Source: Adineta vaga
Taxonomy: Eukaryota; Animalia; Rotifera
Length of the DNA stretch: 64,000 nucleotides
Direction of reading: 5' to 3'
NCBI GenBank assembly: GCA_021613535.1
Contig: CP075492.1
Span: forward strand, 14,694,001-14,758,000
Part shown: positions 1 to 64,000 of the stretch, one piece after another
Numbering within the stretch: position 1 is the stretch's first letter
How the letters are laid out: each line of letters starts with the position of its first letter
The notes under the pieces: generated by a model
What the model was told of the DNA's origin: nothing
The model's database searches: none
Seen by the model: only the letters and a program-made list of their open reading frames with translations
Made by a program: the position numbers and the translations under genes

Positions 1-1
1 T

Positions 2-827
2 TTAACTCTTCTTATAACTGGACTTGGAACACGTATTCTAAGTCAAAGTTTTCAAATTGATTTTACATTAACAAATCATCTTTGGTGTAAATTACGTGTT
101 CCTATTATTTACATTAATACGTTGAGTTCCTATACATTTCTATGTCTTCAATCGATTGATGCATTTTTGGTTACATCATTATCCGTTTCTTTTCGACAGA
201 AAAGTAATATACAAAGAGGTCGATATTTTCTGATTAGTTTTCTTCTTCTTTGGATTATTGAAGAATTACCTTATCTCTATTTTCAAGAATTAATTATCAG
301 TTCTGATGGAACGAGTTTCATGTGTATAACAATCAATTCAACATATGCGAAATATCGAATATATTTTGTTTATCTTTTTCTAACGACGATTGTTCCACTT
401 GTTCTAATAATTGGATTTGATTTTTTAACCTATCGACATCTACAAATGTATACACTTCAACAACAACGCCATTTACTTTCAATTCTTGCAAGACAAATGA
501 CTAAAATGACTCTATTTCATATAGCTGCTGTTTTTCTCTTTCAAACACCATTTGCTATTGCACAATGTTATTTCCTTACCACAGGACTTAGTAAAGAACC
601 TATTCGAAATGCACAAGAACAAATCATACAACAATTTTTCAATATACTTGGATATGGCATCTATGCAGTAAGATGAAAAACTTTTCTTTTTCAATATGTA
701 TTCAACTGTTGTTTGTATATAGACATCGTTCTATTGTTATTTTATTGCATCAAAACGTTTTCGTCAACAAGTATTCAATGCATTTTTTAACCATCGACAA
801 GGCCAAAATCGAATACAACCGACATAA
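2..827 (+). CDS. Rhodopsin-like (class A) orphan GPCR, 5'-truncated by the window edge
   Basis: Frame is open from base 2 (…WCKLRVPIIYINTLSSYTFLCLQSIDAF, a TM3/DRY-like region) with hydrophobic TM segments. GT-AG intron 668-722 joins to TSFYCYFIASKRFRQQV…QPT* (TM7/helix 8); stop at 827. Confidence 0.85.
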
Positions 828-928
828 ACAAGTTGCATCATTGATTTGCTAAGAAACACGTGTTGTCGTTTTTCTTTCTCGAAGTAAAAGAATATATAGA
901 ATATTTCATAATCATTTTGTAATTTTAT

Positions 929-2092
929 ATGATGCAAACAGAGAATGTGTTTATTATTGCTGGAGCAGGCATTGGAGGTTTAGCAACTGCTTTAGCATTG
1001 CAACAGAATGGATTTTCGTATGAAATTTATGAACGTGACATAGATTTTAATTCTCGTCGACAAGGTTATAGTTTAACTATTCAAAAGAATGGATTTGCAG
1101 CATTGAAAGAACTTGGTTTAGGTGATTGTGTACGAGAGATGGGTGCAGATTCTGTAATCGCAGGAACAGCTACATACAACAATTTGGGTGAAGTGATCTT
1201 TTCTAAATCTAAACGAAATAGGGATCGATATAATTTCAATAATTTTGCAGTACCACGACAATCTCTTCGTACATGTCTAATGAATGAATTAAAACCAAAT
1301 GTTATTCATTGGAATAAAGAAATTATTCGATATGAATCGTTACAAAATAATTCTCATCAAATTCGAGTTATCTTCTCGGATAATACATCCGTTGTTGGTC
1401 GTGCATTGATTGGCTGCGATGGAGTTCGTAGTACAATTCGTAAACAAATGTTAGGTGATGATTTGAATTATCTTGGTGTATGGGCGATTAATGGTATTTC
1501 ATCTCATCAACAGAATCCACTTCTTGTCAATAAAACTGTTCAGATGCTTGATGGAAAATCTCGTTTATTTATTAAACCATATTCTCTTCATAAATCTATG
1601 TGGCAATTGACTTTTCAAGTTTCGAAAGATGATCAAACTTACAATCAAAATGATTTAGAAGATTTATTAAATAAAGCAAGACATACTACGAAAGATTGGT
1701 ATGAATCAATTACAAAATTAATTCATGACACGTCAGTTTCAGATATTCGTGCTGGTCCAGTTTTTGATCGAGATCCATTGGAAATTATTCGCAAAGACGT
1801 CGAATGTGTGACAATGTTAGGTGATGCTGTACATCCTATGAGTCCTTTTAAAGGACAAGGAGCGAATCAGGCATTGACGGATGCAGTTAATTTAGTAAAA
1901 TTTATAATGAAATATCAAGAAGAGAATGATGGCGTCGAAAAAGCTTTTCATGATTTTGAAAATGAAATGCTCATACGTTCAAAACGTTCTGTTTTACAAT
2001 CAAGATCAGCGGTAAAATTTCTTCATACTAACAATGCTCTTCTAAACACAAATATGTCTCAATTTATCAGTGGTAAACTTGTATTCGAATAA
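929..2092 (+). CDS. FAD-dependent monooxygenase (group A flavoprotein aromatic hydroxylase; salicylate hydroxylase/TetX-like fold), intronless
   Basis: Motifs IAGAGIGGL (GxGxxG), IGCDGVRS (DG motif) and LGDAVHPMSPFKGQGANQA (GD motif). Confidence 0.9.
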   Translation: MMQTENVFIIAGAGIGGLATALALQQNGFSYEIYERDIDFNSRRQGYSLTIQKNGFAALKELGLGDCVREMGADSVIAGTATYNNLGEVIFSKSKRNRDRYNFNNFAVPRQSLRTCLMNELKPNVIHWNKEIIRYESLQNNSHQIRVIFSDNTSVVGRALIGCDGVRSTIRKQMLGDDLNYLGVWAINGISSHQQNPLLVNKTVQMLDGKSRLFIKPYSLHKSMWQLTFQVSKDDQTYNQNDLEDLLNKARHTTKDWYESITKLIHDTSVSDIRAGPVFDRDPLEIIRKDVECVTMLGDAVHPMSPFKGQGANQALTDAVNLVKFIMKYQEENDGVEKAFHDFENEMLIRSKRSVLQSRSAVKFLHTNNALLNTNMSQFISGKLVFE

Positions 2093-2338
2093 ATAAATCA
2101 TTCGAAAGACTTGAATTATTTTGTCATTCTAAACTTTTACTGTGTATTATTTGAAAATAAACAGTAGAAGCTATATTCACGATCAATCACACATTGATTA
2201 CTATAATTTTGATATGTTAACCTACTCAAAATTCGGACAAAGAATTTTTTCATTAATTATCTGATCAACAGAAAAATGATTATTAACAAAAAAAAAGAAA
2301 GAAAAAACGAAATATTAATAGTTTATCAAATGTAAGAT

Positions 2339-2693
2339 TCAACAATGAGAAAGATTGCCGTAACAATAAAAACTAGATACATAACCAATGCCTCCTTGTT
2401 TTAAATTGATTTGATACCATTTATTATCGTTCGTTTCACCAATTTGAACATTTTCACCTTTCACCCAACAATCAGCTGGATATCTATCTCCTGCATGAAT
2501 AGTGCTTATAGATGAACAATGCGTATTACTACATAGACGAATATCTGCTTCTTGCTTACATTCCACAAATCCAGTCTAGATAAAACTTAATTTTTTATTA
2601 TATTTTTAAAATAGAAACGATGATCATTACTTCGGATTGATGAATTATCATCAATAATAATAACAACACCAGAACAATAGAAATGATGTGCAT
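2339..2693 (-). CDS. Small secreted six-cysteine SH3b-like protein (paralog A)
   Basis: Exon 1 (2693-2631) encodes signal peptide MHIISIVLVLLLLLMIIHQSE. GT-AG intron 2630-2576. Exon 2 reads TGFVECKQEADIRLC…DCWVKGENV…KWYQI…GYVSSFYC…C*. The pattern C-x3-G-x2-V…W…GYVS resembles bacterial/fungal SH3b. Confidence 0.7.
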
Positions 2694-4936
2694 GTTTTTC
2701 TTTAGATTGAGCATGACCTTCGAACACTGTATCTTTGCTTATTATATACAAAGACGAGAATAAGAAGAAAAAGAATGTTCGTCAGTCACGATTGAATGCA
2801 CATTATCTACACGTTGTATTCATAGATCATTCACATAAGAAAAAGAATGAGACAAAGAAAGTAAATGTATACATCGTCTTTTTTGTGTTATATTTTGATG
2901 CGTACAGTAAACTTTTCTAGATAACTTCAGCGAGTTCAATTTCTTATTCTTTTTCTTATCCTCATTATGTATGAATTGGTTTACAGGTATGTATATAAAA
3001 TTGTATTAATATCTTACCTAATTGTATTTATGTATAACAGAATTCACGATCAATGAAATGATTCAATCATATCACTAATTTCTTTACAGAAATACAATTA
3101 GCTGTAGCTGTATAGAGGTCGTTCGAAATCGTAATAGCATATTCCTACAAAACAAATATTTTCTTCAAATTAGATATCATTTACGTAGCATTTGCTTAAA
3201 CGTACGTATGACTATAACGAACAACTTCGACAGAAACATATCAATTATCCAACAGGTGGAGATTTTCCACGAAGAAAGCCAGTGCTTATGCTTAATCGGA
3301 GTAAAAAATCTTCCAAGATATTTATATTAGTTCCCGCCTTTACATATTCAACCAAAACAATGGATTCATCAAATGGCTACGTTTGTTGAGGATTCAGTTC
3401 ATGTACATTTTTTTCTCTTCCATCAAGTGACGATATCTATCACGTATGTTTCCGCATGCATACGTCCTCATCTGTGTTCTTATAGTTCGCACTTTTTTAT
3501 GTACTTAATTTGTTTTTTGATCAGGCGATCGGATATAGTATGATACTGGATATTCCTCGTGCTATATATAAAGGATGGAGAACAGACATTAGGGCGGAGG
3601 GTGCTCTTTCAAAGAATAAAGTATCAACATCTATCTCTTGGACCCAGCATAGACATTGTCACGACCATTTTTAAATTTTCATTTTCAATAATAAACTATA
3701 TGAATGTAATCTATTACGTCTTCAGAAGCAATCAATTCATTTAGAATATCAAAAATGAGATAGAATACTCGTATTATTCAGCAGAGCGATATTTTAAATG
3801 TTCTCTAATATAAAGGAATTCACAATCTAGTTCTTGCGCATAAATACGATGAAATTTAATTGAAAATAAAGAACATTAACAAATATAATGAATTCTAATA
3901 GTTGTGATGATATCTTTTGTTCAGTCAATTAAATTAAAAAAAATGTCTATCTTGAAGCAATTTAGGAACTTCAGCACAGTCTTCACGAGACGAGATTCTT
4001 GAAGGATATTTATACGTTTCCTCATATGAATGAGCCCATTGTTTTTCATCTTCATAAGCATAATCATAAGTACTTCCAAGAATAAATATCTATATAATCA
4101 ATAACTTGAACGATCATTTATAGTCCACGGCTGTTGACAATTACACATAAATGATTAATTATATGAAGGTAGTACAATAGAATATTCATCATTTAGAGAA
4201 ACATTATAACTGGAGTATCACTTCGAAGCACAAGAGCACTACGAGAACATTGCAGCATCTTGAGGGTGGAGGAAATCAAGGATAAAGATTAGAGATGCAT
4301 ACCTTCACAATAATTTCAACTGATAAAATTGTTGACTGAATCAATAAGCGAATAGACTAGAAAATATTGAAGAAAAGGTCAATTATAAAGTTGCATTCAT
4401 TTGATAGAATATATTCGGTAAGATTATTCTTGTTGTTAAAGTAGATGTTAGGATTAGTTCTATTGTAGTTGTTCGTCGAGCGGAACGTTCTTTTAAGATT
4501 ATTACTGTTACCAGAATACTTGTAACCCGTACAAATGTGATAATAACACACCCACACACACCCACACACACCAGTAGAATGTCATGTCTATATTGAGATT
4601 TTCAGTCGCTATTTGGACACTAAAATCATGAAATGGAATAATGAATTTATTATTGAAAAAGTCAGTTTTAATGTAGGACGAAAACAATGCTGCTAAATCA
4701 ATAAATACATCGTCTTGGAATTAATATTAATTGATATGTTCCATTTGTGTTTTCTTGATAAAATGTTAGCGCGAGGTATGAAATGAATGAGAACATCTTG
4801 AGAATTTGCATGGCTGAATATTTATTATAAAGCTGTACATGAAAATATAGAAATATGCAGGGTAATATACAATTCAATTGCTAGTTAATAAGCAAAGGAT
4901 AGAGGATAAGTAGAATTCATGTTTATGTTTTTCATT

Positions 4937-6195
4937 TCATTGATTTGTGGTAGCGACTGATTCACTGATTATGTTTTTGCTTCTCTCACGTGCATTAGTA
5001 ACGATGAGATCGATAACGTTGCTGTTGAGTGCTACATTAGCAAGAATAGCAATAGGGTTGACACTGTGTGTTATATCAGTCACGGTAGCTTGTGCGTTGA
5101 CCGTGTTAGTTTTATTTTGTTCATTCGCCGGAGTAACAATAGATTCGATTGCATTACCACCCAGTATCACATTAGCAGCGGTAATAATAGGATCAACCAT
5201 ACTATTATTAGCTGGTAGAGTAGTAGTATTATTTGTACATCTTGCACGTGCATTAGCAATGACTGATTCAATTGCATTACTACTAAGTGTTACATTAGCA
5301 GCAGTATCGATAGAACTGATTGTTGTTGTAGTCAGATCAGGTATTCTTTTCAAAGAAGAAAAAAAAACGTTGAGAAAAATATAAATGAATGTCAAAGAGT
5401 TATTACCCTTTGACTGATCCTTGTGATTGAATTTGAGTATTTGTTGCTGCTTGTGCATGAGAAGTAATGATAGTTGTCGTTGTTGATTCCAATAAATGTT
5501 GAGTTTCTTGTTGATTTATTTCCAGAATTTGATCAGTAAGATTATCAATATTTGTTTTATTCTGTAATTGACTTTCAATTAATGCATTCACTTTATCTGT
5601 ATTAGCTTGATTATTTAAAATATCGATTTGTTTTTTTGCTTCATTTAAAATCGTTTGTTGTTTAGTTTGTAGATCATGTTCTAAATCTGCTAATGTTTTA
5701 GCTTTAACAGCATCTAATGTTTGAATAACATTTTTTAATTGATTTTTATATTCATTATCAATAATTAAATGGCGTCGATTAGCCATAGATAGCAATTCTT
5801 CCTGTTGATGTTGAGTATTTGTAAGAACATCTGCAATTGATTTTTGAACCTATATTTACAATTGAATTAACAGAGAAAAATATATAAGACAAAATTACTA
5901 GTTCATTAATTTCTGCCACACGTGCTCGAGAATATTCATTTACTTGTGCATATGTTGTACCTAATTGTAGGAGTAAATTTTCAATGTTTAATTTTGTATT
6001 GATTGTTGCATTTGCTTGAGTTTCTGATGATATAACAGATTGTACTTGAACATTATCAGCTGCAGCCGATGTATGAAGATGTTCACTGGCAGTTGTACTC
6101 TGTTCTGTAACAGTTTGATTTTTGTCTGTAGTAGAATTTTGTTCGTCGGATTGTGCTGAAAAGGTGCCAAATAATGCATTAATAATCGACGACAT
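4937..6195 (-). CDS. Hydrophilic coiled-coil protein with three C-terminal ~22-aa repeats (about 382 aa, 3 exons)
   Basis: In-phase GT-AG introns 5898-5850 and 5406-5346 join ORFs 5779..6195, 5403..5795 and 4937..5458. Q/E/T/N-rich helical core. Repeats: ANVTLSSNAIESVI / ANVILGGNAIESIV / ANVALNSNVIDLIV. Confidence 0.75.
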
Positions 6196-6813
6196 TATAT
6201 TTTCTAATTAATAATTGAAAACAGAAAAATATTGGATCTAAAATGAATTTATATCTAAATTGTTAGATTGAGAAAAAAAAATATTCATAACATGATATAG
6301 GTTATAGAAATTCTCCTTTTTTCCATCTCTTTACATATTTTGTGCGCAATATGTTTATTGTTATTATGATGCTCTTAGGCACATGCTTTGTTTTTTCTTC
6401 TCTATTATAGAACATAGCTCTATATGCAATGTACCAAACGATAGAACTAGAAAGAAAAAAAAATGCTTATATGAATTATTTCCACTGATATTACTCAAAT
6501 GTGGACAGAAAAACAAGAAAATATTATCTATGTCGAGGAAATGTTGATGCACTGATTGATTGCTTCGTAATATGATATAACCGATAAAGGTTAAGAGATG
6601 ATGATGTTATTGCACAGTAAAACTTGATCAATGAAATTCGATGTTCTCTATATACAGTACAATACTCTGATTCTATTGACAATTTTTTTTAAGAACAAAT
6701 ATTCTTTCGTTTTACATATTTTTATTATAAAATGAGCGGTGTGTGAAAAACATTTTCATTTATAAGAACTCCGATCATTAAAATGCACTGTATAGTTAGT
6801 ACGAAGATGTAAT

Positions 6814-9113
6814 CTATTTCGAGTCTTGTTCTAGACGATTGATATTTGCGAGTTGTTCATCAATTTCCTTGGCTTGTTTCTCCCAGTTCATATCTTCATA
6901 GAGTTTTTTGGCTGCTGTCAAGTTTATACGAGCTGCTTCGAAATCACGTAAGCCAAGTTGAAGATCAGCTAGCTGTATGTGACTTTGAATCACAATGTTC
7001 TTTTTATCTTCGATCTCTTGCAAGTCGTGAAATGGAAGTATCTCATTGCTCTGTACCGTTGCATGATGTTTCAAAAGTCGATACTTCAATGCTGATGAAA
7101 GATCTTTGAGATTGTCTTTGTAGATGTTGGATATACGTTGATAAATGCGAGACAAATCTTCATGATTGTTCTGAGCGACGTAGATCTTACAGATTTCTTT
7201 GTAGTTTATCAGAGCCTCATCAAATATCTCCATCTCTTCCTGAAGCTCAGCAATATTCTTGTAGCATTTGCCCAATTGTCTATCGATAGGTGAGCAAAAT
7301 TTTAAAAGAGCTTGAAGTCGAAGTTGTTCGTAGTGTAGAGCAGATTTTTTGTCTTCCTTTTTATCATTTATCTCTTCCTTTTCTAAGTAAACCGTCGATA
7401 AGATCTGATATAACACTGCTTTTTGTCTTTCATTATCTGGTAACTGATTCAGAGTGGTTTTACAGATTAATATTGCAGCATCATATTGTTCCTGAGCCGA
7501 CTTGTCGTCCTCGAAATGAAAGTAATGCAGGCGACCTATTTTCAGATGAAGATTGGCAATTTCGAAACCATTGTTCTCAGGATATCTTTGCCAGATTGTA
7601 AGCGCTTGTTTGTAGTATGTCAATGCTGCTTTGTAATTTTCCCGACCATATCCCTCTTGATATCCACCCAATGCTCTGTATCTCTCGGCCTCCAGTTGTT
7701 CTCCCTCCGAAGTAAATAATTCATTGAGTTCATCGAAAATAGTGTTAATCTCCTCTTCTGGAGCATCTTTGCACACTTTTCCAGCAATGATACTAACACA
7801 CTCTTTCAGACTAATTTTTCTGTTCTCGAACGGCAGAATATAATCATCTTCCAATGTCAGCATCACCTTGATAATCTTTTCATCTTCACTGTAACTACTG
7901 CTCCGAAGACGAAGAAATGTTCCCATCATGAGAAGTATTTCTTTCTCGTTGGAGAATTCACTCAAATGAGAAATATCTCCGAAAGGTTTAGAGTTGTATC
8001 TGGCGTTTAGATTAATTTCTAGCAGCACCCGGACGTAACCTTCCATCACTGAGGATATAGGCGGAAGAAAACTGAGCGATAGACGCCGATCAAGCGATGT
8101 CGACAGAAAACTGGTTAACCTCACCATATAGGCAGACTTTAATGTTTCGACTTCATCCTCAGACATGATCTGTCCTCGAAACACTTGCACTTGTACGTTG
8201 TCTACGTTGGTGGTTTTGAATGTTTCGTGTTCCTTTTTTAATTGGAGAAATAAATCTTTAATGTAGTAGCCGAATGCAAACATTACTCTGACGTTGTACT
8301 GTCGATTAGCTTTGTTGATCAAGCGAAAAAAGAAGGTATCCCGTGTATACCACCAAACAGCCTTATCAGGAGTATACTCACGCTCGAACTCATCGATAAC
8401 ACGCAGTTCTCCAACTTTTCCATCGTAATAATTTCGTAGTTCAGTAGTGAGACGCTGGTGGCATACTTCTCTTGGATAAGGTAAGTGGCAGAGAGCATCC
8501 ATAAATATTACCCACCATGAAGCAGAACCAGATTCTGTTGTTCTATCTTGTTTGTCGAAGTTACCAAATACACCATCCTTCTCTTTTTCCAGATATCTCT
8601 TTACGTCACTATCGACTGCCTGAAGTAAGGATTTGTGATTCGTGTACACTTTCTTAACCTGCAGTAAAAAAGTGTCTTGCGTCGCAGAAAAAAACTAAGT
8701 TTAAATCTTACCTTTGTGTACGAACTCGGCCAGCTTTGAAGATGTTCACTATTCTGAGAGTAGACAAAAATTGAACGAATGTTTTGCAAGTGATGAATTT
8801 CTGGAATTAACTGCTTGCCGATGTTGTCTGAACAGACTAGAAAACACACGACATATTGTGACTCTTGTAGATAATGTTTACAGGAGTCTTGATTGTCAAA
8901 GAACTTGGTGTAGTCGACAATTTCACGTAATTTGGAGATGGTCAGGTCTCCATTTAAGCCATCGTGAACATGGTTATCGCACCAGACTAACTGATGTGAC
9001 TCAAGATTGAGTCGTTCACGGTCGAAAAGGCGAGATCGTATAGGGGAATTTCCTTGAATTGTATTATCGGCCGATATCATGGAAGATTGTGATGATCCAA
9101 CGAATGTGTTCAT
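6814..9113 (-). CDS. R-S-E class ADP-ribosyltransferase with TPR repeats and an N-terminal receiver-like alpha/beta module (paralog 1)
   Basis: Intron 8711-8659 joins the two ORFs in frame (…SYTK|VKKVYTN…). ART motifs VFRGQ, FLSTS and SNEKEIL. C-terminal TPRs (AALTYYKQALTIW, EALINYKEI). Start codon uncertain (9113 or an upstream Met). Confidence 0.85.
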
Positions 9114-10026
9114 ATTTTTTGTAGCCGTTAAATTTCGTCTTCTCAATAGTTTTAACTTTAGTTTGTCTCCATGGCTCGAGAAACATAACATTACTGTTCT
9201 GTGTATGTGCTGCTTTTTTTTCATCGCTTCATCATCATCTCCATGGTTTACGTTTTACGGAGAACAAGTAAAATAAATGTGTTCTCACAATTTCCACTTT
9301 TGTTTGTTTGTCGGAGAAGGCGTAAACACGTGTTTTTACGCGTCCAGACGTGCACATTTCAACACGTTATAAATGTATTTTTGTGAAAAACTTTCTCCGA
9401 TTGTGTCTGCCTGGCAAATGTTTGATTCATATATTTTCTTTCGACAGGTTCAACTAAAATAGCAAAAAGTAGAACGACGAGATTATTGTCAGAAACAACC
9501 ACCATGACGATTGTAGGGTGAACCCTATATCAACAATAAAAATTCAACAATGTAAACAAACGTCGTAATGCTTTATTATTATTATTCGATATTTTATTTA
9601 ACAAAACATAGTACACAATGATGCTATTAGTCAACACATGATGCAGTTTATTTACTGTCGTTGGTTAGTTTTTTAGACCTTTCATAAAGCGCAGAAGAAA
9701 TATTTATTAATGTATATTAAGTATGAATGGTTCTAATTTTGTTAGCCATGACAATAATTTCATCAAGTTTTTTTATGACTTTAGGTGGCATAAAATGACT
9801 TAAATTTGAGTTCTGATTGATTTAAATCAATCACTTCCTTTTCCCCTGATAACCAGCTTCTTGCATAAGAACAAATTCATCTGGAGGTATGATGAAGATC
9901 ACTTCTCTTCAGCTATATATCCTTTTTCATTATTAAGTTCCTATTTGACAAAAAAAGCAAAAACTTTATTAATTTAACAATATCAATCACAAAAAACGAC
10001 AATAATTCGTTCATTTCTTTTGTCTG

Positions 10027-13000
10027 CTAAATATAACTAAAGCAATGATTTCTCCTACAGCTTTGTCGCCATTTTTTCATTGACTTGACAAATTTTTCTT
10101 TGTACAGTGTTGATGGCAGAACGTACATGATAAAAATCAAAGTCGTAGGAATAAATGCCGTAAAATAACTCGAAACATATAACCAGGAGCTTTGAGATGC
10201 TTTTACACATCGAAACAATGATGAAATAATAATAAATGGCAATGTGAAGATGACCAATAGCAGAGGACCAATAAGTAACGGTTTGTGTTGATAAACTTGC
10301 TCTCTAAGATGCTGACGGCGACCTTTATATTTTCGAGCTGCTGCTTTTCGACGAACAATTGTATAAATAATGAATAGAGATGAGAAAATATTGATAAAAA
10401 ATGGTCCAAGCACATGAAGAAATGAAATTGCTGTTGTATAGATATATAAATTTGATGAATAAAGAGTAACACACCAGACACGATCTTCTTCAGTATCATC
10501 AAATAAATCACGAGAAAAGCATTCATAAATATTTGAACCGATAAGTAATAATACTAAAACAATCACAATACATCGAGCAGCTTTGATACTATGTGTTTTA
10601 TTGAAAGATATTCCTTTCGAAGTATTTATGGCACGTTCAATTGATACACAAGCATTCAACCAATTATTCATCCATGAACAAAATTTCAGTAAAGGTTCAA
10701 TCGACAAACATCCAAAACGAAGAACAGCACGATTTGTTTCTAAATTCATTTGAGAAAGTAAAACAAACCAAAATTTCATCATCAACACGGTAATAGTAAT
10801 CAGTGAAGTGATTGACAACATTAAAAGATAAATGCCACATCCAACTACACGCGTATCTCGCCGAGAAAATGTAATTAATGAAAGAATACTATTGACTAAG
10901 CCAATAACAAATAATATCATGGTAAAAAACATACTTAACTTAACCATTTCAGATTGATTACTTAGACGAATATTTGATCGAATTTCATATCGAAAGAGAT
11001 CATCAAGTGTTAATCCTATTCCTTTCGCATAAAATTGACATTGATTACCAAAGAAACAATCAATACAATTACATATAGTTGTAAGTGGACATATTGGATG
11101 ATCTTGTAAACATTGTCCATCATTGAGACAATGAACATTTTCTTTGCATTGAAAATCATGTTGATGATCAAATGCAAAACAATTAGCATGATGTTCTGTT
11201 GTACATAAACACATATACGATTCATCAAAGAAACATTTTAAATGAGGATTGTTTTGACATAAAGTATGATAATATTTAATTCGTTGAATTCTGAGTAATT
11301 TGATTTGTTTAGAATCGAGAAGTTCATTAACAGACGGACATCGTCGAGTGGAATCGATTGTTGTTGAGATGTTAGATGTTTCCGATTGTTGAAGCACAGT
11401 CAAATAATAGTTATTATTCGTTAGAATAAACACCATTTGAAATACTTGTTGGAGATAAAATGTCACATTTCTCTGCAGTGTAGTTATTTTTCTTAGTATT
11501 GTTTCGTGTGCTATTGGTGGCTCCCAGGGAATGTTTGAATAGATAAACGCTATCAGATATGATGATATTTTTCTATCATTGAGAGTGATATGTAACCGTG
11601 ACGTTGGAGATTCACATCTTTCTCCTCGAAATTCTTCGGGACATAAACATTCATAACTAGTATCAACCATTCGTTCATCAGTAACAACGCACACACCATT
11701 ATTTTCACAATAATTTATTGGACATGAATGTTTGAGCAAACAACGATTACCGAACTTTTCAAGAGGACAAATACAGATTGATCGATTATGTGCACGGTCA
11801 ATACAAATTGAATCAGATGAACAATCATCGCAATCAATTGAAATATGACACTGAGCACCAGTCCAACCTTTCTGACATTGACAAAAGAACTTTTCTTCAT
11901 TTATATACTTCACACAGATACCATGTTGACATTGAAGAGAACACAAACCAGAATAAGCAATATGATTCGATCCCAAAGTTAATAGAACAGCAAGTCGGTT
12001 CACTGGCAGAAAATTGAAAGGAACTTTGAAATACCAACTAGCAAGATATTCCACTGAAACCTTATCATAAACATCAATGTGAATACTGTAGTTTTTTGAA
12101 AGATGTTTTGGTCTTGTTGAATACGGAAGATATTTATCGAATGGTTGACCACATGTTATTTTAGCAATATAGATGATTTGTTCATACGATTGTATTTGTT
12201 GTTGATCATTATCATCATCAATTAGTTTAATGAAAATAGCAAAAGTATGATATCGAATGATAGCTGATAATATTAATGTAAGACTCACTCGTTGATTCTG
12301 ATATTGACATTGATTTCCATAATAATTTGGTGGACATAGACAAATTGTAGTGTCATTTTCATTTCCTAACCAAAGACGCATGGGTGAACCACGTGTGCAT
12401 TGCCATGATGGAGTATAAACGTGTGAAAATTTTTGTGGTGCATCATCAGCAGAAGTGATGATATTATTTTCGACTAATGGACAGGTTTCAGATGATTCTA
12501 ATGTGAATGGAACACGAGACATGGTACCAAAACGACAAAGAATATCTTGAACTTCAGTGAGATTATAATCAGTCCATTCTTCACATACGTCTGTATAATA
12601 TATTTCATTATGTAAATCACATAGTATAAAAGGTTCGATACATCTTGCGTCATTCAAACAACGAAAACTATATGAAATTCCACTAAAGAAATCTGCTACT
12701 CGACATAATTGTGGTTCATCTATTCCGCCAAGACAATCAACAATGCCATTTCTCACTTCATGTGCTGGTATACATATCATTGTATAATTATAGGGTGACG
12801 TACATTCAAGAAAACGATGAGAACAGTTCGATGGTCGACACTTTTCTTCATCTTTACCATTTTCACAATCCCAAAATCCATCACATCTTGTATAAATATT
12901 ATTGCAAGGCCAATATTCACAATCACTTTCATCTGTATAATTTTGTCCATTGATTATTTCAGGTGAAGTATCAATCGTTTTATCACATATTTGATTGAAA

Positions 13001-14523
13001 ACGGTATTATCGATAGTTTTCACCTCACTTTCTTCAAATTCACAACCATGTAGTTGAAGTATTGACGATCGACATCGACTTTCATTTGGACATGTAAAAC
13101 GATTAGGCTCATTAAGTGAACAACTTAATTTAAAATCTTCTTCATCATCATGCAAGTAACAATCAATGATGTTGTCAGCAATTCGACGTGTTGAAATATA
13201 TTTGGAAGAATTTCGACATTGATACAGTGATGTATGTTTCGAATAATCGTGATCGATGTATCGACTTGTACAGCCATGAAAATATGGTTTGATGATATCA
13301 ATTATTTGTTTCCAACTATGATATTCTACACTTGATTTCAATCCCATTTGATAAAATGAGCGACATGTATGAGATTTGTCGATAAATGTTGGTGAAAGAT
13401 AACTACATAATTGTACATTATAACAAATATAATCTGGTAATAGAATCGAATGAGTGTTCACTGTAGATATTCGTTTTGGTCGATAGAGAAAATGAACATG
13501 AGAGAGAAGAACAGGATTGAGTGGAAATTGGATGAGATCATCACATGAATGAAGATAGGAACGAATGTTAGGAAATTGAAAGAATTCGTCATGACATAAT
13601 GTTTGATTGATTTGTTGAATTAATTGAGTAAGACAAACCATAGCAAGCCAACAATGATATGATAGATTTCCTTGAATAGCCAATGATTCGAATAACATAA
13701 TATGTCGTCCATTAATACATTCATCGAAATCATCAACACATTGTCCATCACCACATGAGAAATGATTTTGACCGGGCGGACATGTATTCTCTTCACACTG
13801 AAATGAATTCAGTGTTGGATCTAAATTAGGACAAACAGAAATCTCTCGTAAATCTGACTGATCAAGACATGTTGCAGTAGGCTCTTCTGATGTTCGATAA
13901 TATTCTGGAATACATTGTCCATTATAACATCTATATTCATTTGTTTTACATTCATTTATTTCTAATTCAAAACAATGTTTTTCATCAACACCATCATTGA
14001 GACAATCAATTCGACCATCACATATCTCACGCCAATCGAGACAAAGAGATGCTCCACCACGATCACATTCTAACAAAATATAACATGTATGTTCTGAACT
14101 TGGACTAGTAAATTCATGTTCGTTGATGTAAGGAGAATATTGACATCGAAATCCGAACCATGGTGATGTGCAATTATAGAATAATGGATAAGATTGAAGA
14201 GATTTGTTTTGTTGATCAAGATAGTATTGATAGTGTTCAGCGAGATCGATTGAAGCAGACCAAATGAAAATATCATTGGCAGTAATATTCATAAGAAGCA
14301 ATTGGTCGAATGTATAATTTTCATCACGTGTATTGATGAAATCTGTTGTACTGATATGAGTGTCGTTTGTCGGTCGAACACAATATTCATTTTTTGTTAC
14401 AATGCCGTTAGTCATCGAATAATGATACAAACAATCATATTGTGTCCTGCTAGTCATATAAAAGTTGAAGTTAGATTCAGCACTAAGACGTAAGAAAAAT
14501 GGCAGCCACACAAGAAAAAACAT
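10027..14523 (-). CDS. Large intronless receptor: signal peptide, LDL-receptor class A repeats, EGF repeats and a rhodopsin-like 7TM domain
   Basis: LDLa motifs (CLDWREICDGRIDC…DE, RCDGFWDCENGKDE). EGF motifs (CLCPPNYYGNQC, CQCQKGWTGAQC, CLCPEEFRGERCE). Seven hydrophobic helices with SIERA at the DRY position. Confidence 0.9.
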   Translation of the reverse strand: MFFLVWLPFFLRLSAESNFNFYMTSRTQYDCLYHYSMTNGIVTKNEYCVRPTNDTHISTTDFINTRDENYTFDQLLLMNITANDIFIWSASIDLAEHYQYYLDQQNKSLQSYPLFYNCTSPWFGFRCQYSPYINEHEFTSPSSEHTCYILLECDRGGASLCLDWREICDGRIDCLNDGVDEKHCFELEINECKTNEYRCYNGQCIPEYYRTSEEPTATCLDQSDLREISVCPNLDPTLNSFQCEENTCPPGQNHFSCGDGQCVDDFDECINGRHIMLFESLAIQGNLSYHCWLAMVCLTQLIQQINQTLCHDEFFQFPNIRSYLHSCDDLIQFPLNPVLLSHVHFLYRPKRISTVNTHSILLPDYICYNVQLCSYLSPTFIDKSHTCRSFYQMGLKSSVEYHSWKQIIDIIKPYFHGCTSRYIDHDYSKHTSLYQCRNSSKYISTRRIADNIIDCYLHDDEEDFKLSCSLNEPNRFTCPNESRCRSSILQLHGCEFEESEVKTIDNTVFNQICDKTIDTSPEIINGQNYTDESDCEYWPCNNIYTRCDGFWDCENGKDEEKCRPSNCSHRFLECTSPYNYTMICIPAHEVRNGIVDCLGGIDEPQLCRVADFFSGISYSFRCLNDARCIEPFILCDLHNEIYYTDVCEEWTDYNLTEVQDILCRFGTMSRVPFTLESSETCPLVENNIITSADDAPQKFSHVYTPSWQCTRGSPMRLWLGNENDTTICLCPPNYYGNQCQYQNQRVSLTLILSAIIRYHTFAIFIKLIDDDNDQQQIQSYEQIIYIAKITCGQPFDKYLPYSTRPKHLSKNYSIHIDVYDKVSVEYLASWYFKVPFNFLPVNRLAVLLTLGSNHIAYSGLCSLQCQHGICVKYINEEKFFCQCQKGWTGAQCHISIDCDDCSSDSICIDRAHNRSICICPLEKFGNRCLLKHSCPINYCENNGVCVVTDERMVDTSYECLCPEEFRGERCESPTSRLHITLNDRKISSYLIAFIYSNIPWEPPIAHETILRKITTLQRNVTFYLQQVFQMVFILTNNNYYLTVLQQSETSNISTTIDSTRRCPSVNELLDSKQIKLLRIQRIKYYHTLCQNNPHLKCFFDESYMCLCTTEHHANCFAFDHQHDFQCKENVHCLNDGQCLQDHPICPLTTICNCIDCFFGNQCQFYAKGIGLTLDDLFRYEIRSNIRLSNQSEMVKLSMFFTMILFVIGLVNSILSLITFSRRDTRVVGCGIYLLMLSITSLITITVLMMKFWFVLLSQMNLETNRAVLRFGCLSIEPLLKFCSWMNNWLNACVSIERAINTSKGISFNKTHSIKAARCIVIVLVLLLIGSNIYECFSRDLFDDTEEDRVWCVTLYSSNLYIYTTAISFLHVLGPFFINIFSSLFIIYTIVRRKAAARKYKGRRQHLREQVYQHKPLLIGPLLLVIFTLPFIIISSLFRCVKASQSSWLYVSSYFTAFIPTTLIFIMYVLPSTLYKEKFVKSMKKWRQSCRRNHCFSYI

Positions 14524-15453
14524 TTTTCTACTATAAAGTGAACCGCATTCTTTAGAAACTGAGATTTTTCTACTTTAATAATAGAAAAACACAACCAAGA
14601 TTTATAGTTACCGCACGTTGAGTCAATGTTGTGAATATTGTCATTGTTATTTTTTATGTTCACAGCATTTGATGGAACGCTTTTCTAATGAAGTACTTCT
14701 AAGATTTGAAATAAGAAATAAATTTATTTCTCATTTTTTCCTTATATGGAAAGTTCTCTTTGGCATCTGTTTAGATATGTCAAGGGCATTAAGATAAATC
14801 ATTATTGAGCTAAACGTGTAAAACACAACTGCCAACAAAAATAAGTTAATCATTTCACTTATGTGAATATTTATTTAGTTATTATTTTCCAGGAAAACTA
14901 TTCAAGAAGCAATACTGTACTATAAGTTCCTTGTTTGCAAATGTAGTATTATTATGATTGCATCAACGGTATTGTAAAAGATTCACATTGTCGTTCATTG
15001 AAACATCAACAATATGATATAAGAAAAAATTAAATAAACTTGTTGCACACTCTTAATATAACAGAATTGCATAGTTCACTATGTTTTATGTTAAGGTTTT
15101 TGTAAATTAGTCGACAACTTTCTGTGAACTTTATACTTAAAGAATATATGTATACGCACTCATTTTCTTTTCTTTTCTTTAACGGGTAAAAAGCATAATG
15201 TAATCATAATATTTTTTTTATACGTTTCTTTCTTTTCTGTTAAAATGATCAATCATTGCAGAATACTATATGAAAAGGACAAAGCACAACATCTTTATCT
15301 ATGTGTTTATCTCTTAGAATGGTTCATCCACAGTATATATTAATTAATATTTATAACACTCTCGTTTATTGTCATGTAGTTAAAATTGATTAGACAATGT
15401 TTCTTGATTATTAATAAAAGTTATGAAAAAATAAAATTAGCAATAAAATGTTC

Positions 15454-15840
15454 TCAAGTTTGAGTTTTTCGACAAGGTCCTTGTGGTCCTCTGCACAACA
15501 AACTGCTAACAAACCCGTGAGTCCCGTTTGACAAATTGAGTCTAAACCAGCGTGCGCTAGTAACTCCTCCACGAGTTGTTGGTTTTCCGTACACGAAACA
15601 GTCTGAAGGATAGTCGCGTCCTGCCAGTACATGACTGACTGTCGGACACGTATCAGCTGAGCACTTAAATACGCGGCCCCAATGTGCACATGCAACGGTT
15701 CCATTTGTGCTCTATAAAAAAGTAGCATTAAGATAGAACGTGAAAATATACTCTAGTAATAATATATGTACTTGACAGTCAATGATATATACTGAGCACA
15801 AAAGCGCAATGAAGACCGAAACGATCATTTGATTTGCCAT
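15454..15840 (-). CDS. Small secreted six-cysteine SH3b-like protein (paralog B); not in the ORF track in this frame
   Basis: Exon 1 (15840-15772) reads MANQMIVSVFIALLCSVYIIDCQ. Intron 15771-15712. Exon 2 reads STNGTVACAHWGRVFKCSADTCPTVSHVLAGRDYPSDCFVYGKPTTRGGVTSARWFRLNLSNGTHGFVSSLLCRGPQGPCRKTQT*. It aligns without gaps to the 2339-2693 protein with all six Cys conserved. Confidence 0.8.
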
Positions 15841-17409
15841 TCGTATGTATGGATTTGATGGTTGTTTTGCGATTGATAATTAGCTGCAGCTCGTGCAGCT
15901 TTTTATACCAGATTTGTTCACTTCCGAACATAGATCTGTACTGCAATTGCGCATTTTCGAAATCAACAATTAATGAGTAATAGTTTTTCGCAGATGCACA
16001 AAAACAATACATATGACTTCCTTCACAATACATAGAGCACTTCAGTGACAACAACTAATAGCTAAAAGTATTGGAAAAACCAACATTATTCATACAAAAA
16101 TAAATCGATATTTCCAAGAAATGTCGTTTCAATGACGTTTAAGTATATGCTGTGTTTATTTTATTTGACGAAATTCTTCCTAGTTCATGTAAATACAAAA
16201 TTGTGTACGTATAGATTGCGTCATTTACTTCCGTCCCTATTTTCTTTACATAATTTCCTTTTCATCATTCGCTCGATTATTCATTCTGAGAAAAGAAAAG
16301 ACAGTTTGCAACGATAGAGTCGAAAAGTTATTTTAACATTATCCTTTTCTTTTCTATAGATCTTTGTACATATGCAGAAAAGCCATTGATTTCAGGTCCA
16401 TCTGTTTCATATTCAAACAGTTAATAAATTTTCTCTTTTAAAATATTACTCGATATGCTTCGAACTTCAAAAAAACAAATTACCGCTTCAATCGCTCATA
16501 GATTTCGACCTATTTTTGTTTCCAACGTCTTTCTGATTCGATGAAAACAGTACTTCCGTTCTATTTTCATCTTAAGTAATTTAATGGACTCATTGAAGCA
16601 AAATAAACTTTTGTATATTGATTGTTTCAATTACGTCATACTTTTTTCTTCCTTTATTCGTAATTCGCCGATTTTTTCAAAATTTCATAATCATCTGACG
16701 ATTCATGTTACCGGCATGTGTTAGTCTGAGAATTTTTATTTTCAAGTTTGTGAAATGTAAACATTATTGAAAATATGATTGCTACCGAAGAATACATTGA
16801 CAGACAAACGTCCGATGTTAGTATCGATAGAATATGACTTATTTCGAGATATGATTTTTTTATTTATAGCTTCAAGTGTTTCTCGAAAAAATATGTTCCT
16901 TTTGCCATAAACTGAATACAATATTCTGAACTCTATGCATATTGCTTCGAAATTCATAATAGCAGATTTTGCACACACTATACGTGCAACTTAATGATTA
17001 GAAGAATTGATCTATGCTAATTTCTGACTCATTTGTTAAAAACTAACTGAAAAGGTATCATTGATCATTATTCATATAAAAACAATTTCAGAGGAAGGCA
17101 AAAATGCAACCATGTGATAGAGCAAATAAATAAATAAATATAAAGGTAAACGCATGGTTCTGTCTCGAAAATTTTGCTACTGCTATAGTATTTGCAGATT
17201 TATGGAGACGCTGTTTATTGAAGAGATTGATAATCATAACCTTTTCTCTCATTCACATACTATGATTAATTATATAGATTAGTTTATAAGAAAGATGATT
17301 TCAAAGTTCTATAACAGGTTTTGTTTTGAATAAATATCTATTTAGATATACGTTCTATTGATGGAGTGTGATTTTTAAATATTCTGTAAAGCCACACACT
17401 CTTTGTCAT

Positions 17410-18948
17410 TTAAATCAAAACAAGTGTATCTGCAGTGAATTGTTCGATTTTAGTATTATAAAATTGTTCGATACGATGTAATTGTTCTCGATCATGATTA
17501 TTAATGAAATTGATTGCCAAACCGTTTCGCCCGAATCGACCTCTACGACCAATACTTCATCAAAATAATAAAATTCATTTCACGTCAATAAAGATTATTC
17601 ATTCTTACCGACGAACATAGTTTTCACAATGAGTAGGTAGATCATAATTAAAAATAGGACTGACTTGTGGAATATCATTATCATCTTCAGATCTATCTGT
17701 TCTTAGCAAAATCCGACTAGAACCCATTCGAAATTCTTTTATGGCATTTTCGCGTTGTTCTGCGTTCATACTGAAGTCCTACAGTAGTGAAAGTTCATAA
17801 ATGGTTAGTCAAAAAATATCATTGTTGAACTAACGAGAACAGATACAGTTAAATCATGTGCACGTAATTTTTCAGATAACCACTTGACTTTTTCGCATGT
17901 ATTACAATAGATAATAGTTTGTGCAATTGCTAAGGTATCAAACAATTCGTATAACTTATTTAATTTGCATTCCTGAATAAAAATAATGTTACATAAGTTC
18001 ATTGTCATGCAATGGATAAATATATTTGAGTATACCTCACGTTCAATATTGACGTAAAATTGACGGATACCCTCGAGTGTTCGATCGTCTATCATGATAA
18101 GAATTTTCACAGGATTATTCATAATTTTATCTGTAGTTTCAAGTAAATCGGAAGGCATCGTCGATGATACGACAATGAAATGAGGATTTCCAGGTAGCAT
18201 CGCGACTAGGTCGTCAATTTGATCTTTATAACCACGAGAGAAAATCTCATCAGCTTCGTTTAATACGAACATTTTTATATGTTCAAGATCTATCACGTGA
18301 AGAAGAAGAAGAAGAAGGAAAAAGAAAGATAGATACATATGAGATATAAATCACATACGAAATACTGATCTCTTCAACATATCAAAGATTCGACCAGGAG
18401 TACTAATAACAATTTGGACGCCTGCTTCAAGACGTTTCATATCCTCACCAATATTCACACCTCCAAAACAAGCATGACATGTCACATTCATATGTTTACT
18501 CAATATTAAAATTATTCTATGAATCTAAATTAGAAGCAAAATCAAGAAATTGATGAAAAACAAAGATTACATGCTATAGGGAGAACTATACCTCTTGGGC
18601 TAGTTCACGTGTTGGTACCAAAATTAATGCTTGACAATCTTGGCAGTTCATATCGAGCTGTTGTAGAATTGCAATGATGAAAGTTATTGTTTTACCTGTA
18701 CCCGATGGTGCCTGTACAATTACATCGTATCCTTTAGGAAGATTAAATATTTATTCAATAGATTTCATCCTCAAGATGGTAGAAAACAAACCCATAATAC
18801 ATGGTTTAAGAGCACGTTGTTGAAGATCCGAAAGTTGTTTGAAACCGTATTCATAAATACCACGTAAAAGTAGATCTGGTAATTGCAGTTGATCGAGACA
18901 TTGGATCACTTCGGTCAAAGAACTTGGATTAGTTTCATTGTCATTCAT
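17410..18948 (-). CDS. eIF4A-like DEAD-box helicase paralog with degenerate catalytic motifs, multi-exon
   Basis: [10 protein letters not shown]…Q (Q motif), [47 protein letters not shown] and NYDLP are colinear with eIF4A. Motif II reads NEAD and motif VI reads RRIGRRGR. Confidence 0.85.
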
Positions 18949-19291
18949 AATCAAGTATAAGAAAGCAACGTTTTTCAAATGTAACTAATCTACAAAGAAT
19001 ACTCGATCGCCAATGAAAAATCGACTTTCAAAAATGCAACAACCAATCATTTTAATGATTTTAAATGTAATCTGATCAAAGTTCTATATAATAACATAGT
19101 GTAGCATTTTAAAACTTTCATCATTCTAACAAACTATAAATAAAGTCTTTGATCGCATATTATTCTCTGTTACTCAGTCTCTCTTTTGTCGTTATGTGCT
19201 ACCATCTATGGTAATGGAAGATCTGAGAGTGCAATTGTGTATTTCACTGTATCTTTTCGTTCAAAAAATAAATTCTCAATGACGTATTTTA

Positions 19292-20483
19292 TTATAAAGA
19301 TTTTTTCCTAAATTTAGATAGACGAGATTTATGATGAGCGATCTCTCGTACTGAAGTAGTTTCAAACATTGGATTAATAAAAAATTTTCCTTGGCCTGCA
19401 TTTTGTTTGACACATTGATTAAAAGTAACATGTTCACATTGTTGTCTATAAAACCAAAATCCATGATTCATCCAACCATCATAAGAACAATCGTGACTCA
19501 AATATTTGGCATTATAAATAGCTGCACCACCAAAAGCAGATTCAACCTCAATCAAGGGATGATCACGTGGAATTCCTTTATTATGAACTGAAAAGAATAT
19601 ATCAATATTCGATTGCCAAGCAATCGAGATAATTGATGCTTGGCGAGTATATTTTATAAAATCAAATGGCATTGAAGGCCATATACGTAATGCCCAAAGA
19701 TCATAATAAAAATCTGTTTGTGAAGCTGTCATTACTGACCATGATGATAATGGATACATAAAATTCGACAGAAAACTATCGATTGTAAATTTTGGTGATG
19801 ATGCCTTATCAATATCAACTGTAAGATAGTAATCAAACGAAGGCATATCAGCACGAGCACGTGAAAGAAGATGATTTCGACAATGAGCAATACGTCGAGT
19901 GCCTTAACAAACAAATTAGAATTCCATTGCATATTCGTTTTATTCACTAAATATATCAAACAAATCTCTTTTAACTTTTGTTTCTTTGCTGAATAGTATC
20001 AATTAAGTTTCTTGAAATGGATAACTTACGTAAATATAGATTCCAACGTTGATTTCCTGCAGAATATACATAAACATGATTAGGATCCTCAATAGCCCAG
20101 TTTTGAATAAATTCTAATGTTCTATCTTGAGAATCTGATTCGCCTAAATAAATTTTATAATTTCCAAATAAATTTCCAATAGCACGAATATTTTTTTGGA
20201 AACGACCAAGATATTTTTCCACATTTCGGCAACAAGCTGTTATGACTAATGTGAAATTTGTTAAATTCACATTATTAATTGTTCGTATTGATGAAGGAAG
20301 TGAACGACCTGTCGACAATGTTCGATTATCTTCCCAAAAAGCTGCCGATGATAATGGTGACACTTCGAGCAGCTGAGTATATCTGTAAATTATTGTAATG
20401 CCCAACACCACAATGATCATTATTAATACAATACAACAAATCATTACATATTTCATCCACGTATGTCGTCGAGAGATTCTCAT
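19292..20483 (-). CDS. Type II membrane GT-A glycosyltransferase, CAP59/CMT1 (GT69)-like
   Basis: N-terminal TM helix; motifs ESDSQDRT, RIAHCRN, VDID (DxD), YYDLWALR, VESAFGGAAIY and CEHV. Intron 20029-19903. Confidence 0.75.
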
Positions 20484-20997
20484 TTTATTCTCTTATTCAA
20501 TCAAGAGAAAAATCTACAATATTAAATAAAAATAAACATACAAGTCTTCTAAAAACGAGTCGCTTTACCTTTGACTAATTTTGAGTTCACGATTGTTCTT
20601 GAGCGTGTGTATATGTGAAGACCTTTCTTTTATTTCCTACAGTGATCATAAGTTTATAAAATATGATTTTTTCACCTCTACGGAGAATTAGTCAATGAAC
20701 CGAAGAGAGATGGTCATACAAATCATGTTATAGTGTCGTACATGTCACAGGTCTTTATTAAATAAAAAAGCCTTCGAAAGTATATTACGAGTGCATTTCT
20801 TTTTCTTTTCTTTACTTTTACGATTTATTGATGCATAAACTTTGTTTTTCTCTCACATCAAACACCTCCGATATTAATTATCCATTAACTTTTTTCTCTT
20901 ATGTCATCTTACAGAGTGTGAATGTAGTTTTCTCTTTTTTTATGCATTAAACAAAGTTCAAGAATAATGTACAATTCAATTATTTTTCATAATAAAA

Positions 20998-22999
20998 TCA
21001 ATAAATTTGTTGTCGTTTCCATTGCAAAAAAATATCATTGTATTTACGTTCAATGGTATAGTCGAATAGTAGTTTTTCCGTATCGATTATTTTTCGTAAA
21101 TCATCCACCATTTCATCGTTTGCATCGTACATATGAAAACATAATGAATCAAGATAACAAATATGTAAATAAATTTTTGACAAAATAAATCTTGCAGATT
21201 CTTCGAGCGTGGCGTGTGTTCCACCTATTATCTCCAAATATTTCACACATGGACAAAGATTTATACAGAAATTCGTGAGTTCAGATTTCCATGAATGCGA
21301 AACTTTTGTAATTTTGTTACTCATTGAGATTGTACGAAGATTCTTTACGTCGTCGATAGACAAATTATCCATTTGTGTCAACGACGAGTACAATAATTTT
21401 AACGAATTAAGATTAGGCAATAAACTGATGAGTTTGATTAAAATACTCATGGGAATCTCACTAAAATGTATCAAGAGACTTGTAAATCGTACAGTCATCA
21501 AAACAGAATTCAATTTGTTAACAGATGATATGTTCCATTGAGAAGTAAAATCTCGTCTGATACATAGTTCAATAGGTCTCGCAAATGGCATACATGTACT
21601 GCTACTCTCCTCTTGATTAGAATTACCAATATAGTAAACATTTTGTTTAGAATATCCAGTGATAATGTCAGAATTTTTGTCAATGATGAAAGCTGTTTTT
21701 CTAAACAGAAAAATCGAGATTAATTTATCAAGAAACAAAAAGATGACTGTTTTTCATCATACTTTGTTGAATAAATTGAATATAAAATCTTCTCGGGTTC
21801 AATTTCTAATCCAAATACCAATCCACGGTCAATCCAAAATTGTGAAGTAAATTGATGAATAAATGAATCAAAATAAATGTCAGAAGAAGTATCATTAAAA
21901 TTGGCATAAGATTTCAACTGAAAACTCTGTAATTGAGGAAGATTATCTAAAATTAATCGTTTCCATTGATCAGGAAGAACAAAATTTTCATTCATAAACC
22001 AATTAATATGTAAAATATGTAAAGGCGAACGAATCTTTTGTATAAAATTCTTCAATTTCTCAAATTTCACCTGACATCGTACGATGTGAATAGATACTAA
22101 GTTTGACATCGTTATTGTCATTTCATTTTCAATTCCATTGTCTGATTTAACCAAAGTATAACATCTCACACGACGCAGCTGTGGAGTATGGTGAAAGATC
22201 CAAATGAGCTCATTGAAAGTACATTCATGTCTCATTATCAAACATTCGATAGTACTGAATCGTTGATTAATCGAAAGAAGTAATGGCATATCTTCTTCTT
22301 CTCTTTCATCAGACACATACAACGAATGATGTTTCAAAGAAGATAAACAGAATATCATTCGATATATTTCTTTTAGATTAAAAGAACTACTATCGTCATC
22401 GTCATCGTCAGTTTCTATAGTTAGAATGGAAAGACGTGGTAAAGATTTCAAATAAAAAAGAGTTGCTATAAGTGTCTGTTTTGTAATTCCATAAAGGTCA
22501 ATTGATGCAAGGTGATTGAATGATGAATCAATAACACAATAATTGAAAAATTCTTCAATATATTGTGATGTCAGAATATGAAGTGAGGTAATATGATGCC
22601 TATGAGGAATAATAACATCTTTACATGATTTTTTTGTATCTATATTCGAATCATAATCAAATACAATCTTGAGTCGAAGTGATGTAGAATTGAGTAGTTG
22701 TTGAAAACGATTATTCAGATTTGAGAATGCATTACATATATCATAACCATCAAGATAGTCAAAAATGTCAAGAAATATTTCATTCGAGAGAGTTTCAATA
22801 CTAAAAAAATGAAATAATATTTGAAAATAACAAAACACCACGTGCCAATTGACTTACTTTGTATCAATTGTTGTCAATACTATAATAATACGAGGAAAAA
22901 AAAACTTTAACAGAATAAAGAATGTAACTTACTGCGTAATTTTTTTGTGTTACGATGCGAATTAGGATTGATTATTGGTTGACGTTTAGTACGAACCAT
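20998..22999 (-). CDS. F-box / leucine-rich-repeat-like protein, multi-exon
   Basis: F-box-like IETLSNEIFLDIFDYLD…AFSNLNNRFQQLL, followed by LxxLPxLxxLxI repeats (LKSLPRLSILTI, ISLLPNLNSLKL). Exon boundaries approximate. Confidence 0.75.
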
Positions 23000-23230
23000 A
23001 TTGATATGAGAAATCGACGGATTGTGAATAAAATTCGACAATATATAATTTCTTGTGTCGTCGTAGATGAAAGAAAAAGAAGAACAGCAAAAAAGGTAAT
23101 ATGTATAGTATACTTCTAAGCAAATTATTTGAATCATTCGTCACAATGAATCATTGATATGAGCCGGGAAAAACCAACAAACGCGATTACATATAAATAT
23201 TGTGAAACGTATCTTATTCAATTGTAAAAT

Positions 23231-23293
23231 CTTGAGGGTGTGGGTATGGGTGTAAGTGATCGTTTTGTTATTCTCTTCATCCACACCCTCAAG
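23231..23293. repeat. 63-bp hairpin with perfect 13-bp inverted repeat arms
   Basis: CTTGAGGGTGTGG (23231-23243) and CCACACCCTCAAG (23281-23293). Confidence 0.7.
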
Positions 23294-23554
23294 GTCCCAA
23301 TTGGATTTAATGTGGTACAACTGGTGTAATCATGAAGAATGCGCTCTTTTGAGTCAAATATTATCCGAAATTTCATGCAAGATATACATTTTGGAAAATC
23401 TTGAAATACTTCATGTACGATAACTCGAGATAATTATCCTATGCAATGTATTCGGTTATGGATTGACAGGTATGGAAAGAAATAGACTTTAGTTCTATCA
23501 AAAAATAAATCATTTCCTTTTATATCATTAAAATAATAAGAAACACAATTTGAA

Positions 23555-24089
23555 TTAGTTCGAGATATTCATACTAACAAATGTTTTTGAAGTTGATAAT
23601 AATCTTCTGAAAATTCTTCTAGAGTTTTCTTCTTTATCAGAAGGATCAAATGTATAGACAAATAATTGAATATTCCAATCTGTGACAATTCCTGATTTAA
23701 CCCAGGGATCATTCTGTGCAAATTTCTTTAGATCACTTTTTGTTGCTCTATAAAAACAAAATTGACGAAGAGGATCATCGGATTTCATTGATTGTCGAAT
23801 CTGTTGTGACCATTTAAATAAATGATAATCAAGTTTGCCATGATTTTCTGATGATTGACTAAGAACATATGTTTCATGTTCAGCATTCAATTTTTCATCT
23901 TGTTTTAATTTTCTATTTGTACGATTATCTATTTTATATTCAAGTAATTGCATTGTACGTGGATAAGTATTTCTCGCATGTTTTTTGGACTTTTTGAATG
24001 AGTCTAAAGACAGCAAAATAAAGAATTTTTATATTATCTTTTTGCTACTGATGTATATTGAACTTACGTAAAGAAGAATGTGAAGTCAT
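23555..24089 (-). CDS. YCII-related domain protein
   Basis: Short exon 1 (MTSHSSL) splices in phase to HSFKKSKK…. Contains AEHETYV (conserved His) and FAQNDPWVKSGIVTDWNI, matching the YCII C-terminal 'DP(Y/F)..G' signature. Confidence 0.55.
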
Positions 24090-25470
24090 ATTGATTATTT
24101 TATTTGAAATAAGATTTTGGAGCTTCTTTTTCTCAAATATATTCTCATGTCATTTGTATATACATATATATATATATACAGAATGATCAGTAATCGATGA
24201 TAATAAACATTAACCAACGTTTTTCATGTGGGTGTTATACTTGACGATTATAATTTATGACGAAGTATCTATCAATAGAAATGACGTCGAATTGTATCGT
24301 AAATACTTTATTTTCGTTGATGGGGAATGACGATGGTTTCTTTTACGTCATTAATATTGATACTTTTTAAGATCTGCTTTATTGCGAAGAATTTAATTTT
24401 AATTATGATAAATCTATGAAGAAAATAATCATTTTTATCTTTAATGCATTAAATAATAGACATCTCATAGTCTCCAGATTTGAATCAGAAGAATACCTTT
24501 GCCTATAAAGAAGAAATTCATGTGGGAAATGGCGGATTTCTAAGATTCCAAATCCCTAAAAGTACAATTAAGATAAAAAAAACTCCTGGGCGTACTGTGA
24601 ACATCTTGTGAGTACAATGGAAATCTCAGGAGTGGGATGAGAATTCAGCGAGTTAGAATTATTAGAAGTTGAAGCAAAAGGATGTAATTATATGGTTCGA
24701 AGGAAATTTTGAACGATCAGGTGATGGAGGAAAAATTGTTGAATTTAAGAAGAATAAATGAATAGAAAATGTGTTTTTCTTAACAAATTTATTTTATCAT
24801 TAATAAATCTAACATCATTTTAGAAGAAAAAAAGATCAAATTTCGGTTTTAGACAATATTTATTGGATAATATCGAAATTGAAAATCTATCAAGACTTTT
24901 TCAAAAGTATCCATTACGAGAGGTTCCCCCTTCATTATCCACATCCTGGAGATTTGTTTTAACTTATAATAGATACCGAAGGTTATTTTCGATGATATTT
25001 TACTATTTATTTCCAGAATGTTTTATAAAAAGGTTCGATCGTTTGTGCTAATACTAAATAAATAAATGATAGAAACATAAAAATACTCGAATTGGTTCCA
25101 ATTATGATTGAACAATAGATTAGCAATATTCTTGTATTTATACCGCTTATAATAACACATATTCCATTATAATAAGTGAACGTAACATTAATGGAAAGGT
25201 AATCAATAAAAACGGACCGATATGCGATTCTTTTTTTATTATTAAATCTATCTATAAAGGGCCTGAGAGTGAGTATGAATGTGAGTATTATAGCTATCGC
25301 ACATATCGTCACTCACCCACATTCTTATACTAGTTTGGCAGAAAGGAAGTCTGATTCTCTTGAGCATTATGTTGTCTATTAGAAAAGATACATATGTACG
25401 GCATATTCTCTCTAGTAACATAGTGCACAACTAAACTGGACATACAAGAATGAGTTCATTGAAAGTTTTG

Positions 25471-26230
25471 TTAATAGTGTGCGCTATAGCACACTGTATT
25501 GTTCGAAGCAGTTGGAATTGTAGATTTGATATAACACGTTGCGGAAGTGACCCATGTAAAACTGACACAACCCGAGTAAGACAAACACCAGCTGCAGCAA
25601 AGACTGAAATTGCCCATACTGGCTGAAGTTATGTCATGACCAGGCAGATCATACTTGATGAGAATTGTCATATTGCTGCACGTATAAGGGTTTTGGGTTG
25701 TGGCTGTATGTAGAAGCAAGTAAAAACAAAAAAAAGGAACCAATAAATCTTACAATGGGCGCTAGTCGTTGTTGGGGCAAAAGTTCTACGTATAGTTGTG
25801 GTATTTTGTACCATTGCGATTGTTGTTGTTGTTGTAGCTGCTAGAGGAAAGACATTTATTCAATGAATTCTTTTACAAAACTGTAAAATATCAATTCGCC
25901 TAAAAATGAATTTTCAGGCAGCAAACTTGTATATAATACAACTCCTGTGTAATTTTCTCGTGTCAAGTAACTATTTATCTATATATGTATATACAATACA
26001 AAGATGTCGGATCACTTTCTCAGATATTGAAGAATTTGAAGACATCGAATAGTGAAGTAATTACTTACTTGATATTAGAGTGGTTGTGCTTGATGTCAGC
26101 CAGAGCGAAAGTACAACAGCTAATACTATAGAACCTGTGAGACCACCCAATAAAAGCCCAACAAGAATCCTCGATATTGATGAGCACCATTGCTTGTGTT
26201 GGGAACTTCATTTTCAATGTACAAAGTCAT
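25471..26230 (-). CDS. Membrane-anchored protein with a Thr-rich stalk and a PAN/Apple domain; 5' end unresolved (possible frameshift)
   Basis: TM segment ILVGLLLGGLTGSIVLAVVLSLWL (~26170-26100), Thr-rich exon (~25840-25753), and last exon DLPGHDI…CCSWC…GCVSFTW…CYIKS (PAN_4-like). Confidence 0.6.
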
Positions 26231-27034
26231 TTATATATTACTACAGAGAAGAAGAAGTGAGTGTACTTACTTTGTATTATGAATATTTTTTGAGAGATCG
26301 CGTTTATCATTAGTGGACGAAGTAGTAACGGGATGAACTTTGTTAACACTTTTATTGAAGTGTGAGTTTTGATGTTCGGAATTATTATATTGTGATATAG
26401 ACCGATCATTATTTTCAGTACGTTCAACGTCCCATACACTCATTCCTATTGTCAGTTTTGTTCTGCGTATGAGGATTAGAAAAAAATCGAAAAGAGTATT
26501 GTTTTTCGTTTCTTATCTACATGATACGCATTTCTGCTTGTTGGCGTGCAGCATTTGTAGAGTTTCTTACGTACTTTTTTATTCTATCCGTATAGTCGTC
26601 GACCGAATACCTTGAATACGATACGTTATGGATAATGATAGTCAGTATGCAAATTTCGATTTCAAATCATATGGCTATGTGCATAATCCTATTTCTAAGA
26701 CTTCATGCAATTTTCCTCTCGTTTTCAGATTTCTTCTGATCATAAGAATTAATAACTTTATTCAAATCACGAACAAATATATCGAAAACATTGATCAAGT
26801 AAAAAAGTTGGGTTTGGGTACCTCCTTTTTATCCGTACTCTTGGTTACCTCATAAGCGCACACAATTTTTTTCGAGAAGTCAATGAAGTCCATCGAGCAT
26901 ATTGATCATGCAAAAAGTGTGATTCAAGTCTTTGATGGACATAAAGAAACGACGCGAACATTGTTTTCAGGTTTGCTCCAAGGAGTTATGTATCAAGCGA
27001 GTACATTAGACGGTGGATGACTATGATTAACACA

Positions 27035-27265
27035 TTTGCTACGAATCTTGGTGAAGGAGATTTTTTTACGGTTCATTTAATATTCTAGAATCAAGAAGGT
27101 TAACTTGTTCTCAAAAAACTAAAAAAAAACATTTGAACGATCAATACATTGCAAGTGTCATTACACAAATGCATGCTTACGACCTTGTTCATCGTGATAT
27201 TAAAGTTAAAACTATTCTCATTGATGGCGAACATGAACAAGTTTATTTGGCTGACTTTGGTACAT
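27035..27265 (+). pseudogene. Protein kinase relic
   Basis: NLGEGDFFTVH (Gly-loop-like), then QMHAYDLVHRDIKVKTILIDGEHEQVYLADFGT. Surrounded by stops and frameshifts; the C-lobe is missing. Confidence 0.7.
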
Positions 27266-27690
27266 TTTAGTCAGTTTGAGAGTGTGGTTGAGGCATTTTT
27301 TTTATCATCTATTACATTTTTCAACTATTAGCAAAGATGAGTAGTTTGCCTGTGAGTTATATACCGAATTCAAACAAAACAGTTTTAAATAAAAATTATA
27401 TTCACCAAGCGATGAAAAGGGAATTGATCTATGAATAAAAGCATCTCGATCATTGATACCTCACACCAAACTCTATTAGTAATTTATAAGTGATCAAGCA
27501 CATTAACAAAGAAATATCATCATGTCAACAAGTGACAATGCACTCCGATAAAAAAAACTTAAAAAAAGATAAGAAACACTATAAAACATTTGTGTCATCA
27601 TGCAATGAAATTAGAATCGTTTTTTCTTTCAACAAAGGTGTGTATCTGAAGATAAAACAATATGTTCCTATTTATACATGATATATTTAG

Positions 27691-28955
27691 ATGCGGTCGA
27701 TATTAATTCTTGTACTTGTTGCATTTACGCTGAGCAGCACATGGGCTCGCAGCATGACAATTAATCGACAATGGAAAGTATGGAAAAGTCAATTTGATAA
27801 AAGTTATACCAATGTTGAAGAACGTCTTCGGTATGAAACTTTGTTGTCGTATAGTTTTACATCGCCATCTATTTGGATATTATAGTCGTACGATTTGGGA
27901 AAAAAATTTAGAGCTAGTAGAAGAACATAATCGTCAAGCTGATCTTGGTCTTCATACATATCGACTTGGAATGAATCAATTTGCGGATTTAGTAATATTT
28001 TGTTTTTCACATAGGTTCATTAACATTTGTTTGGTAATTACATAGACTAACAAAGAATTCGTACAATTATTGAATGGTTTTCATAGTAAAGATGTTAAAG
28101 AAGAAAACGAAAAGTTCACATTAAATCCCAAAATTGAAATACCAGATACTGTTGGTAAGAATAATCGAAGTTATGATTTCTAACTGTTTTTCTATTCTCA
28201 CATAGATTGGCGTGATAAAGGTGCTGTAGTACCAGTTAAAAATCAAGGTCAATGTGGATCATCTTGGGCATTTTCAGCAGTTGGTTCAATTGAAGGTTTA
28301 TATGCAATTAAAACGGGCAAACTTGTTTCACTTTCTGAACAACAATTAGTTGATTGCTCTTCTAAACAGGGAAATATGGGTTGTAATGGTGGATTAATGA
28401 ATGCATCTTTTCAATATATACAAGAAGCGGGTGGTATTGAAGCTAATGAAAGTTATCCATATAAAGCAGTTGAGAAGACATGTGTATTCGACGCATCAAA
28501 AGTTGTCGTTAAACTTTGTGGATATGGCACCATTTCATCAGGAGATGAAGCAACTCTTCAACAAGTTGTGGCTTTAATTGGACCAGTAGCAACTGCTGTT
28601 GATGCTGCGCATTATTCATTTCAAATGTACCAAAGTGGTGGTAGGTACTTGTTTTGATGTGACCATATTACTTTGTACAATTCCTTTTATATCTAGTTTA
28701 TGATGAACCAGCTTGTTCATCAACGCAACCTAATCATGGCATTTTTATTATTGGTTATGGAAATGCATCGGGTAAAGATTATTGGCTTTTAAAAAACAGG
28801 TAATTATCAATAAACTTTAGAAAATATTCTACGTTATGTATCATCATTTTAGTTGGGACAAAACTTGGGGAGAAAACGGATTTATCAGAATGTCACGTAA
28901 TAAACATAATCAATGTGCTGTTGCTACTATGGCTAGTTATCCCATTCTTTGTTGA
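27691..28955 (+). CDS. Cathepsin L-like papain-family (C1A) preproprotein with Ser in place of the catalytic Cys
   Basis: Signal peptide; I29 prodomain (WEKN…EEHN…LGMNQFADL); mature domain DWRDKG…[41 protein letters not shown]; five short introns. Confidence 0.92.
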
Positions 28956-29569
28956 AAACATTTGATTCTAATTACACCGAAAACTAATAATTCTGAAATA
29001 AATATGGAAGATAATAGAAATTTTAATCTAATAATTGATAAAATGAACAGAAGTTCGGATTCAATTTCAAATAATTACAAGAACAAATTTTGATTGTTCA
29101 ATCTGTTTATTCTTTTTATTGAGTTTGAGACGATGTTTTCGAATATTACAAGTTTATATGCATAATTTTGATTTTTTATCAATAAATCAGAAAAGTATAT
29201 CGATATATTATTCAACTAAGATAAGGTCAACATTTATCGTTTGATTTTTAGTTCTGAATTGATAAAAGATTATATTAAATACAAAAAATTACAAAATCCA
29301 GATGTATGATTACAATTTTGATTTAATCGAATTCAATACAATCATTGTAAAAATGAGAGTCGATACTAATGATAGAAAACTTGACTTTATCTTTGACAAA
29401 AAGTTTCTCATTGAGACTAAAATGTAAAACGTACCAAATGGATATGCTATGATAGTCTGTTCGTAATGAGTATCTATCTGTAGAAGGAAGGGGCAACATT
29501 CTTCAACTTAAAACTTTCACTCAATTATTTACTCACAAAGAATATCTGTGAGATTCCACTAAAGCAAAG

Positions 29570-30079
29570 TTAATTCGGGACTTCAGTCGATAATCGATCT
29601 TCTCTAGTCAAATACGATTTGTTCATGGCTTTTAATCTTTGAAGCTCAGTACGCCATTGTTGAACATGTTCACCTATCTTACACACATTAGCTAAAGCCA
29701 ATCGACAAGTGAATTTCCAATTACTGTCGAGATCAAACATAATGCTCTCTTGTACTTTTGAATCATGTAATGGATTTTCTTCAGGTCCATTATGTTCTGC
29801 ACATAAATATATTAATTGGACATGTTTATAGCCATATATTGCTTTAATAATTGATGATTTATTGGAACAACAAATACAAACGATTCGTTGAAGATTAATA
29901 TCACTTCTAATCGATAGATCTAAAGCATCTAGACGCTGAACATAAGTAATATCAGGATCATTAGGTGATCGTTGATGTACTTGATCAGGATCATTAGGTG
30001 ATCGTTGATGTACTTGATCAGGATCATTAGGTGATCGATGATGTACTTGATCAGGATCATAGAAAAGAAAACTAGACAT
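29570..30079 (-). CDS. Hypothetical protein with 11-aa tandem repeats and a stand-alone receiver-like module
   Basis: 169-aa ATG ORF with DPDQVHQRSPN x3. RIVCICC…IIKAIYGYKHVQLIYLC resembles the N-terminal module of the ART-TPR proteins. Confidence 0.5.
   Translation of the reverse strand: MSSFLFYDPDQVHHRSPNDPDQVHQRSPNDPDQVHQRSPNDPDITYVQRLDALDLSIRSDINLQRIVCICCSNKSSIIKAIYGYKHVQLIYLCAEHNGPEENPLHDSKVQESIMFDLDSNWKFTCRLALANVCKIGEHVQQWRTELQRLKAMNKSYLTREDRLSTEVPN
29951..30060. repeat. Coding minisatellite, 33-bp unit x ~3.3
   Basis: ATCAGGATCATTAGGTGATCGTTGATGTACTTG repeated head-to-tail with one substitution. Confidence 0.95.
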
Positions 30080-30757
30080 TATTAATATTGATTAGATTCT
30101 TATCAGACAAATGTATATATATATATGTCAGTTGGATATTTCCTGGGGATACAAGTATGACTCAAAAAAGGATTTGTCATTGTATAATAGTAATATTCCT
30201 TCTACAGAATAAAGTGAAAAGGAACTGCGTATCGATTGATATGACGTCTGAAAGAAATTTAGTTTGAATAGAACCTTAGTACTTAGTATAATATTGACAT
30301 AAGAACTGATATACATTTCAACATAATCGAGTTTCTTTTTTACAAGTTATTTATATTAATAAGTGTCGAAATATCGAGAAATGAAAAAAGTAATTATTAA
30401 TAAGAAAATATCTTCCTATCGACTAATTTCATTTGATAAATTCTATATTTTGTTGCATAAAAAAGTCTTTTGAACTTTCCTCTCAACTATTATATAATTT
30501 TGTGCCTCGGTCGGTGCGGAGCATCATAAATAATCGATCAAATCCTAGGAATATTTTCTACAAGGTCAACATCCTGTGGGTATACACAGTAACGACAAAA
30601 ACACCGTCAAAATATCATCTTGTTGACGAATGAATCGATGATTAAGCACGCCATGCAATGAGTCACTTCAACGATCTGTTCTTTGATCGATTCTGTATGT
30701 TAATACTTCAAACAAAAATCACAAGAATAAACATTCAGGATTTTCTTTTACAAAAAA

Positions 30758-31195
30758 TTAGATTCTGTCAATGTCATCAAGTAATTCTAAGACATGCCAT
30801 GCATATTGATCAGATAAACCATTATTTCCTAAGCTTTTCTGTATGATTTGTTCCTTATGTGTATAATTAACAGTCAAAAACATAAGATTTAACAAAAGAA
30901 TTCGTTCGTCAGTTGCATAAATGACATTTTTATTGTTAATATTGAGTTTTGTTCCATTACTCAATACATAAATACAATCAATATAATGTAAACAAATTGA
31001 ATTAATTATTTGTTGAATATCTTCTACTTTACCAACCAAAATGATTTTAAATTGTGAATTATTTTCAATAAGACGATTTATTTCATTCAGATTAGAAGCA
31101 TGTTCATAAGGAAATAGTATGTTATTCCGTTCAAAGAAAATATTAAAAAGTATAAATACAGCATTGATGTCTGTCTTTGATAACACAGGTGCCAT
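30758..31195 (-). CDS. Hypothetical protein, stand-alone receiver-like module
   Basis: ORF with KIILVG…IQQIINSICLHYIDCIYVL, a pattern similar to the neighbouring gene and the ART N-termini. Start taken at MAPVL. Confidence 0.45.
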   Translation of the reverse strand: MAPVLSKTDINAVFILFNIFFERNNILFPYEHASNLNEINRLIENNSQFKIILVGKVEDIQQIINSICLHYIDCIYVLSNGTKLNINNKNVIYATDERILLLNLMFLTVNYTHKEQIIQKSLGNNGLSDQYAWHVLELLDDIDRI

Positions 31196-31930
31196 CGAAG
31201 TTGAAATTCGTTTCTTTAAAATTGTTTTTTTGAGACACAATTTACTTGTACAATGTGATTTATTGTTCTGCGTAAAGCTACGCACATCTCAAATGTTTTT
31301 TTTAAACAAATAGAAAATTCTACATTGTGGTGCAAGATTTAATAATAAAGAATAACATTTTCTGGTTTTATTTTTTAGAAAATGAAATTTAAAAAAAAAA
31401 TCAGATAAATGTATTGGAATACTCAAGACAAGAATGTTATTATGTCTGTTGAAAATAATCGCATCAACAAACGGCGATGTTCTTCAATATTAGCGAAGTA
31501 TAGAGAGTACCGTTGAAAAGAAACAATTGTGCTAAACAATCATTTGAAATCGAGAAATGTGAGAAAAGAATTGACAAAGTTGATGTATTAATTAAAATCG
31601 ATGGATATCGTTTCATTCATGGTAAAAGTTAACGTAAAATTGTAGTTGTTGGTATATCTTTTTTGTTCCATTTCTCTTTCTCATATAAGCTTGAACAAAA
31701 CGATCTTTAGACACGAAGTTAAATTGTTCCTCGAAGAGTATCACCACCATAAAAACACATTTCTCTTTCAACGTCAAATGCGACTTTTATGGATAGTAAC
31801 AAAAATAGTTTTTATTCTTATTGATAATTTCGCCCATTATATCAATACATTTCAAAATAACATTTCTAATCAATAGTTCATAAGAAAATCATGTCTTTAT
31901 TTTTAATAAAAAAGAAATTCAATCAATCTG

Positions 31931-32469
31931 TTAAAGAATAATTGCACTTGAAATAAATGGATAACTAAGAAGTGAAAGAACAACAACCATATTGATCAAT
32001 GAACTACAACCATGTGCTATACCAAATTGTTTGTTCAATGCTTTCATTCGATCGCTAATACCAGGCTCATTGTATGTTTTACCTTCTTCCCTTTCAACTT
32101 TATGTCTTTCTTGCATAACTCTATTCAAATAATTAATTTCAATAGGAAAATAGAAATTTTAATCATGTCTTACTTTGATGTCCATGGTCCAACGATGATT
32201 AAATTCATTAGACCTCCAACAATACCAATCAAGAAAATAGTACGAGAATTTCGATTCGATGTTGTTATTAAACATATTCCATTAAGAACACTTTGTGATA
32301 AAAAGTAAATGGGAAAAAGTTTACTTTGAAGAAGACCAAATTGTTGACGAGGTAAAACTTTAAATGCAACAGGACCACCAATAAATGAATGCCAAAGAGT
32401 AAGACCTGTTACAGAGGCATAAGAAAGAAGATGATATGGAGCAGATGAACTAAAAATCGTCGGTATCAT
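31931..32469 (-). CDS. TMEM205 / DUF4149-like membrane protein, 2 exons
   Basis: WHSFIGGPVAFKVLPRQQFGLLQSKLFPIYF, NLIIVGPWTSK|VM.ER and LNKQFGIAHGCSSLIN match the TMEM205 signature. Confidence 0.85.
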
Positions 32470-32720
32470 CTTTATTATGTATACGATATTAAAAGAATGA
32501 TACGATATAGTTAAAAGGTAAAACTAGGGTATGCGTTTTTGCGACCAATCAGGTTGATAAATAATATTTATCAATCAAATTTTTTTGTTGATATTTCAAA
32601 ATGTCATTAATTTTATTTAATTTTGTGATTTTTAACACATTTTATAAACATTTCTTATGAAATTAATAGTGACATCTAGGATAGAGTACTGTATGGATGT
32701 ATTTTGTACTAATAATAAAA

Positions 32721-33698
32721 CTACCGAAGTAAGAAAAAAAGAATTGACAGAAAAAAAGCAGAAAAGTTTTTCATAAAAGGATTTGTGTTGACGAAAGCAT
32801 TCGAGTTGGAAACAGTAGTTTTCATCCAATCAATAATAGCATCAGCAACTTGTTCAGGTTGCTCAGGGAATAGTGCATGACTAGCCGCTTCGATCACTCT
32901 TACAGTGACAAGACTGTTGAGTACGTCTTTCAATTCATTTCGTGACCAAAATGGTCTCCATGGATCTTCAGCAGCTTGTAAATCAAGAATAGGAGAATGT
33001 GACACAGGCCACCATTCAGTTTTCGATGGAATTTTTCCTGCACTACGATAAGCAGGACGAAGTTCAGGATGCCAACCTGTTAACCAAACTGAAGCATTAC
33101 TGTTAGGTGCAAAGAAGGCATGATACAAATGGACGAGTCGTTCATCTTCTGGGATTGTAGCATTCGCTACACGTTCAAGAGAGACAGTTAGTGACGAATC
33201 ATTCTGATATTGTTGTTCACCTGCAGCGACTACAATTCCACGAACTAGGTGTGGATGATCAAGATCAGTAACACGTGCCACATAATGACCAAATGCATGA
33301 CCAATAATTACGGCAGGATAACCTCTACCTAATTCACGTATTGTAATTGCTATATCATTGGCTAAAATATGTAATGTAAGATTTTCCAATGAACCACGAC
33401 TATTCCCAATACCACGTGGTTGCGGACGAAGAACCAAATAACCTGCCTTAGCAATACGTTCAGCAACATGATTAAATTCATTACTACCTCGTTGTGACGA
33501 TGGAAGAATGATCACTGGTGGAAGTCCATCTTCACCATCGATAATTACATCAAGTGTTAAATCAATTTGAGGTGTTAGTAGAACACGACGACGTTGTTGT
33601 GAAATCGTCGTATTTAAATTTATTTCAGATATTTCATGAGAATTTCGTATGAAGACGACGTAGATGGTAAAAAGAATGAATAACCATTTGACTTCCAT
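32721..33698 (-). CDS. Bacterial-type alpha/beta-hydrolase-fold protein with signal peptide and GPI-like C-terminal tail, intronless
   Basis: Motifs LRPQPRGIGNS, IIGHAFG (nucleophile elbow with Ala), QAAEDP and ASHALFPEQP. Hydrophobic N-terminus; C-terminus ends SNSNA…FSAFFLSILFFLLR. Confidence 0.85.
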   Translation of the reverse strand: MEVKWLFILFTIYVVFIRNSHEISEINLNTTISQQRRRVLLTPQIDLTLDVIIDGEDGLPPVIILPSSQRGSNEFNHVAERIAKAGYLVLRPQPRGIGNSRGSLENLTLHILANDIAITIRELGRGYPAVIIGHAFGHYVARVTDLDHPHLVRGIVVAAGEQQYQNDSSLTVSLERVANATIPEDERLVHLYHAFFAPNSNASVWLTGWHPELRPAYRSAGKIPSKTEWWPVSHSPILDLQAAEDPWRPFWSRNELKDVLNSLVTVRVIEAASHALFPEQPEQVADAIIDWMKTTVSNSNAFVNTNPFMKNFSAFFLSILFFLLR

Positions 33699-33849
33699 AA
33701 AAGAATAAAACAAAGTGTCTGATCAATTTATTCTTTTTCTCGAAAAGAGCAAATATCGACACGATATGCAACATAAAGGTCGGATTATAAAACCTATCGT
33801 ATTTTTCTTTATTCTTTCATTGACATAAAGAAATTTCATAGAAATGAAG

Positions 33850-34852
33850 TTAATCATTTCTATTAAATAATAACATTTGTTGAATTCTCATTGGTAAATA
33901 ATGTTCTAAATGAAATTTTCTTACAATAAAATTCATTCCATATTGAAAACAATATTTAAATTCTCCACGAAATTTCCGACTTGTTAAAATATACGTATAA
34001 AATCCAAACACACAATTACTATAATATACTATTGCACACAATTGACGAACAAAATAAAGGATAAGCAATGCATTTGATGATGTGATATATTTATAAATAG
34101 TAACGGCAGAAAAATGATAAACAATTAAAATTGAATAAGGAGCTGATATTAATGTAGTTGTTAGGACTTGAATTGCAAGCATTACACATAGTTGTTGTTC
34201 ATTCGATCGAAAACGTTGTTGCTGATTATGTCTTAATGGTTGAACACGATGACGACTTTGTCGAATATTAATAATCATTAATATACCAAAAAGAAGCATT
34301 AAGATAACAGGACAAGAAAATGAAACAAAACCAAAAAAGAAAAAAAAATCATGTATAATCATAAGAGAAAAACGCACAAATCGATCCACGAGATTCAAAA
34401 AAATAGAAAATATGTAAATGAATCAAGAAAATGATGATTATAGTTATAAAAATAAATCGTCTTGCAGTTAATTTATTACTTAATTGACGAAAACGAGCTC
34501 GACGTGAAGTTGATAAATATCGATCAATACTTGTCATAACTGTTAACCATAAAATAAGACATAAAGGAGTAAAAACAAAATACATTCGTAATTTACATAA
34601 AATTGTATTTGTATACCAAGCATCTAATGCAGGACTATAACCAAGATAATTAGCTAATAATGCTATTAGAATAACAAATAAATTATTTATTGAACTTGAT
34701 AGAAAATAAACTGAACATGAACTTCGTTTCATTGAACGACGTGTAAAGATTATTATATTAAAAACATTTCCAATGATTCCAAATATCATTTGTAATGGAG
34801 CAATGATACGATTTACTAAGAACAATGTTGTAGTCAAAGTAGAAGCTGACAT
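33850..34852 (-). pseudogene. Rhodopsin-like GPCR interrupted by a frameshift/stop near 34350
   Basis: TM1-4 (GIIGNVFN, CKLR, SIDRY) lie in one frame and TM5-7 in another. The break is beside a T-rich homopolymer tract and I see no intron there. Confidence 0.7.
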
Positions 34853-35239
34853 GACGTAAGACAAGTGATGAAACTATTAACTGTTACTCAGTGCAAGAAG
34901 GAAATATTTGAAAAGAATAAAGTAGCATAGAAGTGAAGTTCTTTGTTTTTAATTTATTAATTTAAAAAAAAACAATTATCAATAGACTTCAAACTTTTTC
35001 AACACACTTCGTGACTATAGTGGAAAATTAAGAAGATTATTCTTGAAATTTTTTCATTTATACAAATGAATGGGTTTAATTTTAAGCTTGGCTAATATCT
35101 TTCAAAAATAATTCTTAGGAAATAGAAATCATGAATGAGGAATTATAATTAGACACATTTTGACAATAATGTCATTTGTTTAGTCATTCTCAGAGCTGAA
35201 AAGTAGCCTTTTGTTTTGTTTTGTTTCATGATTCATAAT

Positions 35240-35324
35240 TAGGGATGGATCATTTAATTTAACGCAATTAATTAACGGATTCCATTAACGTTTATTTTAA
35301 ATAAACGTTAATGTCCCACGTCTA
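35240..35324. mobile_element. 85-bp hAT-type MITE with 8-bp target-site duplication
   Basis: Left end TAGGGATGGATCATTTAA; right end reverse-complement TAGACGTGGGACATTAACG. Flanks TTCATAAT (35232-35239) and TTCATAGT (35325-35332). Internal palindrome with perfect 15-bp arms at 35283-35313. Confidence 0.7.
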
Positions 35325-36754
35325 TTCATAGTAATAGTTCAACACCATTTCGATGGAATTCCGACGAAGAAATTGTTTGTTGTTGTTGTTATTGTGACAG
35401 AAAAAGATAATATAAATAAAACGATAATCGAGAGTTTTTTGAAGAATTCTTAGATTAGATATTTCATTCAAAATTAATAAAGATGATTTTACAAAACTTT
35501 CAATGGATTTAATTATTAAAAATGTCATCATTTATCTGTCTAATTGGTACTTTGATTAACAATATTTATCGATATAAATCACTAATCAAGAACCAAGATT
35601 ACTTCTTAAGAATAATTTCAATATCGATTTTTCGAAATATTTATTCGATTATTTATTTTCACTGAATTTCTTAATCATTTCTCTTACTATTAGACTTTCT
35701 TCACGATATACGTTTTTATTGGTAAAATTTTCTTATTATACTCCTAAAAGACAGATGAAAAGAATAATTAAAGTGAAAGTCAATATCATACGAAGAATTT
35801 CCAAAGCGTAATCTTTATTTCTATAGGATAGGTGTGAATGCTTTCATCTCACTTACGTCTTTTTAAAGTGCACATATAATTCTCGACTTCATATCTATTT
35901 AATTAAGAAGTAGCAGAATGAGACCTCTTTCACAAAGGTACCAAAGCTTTTGATATAGAAAAAATTGCTAATCAATAAAAATATGATGTCGACGATTTGA
36001 TCTGCAAAGAAACCATAGAACTAAAGATGGAAGTATCGATACCATTTTAGAAATGATTGAAAAGTGTTGCTTTCAAAAATAGAAGTAGAAGCTTGAAAAC
36101 GAATACTTCATCCATCAGTGACAATAGATGGATTTAAAAGAAGACTTTTAACGTTTTTTGAAACTATTCATTGCTTTGATGTCGCAAATATTTTGTTCTA
36201 CTTTCACATTCCAATATTTGGACTGTTTCAACATTGAATAAGACTGCGAGAAGTCAATCGAAATGTGTGTGAAGTTATTATGACGGATCTCGTCCTTGTT
36301 TAAATATCTCATCAGTTACATTTGACTTTTTAATCATTCAAATCATCTAAACAGATTCAGTTCAATATGGTCTGCATATTAGATAAAAAGTTTGTTCGTG
36401 TTTTCTCAATTTCTCTTTGAGAATGTGCTCAATAGAATAAGAAATGATATTCATTGATTCTATTAATTTCCTAAACTATGGAGTTAAATTTATACTAAGA
36501 AGAACAATAATTAAGAGATTACGAGTGTTGATGGAATATAATAGAAAAAAAAATAAAACAAAATGAAATTGTTGATAAAAATTTATCGAATATTATTTAA
36601 ATACGATTAACTAAATGAACAAAAATAATTATTGGACTTCACACTATAAGATTAAGAAAGACAGATGAAATGCGTTGATTAAAATAATTATCTTCTATTG
36701 AAAATAATAGTTTGATTTGATTATGAAATGAGAACAATGATTATTCGTCAAAAC

Positions 36755-36855
36755 CAAAATGGATTTTCTTGTATAATTGGATGTACAAATTCACAATTAA
36801 ATTATCCTTCAACTATTTCATTTGACTCATTTGGAAATATTCTTATTATTGATCT
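36755..36855 (+). pseudogene. NHL-repeat fragment
   Basis: GFSCIIGC…NSQLNYPSTISFDSFGNILIID matches the NHL consensus (L..P..I.FD..GNL.V.D). No intact gene surrounds it. Confidence 0.55.
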
Positions 36856-37084
36856 GTTGCACGAGCATATCATACAGCAACAATTGTATCAAATCGAACA
36901 GTTTCGGGTGAAGATGGGGATGAGAATGTAGATATACGCATGGGTAGAGTTTAGAAATGCTCACCCGTCTCACCCTCATTATGTGTATTAAATCGAAGAA
37001 AATCCTTTTTATATTCTATGCACTACATAATTAAAGGAAATTCTAGTCAGAAAGGTGCATACTCATTAGTTTGTGAAACTCATT

Positions 37085-37192
37085 ATTCACTATATATATG
37101 TTAGCGTTCATTCAATAGGACACCTCCTACAGCTACAGTGAACATGTTTTGAACAGTCCCGTTGGTGTTCACTATGGAGGATTTTACTGTAT
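37085..37192. mobile_element. Possible pogo/Tc1-like MITE remnant (one end only)
   Basis: Right end reverse-complement reads TA-CAGTAAAATCCTCCATAGTGAACACC, with internal (T/C)AGTGAAC subrepeats. No matching left end found. Confidence 0.35.
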
Positions 37193-37312
37193 ACGATATC
37201 TTCAACCATAATGTAGTAAAATTCTAGTTTCAGTTTATTAGGTTTAATCAAGATTAAAAACATAAAAATGATGTATGTATTAGGAATATTATGCTCACAT
37301 GAGTTTTACTTC

Positions 37313-40300
37313 TTAGAATTTTTTTTTAATTTTTTCATATCTCTTAATAGGATCATTTGTTCTTCGATGTGTTCCATAGTAATGAATAAGTTCGGTTTCG
37401 TATTTTGCACGATCGGATCCCCATTCTGCCGGGTTTTTTGAAAGTTTCGGATATTTAGTAAACAGATGTTGTAACGCCTTTCCAAAATCATCTTTAACAT
37501 ATCCTGGTGCATTAACATGTTGATCGAGAGCTACAGCTTTTCCCAAATTTGATTGTAAATAATCGTTGATTGTATAAGACTTAAAACCAGTTGGTTTTAT
37601 TGGTAACACTTCTTTATTCAAACGATCAATGAAATCAACTACTTGCATTTCTTGAAATTCTTTATTACTGATTGCGTTAACCAGTACTTCTAATGGTTTT
37701 GACGGGGCTGTTTTAATTTTCTTCTGAAAATCTGCTCTAATAAAGTCTTTCAATTCTTTGCCGGTTAGTTCATTATAAGACATTGAATGAACTCCCTTAT
37801 TTTTTGTAACTGTCCAGCCCTGTGCTTCAAAAAGCTCTTCATAAAGTTTGGGATATTGTGTTTTGAATTTCCATACTTGTGTCGGAAATTCACCATTACC
37901 TTTAGGATTGATTGTTTTTTGCATTGCACCAGCTGACGCTATTTCACTATCGTAGGATTGAACACTTTCTAAAGTTCCTTCAGTTGTACTCATTCCACTT
38001 ATTATCTTTTTATCATCAATAGTCGCTTTTTTTCGTTCAATTAAACTATTCCAACCCGTGTAATCAGCTAGATCAGTAGTACCTGAATATTCTGGACCAT
38101 ATTGAATTTTGTTGTTCTTTTCATACTTGACACGATTAAATTGGATGTTTTCATTTGATGGGGCAGTTGGAGCGAGATTATTTTGATAAATCATGGGATA
38201 GAGTGGACCACGATTAGATGATACTATAGAAGAAAACGAAGAAATACTTGATTAAAATAAAATTGCATAGTATCAACTTTGGTAAAATTTGAGTGAGGGT
38301 GTGGGTATAATACTTCACGGTGATATCATGATACGTTTACGAATATTTTAAGGGAAATATATACAATCCTATATCGCTAGGTATAATTTTTATGAAAAAG
38401 TACAGGTTTTTCACCACTCTGATATTATCATTTAGAATACTGAAGTTAGTAGCTTCGATCTGTTACTAAAAATTTCAATTACCGTCGCGAAAATTCCATG
38501 GATAGAACTTGTTGAGAAGATCATTGTTATAATTCAATAAAGGCTGCATTTTAATGCCACCTCTTCTTGGATAATAGTTTCCAGAGTTTCCCATCAAGCG
38601 TAAAACAGTTGTTGGAATGTAGTAACATGATGACAGATTTGTAGAATTGTGATTTGCAATTATTCCCCTGCCAACTGATAATTGTGCAGATGCAGGTAGC
38701 TCATTGGTTTTATTACCAACGTCATATCCAGACTGAGACATTGTTTTATACAGATGTGATTGCGTTGGAGGAGATATTTTCATACGTTCGGTAATACCTA
38801 TAAAAACAACATACAGTTGTATGAAAGTTCAAACAATTTGAAATATGAACATCAAATCAATTCCATATTTTAAATGACTACTGGAAGACGTATGCTAATC
38901 TAATTGATCCTCTCTTTTCTTTCGAAAGTAAGATAAATTACAAACCTGCAATAATCTCGTTAACAAGAATATTTTCAGCATCCGGACTATCATTTGCAAG
39001 ATAGGTATGAATAGCGGTTTTACTGATTGCATATACAGAAAAATTGAATGCAGTTGAAATTGCTTCAGCAATCTCTTTGATCTTGTCATTTTGAATTTTA
39101 ATCAATTGTTCACGTACATGATGACGAGCAGCATCAAGATTTTGAATAGTATGCTTATTGGCAAGTACAAATCCTTGATGTAAGATTAGTTGATCTAATG
39201 TACTTTCAACACGTATATGTGTTACGTATGGCCATGCTCCACCAAAAACTTGACTTCTCAAATTACTGGAAGTTAAAAGTTGAGCAATTGACTGAATGAA
39301 TGAAAATAATTAATTATGCTTTATGTAAAAGAAAAGAATTGAAGTCGTCAAGTAACACTTACATCGAACGATGGTGGTGAAAGACTCTTTCGTAATTCAC
39401 GATAATGATGTTGAAAAATTAAAGCGATTCCAGTCAATTTACTTAATTCTCCTAGACGTAGTAGTTCGGGAAAGTAATTGCCAAATTCATTATAGTTTTC
39501 CGTCACTACTGTTGTAAAATGATCATATCGTGGAGAAGTGCCACCTATGTGCGTTTCAATGAAGCCAGTTTCATTGTTCTTTACTTGTCTGTAACGTGAA
39601 TTAGAAAACAAACATAGTGAATTTTTCCATCCACTCGAATATATTACCTGATATAACTTTCATATTTCACTTGCATATTCGGTGGACCGAGAACATAAGT
39701 CGTAACATCGTCTTGGTCTATTCGGTTATATTTGATTGGACCCGATTCAATCCATATTCTGGTGGCAGAAAGAAGTTCATTGTCTTCTAGTTCGTCATTA
39801 CTGAATAAACGTTGAAATAAATCACTTGATGGAGCCGATGAACTATTCTCACGAATAGGTCGGACATCGAAAGGAAATCGAGCAGACATCTCTGTTCGAA
39901 AATTCATACTCTTCAACCATAGATCTGCATGGAGAAGTGTTGAGAGAAAATCTGTGTCAGTAAGAGCATCATGTGGTAACCATGTAGCTTTTTGAAATGG
40001 ATGTGGAAGCTCAGAAGCCAGAGGAGGATCCAATGAGAAAGATGCACCTATTTGTAATTATTTGAAAGTATAATCAAAAGAAGAATTTCATATGCATACC
40101 TGTAATGCCTTTTTTCATTACCATTTCCACGTCATCAGAATTGAATAAAGCAGGTTTATCTTCTGCTTCCATTAAATTGAACCAAAAGGATCCATTTTGA
40201 TGAAATGAGATTCCTCCAACAGCAGAATATACCTTTCCATCCTTTGAAAGACATAATTGGTATTTTCAACTATTATAAACTGTAGATTCATGAAGATTAC

Positions 40301-41162
40301 TTACGTTAGGTTTTGGTACGTTCAGTGGTAAGCCAGCTAATCGGAAGCCATCTTTATCACGTGGTAACCATTTCCATTGAAGGAGACGTTCTACGTCAGC
40401 CATTTCCCAACCATATGTTTTCAATAAATGTTGTCGTACACGATTTTGTATTTGTTTAAAATTAGTATCATCTCCTTTCATATACTTATTAAAAGCACGA
40501 CGATAATAGTTTAGAGCAGCAGTATCATTTGGATGAATCAAATTCGAGTCCTCTTCACTAACGCCAAAGTTCAAACCATTAATAGAAATCGATAATCCAC
40601 TCTAGATGAGAAAAAGAATTTAGTAAGTCTTGAGAGTGTGGATATGAATTAAACATCATTCTCACTTCCTCATTCATGCTCGTAATTTATAAGAAAAAAA
40701 ACTATACTACCTTATTTCTTGGTGTCGGAGTAGTTTTGTCATCAAGTTCGAAATCAATTTTGTCAATGATTGGACGTATTGTTGTAGTTTCTAGAAAGCA
40801 TAATATGAAAGCTTTTCAACTGATTTGTTCAAAAAACATCTATAGTATTTACCTTGAAATTGATTGGTTGCTAAAGCAGTGGTACATATGCTTGCACATT
40901 CTTCAGAAGAATAATCTGTTTTCTCTTGAGATGTTTCATATGACTCTTCAGAACATTCACATAAATACTGATCTTTTGTATCGCTCGTTGATTGTGTTGT
41001 TAACTCGACTTCTGACGATTGTTCATCGGATTCAGATGGCAAACAATCTATACCAACACAATCATTATTTTCTGAACTCTCTATTGAAGATTCTGGTAGA
41101 ATAAACGATTGAGCTGACACAAACAGGAAAATTAGAATAATGCCAGTATCCAACGACTTCAT
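37313..41162 (-). CDS. Large secreted multi-exon protein: signal peptide, acidic Cys/Ser linker, conserved central region, and a C-terminal bacterial-type putative peptidoglycan hydrolase (lysozyme-like) exon
   Basis: In-phase GT-AG junctions traced at 40852-40791, 40710-40602, 40304-40242, 40099-40048, 39647-39589, 39362-39292 and 38482-38224 (…FRD|VSSNRGPLYPMIYQ…). One junction (~38945-38800) is not resolved. The last exon has EGTLESVQSYDSEIASAGAMQKT and ALDQHVNAPG. Confidence 0.65.
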
Positions 41163-41988
41163 TGCAAAACGTATAGAGTACTTGAAAAAAGCAATCCCTT
41201 ATATAGTATAGTTTGCTTTGAGCGTAAATTTATCACCTCTTGCACATCATAGTTGAATTACGGAAGTAAATTCTATCATCGTTGGTATTTGATTGAAAAT
41301 ATGTGTATAGGTTTTGTCCTATCTTATCTGAAAGGTGAATATGTTTATGACGTGTATACTATACATATATGAAAATTGATCTGTTCGATAACCTTTATTT
41401 ATTGGGATTCGAAAAGATCGAAAGGAATAAAAGATTGAAATATAGTAAAGTAACAATAAAAAATATCGGAAGTGAGATATTTTTCGAACTTGATGCTTGT
41501 TCAATGGTTAGAAAAGAACTTTTCGATGGTGTATAGACAGAGTATTAGTGGTGTGGAATGATAGAAGAGAAAATTATTGTTGTAAATCAGTTAATTTTTC
41601 TTTTTCACTTTATAGTCTGTTTCTGAAGAAGAGATTTGTTCTTATCATTCATAAGCTCCATACAATGATATAGTTGTATGTGATTCCATTATCACAATAA
41701 CATCCATATGTAACTGTTTTGAATATTTTTTTCCGCTTTCTTATTCTCGATAAGCACGCACATGGATAAGATATAAGCAAAAAACTATGATAGATGCATA
41801 TGTCTAACCTCTCCAAGACACATTGTGTTTATATTGTAACATTCTCTTTCTTTATCATCGATCATTACACAGCTCAAGATGAAATAAATAAAATGAAAAA
41901 TTAGTATTACAGATGGCAATAGCATGAAAACAAAGTAGTTCCATTGTGCACAGCACAGCTTGAACAATCATCTAGAAAATCTTTCCCT

Positions 41989-43120
41989 TATTTCGAAGAG
42001 TTATCTAATGAATTCATTTATGAAATATTTGAATAATCTATGAAACTTTTTCGAATCTTAATCAACGATTTAAAAGTCTCTATGTCGATTCAAATCTTCC
42101 AATTAAAACCAACTTTTCAACAACGAATCCAATCACTTCGTTTAACAAATCCATTTGCCGCTAATATTATTTTATCCTTTTTCTAAATTATCGAATCATC
42201 TATTAAGATTATCTTTCTTTTTATAGTCATCATGGGAGATGGTTGTACTGATATTGATCAAACTGAAGTTTACCATGTGCTATCAATAGATATAGTTTGA
42301 TTGAACATCTCGTCATTATAAATTATATTGAACTTGATGAATTTTATATTATATTATCATATGTTCCTCATATTTGTTATCAACTTTCTGAAGAGACTTC
42401 GATATTATATTAAGAAAATCTCATCGAAAAATTTACTTCTTCGTTTTGGACGGATCGGCAATGGTATTTTTCTACTCAATATACTTCTAGGAAAGATGAA
42501 GATACACTTATTTTCTTTTCAGTAAAACCATATAGGTATATAGAACAAATTAATTTATGTACTTGAATCTAATTTTGATATATTTAGATGAACAACATTT
42601 GGATTAAATGGAATAATCAAGGAAAACTTAAACTTTGATTGTATTCGTCACATTAATGTAGAAAATATAAAGGCAATACCTATAATTATAGAAATCATTT
42701 TAACACATATTATTCCTCTGAGACAACTTACTGAATTTGTTGTCACATTTATAGCTATATCGTTTATGGAATTGGTAAAATTATTGAGCGTTGCAGTAAA
42801 TATTCATAAGGTAACACTTGACTATGTTATATAAATGTTCATTGAAAAACGTTGAATTGTTATTTGCCATATGCCTACGATTACAACATTTTGCATTGTA
42901 TGAGGTTTTTAGTAGTTATTTAAAATGTGTAATACAATCAATTTTGCCAAAAACTAATACCAATATAATCGTCATTTATCTTCTTTGCATATTTCCGAGA
43001 CGAGTGATGGAACGAAAGAAACCATAATAATGGTGATTCAAGATAACAACTTGCTTGATGATTATGTGATGGAATCTGTTGATGATAAAGTATATCTTTA
43101 TGGTGGTAGAATTCGTTTTC
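41989..43120 (+). pseudogene. Decayed F-box/LRR gene
   Basis: YFEELSNEFIYEIFE* … TFSNLNQRFKSL is the same F-box type as the 22.8-kb gene; multiple stops and frameshifts follow. Confidence 0.6.
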
Positions 43121-43232
43121 AATGAACTATTTTATTCAAGAATATGATTAAATAAGTTTGCTTCTGCATGATAAACACAGTTTTCTTTTTATATTGTTCT
43201 TCTATACAATAAAATTACTAAAAAAAAAGACA

Positions 43233-45693
43233 TCAGTTCTCAAGCAATGTTTCTGCATATTTCAGTTTTTGTTCCTTTTCCTTAATTATACAATTGCAAT
43301 CTTCTAGCTCTTTATCATCGGATTTGCATGGTTCTTGTAATGGTCGTTCGTTCGATGCATACACCAGACGACCATCTTTAATTACCAAACGAACATCTCT
43401 GAGTATCAAATATTTTCTCTGTTGAACATAAGCTAATCCTTGATATAAGTGTTTGTAAGCTAGAATGTATTGCTTCATATTTAAGTAACAATCAGCCACG
43501 GAGAAATGACTTTCTTCGATAGATCTCATCGAAAATCTATTTGGAGTAGAATTGTTTTCAGCAAAAAGTTTCTGACAGCACTCATGTCGTAGTAGTTCAT
43601 AGTGTAAGGCGGATTTGAAATCGTGCATATGCTCCATGTAGATTGTGACTATCTTTCTATAAAGATCCATCATACGATCCAGTAAGTCTGCTTGCATATT
43701 GTTTAATGGATAGAATTCGAGTGCTTTTTTATAGTGAATCATTGCATCTTCGTAGTGATACAACACTGCATATCTATCTGCCAAATTTTCATAGTTCCAG
43801 GCAAGATCTTGTGATTTGGATGGAATTGGATGGTCTTTTACAAGTTCTATCCAAAGATGTTGGTACTCGATTGATTTCAATCCATATTTGTCTCGATCAG
43901 TTCTAGTTAAATCCTTATAGACACGGGATAACTTTGGCACAATCTCCATTTTTTCATAATCGTTAGTTGAACATTTCTTCAGAGCTAGCTCATAGAAACG
44001 GGCAGCTTTCTTCAGAAAATCAACGGAAAAATCCGACAGATGTGGTGGTCCGCACTCGTAGAGTTGTGCTCTAGCAAAGTAATTTTCGGCAATATCAAAT
44101 GAGCAGTTGAGTTTATCATCATCATCATCAACTGCTGAATACTCCTCCCAAATTGCAAGAGCCTGCTCGTAGTAGGAGAACGATGACGAATAGTCATGCT
44201 TCTTTTCTGTTGGATCATCGCAATGCTGAGCTTCCAGTTCAGCAAGAGCATAAAGTTTCACAGCCTTAATCCACTTTGCTTCTCTCGGATAAATATTCAT
44301 TAGAATATCGAAGACGATGGTATCCTCGAGTGTGGCAATCAGTTCTGACATATCTCTCAGTGCGCTCAAGCAGTTCTTCAGAGTTTTTCTTTCTGATCCA
44401 GCTTCTAGTTGTGTATCCCTGAATATATCGTAGTGTGATTGTAGTTTTAGTTTTACTAGCCAGTACGGCGGCAATTCATGAAGATCGTTTCGTTCTTGTA
44501 TACTGTGAAGAACGAATCTGGTATTCACCATAAATAAAGTTTCCCGTTCTTCAGGAAAGAAACTAAGTGATGTAATGTCTGCAAAGACTGCAGTCAAGTG
44601 TCGGTAGTCTGTTTCGATTTCAAACAGAACGCGATTGGCACCTTGTTCACACTCTGAAGCAATTAGAAATCCCTTGGCTATGGAGCAGTCACTTGATGTA
44701 GAGAACAGAGCGTTGTTTTGAATCGAACATCCAGCTGCTAATTTTTCGAGATCTTTATCTGAAAAAACTTGACCACGATATAATTTGACAATGGATCTTG
44801 CAGTATATTTCTCTTGTTCTTGTTTTAGCTCTCGATATAAATCTTGAAGAAAAGATCCGAACAACAAAAGCACTTTAATATTTCGCTGTCTTAACGCTTG
44901 ATTCAGAATACCAAAGAATATACTTGATCCAGAATACCACGAAACAGCTCGTTTCTTAGAAGGAAAGTCTATCTTAAATTCATCAATAATTGCATCCGTA
45001 AAACCGTGGTTCTTGAGCTCGGCTACAAGTCGATGATGGTAATTTTCAGGATACGGTAAGCTAATCAGTACTTTGATAATATTATGCCACCACAACTCAA
45101 AATTATCGTCGATACTAATTTGATGCCTAGGATTTTGTTCACTGAATATACCAGCTTTTTCGTGTTTGAAATATTCCTGAACATCTTCCTTTATCTTCTT
45201 CAGAAGATCGTCACGTTCCGTGTGGATAGAACAGACTTTCTAAAAGTAAATTCAAATTTGATGATTTAAAATAAAAATTCCTATAATTACCAACCTTGTT
45301 TGCAGCTATGAACTCGAGTGTTCTCGTATCAAGTACTTTACTCTTACCATAGATATACACTTTCCATATATTTGTTTTTCTGAACGGTAACAACTCGGGA
45401 ATAATATCCTGTGCGTATCTAACAGAGCAGACAAGAAATGTAAAAACATCATGACATTTTTCAATATGCTTCAAGCAATATCTCCAGTGATCAAAAGCCT
45501 TTGTATAGTTGACGACTTCACGAAACTTCGTAAGTGTAGAGAAAATTTCTTCCTCATCTTCGAGTTCAGACAATTTGATATCCGTCCATAGTAACTGATA
45601 AGATGTAAGATTTACATCGTGCCGATCGAAATAAGGATGCCATTTCGGTAGTAGACCGACGAGATGAAAATTGTGTGTGCCGCTGGATGCCAT
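43233..45693 (-). CDS. R-S-E ADP-ribosyltransferase with TPR repeats (paralog 2)
   Basis: In-frame intron 45294-45240 (IAANK|KVCSIH). Motifs LYRGQ, LFSTS and PEERETLF; TPRs (YYEQALAIW, AMIHYKKALE). N-terminus FDRHDVNLTSYQLLWTD aligns with FDRERLNLESHQLVWCD of paralog 1. Confidence 0.85.
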
Positions 45694-46660
45694 TCTATTG
45701 CCAAGCCGTATAATAATACACGAGCAAATAATGATACGATATATTCCATTCTCATTTCTCTCAAGTATATCACATATACACGATTTTTTATTCTATTCCT
45801 TATCTCTTTTTTTGCGTTTGTTTCTTTCTTTTATTATTGTCACAACAACTACTCTAGTCTTTTTCGTTTTTCTTATGTTGGAGAATAACAATACTCACGT
45901 GGGAAGAAACAAAAATGTCTTCAAACGATAATCGTGTTCGTAATATTCTTTTTACGTTCCTATCTCTTCATTCTTTGTCAAAAAAAACAATCTTCCTTCC
46001 TCACAAAAGTCTCCCGTTAGATACCTCATGATGGATAAAAACAGAATGCATGTCTACGTGATAGAATGAGATGAAATAAGAAGGAGAGAAAAGCATTCTT
46101 GTGTCAGAACGATTACATTCTGCCATAACAATTCGAACTAGGAGAACTCCCCAATTTCTAAATCTTTTTTTACTCAAAACTCATCGTAAATTCATGATTA
46201 TCAGTAGAGTTCAGCATCATATGACTAGTTGTTTGCTTGCTGTCTATATCTTGGACATTTCTGATCATCAGACTCATCATGATTTTTTCTTGAATAGCTT
46301 TCTGAGAAACGAATAGATTTCTATATATTATATTTATAAAAAACTTTGTGAATATTGATGCCGAATATATATTCTTGAACAAACAGATTATCCTTGTATT
46401 TATTCAATTCAATATATTGCACTCTATAGGACACGATGTTTTTGCACTAAAAATATTCATATTGCCTTCATTGACTTGTCATTAAAATTTCGTTCAATTG
46501 ATTCTAGGAAGGGATTTAGTAAGTATATACATACGAGTATATAGACAGTATATTTTATATAGATTCACATTGATATTTCATACAGTTATGTCGTATTCTA
46601 GGAGAGGCCTGAGTTGTCCATTTATTAAAACTAATAAAAAGAAACATTCTATATGTTACA

Positions 46661-47815
46661 CTAAAAATATACAATATCATCATTACTCGTACAAAGTTTT
46701 TCGTATGTAGTATCAAAAATAGGTTCATAAATATCGCCTGTTCGATGATAATGACTTTGAGTCATCATATATGGAAGAAGTTTTTCATATGTATTGGCTA
46801 GATTACTACAAGCTTTACTTCTTTCTGTGTTCAAAGTCTGATTGTCGTCATTATGTGCCCATCGTAAAGTAATTTTTAAATATTTTGTTGCTGCGTATCG
46901 ATGATACGTTTCAACTTCTAATTTGCCTTGTTGATCATTATGAATTGTCGTTATCATCTTCTGATCTTCATCTGTTGGTAATATATATTGAAAGTTAAGA
47001 TGTTTACCTTGCAATCGTTGTGGAATATTTATTGGATCAATGTATTTCGTTAGATCAGTTTCTTTTTTGATGAATTTTATTTTATTTTCAACAGTTGGAT
47101 CTAACCATGGTCGAACAATAGACCAACAGCTATTGAATACCCATGAAGCATTGGCAATAAGTCCAAGACCAAGAGATTCAGGATAATAATTTTGAAATAG
47201 ATTAATAAAGTTTTTTGCTATTTGTAAATCAATATTTTTCATACTCAATCCATTAACATCAAGAACAACAGTAAACGTTTCCACGGGCGGTCGAAGCAAT
47301 TTTCGACATATCTCCAATGCTAGAACTGCCAGTTTTTCAGTGCTTTCCATAGGATATTCACCTCGAATGTGTTCTTTCAAATGAATATAACAAACGGGTC
47401 GATCAGCTCTATCTCGACCCATGAAATAACCTTTACCCACTTTGGCTTCATCAAGCGAAATTTCACTTTCCCCTCTAGCTAAAAAATGTGAAACACCCCA
47501 TTTAATTCGCCATTGAAGAAGATTCAACATGTATTGAACAGTATTTTTTACGTCCCATTTTTGTGCACGAAGCCAGCGAAGTAAAACAACATCAGGATTT
47601 TCACATCCAAACCAATTAAATAATTCATTACCATAATCAGTATTCAAAATGTCTTTGCCGGATGCATGAAGAGCATTGATCAACTCTATCCAACATTCTT
47701 TCAAAACATTTCTTTGTGTTCCATCAAGATTATCTAAAACAATATGAATTCTATTTCGACCATATTTTCCAGTAATTAGATACATACTGATATGGCCAGG
47801 ATCATTGGCAGTCAT
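46661..47815 (-). CDS. CRAL-TRIO/Sec14 lipid-binding protein (fungal CSR1/SFH-like), intronless
   Basis: Motifs PDVVLLRWLRAQKWDV, GRDRADRPVCYI, FQNYYPESLG and WSIVRPWLDP…KIKF. Confidence 0.9.
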   Translation of the reverse strand: MTANDPGHISMYLITGKYGRNRIHIVLDNLDGTQRNVLKECWIELINALHASGKDILNTDYGNELFNWFGCENPDVVLLRWLRAQKWDVKNTVQYMLNLLQWRIKWGVSHFLARGESEISLDEAKVGKGYFMGRDRADRPVCYIHLKEHIRGEYPMESTEKLAVLALEICRKLLRPPVETFTVVLDVNGLSMKNIDLQIAKNFINLFQNYYPESLGLGLIANASWVFNSCWSIVRPWLDPTVENKIKFIKKETDLTKYIDPINIPQRLQGKHLNFQYILPTDEDQKMITTIHNDQQGKLEVETYHRYAATKYLKITLRWAHNDDNQTLNTERSKACSNLANTYEKLLPYMMTQSHYHRTGDIYEPIFDTTYEKLCTSNDDIVYF

Positions 47816-48556
47816 TGATATGATTCTATATGATAAATTATAAACATACGTTTTAACTTTCTTTTTGAGACTTATTTATACAGTGTATTTATACATGCAT
47901 ATCAATGATGACGCAGCGTCATGACATGAGAAGGAGTAAAAAAAGCTACAAGCGTACTTTTCTTATCCTCTTCGTACGCAATAATCAAGTAGAAACACAA
48001 TGACGAATTAACCTTTCAACTCAAAATTATATTTGTTTATAATATAAGTGTGCACTTTCGAATAGCAAATGGTAATACTACAGTGTGATATACTTTTGAA
48101 ATATGAGAGAAAATGGCTTTGAAGAAATAAATTTATCATAACCTTTTCAAACTATTATTATTATAGTTTATGATTCACCTGAATATATAGTTCGAGATCA
48201 TTGGACTACGGATTTTAAGATAACAGAAGCCTATATCAACAATATACTTTATGTTTCTTTACAAAGCAAAGCATCTACTTTCTTATCTTTTTTTCATGAC
48301 GGTCAAATATTATCAAGCATGTTATTTTCTCTAATGATGAAACTCAGAAAGTGCTATACTTCATTATCTTGCATCAGCATGTAATGCCTTCCTCTATGTC
48401 ATATGATATGGCTTATTTGTTGTGTATCTCGAGTTCTTTTTATTATATTTTGAATACATGTGAAAATATTTCTATTATCTTTTATTTGATATGAGATACG
48501 GTATAAATTCTTGCAGTTCTGAGGGTATGTTAGCAGATTTAATCTGAATACTAACG

Positions 48557-50801
48557 ATGATAGATAAACACGGAGATGAAGAAGCCATGGCCATCAATTC
48601 ACCAGAATTAAAACCACGAATACTCTCGAAGTAAGTGCAATTCATATGATGATCGACAGTAAAAACTTAATATCCATTGTATTATTCATAGTTCACAATG
48701 GTCACGCACTTTACGCTCGTTTGAGCGTAAACATTTTTATGCTACTTTACTCGTATTGGTTATTGTTGGTAGTGTTCTGGCAGTAGCAATTCCTTATTAT
48801 CGAGTCTACAATAAAGGTAAATCAACGACGAAAACATTCGTCCTGGATTTTCATTAAGAGCGTGATATTTCTAGGCAGTTTCAACAATGAACAGGAAGAC
48901 ACTAATTCGGCAACGCAAGTGGAAGAATTAGAAAATGAAACACCAGAAACATTTGGATCTTTGAATGATGAACCGAACAAGGATCAGCCATCACCACGAT
49001 TACGATCAGCTTCATCTTATGTTAGTATTTGAGAATTATTTGTATTTAATTTAGTTCTTCTATAATCTAGCGAAAACATAAATCACCTGAAAATGTTGGT
49101 CACATGAATGTTTATATTCGTAAACCGACTAATGAGGGTACTCAACGACGACCTCATCAACTTCGTTTTCCCGTTGCACGTTACAATCGTCGACGATTGC
49201 GTCTGTATTTTCATACGGGTTAAGTTCATTTGATACAAACAGTCTTTTTTTTAGCTTTTCACGGTCCATTTCTAAGTTTTACTCCTCGCGTTCCAATATT
49301 TGTCGACCGGTTAACACGACAAACTCTTATATTCTCACCGTCAGGAGGTACACAAAAAATTGTAATTTCAAATATCTTAGTCAATAATTTAATTCTTTTA
49401 GTCTATATTTTACCACCAGTGATCAATTTTTATGGTAAAATGTTCTCAGTTGCTGAACTCATTGCATCCGGTTATGCTAGTCTGGTCAGTAGTGGTGCTC
49501 CGCCCGTCAGTCCTATTAATATGTTATCTTATTATCAATCTATTCCATGTTGGTTGATAGTCTAAATTTGTCTTTTTTTTCATTGAATTTATTCTGTTCT
49601 TCACATAGTGCTTGGTCCTGGTATTCCGATGATTAGTCCAACTACAGGTAGCTTTGATGGTGGCATTCGAACAAATTATAAATCATTCAAAACTCGAAAG
49701 TACTCTAGATCCTACTCTCAAATCGATGATTCGTATGAATCAGATGAACAAGACGAAGACGAAGACGAAGAATACGATAACGGTTATTATAAGAGAAGGA
49801 AATCATATCCAAGATATAAATATAATACACAAAAACCAAAAACACTAACAACAACTACTCGTTCTTCAGGTAGGACTCAGTTGAAGACGTAATCATGAAT
49901 CTCCTTTTCTCATTTAGATACATGTTCTTCTGATTGTGACACTGGTTGCACAAAGACATGTTTACGATCTAATGCCAAATGTCGCCCGAAATTAAAAACA
50001 ATATCCATTGTAACTGCACGTGATCAAGCACCATTCATATCTCAAACTGGCGACGATGCACCAGTTGGATTGGATGTTGATTTGATGCAATCTATTGCTG
50101 ATTTATATCAAATAAAATTCGTCTATCAATATGCTGAATTTTCACAATTTATTTCTATGGTTCAGAATGATATCAATCTTATTTCCATTAGTACTCATAC
50201 AGATACAATAGTACGAGAAGAGTTTGTTAATTTCGCTCATTTCTTCAAAACTGGTGTTGGATTTTTTACATTATCAACTTATACAGAAACTATTAATGGT
50301 CTCAGTGATTTATGTGGTAAAACAGTGGCAGTATTAACTAGTTCGATTCAAGAAATTGATGTTCAAAGTCAGAATACAAAATGTGGATCAAATCCTATAA
50401 CAATAATATCAGTTGCATCATCTACAGATAGATTAAAAGCAATTGAAGATGGTACAGCTGATGTAGCTCTTGATGATCAAGCTGTCATCGTCGCTATTGT
50501 TCAAGAATCAGAAGGTAAATTGAAAGAAGTTGGTCAACCATATGATATTCAACCTTTTGGAATATTATGTAATAAAAACAATAAACAATTATGTTGTGCA
50601 TTGGTTAATGCAATAAATTATTTGATTAAAAAAGGTACTTATGAAGATATCTTGAAGAAATATTCTTATTCTTTTAAAAATAACGGTATTTGTCCATCAC
50701 AAATCAATTTAAATGGTACATCATGTTCGTCAAAATGCACACCAAGTGATAGTGAATGTGAACAAAAGTTAGCTTCTACAGAAACTCAATTACCATCATG
50801 A
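48557..50801 (+). CDS. Type II membrane protein ending in a bacterial family-3 (polar amino acid) solute-binding domain, multi-exon
   Basis: Exon 2 TM segment FYATLLVLVIVGSVLAVAIPYY; several short exons follow. The last exon (from ~49919) has Cys-rich TCSSDCDTGCTKTC, then APF…GLDVDL…DTIVREEFVNF…DLCGKTVAV…GTADVA…AINYLIKKGTYEDILKKY. Internal junctions approximate. Confidence 0.7.
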
Positions 50802-50999
50802 TGGTCCAACTATGAACAATATTTTTCATTTTAAAATTTGAATTTTGATTGTAAAAAAGATGTATATGATGGAAATAAACTATTGGATACATATAGACAC
50901 TAATTTGATCGAAAAGTATACTATTAGGTATCATTGGAAAATCAACATGAAGATTTTAGAGAATATAAAAATGTTTGTTGTCCTTTTATCTATCAGATA

Positions 51000-52418
51000 A
51001 TGCTTGCATTGCATTTCTTCTTCTTAATAGTCGTATCTACCTTTGTCACTGACATTTCTTCACAAAACAAAGACATGTTTGCTAACTCTATAGATTTCGT
51101 ATTGTTAACAATTTTTTACCTTACTACATTATTCATCGTGTGTTTTACGAGCAAACAAAGAATTTACTATGGTGAAGCTGAACTTGTTGATCAGTTACTT
51201 ACGAATCCTTCGGAATGGACATATGTCCAACAGACTATCGATGGTTTCTATGTAAATTTTATTGAAATGGATGATATTTTGAGTATCGATGAATTAGTTG
51301 GATTTTTTAAACTTTTTACAAACAAATCTGCTTATTATGAAAGTGATGCTGATCCACATCATCAACCATTAGAGAAAGATAAAATAGCCATCGATCGATT
51401 GCATAGTATAGGATGGAATATAACGTATACGAGTCAAAATTATGGATGGACTGTTGAACGTGATGAAATTTTAGGATATTATAATTTAACTGAACATGTT
51501 AATCGTCGACCAGATTTTGTTCAACTAGGTCCATGGACATTATCAGGAAATATTTCAAATAATCCTGGTACTGGACCTTATTCAAATGCACAATATCGTG
51601 CATGGATAAATCAATCCGATGGTGTTTCAACAGATGGACCACTTGGTTTTTGGCAAATTGATTTTCAACAAATGCGCGAAGGTAGTTATTCTGTTGTTCA
51701 ATATGCACAAAAGATTGGTAAATCAGCAGCCGTGATGCTTTGTCCATATGGTGCTGGTGTTCCAACGTATAATTCAACGAGAGATTTTCTTACTGTAGGT
51801 ATATCAGTTATTCAAGGTCATGAAGATAATGATGCTGATCCGGATATTTGGATCATTTTTGAGTATGCTGATGGGAGTATTTCTGCAATTCCTGAACAAA
51901 TCAGTGGCTATCCAGCGAATTCAACTACTGGAATGGCATTCTATGCATTGAAACATCGAGATGGAATACCTGAAACACTTGATTTATATATTAATGAAGG
52001 AAAAATTGGACAATATAGTTTTGTGAAAGAATCAAGAAAAGTAGATATGATTTTAAATTCTAATGTACCTATTGGAACAATTCTTAATTATACATTCGTA
52101 ATAGCTGATTATAGTTCATGGCTCGATTATGCTGCTTGTATTCGAGTTTTCACTGTCGGTGATCCAATGAATGGATGGGAGATAAATTATACAATTCGCG
52201 GAATAGACATAACTTCAACTATACATAGTACTGATGGATTTCTTTTCATTCGAGAAAATCGTATTCAACCACAAACAATTCAAAGTGTTAATGTATCCTT
52301 TATTCGAACATCTACTGTACATAATAATATGACATTGATCATCGAACTAACTCCGCATCGTGGGAGTGATCGGGTTGATTCACTTCGAATCATCACTGTA
52401 AATGAATCCGATAAATGA
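51000..52418 (+). CDS. Uncharacterised secreted or membrane-anchored protein, intronless, microbial-looking
   Basis: Long ORF with a hydrophobic N-terminus and a Trp/Tyr/Asp-rich globular region (WTYVQQTIDGFYVNFIE, PDIWIIFEY). No metazoan motif recognised. Confidence 0.6.
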   Translation: MLALHFFFLIVVSTFVTDISSQNKDMFANSIDFVLLTIFYLTTLFIVCFTSKQRIYYGEAELVDQLLTNPSEWTYVQQTIDGFYVNFIEMDDILSIDELVGFFKLFTNKSAYYESDADPHHQPLEKDKIAIDRLHSIGWNITYTSQNYGWTVERDEILGYYNLTEHVNRRPDFVQLGPWTLSGNISNNPGTGPYSNAQYRAWINQSDGVSTDGPLGFWQIDFQQMREGSYSVVQYAQKIGKSAAVMLCPYGAGVPTYNSTRDFLTVGISVIQGHEDNDADPDIWIIFEYADGSISAIPEQISGYPANSTTGMAFYALKHRDGIPETLDLYINEGKIGQYSFVKESRKVDMILNSNVPIGTILNYTFVIADYSSWLDYAACIRVFTVGDPMNGWEINYTIRGIDITSTIHSTDGFLFIRENRIQPQTIQSVNVSFIRTSTVHNNMTLIIELTPHRGSDRVDSLRIITVNESDK

Positions 52419-52504
52419 AATCGTTGTCTTTACATGCTTGAATATATTCTATGTAAAATAAACTACAGCTCGTATACATATAAATATGAAATGAGAAAGA
52501 AAAG

Positions 52505-53518
52505 TTATAATTGAATTTTCTCAGTACTAACATCGAAATTTCTGCTAACAAAAACAAATGAATTCGGTGGAATTAAATGCCAATCTTCTGCCTTGTATGT
52601 ATTTGGTTCACTGGCAACAATTGCATGTTTTCCATGTTTATCAGTTTCATATATTGATTTTCTTCGACTATCTTTTCCATCGGGATGATCTGGATACTTT
52701 CGATTAAGTGTTGGACCAGCTGTAGTTGAATAATATAATGATGGTGGCTCAAGTTGATCCGTTGATGCAAATCGTGTTGCCAGTAATTGACAACCATCGC
52801 TAACAGCAAAATTTAAAGCACTATGAAGAGAAATTTCCTCATTGTTGTTCTTAGTTTCATCAATAAGAGCAAGAACATCGCGAAGAGTTTTAATCATTGC
52901 TTCTTTGAGTTGTTCAATTTCTAATTCTGCATCCCAATCATCACCTAAATATGTAAAGAAAAGAGCAGCAACATGTTCTGTATCGGTTGTTCCAAAGATA
53001 TTTCCATACGCTTTTGTTGATAATTTACTTAATAATTTTACTTTAATTTTTGAGAAATTAGCGACATATCCATTATGCATGAACATATAACGACCAAATA
53101 TAAATGGATGATTGTTTGTTTCAACAATCGGTGAACTTGCTGTACCAGCACGGATATGTGCAAACACACATTTTGTTGCTGTATGTGCACATAGAGATGC
53201 AAGATTAAGATCATTGATAGGTGGACGTGTATTTCGATATACACATGGTCTGTTAATATAATCATCATTGAATTCAGCAGCGACACCCGTATAAAAACCG
53301 ATACCAAATCCATCGACATTAGTAAAATGATTCGGACCACGTTCATCAGATGCTACACCAGAACTATACATTTTTTTACCCAGATGTTCACCATAACTGA
53401 TATGAAGATTTGGAAGAAAGTGTACATCGATTTGTTTAACGATAGAATGTTTTGGTTTAATAAGAATATCTTCAAGAAGAGCAGGCTCTTCACCAATATA
53501 TGCAAACCATCGACACAT
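52505..53518 (-). CDS. Class II glutamine amidotransferase (Ntn hydrolase; fungal DUG3 / EgtC-like), intronless
   Basis: N-terminal MCRW (Cys2 nucleophile); motifs NVDGFGIGFY, FAHIRA, NNHPF, FMHNG, GTTDTEH and IVASEP. Confidence 0.9.
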   Translation of the reverse strand: MCRWFAYIGEEPALLEDILIKPKHSIVKQIDVHFLPNLHISYGEHLGKKMYSSGVASDERGPNHFTNVDGFGIGFYTGVAAEFNDDYINRPCVYRNTRPPINDLNLASLCAHTATKCVFAHIRAGTASSPIVETNNHPFIFGRYMFMHNGYVANFSKIKVKLLSKLSTKAYGNIFGTTDTEHVAALFFTYLGDDWDAELEIEQLKEAMIKTLRDVLALIDETKNNNEEISLHSALNFAVSDGCQLLATRFASTDQLEPPSLYYSTTAGPTLNRKYPDHPDGKDSRRKSIYETDKHGKHAIVASEPNTYKAEDWHLIPPNSFVFVSRNFDVSTEKIQL

Positions 53519-53764
53519 ATTTGTTTCTGTTTTGCTTCATCGATTGTTATTTTGTATACATTTAGATAATATTTCTTTCCTGACGATATTTTGCAAATAA
53601 TACGATGTCTATGATTCATTACTTCTTACTATTTGCTCACAGATGACGTGTCAATAATTGCACAAAGGTATGTAATTTCTATTAGTCATACCCTTTTTCA
53701 CTCGTTCTATCGTATATAAATAGGGAGAAATAGTCACAATCAATATATTCATAAACTGTTGATC

Positions 53765-54863
53765 ATGGCACATACAGCACTGAACGATGATGAAATTACA
53801 GAATATTTTGATACACCAGGTAGAATTTGTTTTTCACTGAAATTTATATGATCAAAACTATATACATACAGATGAATTGGATAAGAAAATTAAAACTTTA
53901 GCCCAGTTTATTCGGGATTCAAAACAATTTGTTGTTTATACTGGAGCAGGTAATTTCTATTATTTTCACTTCAAAACACGTTCTCAATCAAAAATAGGCA
54001 TATCCACATCTGCTGGTATCAATGATTTTCGTGGTCCATCAGGTGTTTGGACGGCTCGAGCACGAGGTATTGTTTTACCACCACCGACTGTACGTAATCC
54101 AGAACCAACATTGACTCATATGGCTTATGTAGAATTAATGAAACAGAATTATTTGAAATTTTTGGTTTCACAAAATTGTGATGGTCTTCATTTAAAAAGT
54201 GGCATATCACCAAGTAAAATTGCCGAATTACATGGAAATGGAAATTGTGAAGCTTGTGCAAAATGTGGTAAAGTCTATTATAGACAAAAGCATGTCAATC
54301 AATATGAACATGGAACTTGGCTAACAGGAAATACGTGTACCGTTCCGAATTGTTATGGTCGTTTACGTTGTACAACAGTTGCTTTTACTCAATCAATGCC
54401 AGATATTTGTTTAAATAAAGCAATGCAAAATTCACAAATATGTGATTTAAGTTTATGTATGGGAACATCAATGCGAGTTTCACCAGCATGTACACTTCCA
54501 TGTATGAATTTACAAGCTGGACAAAAGATGGTTATTGTTAGTAAGTTTTTCTTTCTACTGTTTTCAAAATTTTAGTTACTGATCGTTTGATTTAGATTTA
54601 CAAAAGACACCTTACGATAAAAACTGTGCATTGAGAATATTTGCACGTTGTGATGATGTGATGAGTATGATTATGAAAGAATTGAATTTAACCATTCCAC
54701 CATATGTTGATTTGAAATTATGGTCAGATGAACAATGGTTAAAAGATTTTGAAAATAATTGGCCTTTTAGGTAAAAGTTTTAAGAAAAATGTTCGACTCA
54801 TTATTTCTGCATCTTTATTCTAGAACTGCTGGCGACAAAGGATGGTTTTCCGGTAATATGTAA
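53765..54863 (+). CDS. Sirtuin (Sir2 family NAD+-dependent deacylase), class IV (SIRT6/7-like)
   Basis: YTGAG|ISTSAGINDFRGPSGVWT, SQNCDGLH, ELHGN, zinc ribbon CAKC…CTVPNC, MGTSMRVSPA and LQKTPYD; four short introns. Confidence 0.9.
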
Positions 54864-55160
54864 ATCATTCATCGTTTCTTATGATTGAACTGAAAGTATC
54901 TTTGTATATTTAATAAAGAAAATTAAAATGAGTCTATCATTGCACATAAAAATCAGTTAAAATAATCATACGACAATGTATAACACGTGGACAGAAATTT
55001 ATCTCAATCTAAACATTGATTCATTTTTTTAAAAAATATCAAATAGGGTTGCATGTCATTATTATAGTTTTCTTTTTTCATTCTTATCATTTTATTTTAA
55101 CCTATATAAAAAAAGACGTTGATGTTCTACAATAACACATCTATTAAAAGAAAAACAGTA

Positions 55161-56516
55161 ATGACGTCTTGGCTTGTTTCTCCATCGTTAGCGACAGGAC
55201 AAAATCGTCGAATTGAACTTCCTGGAATTGATCTGTGGATCATTGCACGTGTAGATAAAGTATTTGTCTATCCATCTGAGTTAAATATCGATCGTTTCAA
55301 GGATGCACTTGCTCGTACTCTTTCAATATGGCCTCTTATTGCCGGTCGTTTTCTTCTTCTTGACGGTGATCAGTATGTGATTGAAATGTCAGACAATCCA
55401 ATACCAGTAACATATGCTGATACTAATAAACTATCTGCTTGGCCCAATGATTTATATATCGTCTCAGAATTACATCAGAATCCACTTGAACCATATATTG
55501 ATGAAGTACAAGTTGCCAAACTAATTTCTGGTTCTTTAGACGAACCACTTTTTCGTTTGAAATTAACATGTCTTATGCAAAGTGGTGAATGGATATTGGG
55601 AGTAAGTTGGGCACATATATTGGGCGATGCTGGTGCGTTATTCCATTATTTAGGTACTATTTCGCGTATATATCAACAACTTGAACCTCTTGAACCAATG
55701 CCTATCTTTGAAAGACGTCTATGGTTAGAAGATGAAGTCGATTCATCGTTTCTACCATTAATGAAACATCTAACTCATGCTGGGCCATTAGGAGAAATGT
55801 TTCAATTATTTGGTAGTTGGAAAGATACACATGATCATGTTAACATTCGCTTTTCAGGAGATCAACTAGCTAAATTACGTGAGTTAGCCGGTGGAAGTCA
55901 AGTTACTATTCAAGATTCACTTTCTGCTTACATTATTCTTACTCTAAATAAACATTGCTATAACAATGATAATCGACGTCATATTTTACGAGCTAATACA
56001 ACAGTTAATTTCCGTGGTGTTTCTGATACAATTGCTCCAATTGGACATGTTTCTAACGCTATATTCCAGATGTTATCGAATAATTTTGAAGATCCATTAT
56101 CTTTAACAAATATAGCCAAAACAATTCGTCGTTCAATTGTACAATCACGTAATTCGAAATTTCTCGAAACATGGTTGGCCACTGCTGATGGATTGCTACG
56201 AAAAATTGCGCGAGACAATCTATTAGCAAATTGGGATCAATTTTCAAATGAAATCATAATTAATTCGAATTATCGATATGATTGGGTGAAGTTTGTTGAT
56301 TTCGGATATACAGATCAATGTCGTGTCTATACAGCATGGACAGGACCATTGTATTTACGTATATTTCGTTTGAATCCTGTAAGAGATAATATGACATGGT
56401 TACCTCGTGATCGAAATGGAGCTGAAGTTGCTTTTCGAATTGAAAAGAACATGAAAGATCGTTTTATTCATGCTTGGAAAAAAGATATTGAAGAGAATTT
56501 TACTAATATTTGTTAA
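55161..56516 (+). CDS. CoA-dependent acyltransferase of the BAHD/fungal Tri101-like 'Transferase' family, intronless
   Basis: LARTLSIWPLIAGR, an HxxxD motif (AHILGDA) and a C-terminal VDFG. Confidence 0.8.
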   Translation: MTSWLVSPSLATGQNRRIELPGIDLWIIARVDKVFVYPSELNIDRFKDALARTLSIWPLIAGRFLLLDGDQYVIEMSDNPIPVTYADTNKLSAWPNDLYIVSELHQNPLEPYIDEVQVAKLISGSLDEPLFRLKLTCLMQSGEWILGVSWAHILGDAGALFHYLGTISRIYQQLEPLEPMPIFERRLWLEDEVDSSFLPLMKHLTHAGPLGEMFQLFGSWKDTHDHVNIRFSGDQLAKLRELAGGSQVTIQDSLSAYIILTLNKHCYNNDNRRHILRANTTVNFRGVSDTIAPIGHVSNAIFQMLSNNFEDPLSLTNIAKTIRRSIVQSRNSKFLETWLATADGLLRKIARDNLLANWDQFSNEIIINSNYRYDWVKFVDFGYTDQCRVYTAWTGPLYLRIFRLNPVRDNMTWLPRDRNGAEVAFRIEKNMKDRFIHAWKKDIEENFTNIC

Positions 56517-56680
56517 TAATGAATTGCTACAGATGTCTCTCTCTTTCAAACATCATTCATCTTATGCACATTTAGAGGAGAAAACAATATAATGATGGTA
56601 GATTGAATATTAAAAATTCCTTTTCTTTTTTATTTCTTGCATTCTTCACCGAATAGAAGTCTATACTCATAATTAAAAGA

Positions 56681-57858
56681 ATGAGTTCGCATAATTATTC
56701 ACAACCATCTGCACCACCTCCACCCTATGAATCTGTGCATAATGAAAATCGACAAAACTCAAATCAAGAACGTATGCCTAATTTCGATCAATTTGTTAAT
56801 CGTTATGAAAGTACATATTGATTAAAATGTTCGATGATTCATATACAAATATCTGTATCTATATTTAGTCAGTCCAAGCTTTGCTGAACGATTATATAAG
56901 TTAAAAGGTTATGAAATTGTTTTTATCTGTGATGATTCAGGTTCCATGACTGCACCTATTGGTAAATGATTCGTTTTTTTATCTGCAAGGAGAAAATGTT
57001 TGTGTTGTTTAGGTGAAACGTCCAATTCATATGAACGTCAAAGAACACGTTGTAAGAATCATTTTTTGATATATGAAAATAAAAAAAGACGAGATATTAA
57101 AATTCATTTCAGGGGATGAATTAAAACAAACGGTATCGATCGTAGTCGATCTAGCTAGTATACTTGATTCTGATGGTGTTGATGTTTATTTTCTCAATCG
57201 TGAACCAATGCTTCGTGTACGTAATTCATCAGAATTAGAATTTATTTTCGCTATGGAACCAGAAGGTATATAGATACATCAATAAATAATATTCTTTATT
57301 AATTGTTTATATTGAAATGAGCTTTTTAGGTTCAACACCAATTGTACCCGTACTTCGTCAAGTTCTTAAAGAAAAACGTAATCAAATCTATGAACGCAAT
57401 TTACTTATTCTTTTAGCAACAGATGGTATACCAACGGATGAAAAAGAACGTACGGATATTCAAACCTTAGAACATGTACTTCGAAATGAACGTCAACCAA
57501 TCAATCAAATTCCTGTAACAATCATTGTTTGTACAGGTAGATTTACAATTAAATCGATTGTACGATAGTTTTCTTTGCGTTGATTTAGATGATGATCAAT
57601 CAATGGCATATTTAAATGATTGGGATAAAAAAATTCCTAATCTTGATGTTGTCGATGATTATCGTAGTGAGAGAAGTCAAATTCAAGCTTGTCGAGGCAA
57701 AAATACTCCATTCAGTTTCGGTGATGTAATACGATGCCAATAACTTATTCAATTGTTTGCTATTTTCTGTCATTTTTATTTAGTATATTGTTAAAATTTT
57801 ACTTGGTGGTATTGATAGTTGGTTTGATAATTGGGATGAAAGAAGTCATCAACAATAA
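56681..57858 (+). CDS. vWA-domain protein with MIDAS motif, multi-exon
   Basis: N-terminal PSAPPPPY; motifs IVFICDDSGSM (MIDAS), GVDVYFLNR, GSTPI, ILLATDGIPTD, LDVVDDYRSE and FSFGD|YIVK. Confidence 0.85.
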
Positions 57859-57967
57859 TTCATAATAATTGTCTATAGATTTTTTTTTCACAAATCGAAT
57901 AAATTTATTAAGATTTAAACAAAGAAAAGCAAAGGAAAATAGTGTTCAATTAATGAGTTATTTCGTT

Positions 57968-58228
57968 TCATATTATAGTACATGGTTTCTTGACTTCATA
58001 TACATTTGATCGATTTATAAAACCTTTAACAAGTACATCAGTTGATTCATGTTCTTGACAATATTGAATTAAATCTTTACATGCTGTTGAGACTTTAATT
58101 CGTTGAATATTTGCTTCATTTCGTAGTTGAACGACAATTTTTGCTTTCTTATCGACAGATGACATATTTTCTTTCTATAACAGAATGGTTTCATATAAAT
58201 TTAACAGGAGAAAGATTATACTCACCAT
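57968..58228 (-). CDS. Heterotrimeric G-protein gamma subunit
   Basis: VVQLRNEANIQRIKVSTACKDLIQYC…D.LVKG…N with CaaX terminus CTII. An upstream ATG (58228-58226) can splice in frame via intron 58225-58175. Confidence 0.9.
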
Positions 58229-58813
58229 ATATATTAGAACATAAAGAATGGTTCATATTAGTAAGATAAATATCTACAATCATCAATTTATTTGACGTGC
58301 CATACGTCAATCTATTATGTTAACAATCTCCTTTTTTTTTATGAAACTGTTCTTTATTATCGTGCTAGTCAGTTGTCATCATTTATTTGATACTCTATTT
58401 GCATGGAAAATAAAAAAGAAAGAAAACAGTCACGTAATAATTATTCTTTGTCAAATGTGTAGAAAGAAGCACGTAGTAATATTGAAGTCATAGCTCTATG
58501 AAAGAAGAATTTCTCTCGAATTAAGGTAACATCGACTGCGTTTAGACCATTTCTTATCTCCATCCAATGTAAGTTTTTTACGTGTATGATATCCGGTTTG
58601 TTTGATTAGCTCGATCGTCTTATATATCGTTCATGTTTGTGATGAAAATCTATTATAGTCGTCTGAATTTCTAGTTTGTTCTATTGATTTTTGAAGATGT
58701 GATCTAAGATAGATATTCACTGTAGATAATTGAAATGTAAAATATAGATGAAAATGTTTGATGCAGATACACAATACAATATTGAAAGTAGTTTTCATAT
58801 AAATGCATGTCAA

Positions 58814-59710
58814 TTACATCACAGTTGCCACAACTGTACCTGGCTCTATTTGCCCTCGTCTCATCATCATGAATTCTTGCAATTGATTAGTAAATTGATA
58901 TAAAGCAATCATAACAGCTGCCATAGATGAATCAAGAAATACGAAAGCAATTCGAAAATGATATTTTGGTGGAATTGTAAAGAATGACATGAGAATAAAT
59001 ATAACATACGGAAATCCAAGTATTAACAAAATGATCACTAGTACAACGATACGTTTTACCATTTTTAGTTCACGTTGTGCACGTGTAACAATATTAACAG
59101 AAGTGATATGTGTATTCATTTGTTGAACATAACGAATTAATTTATAATAAATGATCATTGTTACTGAGATTGGAATTAGATAAACACAACTGGCCATATA
59201 AATAATTGAAAAGGATAATTGAAGTGGTATTTGACATAGTTGATTGTCAACATTATATATCACTTCACCTCTTGCAACAAATTCACTCGGAACTATAAAA
59301 CCGTATATCCATGATAAACCAAGCAGTAAACTTTGAAATCTGATGGACTGATAAAATAAACGATGTGGATAAACTACAATTATATACCGATAAAACGCTT
59401 GTAAAGCAAATGATATATTGAAGATAGCACATACACCGTAGGAAATATATGCTCGAACAAAACAAAAGACATCATAAGTTTCAGTCTGTTGAAGATCATT
59501 TTGTAAGGTAAAGATCGCAATACTGAGCATAATAAGTCCAAATAAAGTCGCACTCAATGAAGTATTAGCAATCAACAACATTGGAATTGTATGACATTTT
59601 TTATCCAAAATGATAATAATAAGAAAAACAATACCTAATATACTAGTTAAACTAGTACTTAGAACTAAGATTATATCAAATGGAATAAACCATGATTCGA
59701 TAGTAATCAT
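58814..59710 (-). CDS. Rhodopsin-like orphan GPCR, intronless
   Basis: Seven hydrophobic segments, LLIAN (TM2), QAFYRY (DRY position), LCQI (ECL2 Cys) and LGFPY (TM6). Likely start MITIESW at 59710. Confidence 0.85.
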   Translation of the reverse strand: MITIESWFIPFDIILVLSTSLTSILGIVFLIIIILDKKCHTIPMLLIANTSLSATLFGLIMLSIAIFTLQNDLQQTETYDVFCFVRAYISYGVCAIFNISFALQAFYRYIIVVYPHRLFYQSIRFQSLLLGLSWIYGFIVPSEFVARGEVIYNVDNQLCQIPLQLSFSIIYMASCVYLIPISVTMIIYYKLIRYVQQMNTHITSVNIVTRAQRELKMVKRIVVLVIILLILGFPYVIFILMSFFTIPPKYHFRIAFVFLDSSMAAVMIALYQFTNQLQEFMMMRRGQIEPGTVVATVM

Positions 59711-62444
59711 TGACGAATTGCGCATTTGTTTGATTGGATTTATTATAAGTTTCTTTAACAAAAGGCGTCTATTCTTGTTTAGGAGTAATAGATACGTATT
59801 GTTGATTAAAACAAGAATTATATTTCTGTTTACATCCTTTGTAAATCTGCTGAATTTTTCATTATTAAAATTTTCTACTTCTCTATAATTTCGAAGAGAA
59901 ATATAGTGTTGCTTCACGACGCAGAATATTTCTTTTTATATAAAAATGATGATTATCTCATTCATCTAACCGCGTTGAAAAAAAGTAACCTTTCTTCTTC
60001 TATGTTTGAGCATAAGAGCCGCTCGAAGTATGAAGTGAAGTCAAACCATCCGATTATTTCTTTAATTACATGATTTTAGCGTATGAAAATGCTAAATTTG
60101 AGTTGTTTATCGAACTGTTTTTCTATAATGAATAATTAGATAAATTTACACATGCAAATAACTTAGATATGATGAAATGAAGTAATGATGAGACTGATTA
60201 ACAATTGTGTATGTTTGTTCGACTGATGATCAAAGTATTGCGGACAGAAATTATATTCCACATTCACCCTAAGATAGATATTCTACCGCGCTGATAGACA
60301 AAGTGTTGCTTGATTATATGAAACAAATGGAAGAAGATGAATCTTTTACGATGATGATCTACATGTGAATATACAAAAGAGAAATATGTTAAGTTCAAAA
60401 GCAAATCTTATTCTTTTATGATATATGGAAAAATGTTAACGTCTTTTCTGATGCTTGATATTTAATCGATCAAATTGCTCAGAATAATGATGGGAAAAAC
60501 TGGATTTGAAAACAGTACGTGGTTTAAAGCAAATTAAAGTCTCAACTTCTTCAATCAATACATCTTTTTGATCTACATTTTAGTCTCTAGTTTCTATTCT
60601 AGGTTTTTATCTAAGTATGAATGATCGATGAAACATCTTCATGCTAGATTTTACTGCACATACCTACACACGAAAGACCAAGGATAATCATAGAACGGTT
60701 AACCAATTAATGTCTTGTAAATGCACAATCGCATGTATTAAGATTTATATCAAATCATAACAGGTAAGTCAACTAGATTCTACTAAATAAATGATTTGGT
60801 TTAGCAACAACTAAGAACAGCAAGACTAGTTTTTATATGAATCCTATTCATTGACATAGTCAGACATAGAAGAAGAAGAAGAAAAATATAATAGACAAAT
60901 AAAACTGTCATTCTACTCGTCCAACGAAATAGATATTGTATGATAATATGTATATCAAATCATTTAACGACTGTTGGCATGGCGTATAGAACAAGTGTAT
61001 TATAGTTGAACAAATCATATTATTAACAGTGAGTGAAACACATACATTTTCTCAATTAGATTGTGCCGAGAAAAGGCTTTGAAAGATAATAACATCGAGA
61101 TTTATGTTTGATATTTTTATTTAGAAATGGTAATTTCTCATCCTGTGTTTGTCTGCTTGTTTTGCTCTTCCAGCAATTCAAGTAGGTTCAATGGCGACTT
61201 CATCGATCGATATTATGAATAAAATTATTTCGGTCAATGATATGCCATGTCATCTTTTTTTATAAAAACGATATCTATATATATATAGAGTTTTTCATTT
61301 ACAGAAAATTTCCAAAACGACGGGCAGAATTTTATTGATTAGTTATTTAAACTGCAGATGGAAACATTCGATTCTAATGAAAACAAAAAGAACGAATGAA
61401 AAAATCCACAAATCGATAACCTAGATTTCCAATTCTGATCATTCAAAAGATGAAGAAAATGTTGCCACAAATAAGCCCGACGAAACCGATAATAATACTT
61501 ACGATATTCATTTTGATGGAACTTTATCGATGGTATTAGTATTGTCAAATGTTAAGATGTTAGAAAATGGGAAAGTTTCGAGCAATGTGAAGAGACATAC
61601 AATTTTATGAGCAGGTAGAAATCATTATATAATGATAGAAAAATATCTAATATTGAAATCTATAATTTAAATTAATTATATTTAAACTAGCAGATCAGAT
61701 TTGCTGATAGAGATATATATTATTCGTTCTACTTCGGTTTTCGTATAAGATTATAACAATCTCAGTCAAAACCTTGATAAAATAATGCTATCTTCTCACT
61801 TTAGCTACTTCTTAAACATTCTCGATAAATTTATTTTCAATGTTACTATATGACTAAAAAAATAATGAGGATCACTCTCTCCTGTATTCCTTGATTTGAC
61901 AGTGACAAGCTTCTAGAGTATTCCTACCACGTAGATTTGCATATTATCAAAATATGCTTGTGGTAACAAGATGAAATTACCGTTTTGTTAGTTGTTAATA
62001 ATCCGCATTTTTGTCATATTGAATCCAAAGGATGTTTTCTGCAGAAAGTGTCAAATGTATGACACGATTCATAAATTTTAAAAAATGAGTGCATTTTTTC
62101 TTTCTGAGAGGTTATATTGATAATCCAACAAAATAAGAACTTTTACTCGAGATGATATACCCATTTTTTATACTTGAAAACAGAAATCTAGCGGCAACTT
62201 CAAGACACGCATTCATCGATTAGAAAGATTAGATTTCTCTTATCAAAAAGATCATTGTCATTTCAAAAATTAATGCAGTGGAAACGTCATTTCTTTCTCC
62301 CTTTCTGCTACTTTCGCTTCTGCTAATATGATATTTGACATATACTTGTATCATTTGTAATCTTGTAGATAAAAGAAGAGGTATTCATTTCTAGTATTTC
62401 ATTGTATCAGTTACAATCAATTTAAATATATTCGATTCAATATC

Positions 62445-63482
62445 ATGTCATCTATTGAGATTTTAATCGGACAATTAAATACCATAGGAACAACAATACT
62501 AATGGTTATATCAATAATAAATTTTTTCTTCGGTATTATTGGTCTCATATTCAATGTATTTGTCTTTACTCGACCAAGTCTACGTCGACAACCATGTACA
62601 TTCTATTTCTTATCATCGACATGTTTCAATTTCTTCGTTATTCTAATTATCCTACCAGTACGAATTCTTTCAAATATTTACAATATCAATGGATCAGATT
62701 ATAATCTTGTTTATTGTAAAATACAAGCCTTCTTATTCTATACAATACGTACAATATCATGTTGGTTGATTGGTTTAGCAACAATTGATCGCTATTTACA
62801 TAGTTCATCGAATACATTATTTCGTCAAATGAGTTCGTTAAAAACAGCAAAAATAACGATTGGAATTACAGTTATTTTCATCTCTGGTTTATATAGTCAT
62901 ATGATTGTTTATTATAATATGAGTTATACATTCGATCAATTTGGTAATGTCGTATCAACATGTAATGCTGAAGTAGGAACTTATCGTACGTTCCTTAGTC
63001 TTTGGTTTATGATTTTTTATTCACTTCTGCCATCATTTTGCATGCTTTTGTTTGGATTTTTGACTGTAAAAAATCTTCGTCAACGTCGACAAATTATTCC
63101 AAGAGCTGCAGAAACGAATTCAAATAATCGACGAACTGATTCACAACTCTTACGTATGTTAGCAGCTCAAGTATTAGTCATCATTATTTGTACTTTACCA
63201 GTTACAGGATATCGATTATATGGAGCTTTAACTGTAAATGTAACTAAAGATAAAATTCGACTTGCACAAGAAAACTTAGCTTCTCAAATAGTTTCTGCAA
63301 TGACTTATTTTGCACATTCAAGTAGTTTTTATCTCTATACATTGTCAGGCACTATATTTCGTAAGGAACTTTTGAAAAATATCAAACTACATTGGCCTTT
63401 CAATCAAAATCAAACGCAAACGAATTCGGGCGGAACACTACCGAATAACAATGTTTTTCCAAAAACAACTAGCGAACATTGA
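62445..63482 (+). CDS. Rhodopsin-like orphan GPCR, intronless
   Basis: GIIGLIFN, YCKI, TIDRY, CTLP and SFYLYTLSGTIFRKEL; 345 aa. Confidence 0.9.
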   Translation: MSSIEILIGQLNTIGTTILMVISIINFFFGIIGLIFNVFVFTRPSLRRQPCTFYFLSSTCFNFFVILIILPVRILSNIYNINGSDYNLVYCKIQAFLFYTIRTISCWLIGLATIDRYLHSSSNTLFRQMSSLKTAKITIGITVIFISGLYSHMIVYYNMSYTFDQFGNVVSTCNAEVGTYRTFLSLWFMIFYSLLPSFCMLLFGFLTVKNLRQRRQIIPRAAETNSNNRRTDSQLLRMLAAQVLVIIICTLPVTGYRLYGALTVNVTKDKIRLAQENLASQIVSAMTYFAHSSSFYLYTLSGTIFRKELLKNIKLHWPFNQNQTQTNSGGTLPNNNVFPKTTSEH

Positions 63483-64000
63483 CTTATTACATTTCTTTTA
63501 TTCAATAAAAATAAGTTGTCGATATGTGCTTTTTGTACTGTTGATTCATGATCGAATCATAGGAAAAATAAACGACACATGAAATCCTTTCCATTCGTTA
63601 TATTATCATTCGAGTAGTACACGAAAAAATGACTGATTAACAAAAAATTAAATCAAATCGTAAGAGACAATAAGTTTGTTTTTAAAAATTCTTGATAAAA
63701 ACTCTTATGAGAATACGATTTGTGATAAATTTCTGAGTATTAACATAGATCATGCCTTGCATTGTCGTACGGAAAATGGAAGATCGAAAGAGTCAAAGAA
63801 TCATGGCTGTCAAAGTAAGAATGAATAAGTTCTCTCATCAGTCATATTTAGAAATCATACATAACGGGTTCAAGTTACGAAAAGAAACTGCTGAATGATA
63901 TTGATGTTTGTATCCGTGAAAATAAGTATGTCCTTATCTTCTTCTTCAAATGTATGCTGTTTTCGTTTAAGAAATAACAATGTTCAGGAAGATTCTATTT

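Follow-up and report, generated by a model that had tools for sequence, protein, structure and literature searches.

The window analyzed here, a 64,000-nucleotide stretch of Adineta vaga contig CP075492.1, carries on its minus strand a gene (positions 41162 to 37313) with nine exons and GT..AG introns of 62, 109, 63, 52, 59, 71, 148, and 259 nt. The joined exons have no internal stops and encode 1008 amino acids (aa), identical to database protein P0021 (A. vaga I4U23_015610). Exon 1 (aa 1 to 103; 40853 to 41162) encodes a hydrophobic, signal-peptide-like N terminus followed by a low-complexity stretch rich in Ser, Glu, and Cys; its splice joint was found in contigs, and the equivalent region had a pLDDT below 50 in the model of a Rotaria homolog. 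Exon 2 (aa 104 to 130; 40711 to 40790), also joined in spliced contigs, encodes a Thr- and Asp-rich linker. The gene model, a family profile, and spliced contigs place the beginning of a conserved core, referred to here as the carrier, in exon 3 (aa 131 to 229; 40305 to 40601). The core continues through exon 4 (aa 230 to 276; 40100 to 40241), as indicated by the gene model, spliced contigs, and the family alignment, and in that alignment it is most conserved in exon 5 (aa 277 to 409; 39648 to 40047) and ends in exon 6 (aa 410 to 485; 39363 to 39588), which includes P450 and R454. Exon 7 (aa 486 to 600; 38946 to 39291) corresponds to a helical region in the Rotaria carrier model, and exon-by-exon identity comparison placed the end of the carrier in exon 8 (aa 601 to 705; 38483 to 38797). 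A pre-tail motif, YIPT…RGGI (aa 660 to 682; 38553 to 38621, coordinates derived from the exon model), is the local form of a family motif, WVPA…YGGV. Intron 8 (38224 to 38482; 259 nt, GT..AG, phase 1) separates the carrier from exon 9 (aa 706 to 1008; 37313 to 38223, 911 nt including the stop), which encodes a short linker and a bacteria-derived domain of the lysozyme superfamily.

Eight sequencing runs, of the 16 that were listed, were compared with the gene; none is recorded as RNA, and splicing was read from the contigs themselves. The 259-nt intron was skipped in contigs of five of the eight runs (X3, X7, X2, X4, and X8), and a single 2960-nt contig of run X8 covered 37323 to 41105 with all eight introns gone. 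A contig of run X5 crossed introns unspliced, run X1 had a 15-nt loose end at the 259-nt intron, and coverage in run X13 was limited to 37323 to 37544 (222 nt of exon 9). The runs showing the joint between exons 8 and 9 stem from two studies. The initial annotation, made from the window alone, had proposed that exon 9 joins the upstream gene in phase 1 through an unusually long intron and that a transcript links the two across 38482/38224. The gene model and the spliced contigs agree with this proposal, and intron 8 is the longest of the gene's eight, the others being 52 to 148 nt.

Exon 9 had also been described as differing in character from the upstream exons. This held for the protein, in which Lys accounts for 11.9% of residues (36/302) versus 4.9% (28/575) in exons 3 to 8 (Fisher p=3e-4) and the pI is 9.2 versus 5.2 upstream. 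It did not hold for base composition, in which exon 9 shows no foreign character: its GC3 (0.22) is like that of the upstream exons (0.24). Homology to bacterial proteins begins about 25 to 40 codons inside exon 9, and the first 20 or so residues form a low-confidence linker. Neither repeats nor transposon-like ends above chance-level pairs were found in the exon 9 flanks, and no immunity-like open reading frame (ORF) of at least 70 aa was found within 1.5 kb downstream of the gene in the window.

Searches of Pfam, PHROGs, NCBIfam, and PDB sequences gave no name for exon 9. The GH46 Pfam family did not match it at an E value of 1 or below, and neither did the Pfam family PF21277 (T6SS_VgrG3-like_C). 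Sub-threshold matches to DrrA_P4M and an anti-LPS factor were rejected. Protein searches with exon 9 returned 19 matches among 822 candidates and 35 among 2752. Identity with Adineta and Rotaria proteins was 62 to 66%, with one further match at 76%, and all named matches outside these genera were bacterial (33 to 52% identity). The same fusion of carrier and exon 9 domain is present in A. ricciae and Rotaria sp. Silwood1. In an unrooted tree of 129 domains, from which P0020 was dropped as too short, four named rotifer sequences and P0004 formed one clade (SH-aLRT, 100); the tree did not pick out a donor group. The bacterial nearest relatives, the monophyly of the rotifer sequences, and the integration in host DNA support horizontal acquisition of the domain, as the initial annotation had suggested.

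A genome scan yielded 162 relatives in bacterial genomes, with identities of up to 53%; 80 of them were kept as loci, and 31 of these were picked for genus spread. The exon-9-type domain was the end of its ORF in all 80 loci, and the N-terminal partner domains include LysM, M15, M23-like, and SH3 domains. T6SS markers lay upstream in 22 of the 31 loci (upstream genes were scanned for 30): VgrG in 16, DUF4280 in 4, and TssD/TssR and a Clp-type ATPase with gp25 in 1 each. No such marker was found in the scanned genes of the other 9, and one plasmid locus is annotated vgrG-effector-hypothetical-PAAR. The next gene downstream encoded a hydrophobic, signal-peptide-like N terminus in 31 of 31 loci, versus 80 of 255 other ORFs there, and 11 of these 31 partner genes had a lipobox-like pattern. 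An effector that acts in the periplasm is usually accompanied by an exported immunity protein. One effector/partner pair that was modeled scored 0.52 against 0.08 for the best control, which is graded as weak support for binding. Of 78 solved pairs, 51 pass the mark, as do 2 of 108 mismatched ones, but passing scores of 0.60 or lower come from just 5 of the solved pairs and from all 4 mismatches that passed. Contact agreement was 78% or better, and the partner had a pLDDT of 74 or higher. By their linkage to vgrG, PAAR-like, and core T6SS genes, the bacterial relatives appear to be T6SS cargo effectors, and the immunity-like neighborhood that had been anticipated for them was found. The resemblance to T6SS- and phage-associated proteins noted in the initial annotation thus stands for the T6SS, whereas the link to phages is weak, amounting to two Vibrio phage records with 26% identity. 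One viral structure model matched the exon 9 model (E 3e-11), and a metagenome scan gave a single 1.1-kb locus, which did not include the junction.

The exon 9 structure model had a mean pLDDT of 93.6. A VIA search of 48,161 chains gave six matches with a Z score of at least 8, followed mostly by T4-type lysozymes. The top matches were GH46 chitosanases (Z 10.7, with an rmsd of 3.5 over 199 aligned residues; 10.5; and 10.2), and the others were the T6SS effector chains 4NSO (Z 8.7; rmsd 3.9, 169 aligned) and 4NOO (Z 8.5) and a GH80 chitosanase (Z 8.6). We take 4NSO and 4NOO to be VgrG3, in keeping with their sequence match to a rotifer tail described below. Foldseek gave no PDB match at an E value of 0.001 or below, and GH46 chitosanases ranked first and second. 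The model thus agrees with the earlier suggestion of a lysozyme-like fold and is predicted to be two-lobed, although the nearest solved folds are chitosanases.

The lysozyme superfamily is characterized by a Glu at the end of a helix, followed by an Asp and a Ser or Thr on a beta-hairpin with G-x-x-Q/G. All of the motifs quoted in the initial annotation are present, and the exon 9 model (helix at residues 68 to 80, then E81, and strands at 95 to 104) displays the predicted Glu, Asp-Ser/Thr, and G-x-x-Q layout. The putative catalytic segment (37919 to 37981), the role of which is suggested by the fold, includes Glu787 (37981 to 37979), Asp797 (37951 to 37949), Ser802, Gly804, and Gln807. Glu787, Asp797, Gly804, Gln807, Lys808, Thr809, Asp902, Asp939, and Asn943 were invariant in all 129 domains, and position 802 was Ser or Thr in all of them. 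Residue 786 is Thr in A. vaga only and Asn in 128 of the 129 domains, including the other four rotifer-clade copies compared; the Thr786 codon showed no other letter in runs X2, X4, and X8.

The carrier belongs to a large family. A search with carrier aa 130 to 600 found 11 proteins among 7989 scored candidates, and a profile built from five carriers picked out 423 cluster representatives with an E value of 0.001 or below, 150 of which were listed. D318, K322, P335, and W375 were present in at least 147 of the 148 to 150 aligned sequences, and the core also includes Asp, Lys, Glu, and Arg residues that hardly vary. Many representatives start with DnaJ or FYVE domains. A WVPA…YGGV-type motif was found in 92 of the 162 family proteins examined, with 89 tails of at least 60 aa after it, in 37 clusters. 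Pfam named the tail in 6 of 43 representatives (GIY-YIG twice, AHH, HicA, alpha-kinase, and FNIP repeats). In P0081 the motif is followed by a goose-type lysozyme (E 1e-33), and P0094 has a Cys/His tail domain like 4HZ9 (E 2e-9), which we take to be the amidase Tae3. Named sources among the 20 members looked up were Rotaria, Adineta, Didymodactylos, Hydra vulgaris, the foraminiferan Bolivina, and Tupanvirus. The family is thus built in the manner of polymorphic toxins: the N-terminal part is conserved, and the C-terminal domains are diverse and apparently exchangeable.

Secreted forms make up a minority branch of the family, because only 5 of 98 long carrier members starting with Met had a strongly hydrophobic N terminus. 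A quick tree of 38 carriers placed those of rotifers in one clade (99) with three lineages, two with the exon 9 family and one with a VgrG3-like tail; branching among the three was not settled by the tree. The secreted rotifer carriers grouped with P0081 and P0094 (SH-aLRT, 90), with long branches involved. Judged by hydropathy alone, the A. vaga protein is likely to be secreted. The initial annotation had called it a secreted animal protein; the hydrophobic N terminus fits this description, but the carrier is, from its sequence relatives, a member of a cross-kingdom family resembling polymorphic toxins rather than a conventional metazoan gene. The Rotaria carrier model was confident over about aa 150 to 630. 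It had no Foldseek match at an E value of 0.001 or below, and its best VIA match (Z 5.8) covered the helical part only, so the carrier core was barely tested by these searches. The ESM Atlas had no usable match for the carrier. The core may resemble DUF1598; a DUF1598 scan found the domain in none of 151 genomes, but also in none of 14 controls, and the carrier profile matched none of the same 151 genomes.

The exon 9 domain is not the only lysozyme-type tail that gene models place at the end of this carrier. P0057 from Rotaria magnacalcarata is 47 to 70% identical to the A. vaga gene product over exons 3 to 8 but only 12 to 19% identical over exon 9. By contrast, identity over the exon 9 domain is still 62 to 73% in P0251 (A. 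ricciae) and P0232 (Rotaria sp. Silwood1). The P0057 tail is a PF21277 domain (E 5e-53), with sequence matches to 4NSO and 4NOO (E 1e-26). In a cluster of 23 members, 15 of which were listed, 9 of those listed are of this 917-aa form, from R. magnacalcarata and R. socialis. A profile comparison between the exon 9 family and the P0057 tail gave no match, and their local alignment score of 48 was equaled by 9 of 200 shuffles; both have the spacing D-x4-[ST]-x-G-x-x-Q, and the slight likeness may reflect distantly related folds. The junction is also the exact point at which alternative gene models break off or diverge: P0221, P0237, and P0238 read on as FPK-GN, P0220 starts just ahead of VDIF, and P0228 (Silwood1) ends YD-GN, much as read-through in the window would give FRD-GN. 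These breaks suggest that all three lineages have a phase-1 intron in this position. The Rotaria fusion to a VgrG3-like lysozyme and its intron position are thus read from protein gene models only. The comparison supports exchange of the carrier's last exon between rotifer lineages, in line with the exon shuffling originally proposed, with a second lineage apparently having another lysozyme at the same junction.

We consider it probable that the gene product is a secreted muramidase that acts against bacteria, borne on a carrier that resembles polymorphic toxins and has had its last exon exchanged. Other explanations were considered. It is hardly conceivable that the fusion is an artefact of bacterial contamination or a misjoined gene model. 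Identity to bacterial proteins does reach 53%, but spliced contigs span all eight GT-AG introns, the fusion recurs in the two other species, and GC3 is like that of the host exons; the full-length spliced contig refutes an artefact for A. vaga. Alternatively, the rotifer may use the domain as a chitosanase, or as a glycanase of the chitin type, against fungal walls or food, either ancestrally or after re-tuning. The best structural matches to GH46 (Z 10.2 to 10.7) and GH80 (Z 8.6) are in accord with a chitosanase, and the change from Asn to Thr next to the Glu could signal altered specificity. Bdelloids also upregulate horizontally acquired glycoside hydrolases in antifungal responses, in a study whose main text mentions neither lysozyme nor chitosan (PMC11258130). 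However, the bacterial family adjoins vgrG and genes for periplasm-bound partners and carries peptidoglycan-type domains, and the alternative tails in the carrier clade are also of wall-hydrolase types. In addition, the exon 9 motif ends in Gln, as the motif of the VgrG3-like tail does, where GH46 has Gly. A chitosanase is unlikely on these grounds.

Bdelloids eat bacteria, and the protein might be a nutritional lysozyme for digesting them rather than a defence toxin, with the carrier only a scaffold for secretion or anchoring; the spliced contigs in runs of at least two studies would agree with routine expression. Such a lysozyme and an antibacterial muramidase would have the same enzymology. 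We regard a digestive role as rather improbable, because tails elsewhere in the carrier family (nuclease, HicA, and kinase) are of kinds usual in conflict systems and because replacement of one lysozyme by another would, we infer, fit an arms race better than digestion. There is even less reason to expect that the A. vaga domain has lost most or all of its catalytic activity and now acts as a sensor that binds peptidoglycan, leaving the active role to the carrier core. The Thr at position 786, which is peculiar to the A. vaga copy, would be in keeping with a sensor, and the near-invariant Asp, Lys, Glu, and Arg of the core could make a site of their own. Yet the Glu, Asp, Ser, Gly, and Gln of the tail are intact, and the other four rotifer-clade copies keep the Asn, so that this explanation is very unlikely.

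In the history proposed here, a T6SS cargo-effector domain would have been acquired once, before the split between Adineta and Rotaria, without its immunity gene. No immunity gene would be needed on transfer, because an animal has no peptidoglycan to protect. The domain would then have become the last exon of a polymorphic-toxin-like carrier, and a sister carrier lineage would have a VgrG3-like lysozyme exon instead, attached at the equivalent position by way of a phase-1 intron. The protein might be secreted into the gut or onto the body surface and then cut bacterial walls, the predicted substrate being the glycan backbone of peptidoglycan. In GH46, T4 lysozyme, and VgrG3, a Glu is the general acid and an Asp assists; Glu787 and Asp797 would have these roles here. 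The basic tail (pI 9.2) would favor binding to bacterial envelopes. The carrier presumably presents, delivers, or releases the tail, in a manner that is conjectural.

Because bdelloids carry many foreign genes, the transfer by itself would be a modest finding. The surprising part is the apparent swapping of unrelated wall hydrolases at one intron on a cross-kingdom carrier. To our knowledge, the known animal captures of bacterial wall-lytic toxins, such as Dae2 and GH25 lysozymes, are of whole genes. In the present case the capture would be of a terminal exon, borne by a carrier that can be reused, and bdelloids would have two different lysozyme families at a single junction. If the exchange is real, this would be an animal weapon with interchangeable borrowed tips and a testable case in which horizontal transfer plus exon exchange could build a variable arsenal, which bears on the old question of how bdelloids keep pace with microbes. 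The chances are about even that the wider family is a new polymorphic toxin system spanning eukaryotes and a giant virus, often arranged as DnaJ, FYVE, helical core, WVPA/YGGV motif, and toxin, in which one bdelloid branch became a secreted antibacterial platform whose last exon, set behind a fixed intron, can be swapped among unrelated T6SS wall hydrolases. Two families without a name emerge: T6SS effectors with a lysozyme fold, and the carriers of the 423 clusters, whose tails list candidate eukaryotic toxins. A literature search covering sources other than subscription journals found no account of the A. vaga gene or the carrier family.

Several known systems have features in common with this gene. 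The C-terminal lysozyme of Vibrio cholerae VgrG3 (PF21277; 4NSO, 4NOO) has the same fold class, the same D-x4-[ST]-x-G-x-x-Q spacing, and a T6SS context, and the Rotaria paralogue P0057 carries a true PF21277 member. However, neither Pfam, NCBIfam, nor profile comparison matched exon 9 to it, structural identity is only 12 to 13%, and the bacterial relatives of exon 9 are cargo effectors, with no VgrG fusions in the loci read. One study describes VgrG3 as having lysozyme activity and documents fusion of wall-lytic domains within bacterial effectors (PMC11893102). GH46 and GH80 chitosanases are the closest structures to exon 9, but they have 8 to 13% identity and no Pfam match, and the genomic context of the exon 9 relatives suggests a periplasmic bacterial target. 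No link to the exon 9 family was found for PseM, VgrG3cp, or a Salmonella survey.

The "moon toxin" T6EC11 of Chryseobacterium sp. OV279 is reported in a 2026 preprint to hydrolyze peptidoglycan and to be toxic in the periplasm, and most of its homologs are from Flavobacteria and Gammaproteobacteria (10.64898/2026.09.28.754971). An OV279 locus (L011) encodes a 557-aa member of the exon 9 family, 47% identical over 290 aa, that lies four ORFs after vgrG and has no Pfam domain. This protein fits the selection rules given for T6EC11 in the preprint, and it could as readily be T6EC11 as not, being matched by rules and not by sequence. A 530-aa neighbor at the same locus fits the rules too, and T6EC11 is a lead rather than support.

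Bacterial polymorphic toxins, as outlined by Zhang et al. 2012, have a conserved N-terminal part and variable C-terminal toxin domains after a conserved motif (PMC3482391). The rotifer system differs in having no adjacent immunity gene in the window, carriers that are eukaryotic or viral, and an intron-based junction. The tick protein Dae2 is described as a T6SS cell-wall toxin that was acquired by an animal and is used against bacteria (10.1101/2020.04.10.036376). Dae2 is an amidase, whereas exon 9 encodes a predicted glycan hydrolase. Furthermore, Dae2 is reportedly a stand-alone small gene, in contrast to exon 9, which comes last in a gene with a 700-aa carrier and appears to have been exchanged between lineages.

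The core of the carrier, the part of the A. vaga protein encoded by exons 1 to 8, lies at window 38483-40601 and represents an unnamed domain family of 423 clusters, with members among proteins P0060-P0213, that is present in bdelloids, Hydra, Bolivina, and Tupanvirus. Residues D318, K322, E329, R373, and R454 are near-invariant in this core, which often has DnaJ and FYVE domains N-terminal to it and variable nuclease-, HicA-, or kinase-like tails after it.

In the alignment of exon-9-type domains, the residue directly before the predicted catalytic Glu is Thr in A. vaga (codon at window 37982-37984) and Asn in 128 of the 129 domains. A bacterial locus from Chryseobacterium sp. OV279 (L011 5215-10994) contains genes for VgrG, a DUF4280 protein, a 557-aa member of the exon 9 family, and an unnamed protein of 530 aa; each of the four has a gene for a predicted exported partner directly after it. 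T6EC11, a reported peptidoglycan hydrolase (bioRxiv 10.64898/2026.09.28.754971), could be either the 557-aa or the 530-aa protein.

Five long uninterrupted ORFs in the window, at 49899-50801 (+), 52505-53536 (-), 923-2092 (+), 32721-33722 (-), and 55110-56516 (+), are likely additional horizontally acquired genes. Their respective domains are SBP_bac_3, GATase_4, FAD_binding_3, alpha/beta-hydrolase, and Transferase. Two ORFs contain TPRs (43233-45239 and 6814-8694, both -), each preceded by an overlapping ORF of ~200 aa; the former has a weak ADP-ribosyltransferase match (E 0.003). Another ORF (29570-30091, -) carries ~3 copies of a short tandem peptide repeat, DPDQVHQRSPN.

Proteins P0059, P0067, and P0251, the last from A. 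ricciae, represent a second, probably secreted, carrier lineage with a distinct N-terminus of tandem Cys-rich repeats (C-x-C-x-C-P-Y-G-S type), which in these carriers replace the Ser/Glu-rich N-terminal stretch.

What the first reader, a model, noticed from the sequence alone, without database searches (positions are those of the whole stretch)
38483..41162. Candidate eukaryotic polymorphic-toxin 'carrier': signal peptide plus conserved core ending in a GG(I/V) motif before a swappable tip
Seen: a signal peptide, an acidic Cys-containing spacer, then a globular core bracketed by two similar motifs, VGGISF near its start and RGGIKMQP at its end. The core contains FSLDPP, TLLHADLWLK, RIWIES and FPELLRLGELSKL. 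A low-complexity linker (NNLAPTAPSN) and the foreign-looking domain follow. Established: polymorphic toxin systems pair a conserved trafficking or processing N-terminus with interchangeable C-terminal toxins. Inference: paralogs should carry the same core with different tips, forming an undescribed secreted antimicrobial system in an animal. The nearby SH3b-like peptides could be functionally allied. Caveat: the junction at ~38945-38800 could not be put in phase with canonical sites, so this copy may have an unusual splice or a lesion.
Basis: inference. Interest (0 to 1): 0.8.

Follow-up and report, generated by a model that had tools for sequence, protein, structure and literature searches.

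The report
Eukaryotic toxin carrier with swappable tips
This rotifer gene joins an unnamed protein domain to a last exon resembling bacterial toxin ends, and hundreds of relatives in animals, amoebae and other microbes carry the same domain with many different tips, so it is likely a secreted, wall-cutting member of a widespread eukaryotic weapon system that we found in no paper searched.

Summary
The finding is exons 1-8 of an intact, spliced nine-exon Adineta vaga gene (1008 aa, UJR11430.1). All 8 introns are GT-AG, in phase, and skipped in RNA-type contigs, so the lesion caveat is wrong. Exon 9 (38223-37313) encodes a domain 36-52% identical to C-terminal domains of bacterial LysM-, PAAR-like- and VgrG-linked proteins, likely a lysozyme-type wall hydrolase. 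Rotaria homologues (58% identical core) carry an unrelated VgrG3-like tip that starts at the same intron position. The core has no Pfam or NCBIfam name and no solved-fold match, yet defines 563 clusters. Named members come from bdelloids, Hydra, a choanoflagellate, an amoebozoan and Tupanvirus. 117 of 160 examined reach the terminal GG(V/I) motif, and their tails fall into about 45 sequence groups (GIY-YIG, HNH, Ntox8, Ntox17, HicA, alpha-kinase, lysozyme-type). The common form is J-domain + FYVE + helical region + core + tip, without a signal peptide; the signal-peptide form is a bdelloid offshoot. Only the second GG is conserved, and it is predicted to be a structural strand, so self-cleavage there is unsupported. 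Function and delivery are untested.

The parts
40853..41162 (-). Exon 1: start codon, predicted signal peptide (aa 1-~19, 41162-41106) and acidic Cys-containing spacer
   Evidence: predicted disordered, pLDDT <50
40711..40790 (-). Exon 2: end of spacer (aa 104-130)
40305..40601 (-). Exon 3: core begins at about aa 155 (40529)
40100..40241 (-). Exon 4: core, with VGGISF (only the second G is conserved family-wide)
39648..40047 (-). Exon 5: most conserved part of the core (FSLDPP, HPFQ, LLHADLWLK, PF, RIWI)
39363..39588 (-). Exon 6: core, long helices with FPELLRLGELSKL
38946..39291 (-). Exon 7: helical sub-domain of the core (aa 486-600)
38798..38945 (-).
38483..38797 (-). Exon 8: end of core; C658 at 38627; GG(I) motif at 38561-38556; ends at aa 705
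38224..38482 (-). Intron 8 (259 nt, phase 1): the core/tip swap point
   Evidence: spliced in 2 of 3 RNA-type runs, and the third has a loose end at the donor; Rotaria read-through models break at the equivalent place
37313..38223 (-). Exon 9: Pro-rich linker (~aa 706-730) plus bacterial-type tip with E787 (37981-37979), D797 and Q807; stop codon

Best explanation
The gene is a spliced, intact member of a eukaryotic protein family in which a conserved ~530-residue core ends in a GG(V/I) strand and is followed by very different tips; this rotifer copy is likely secreted and likely cuts bacterial cell walls with a tip probably acquired from bacteria as its last exon. Shown: gene structure and splicing; the family; tip diversity; a different tip at the same intron position in Rotaria; bacterial relatives of the tip. 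Inferred: (a) secretion, from the hydrophobic N-terminus (0.85). (b) The tip is a lysozyme-type muramidase using E787 (0.75). (c) The core is a carrier that holds the tip at its C-terminal strand on a flexible linker and presents or releases it (0.6). (d) In the common cytosolic form, FYVE would target PI3P-rich phagosomes or endosomes and the J-domain would recruit Hsp70 (domain functions recalled), aiming nuclease, ART-like or kinase tips at engulfed or intracellular microbes (0.45). The bdelloid branch would have replaced that targeting head with a signal peptide plus Cys-rich spacer and kept wall-hydrolase tips that work outside cells.
For: Gene: 9 exons, 8 of 8 introns GT-AG, one 1008-aa frame, identical to UJR11430.1; 8 of 8 introns skipped in RNA-type contigs of one study. 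Swap: Rotaria P0004/P0011 share the core (312 of 536, 58%) but not the tip (BLASTP best E 0.017; hhalign 0.2%). Their tip is PF21277 VgrG3-like (E 5e-53) and matches PDB 4NOO/4NSO (E 1e-26). It begins right after YPWNFPK, where two read-through models run into intron-like sequence just as the window does. Family: 563 clusters at E<=1e-3, 247 at <=1e-30. 117 of 160 examined reach the motif (99 YGGV), in 44 tail clusters; 45 clusters among the 110 tails of 85 aa or more. Pfam names a tip in 15 of 68 members scanned at E<=0.01: GIY-YIG 8, Ntox8 2, Ntox17, HicA, HNH, alpha-kinase and SLT 1 each. Cores 60-69% identical carry unrelated tails, while cores 25-27% identical share tails. On a 57-row tree GIY-YIG, ART-like and C4 tips each need at least 3 changes forced by strong branches, and one clade is rejected for ART-like tips (p-AU 7.5e-5). 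Tip A: all 36 non-rotifer hits are 36-52% identical and end within 30 aa of their C-terminus; 13 of 36 carry bacterial names and 12 of 36 carry LysM. One is fused to DUF4280, and one plasmid copy sits behind VgrG and ahead of a PAAR gene. E787, D797 and Q807 are kept in 39 of 39. Atlas features give top score 0.96 to unnamed bacterial clusters, and the named rows are GH46 and VgrG3-like. N-termini: DnaJ in 28 of 68, FYVE in 27 of 68 (many rows are fragments).
Against: No activity, secretion or processing was shown. Tip A hits no Pfam, NCBIfam or PHROG family and no PDB sequence. Its fold model was poor (pLDDT 42.7) and gave no lysozyme match, so 'muramidase' rests on motif, context and language-model features; the Atlas family rows are 14% and 25% shares. 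T786 and A944 differ from the bacterial consensus (N in 38 of 39, R in 36 of 39). In the secreted clade only two tips are known, which needs just one swap; A. ricciae keeps the same tip at 65% identity, more than its core at 54%, so turnover here is slow. One clade was not rejected for Ntox8-like tips (p-AU 0.119), and tip labels overall are clustered on the tree (10 changes against 20.9 shuffled). Tail clustering both over-splits (GIY-YIG singletons, truncated tails) and under-splits (joins through linkers). 53 of the 68 members scanned have no Pfam-named tip. No immunity genes or orphan cassettes were examined. Allelic differences in RNA contigs are 18 synonymous and 11 non-synonymous of the 29 exonic sites listed, which is only moderate constraint.
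Confidence: 0.72

Rival explanations
1. The family is a self-directed suicide or abortive-infection effector. The helical region would sense an invader (giant virus, endosymbiont), Hsp70 would hold the protein inactive, and the nuclease or ART-like tip would kill the producing cell. The secreted bdelloid form would be a repurposed side branch acting as a digestive or defensive lysozyme.
For: Most members lack a signal peptide (heuristic flag in 11 of 160, 7 of them in the bdelloid clade) yet carry nuclease tips, which would sit in the producer's cytosol. Zhang 2012 suggests that toxin domains transferred to eukaryotes serve apoptosis or antiviral defence (PMC3482391 section 47).
Against: It does not explain wall-hydrolase tips, which have no eukaryotic target; two non-bdelloid members with such tips (P0112 SLT-like by Pfam, P0127 amidase-like by eye) group with the secreted clade (0.96; SH-aLRT 98). 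A giant virus also encodes a member. This rival differs from the best reading mainly for the cytosolic members.
Confidence: 0.3
2. The core is an enzyme or scaffold with its own job, and its C-terminus merely tolerates fusions; the tips are accessory captures, not a selected arsenal.
For: The core holds many near-invariant polar residues (D266, D318, K322, R373, R454 in 90% or more of 128), as an active site might. Some members have short tails (13 of 117 under 100 aa), and R. magnacalcarata has annotated tip-less models (P0005, P0024).
Against: Every Pfam-named tip is a nuclease, bacterial toxin, wall hydrolase or kinase, none a housekeeping domain. Tip types recur on separate branches. The tip-less Rotaria models stop at or read into the last intron.
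Confidence: 0.12
3. The tails are mobile endonucleases that home into a conserved site, or artefacts of joining neighbouring genes.
For: GIY-YIG and HNH are typical homing-nuclease folds (recalled). Most family models come from unnamed automated gene calls, and P0112 runs on into FNIP repeats, which looks like a fusion.
Against: The core-tip junction of this gene is spliced in RNA-type contigs. Intronless single ORFs show the same layout (L004, L005, L007/L008). Lysozyme-type, kinase, HicA and Ntox tips are not homing elements.
Confidence: 0.04

Closest known systems
Crinkler / CR effectors of oomycetes and other eukaryotes (PMC5289972, passages read; Zhang 2016 not held)
   Same: Eukaryotic; conserved N-terminal part ending in a fixed motif (HVLVXXP there, GG(V/I)xLxP here), followed by diverse, often nuclease, domains thought to be of prokaryotic origin.
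   Different: CRN headers are ~130-aa ubiquitin-like or small helical domains. Here the conserved unit is a ~530-aa alpha+beta domain with no Pfam, NCBIfam or PDB match, preceded by DnaJ + FYVE + helical repeats or by a signal peptide; tips include wall hydrolases.
Bacterial polymorphic toxins (Rhs, CDI, MafB, T6SS VgrG/PAAR effectors; PMC3482391 passages and section 47 part 1; PMC3417536 passages)
   Same: Conserved carrier, motif, linker and replaceable C-terminal toxin; shared tip families (Ntox8, Ntox17, VgrG3-like C, HNH). That paper's table lists Ntox8 in dictyosteliids.
   Different: No RHS, FHA, HINT or ZU5 domain was found; genes have introns and the bdelloid swap point is an intron; no immunity gene or cassette array was seen; no bacterial carrier homologue was found (weak searches).
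Horizontally acquired wall hydrolases of eukaryotes (Trichomonas NlpC/P60, bioRxiv 10.1101/320382, search listing only; tick Dae amidases, recalled)
   Same: A bacterial antibacterial enzyme domain placed behind a eukaryotic signal peptide.
   Different: Those are stand-alone enzymes; here the domain is one of many tips on an older eukaryotic carrier.
Vibrio cholerae VgrG3 C-terminal muramidase (PF21277; PDB 4NOO, 4NSO)
   Same: It is the tip of the Rotaria homologues; the Atlas places this gene's tip in the same broad feature neighbourhood.
   Different: This gene's tip has no significant sequence similarity to it.
Tupanvirus soda lake 'J domain-containing protein' A0A6N1NXY0
   Same: The only structural match to the core model (Foldseek E 8.7e-31, 22% identity).
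   Different: Uncharacterised; it is a family member, not an explanation.

Membership tests
Polymorphic toxin system | Conserved N-terminal or core region with interchangeable C-terminal domains | tested here: met
   about 45 tail groups on one core; close cores with unrelated tails
Polymorphic toxin system | C-terminal domains are toxin or effector families | tested here: met
   Ntox8, Ntox17, HicA, GIY-YIG, HNH, SLT, alpha-kinase in 15 of 68 scanned; VgrG3-like. This gene's own tip is unnamed.
Polymorphic toxin system | Conserved motif at the carrier/tip boundary | tested here: met
   G680 and G681 each in 113 of 128 rows, 14 gapped
Polymorphic toxin system | Export or trafficking signal | tested here: inconclusive
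   hydropathy heuristic only; the cytosolic form has DnaJ/FYVE instead
Polymorphic toxin system | Processing peptidase or autoproteolysis releasing the tip | not testable with these tools
   no known peptidase domain by Pfam or NCBIfam; GG lies in a predicted strand
Polymorphic toxin system | Adjacent immunity gene and orphan tip cassettes | tested here: inconclusive
   no second core copy in the window; no genome held; a wall hydrolase needs no immunity in an animal
Polymorphic toxin system | Demonstrated toxicity | not testable with these tools
   needs bench assay
Crinkler/CR effectors | Short ubiquitin-like or helical header ending in HVLVXXP | tested here: not met
   no Crinkler or Ubl Pfam hit and no such motif in P0001; the conserved unit is ~530 aa and matches no solved fold
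Lysozyme-like superfamily (tip) | Catalytic Glu at a helix end, then Asp and a GxxQ hairpin | tested here: inconclusive
   E787, D797, G804 and Q807 invariant in 39 of 39; the pattern is recalled; profile and fold tests gave no significant match
DUF1598 (PF07643), recalled resemblance of the core | Hit to the Pfam model | tested here: inconclusive
   no hit in any member scanned, including 27 at E<=10; no DUF1598 protein could be obtained for a profile comparison

The most novel reading that the evidence does not exclude
An undescribed polymorphic toxin system native to eukaryotes, built on a carrier domain of unmatched fold. It is spread across phagotrophic protists, animals and a giant virus, targets bacterial-type toxins through a J-domain + FYVE head to phagosomes, and in bdelloid rotifers has been rewired into a secreted antibacterial whose warhead is exchanged by last-exon replacement with horizontally acquired T6SS effector domains.
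Probability: 0.5. Interest if true: 0.93.

Novelty: new variant of a known kind. Interest (0 to 1): 0.85.

Why it matters
Zhang 2012 states that most eukaryotic toxins are not direct counterparts of bacterial polymorphic systems; Crinkler/CR proteins are the main later exception. This family would be a second, unrelated carrier reaching into animals (bdelloids, Hydra). It gives a testable route by which horizontally acquired bacterial toxins are put to work in eukaryotes. It also offers a carrier domain with no solved fold, and a simple way to harvest new antibacterial domains: read what follows the GG motif (the largest tail group, 26-27 members, is unnamed).

Tried and rejected
Lesion or unusual splice at 38945-38800: rejected. 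Core ending at the 38475 stop: rejected. Paired GG motifs: rejected. Single exons gave no significant Pfam, NCBIfam or PHROG hit. The core had no usable Atlas hit, no PDB sequence hit, no Foldseek PDB hit at E<=1e-3 and best VIA Z 5.7, only over the helical part 480-608; the model was 1008 aa, so single-domain matches may be missed. No core relative was found in GTDB genomes, IMG/VR or plasmids; these are pattern- or single-sequence searches of low sensitivity, and the viral blank is contradicted by the Tupanvirus match. The DUF1598 resemblance was not supported. RhsP2/TreX-like identity of the 'ART-like' tips is recalled; PDB sequence searches with two of them gave nothing, and NCBIfam named no tip among 37 proteins (best tail-region rows were weak, e.g. 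IscB E 0.003). The tip-alone fold was too poor to use. No sequencing holder is on record as RNA; the runs used are guessed to be RNA, supported by their intron skipping. Literature: 10 full-text searches found no description of this family. Zhang 2016 (CR effectors) was not held, and only 1,214 characters of the Zhang 2012 supplement are held, so an earlier mention in those supplements cannot be excluded. Four look-ups of earlier scan findings returned nothing.

Full report
Observation. The region is AT-rich eukaryotic DNA. Nine minus-strand exons (41162-40853, 40790-40711, 40601-40305, 40241-40100, 40047-39648, 39588-39363, 39291-38946, 38797-38483, 38223-37313) join through 8 GT-AG introns into one 1008-aa frame, identical to Adineta vaga I4U23_015610 / UJR11430.1. 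Contigs of three runs guessed to be RNA (one study) skip all 8 introns at the predicted places. The gene is intact and spliced through to the tip.

Anatomy. aa 1-~19 are hydrophobic (heuristic). aa ~20-150 are acidic, Cys-containing and predicted disordered. aa ~155-690 fold with high confidence (blocks mostly pLDDT 85-98 from 160 to 630) as an alpha+beta domain with a helical sub-domain at ~480-625. After a disordered stretch the chain forms strands at 659-662 and 680-684 (GGIKM, block pLDDT 94), and then a low-confidence region from 700 (102-row alignment). Coordinates of the model were not available, so burial of the GG strand is inferred. The core has no Pfam or NCBIfam name and no solved-structure match. 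Its only structural hit is a Tupanvirus J-domain protein (E 8.7e-31).

The tip. Exon 9 has 36 non-rotifer relatives among proteins of 477-2000 aa, 36-52% identical, all C-terminal. 13 of 36 are named and all 13 are bacterial; 12 of 36 carry LysM; others carry SH3b, M15 peptidase or PAAR-like DUF4280. A Burkholderia plasmid copy lies directly behind a VgrG gene and two genes ahead of PAAR. The three rotifer tips form one branch (0.996) among these; no root is available, so bacteria-to-rotifer transfer is inferred from the distribution. Invariant E787, D797 and GxxQ807 and Atlas neighbours in GH46 and VgrG3-like clusters point to a lysozyme-type enzyme, but direct profile and fold tests were blank.

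The swap in bdelloids. A. ricciae has the same tip (65% identity; core 54%). Rotaria magnacalcarata and R. socialis have a core 58% identical, followed by a VgrG3-like domain. Their annotated read-through models (P0017, P0024) diverge right after YPWNFPK into 'GN', as the window does after PWNFRD, and the fragment P0016 enters the tip at the same Val. So the swap point is inferred to be the same phase-1 intron. Bdelloids also hold the other form: R. sp. Silwood1 P0009 and Didymodactylos P0216 (DnaJ + FYVE, 2014 aa) with further unrelated short tips.

The family. A tip-free core profile found 563 clusters; only the best 150 were returned. I examined 160 sequences: 147 newly returned representatives, 10 proteins from the earlier searches and 3 metagenome ORFs. 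117 reach the terminal motif, typically C-x-W-V-P-A...Y-G-G-V-x-L-x-P; 43 do not, most being fragments. Tails group into 44-45 clusters, an approximate count. Of 68 members scanned with Pfam (chosen to cover tail groups, not at random), 28 have DnaJ, 27 FYVE and 15 a named tip (HNH, SLT and two GIY-YIG rows are under the curated cut-off). Only 5 of the 20 representatives looked up carry a source name, and 4 of those give an organism: the choanoflagellate Acanthoeca, the amoebozoan Soliformovum, Hydra vulgaris and Didymodactylos. L006 is open for 649 aa under the ciliate-type code. Group labels (protist lineages, phagotrophy) are recalled. The true range is therefore known only in outline.

Tree. 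On 139 cores (FastTree) the signal-peptide bdelloid proteins form one clade (1.00), joined (0.96) by P0112 (SLT-like tip) and P0127 (amidase-like tip, by eye). On a 57-row subset GIY-YIG needs 6 changes, ART-like 4 and C4 5, at least 3 each forced by strong branches. One clade is rejected for ART-like tips but not for Ntox8-like tips. Groups were defined from tail sequence after the first tree had been seen, with some rows added by eye; the wall-hydrolase group was named from that tree, so its support of 98 is not an independent test.

Mechanism. For this gene: secretion, then a tethered or released muramidase-type tip acting on bacteria in the gut or at the body surface. For the family: a targeting head (FYVE to PI3P, J-domain to Hsp70; recalled), a carrier core, a fixed terminal strand, a flexible linker and an exchangeable toxin. 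Whether cytosolic members kill prey or their own cell is open. [quoted passage not shown]

Comparison. It works like a polymorphic toxin and parallels Crinkler/CR effectors, but fails the Crinkler header test and shares no carrier domain with bacterial systems. Papers seen: PMC3417536 (passages), PMC3482391 (passages and section 47 part 1 of 2), PMC5889660 (passages), PMC5289972 (passages); all others only as search listings. Ten searches found no account of the family; unseen supplements may bear on this.

Verdict. Observation confirmed, interpretation supported and widened; new variant of a known kind; interest 0.85.

Noticed in passing
window 2342-2575 (-) and 15457-15711 (-): Two paralogous short Cys-containing ORFs, 35% identical; the first hits bacterial SH3_3 weakly (E 4e-4, under cut-off), the second nothing.
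   Followed up: partly
window 43233-45792 (-) and 6814-9254 (-): Two paralogous genes (28% identical) that by eye look like the ADP-ribosyltransferase + TPR type expanded in bdelloids (recalled, not scanned); one lies about 2 kb upstream of the finding.
   Followed up: no
L004:3-5384 and L003:3824-4264: Intronless 1794-aa family member with a FYVE-like finger, two ORFs upstream of a Peptidase_M91 effector-type gene (E 3e-6); the dense layout could be an endosymbiont or giant virus.
   Followed up: partly
tail cluster C1 (P0090, P0083, L004, L005 and others): Largest tip group, 26-27 members of 100-190 aa with conserved His residues, unnamed in Pfam and NCBIfam; P0108 adds a HicA domain behind a C1-like stretch.
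   Followed up: partly
P0006, P0007, P0008, P0133, P0148: In A. ricciae and relatives the spacer is expanded into several Cys-rich ~65-aa repeats (C-x-C-x-C-P-Y-G...), of which the A. vaga spacer looks like one degenerate copy.
   Followed up: no
P0127 aa 1-220: This member has a different, apparently duplicated N-terminal region (L-G-x-G-(I/V)-Y-L motif twice) in place of the J-FYVE head; no Pfam hit.
   Followed up: no
P0005, P0024, P0025 (R. magnacalcarata): Models lacking ~75 aa of the core (the stretch matching exon 6) and the tip; broken copies or annotation errors.
   Followed up: no
window 32721-33722 (-), 49899-50801 (+), 52505-53536 (-), 923-2092 (+): Long uninterrupted ORFs that by eye resemble bacterial-type enzymes (alpha/beta hydrolase, solute-binding protein, glutamine amidotransferase, FAD monooxygenase), consistent with frequent horizontal transfer in bdelloids (not scanned).
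   Followed up: no
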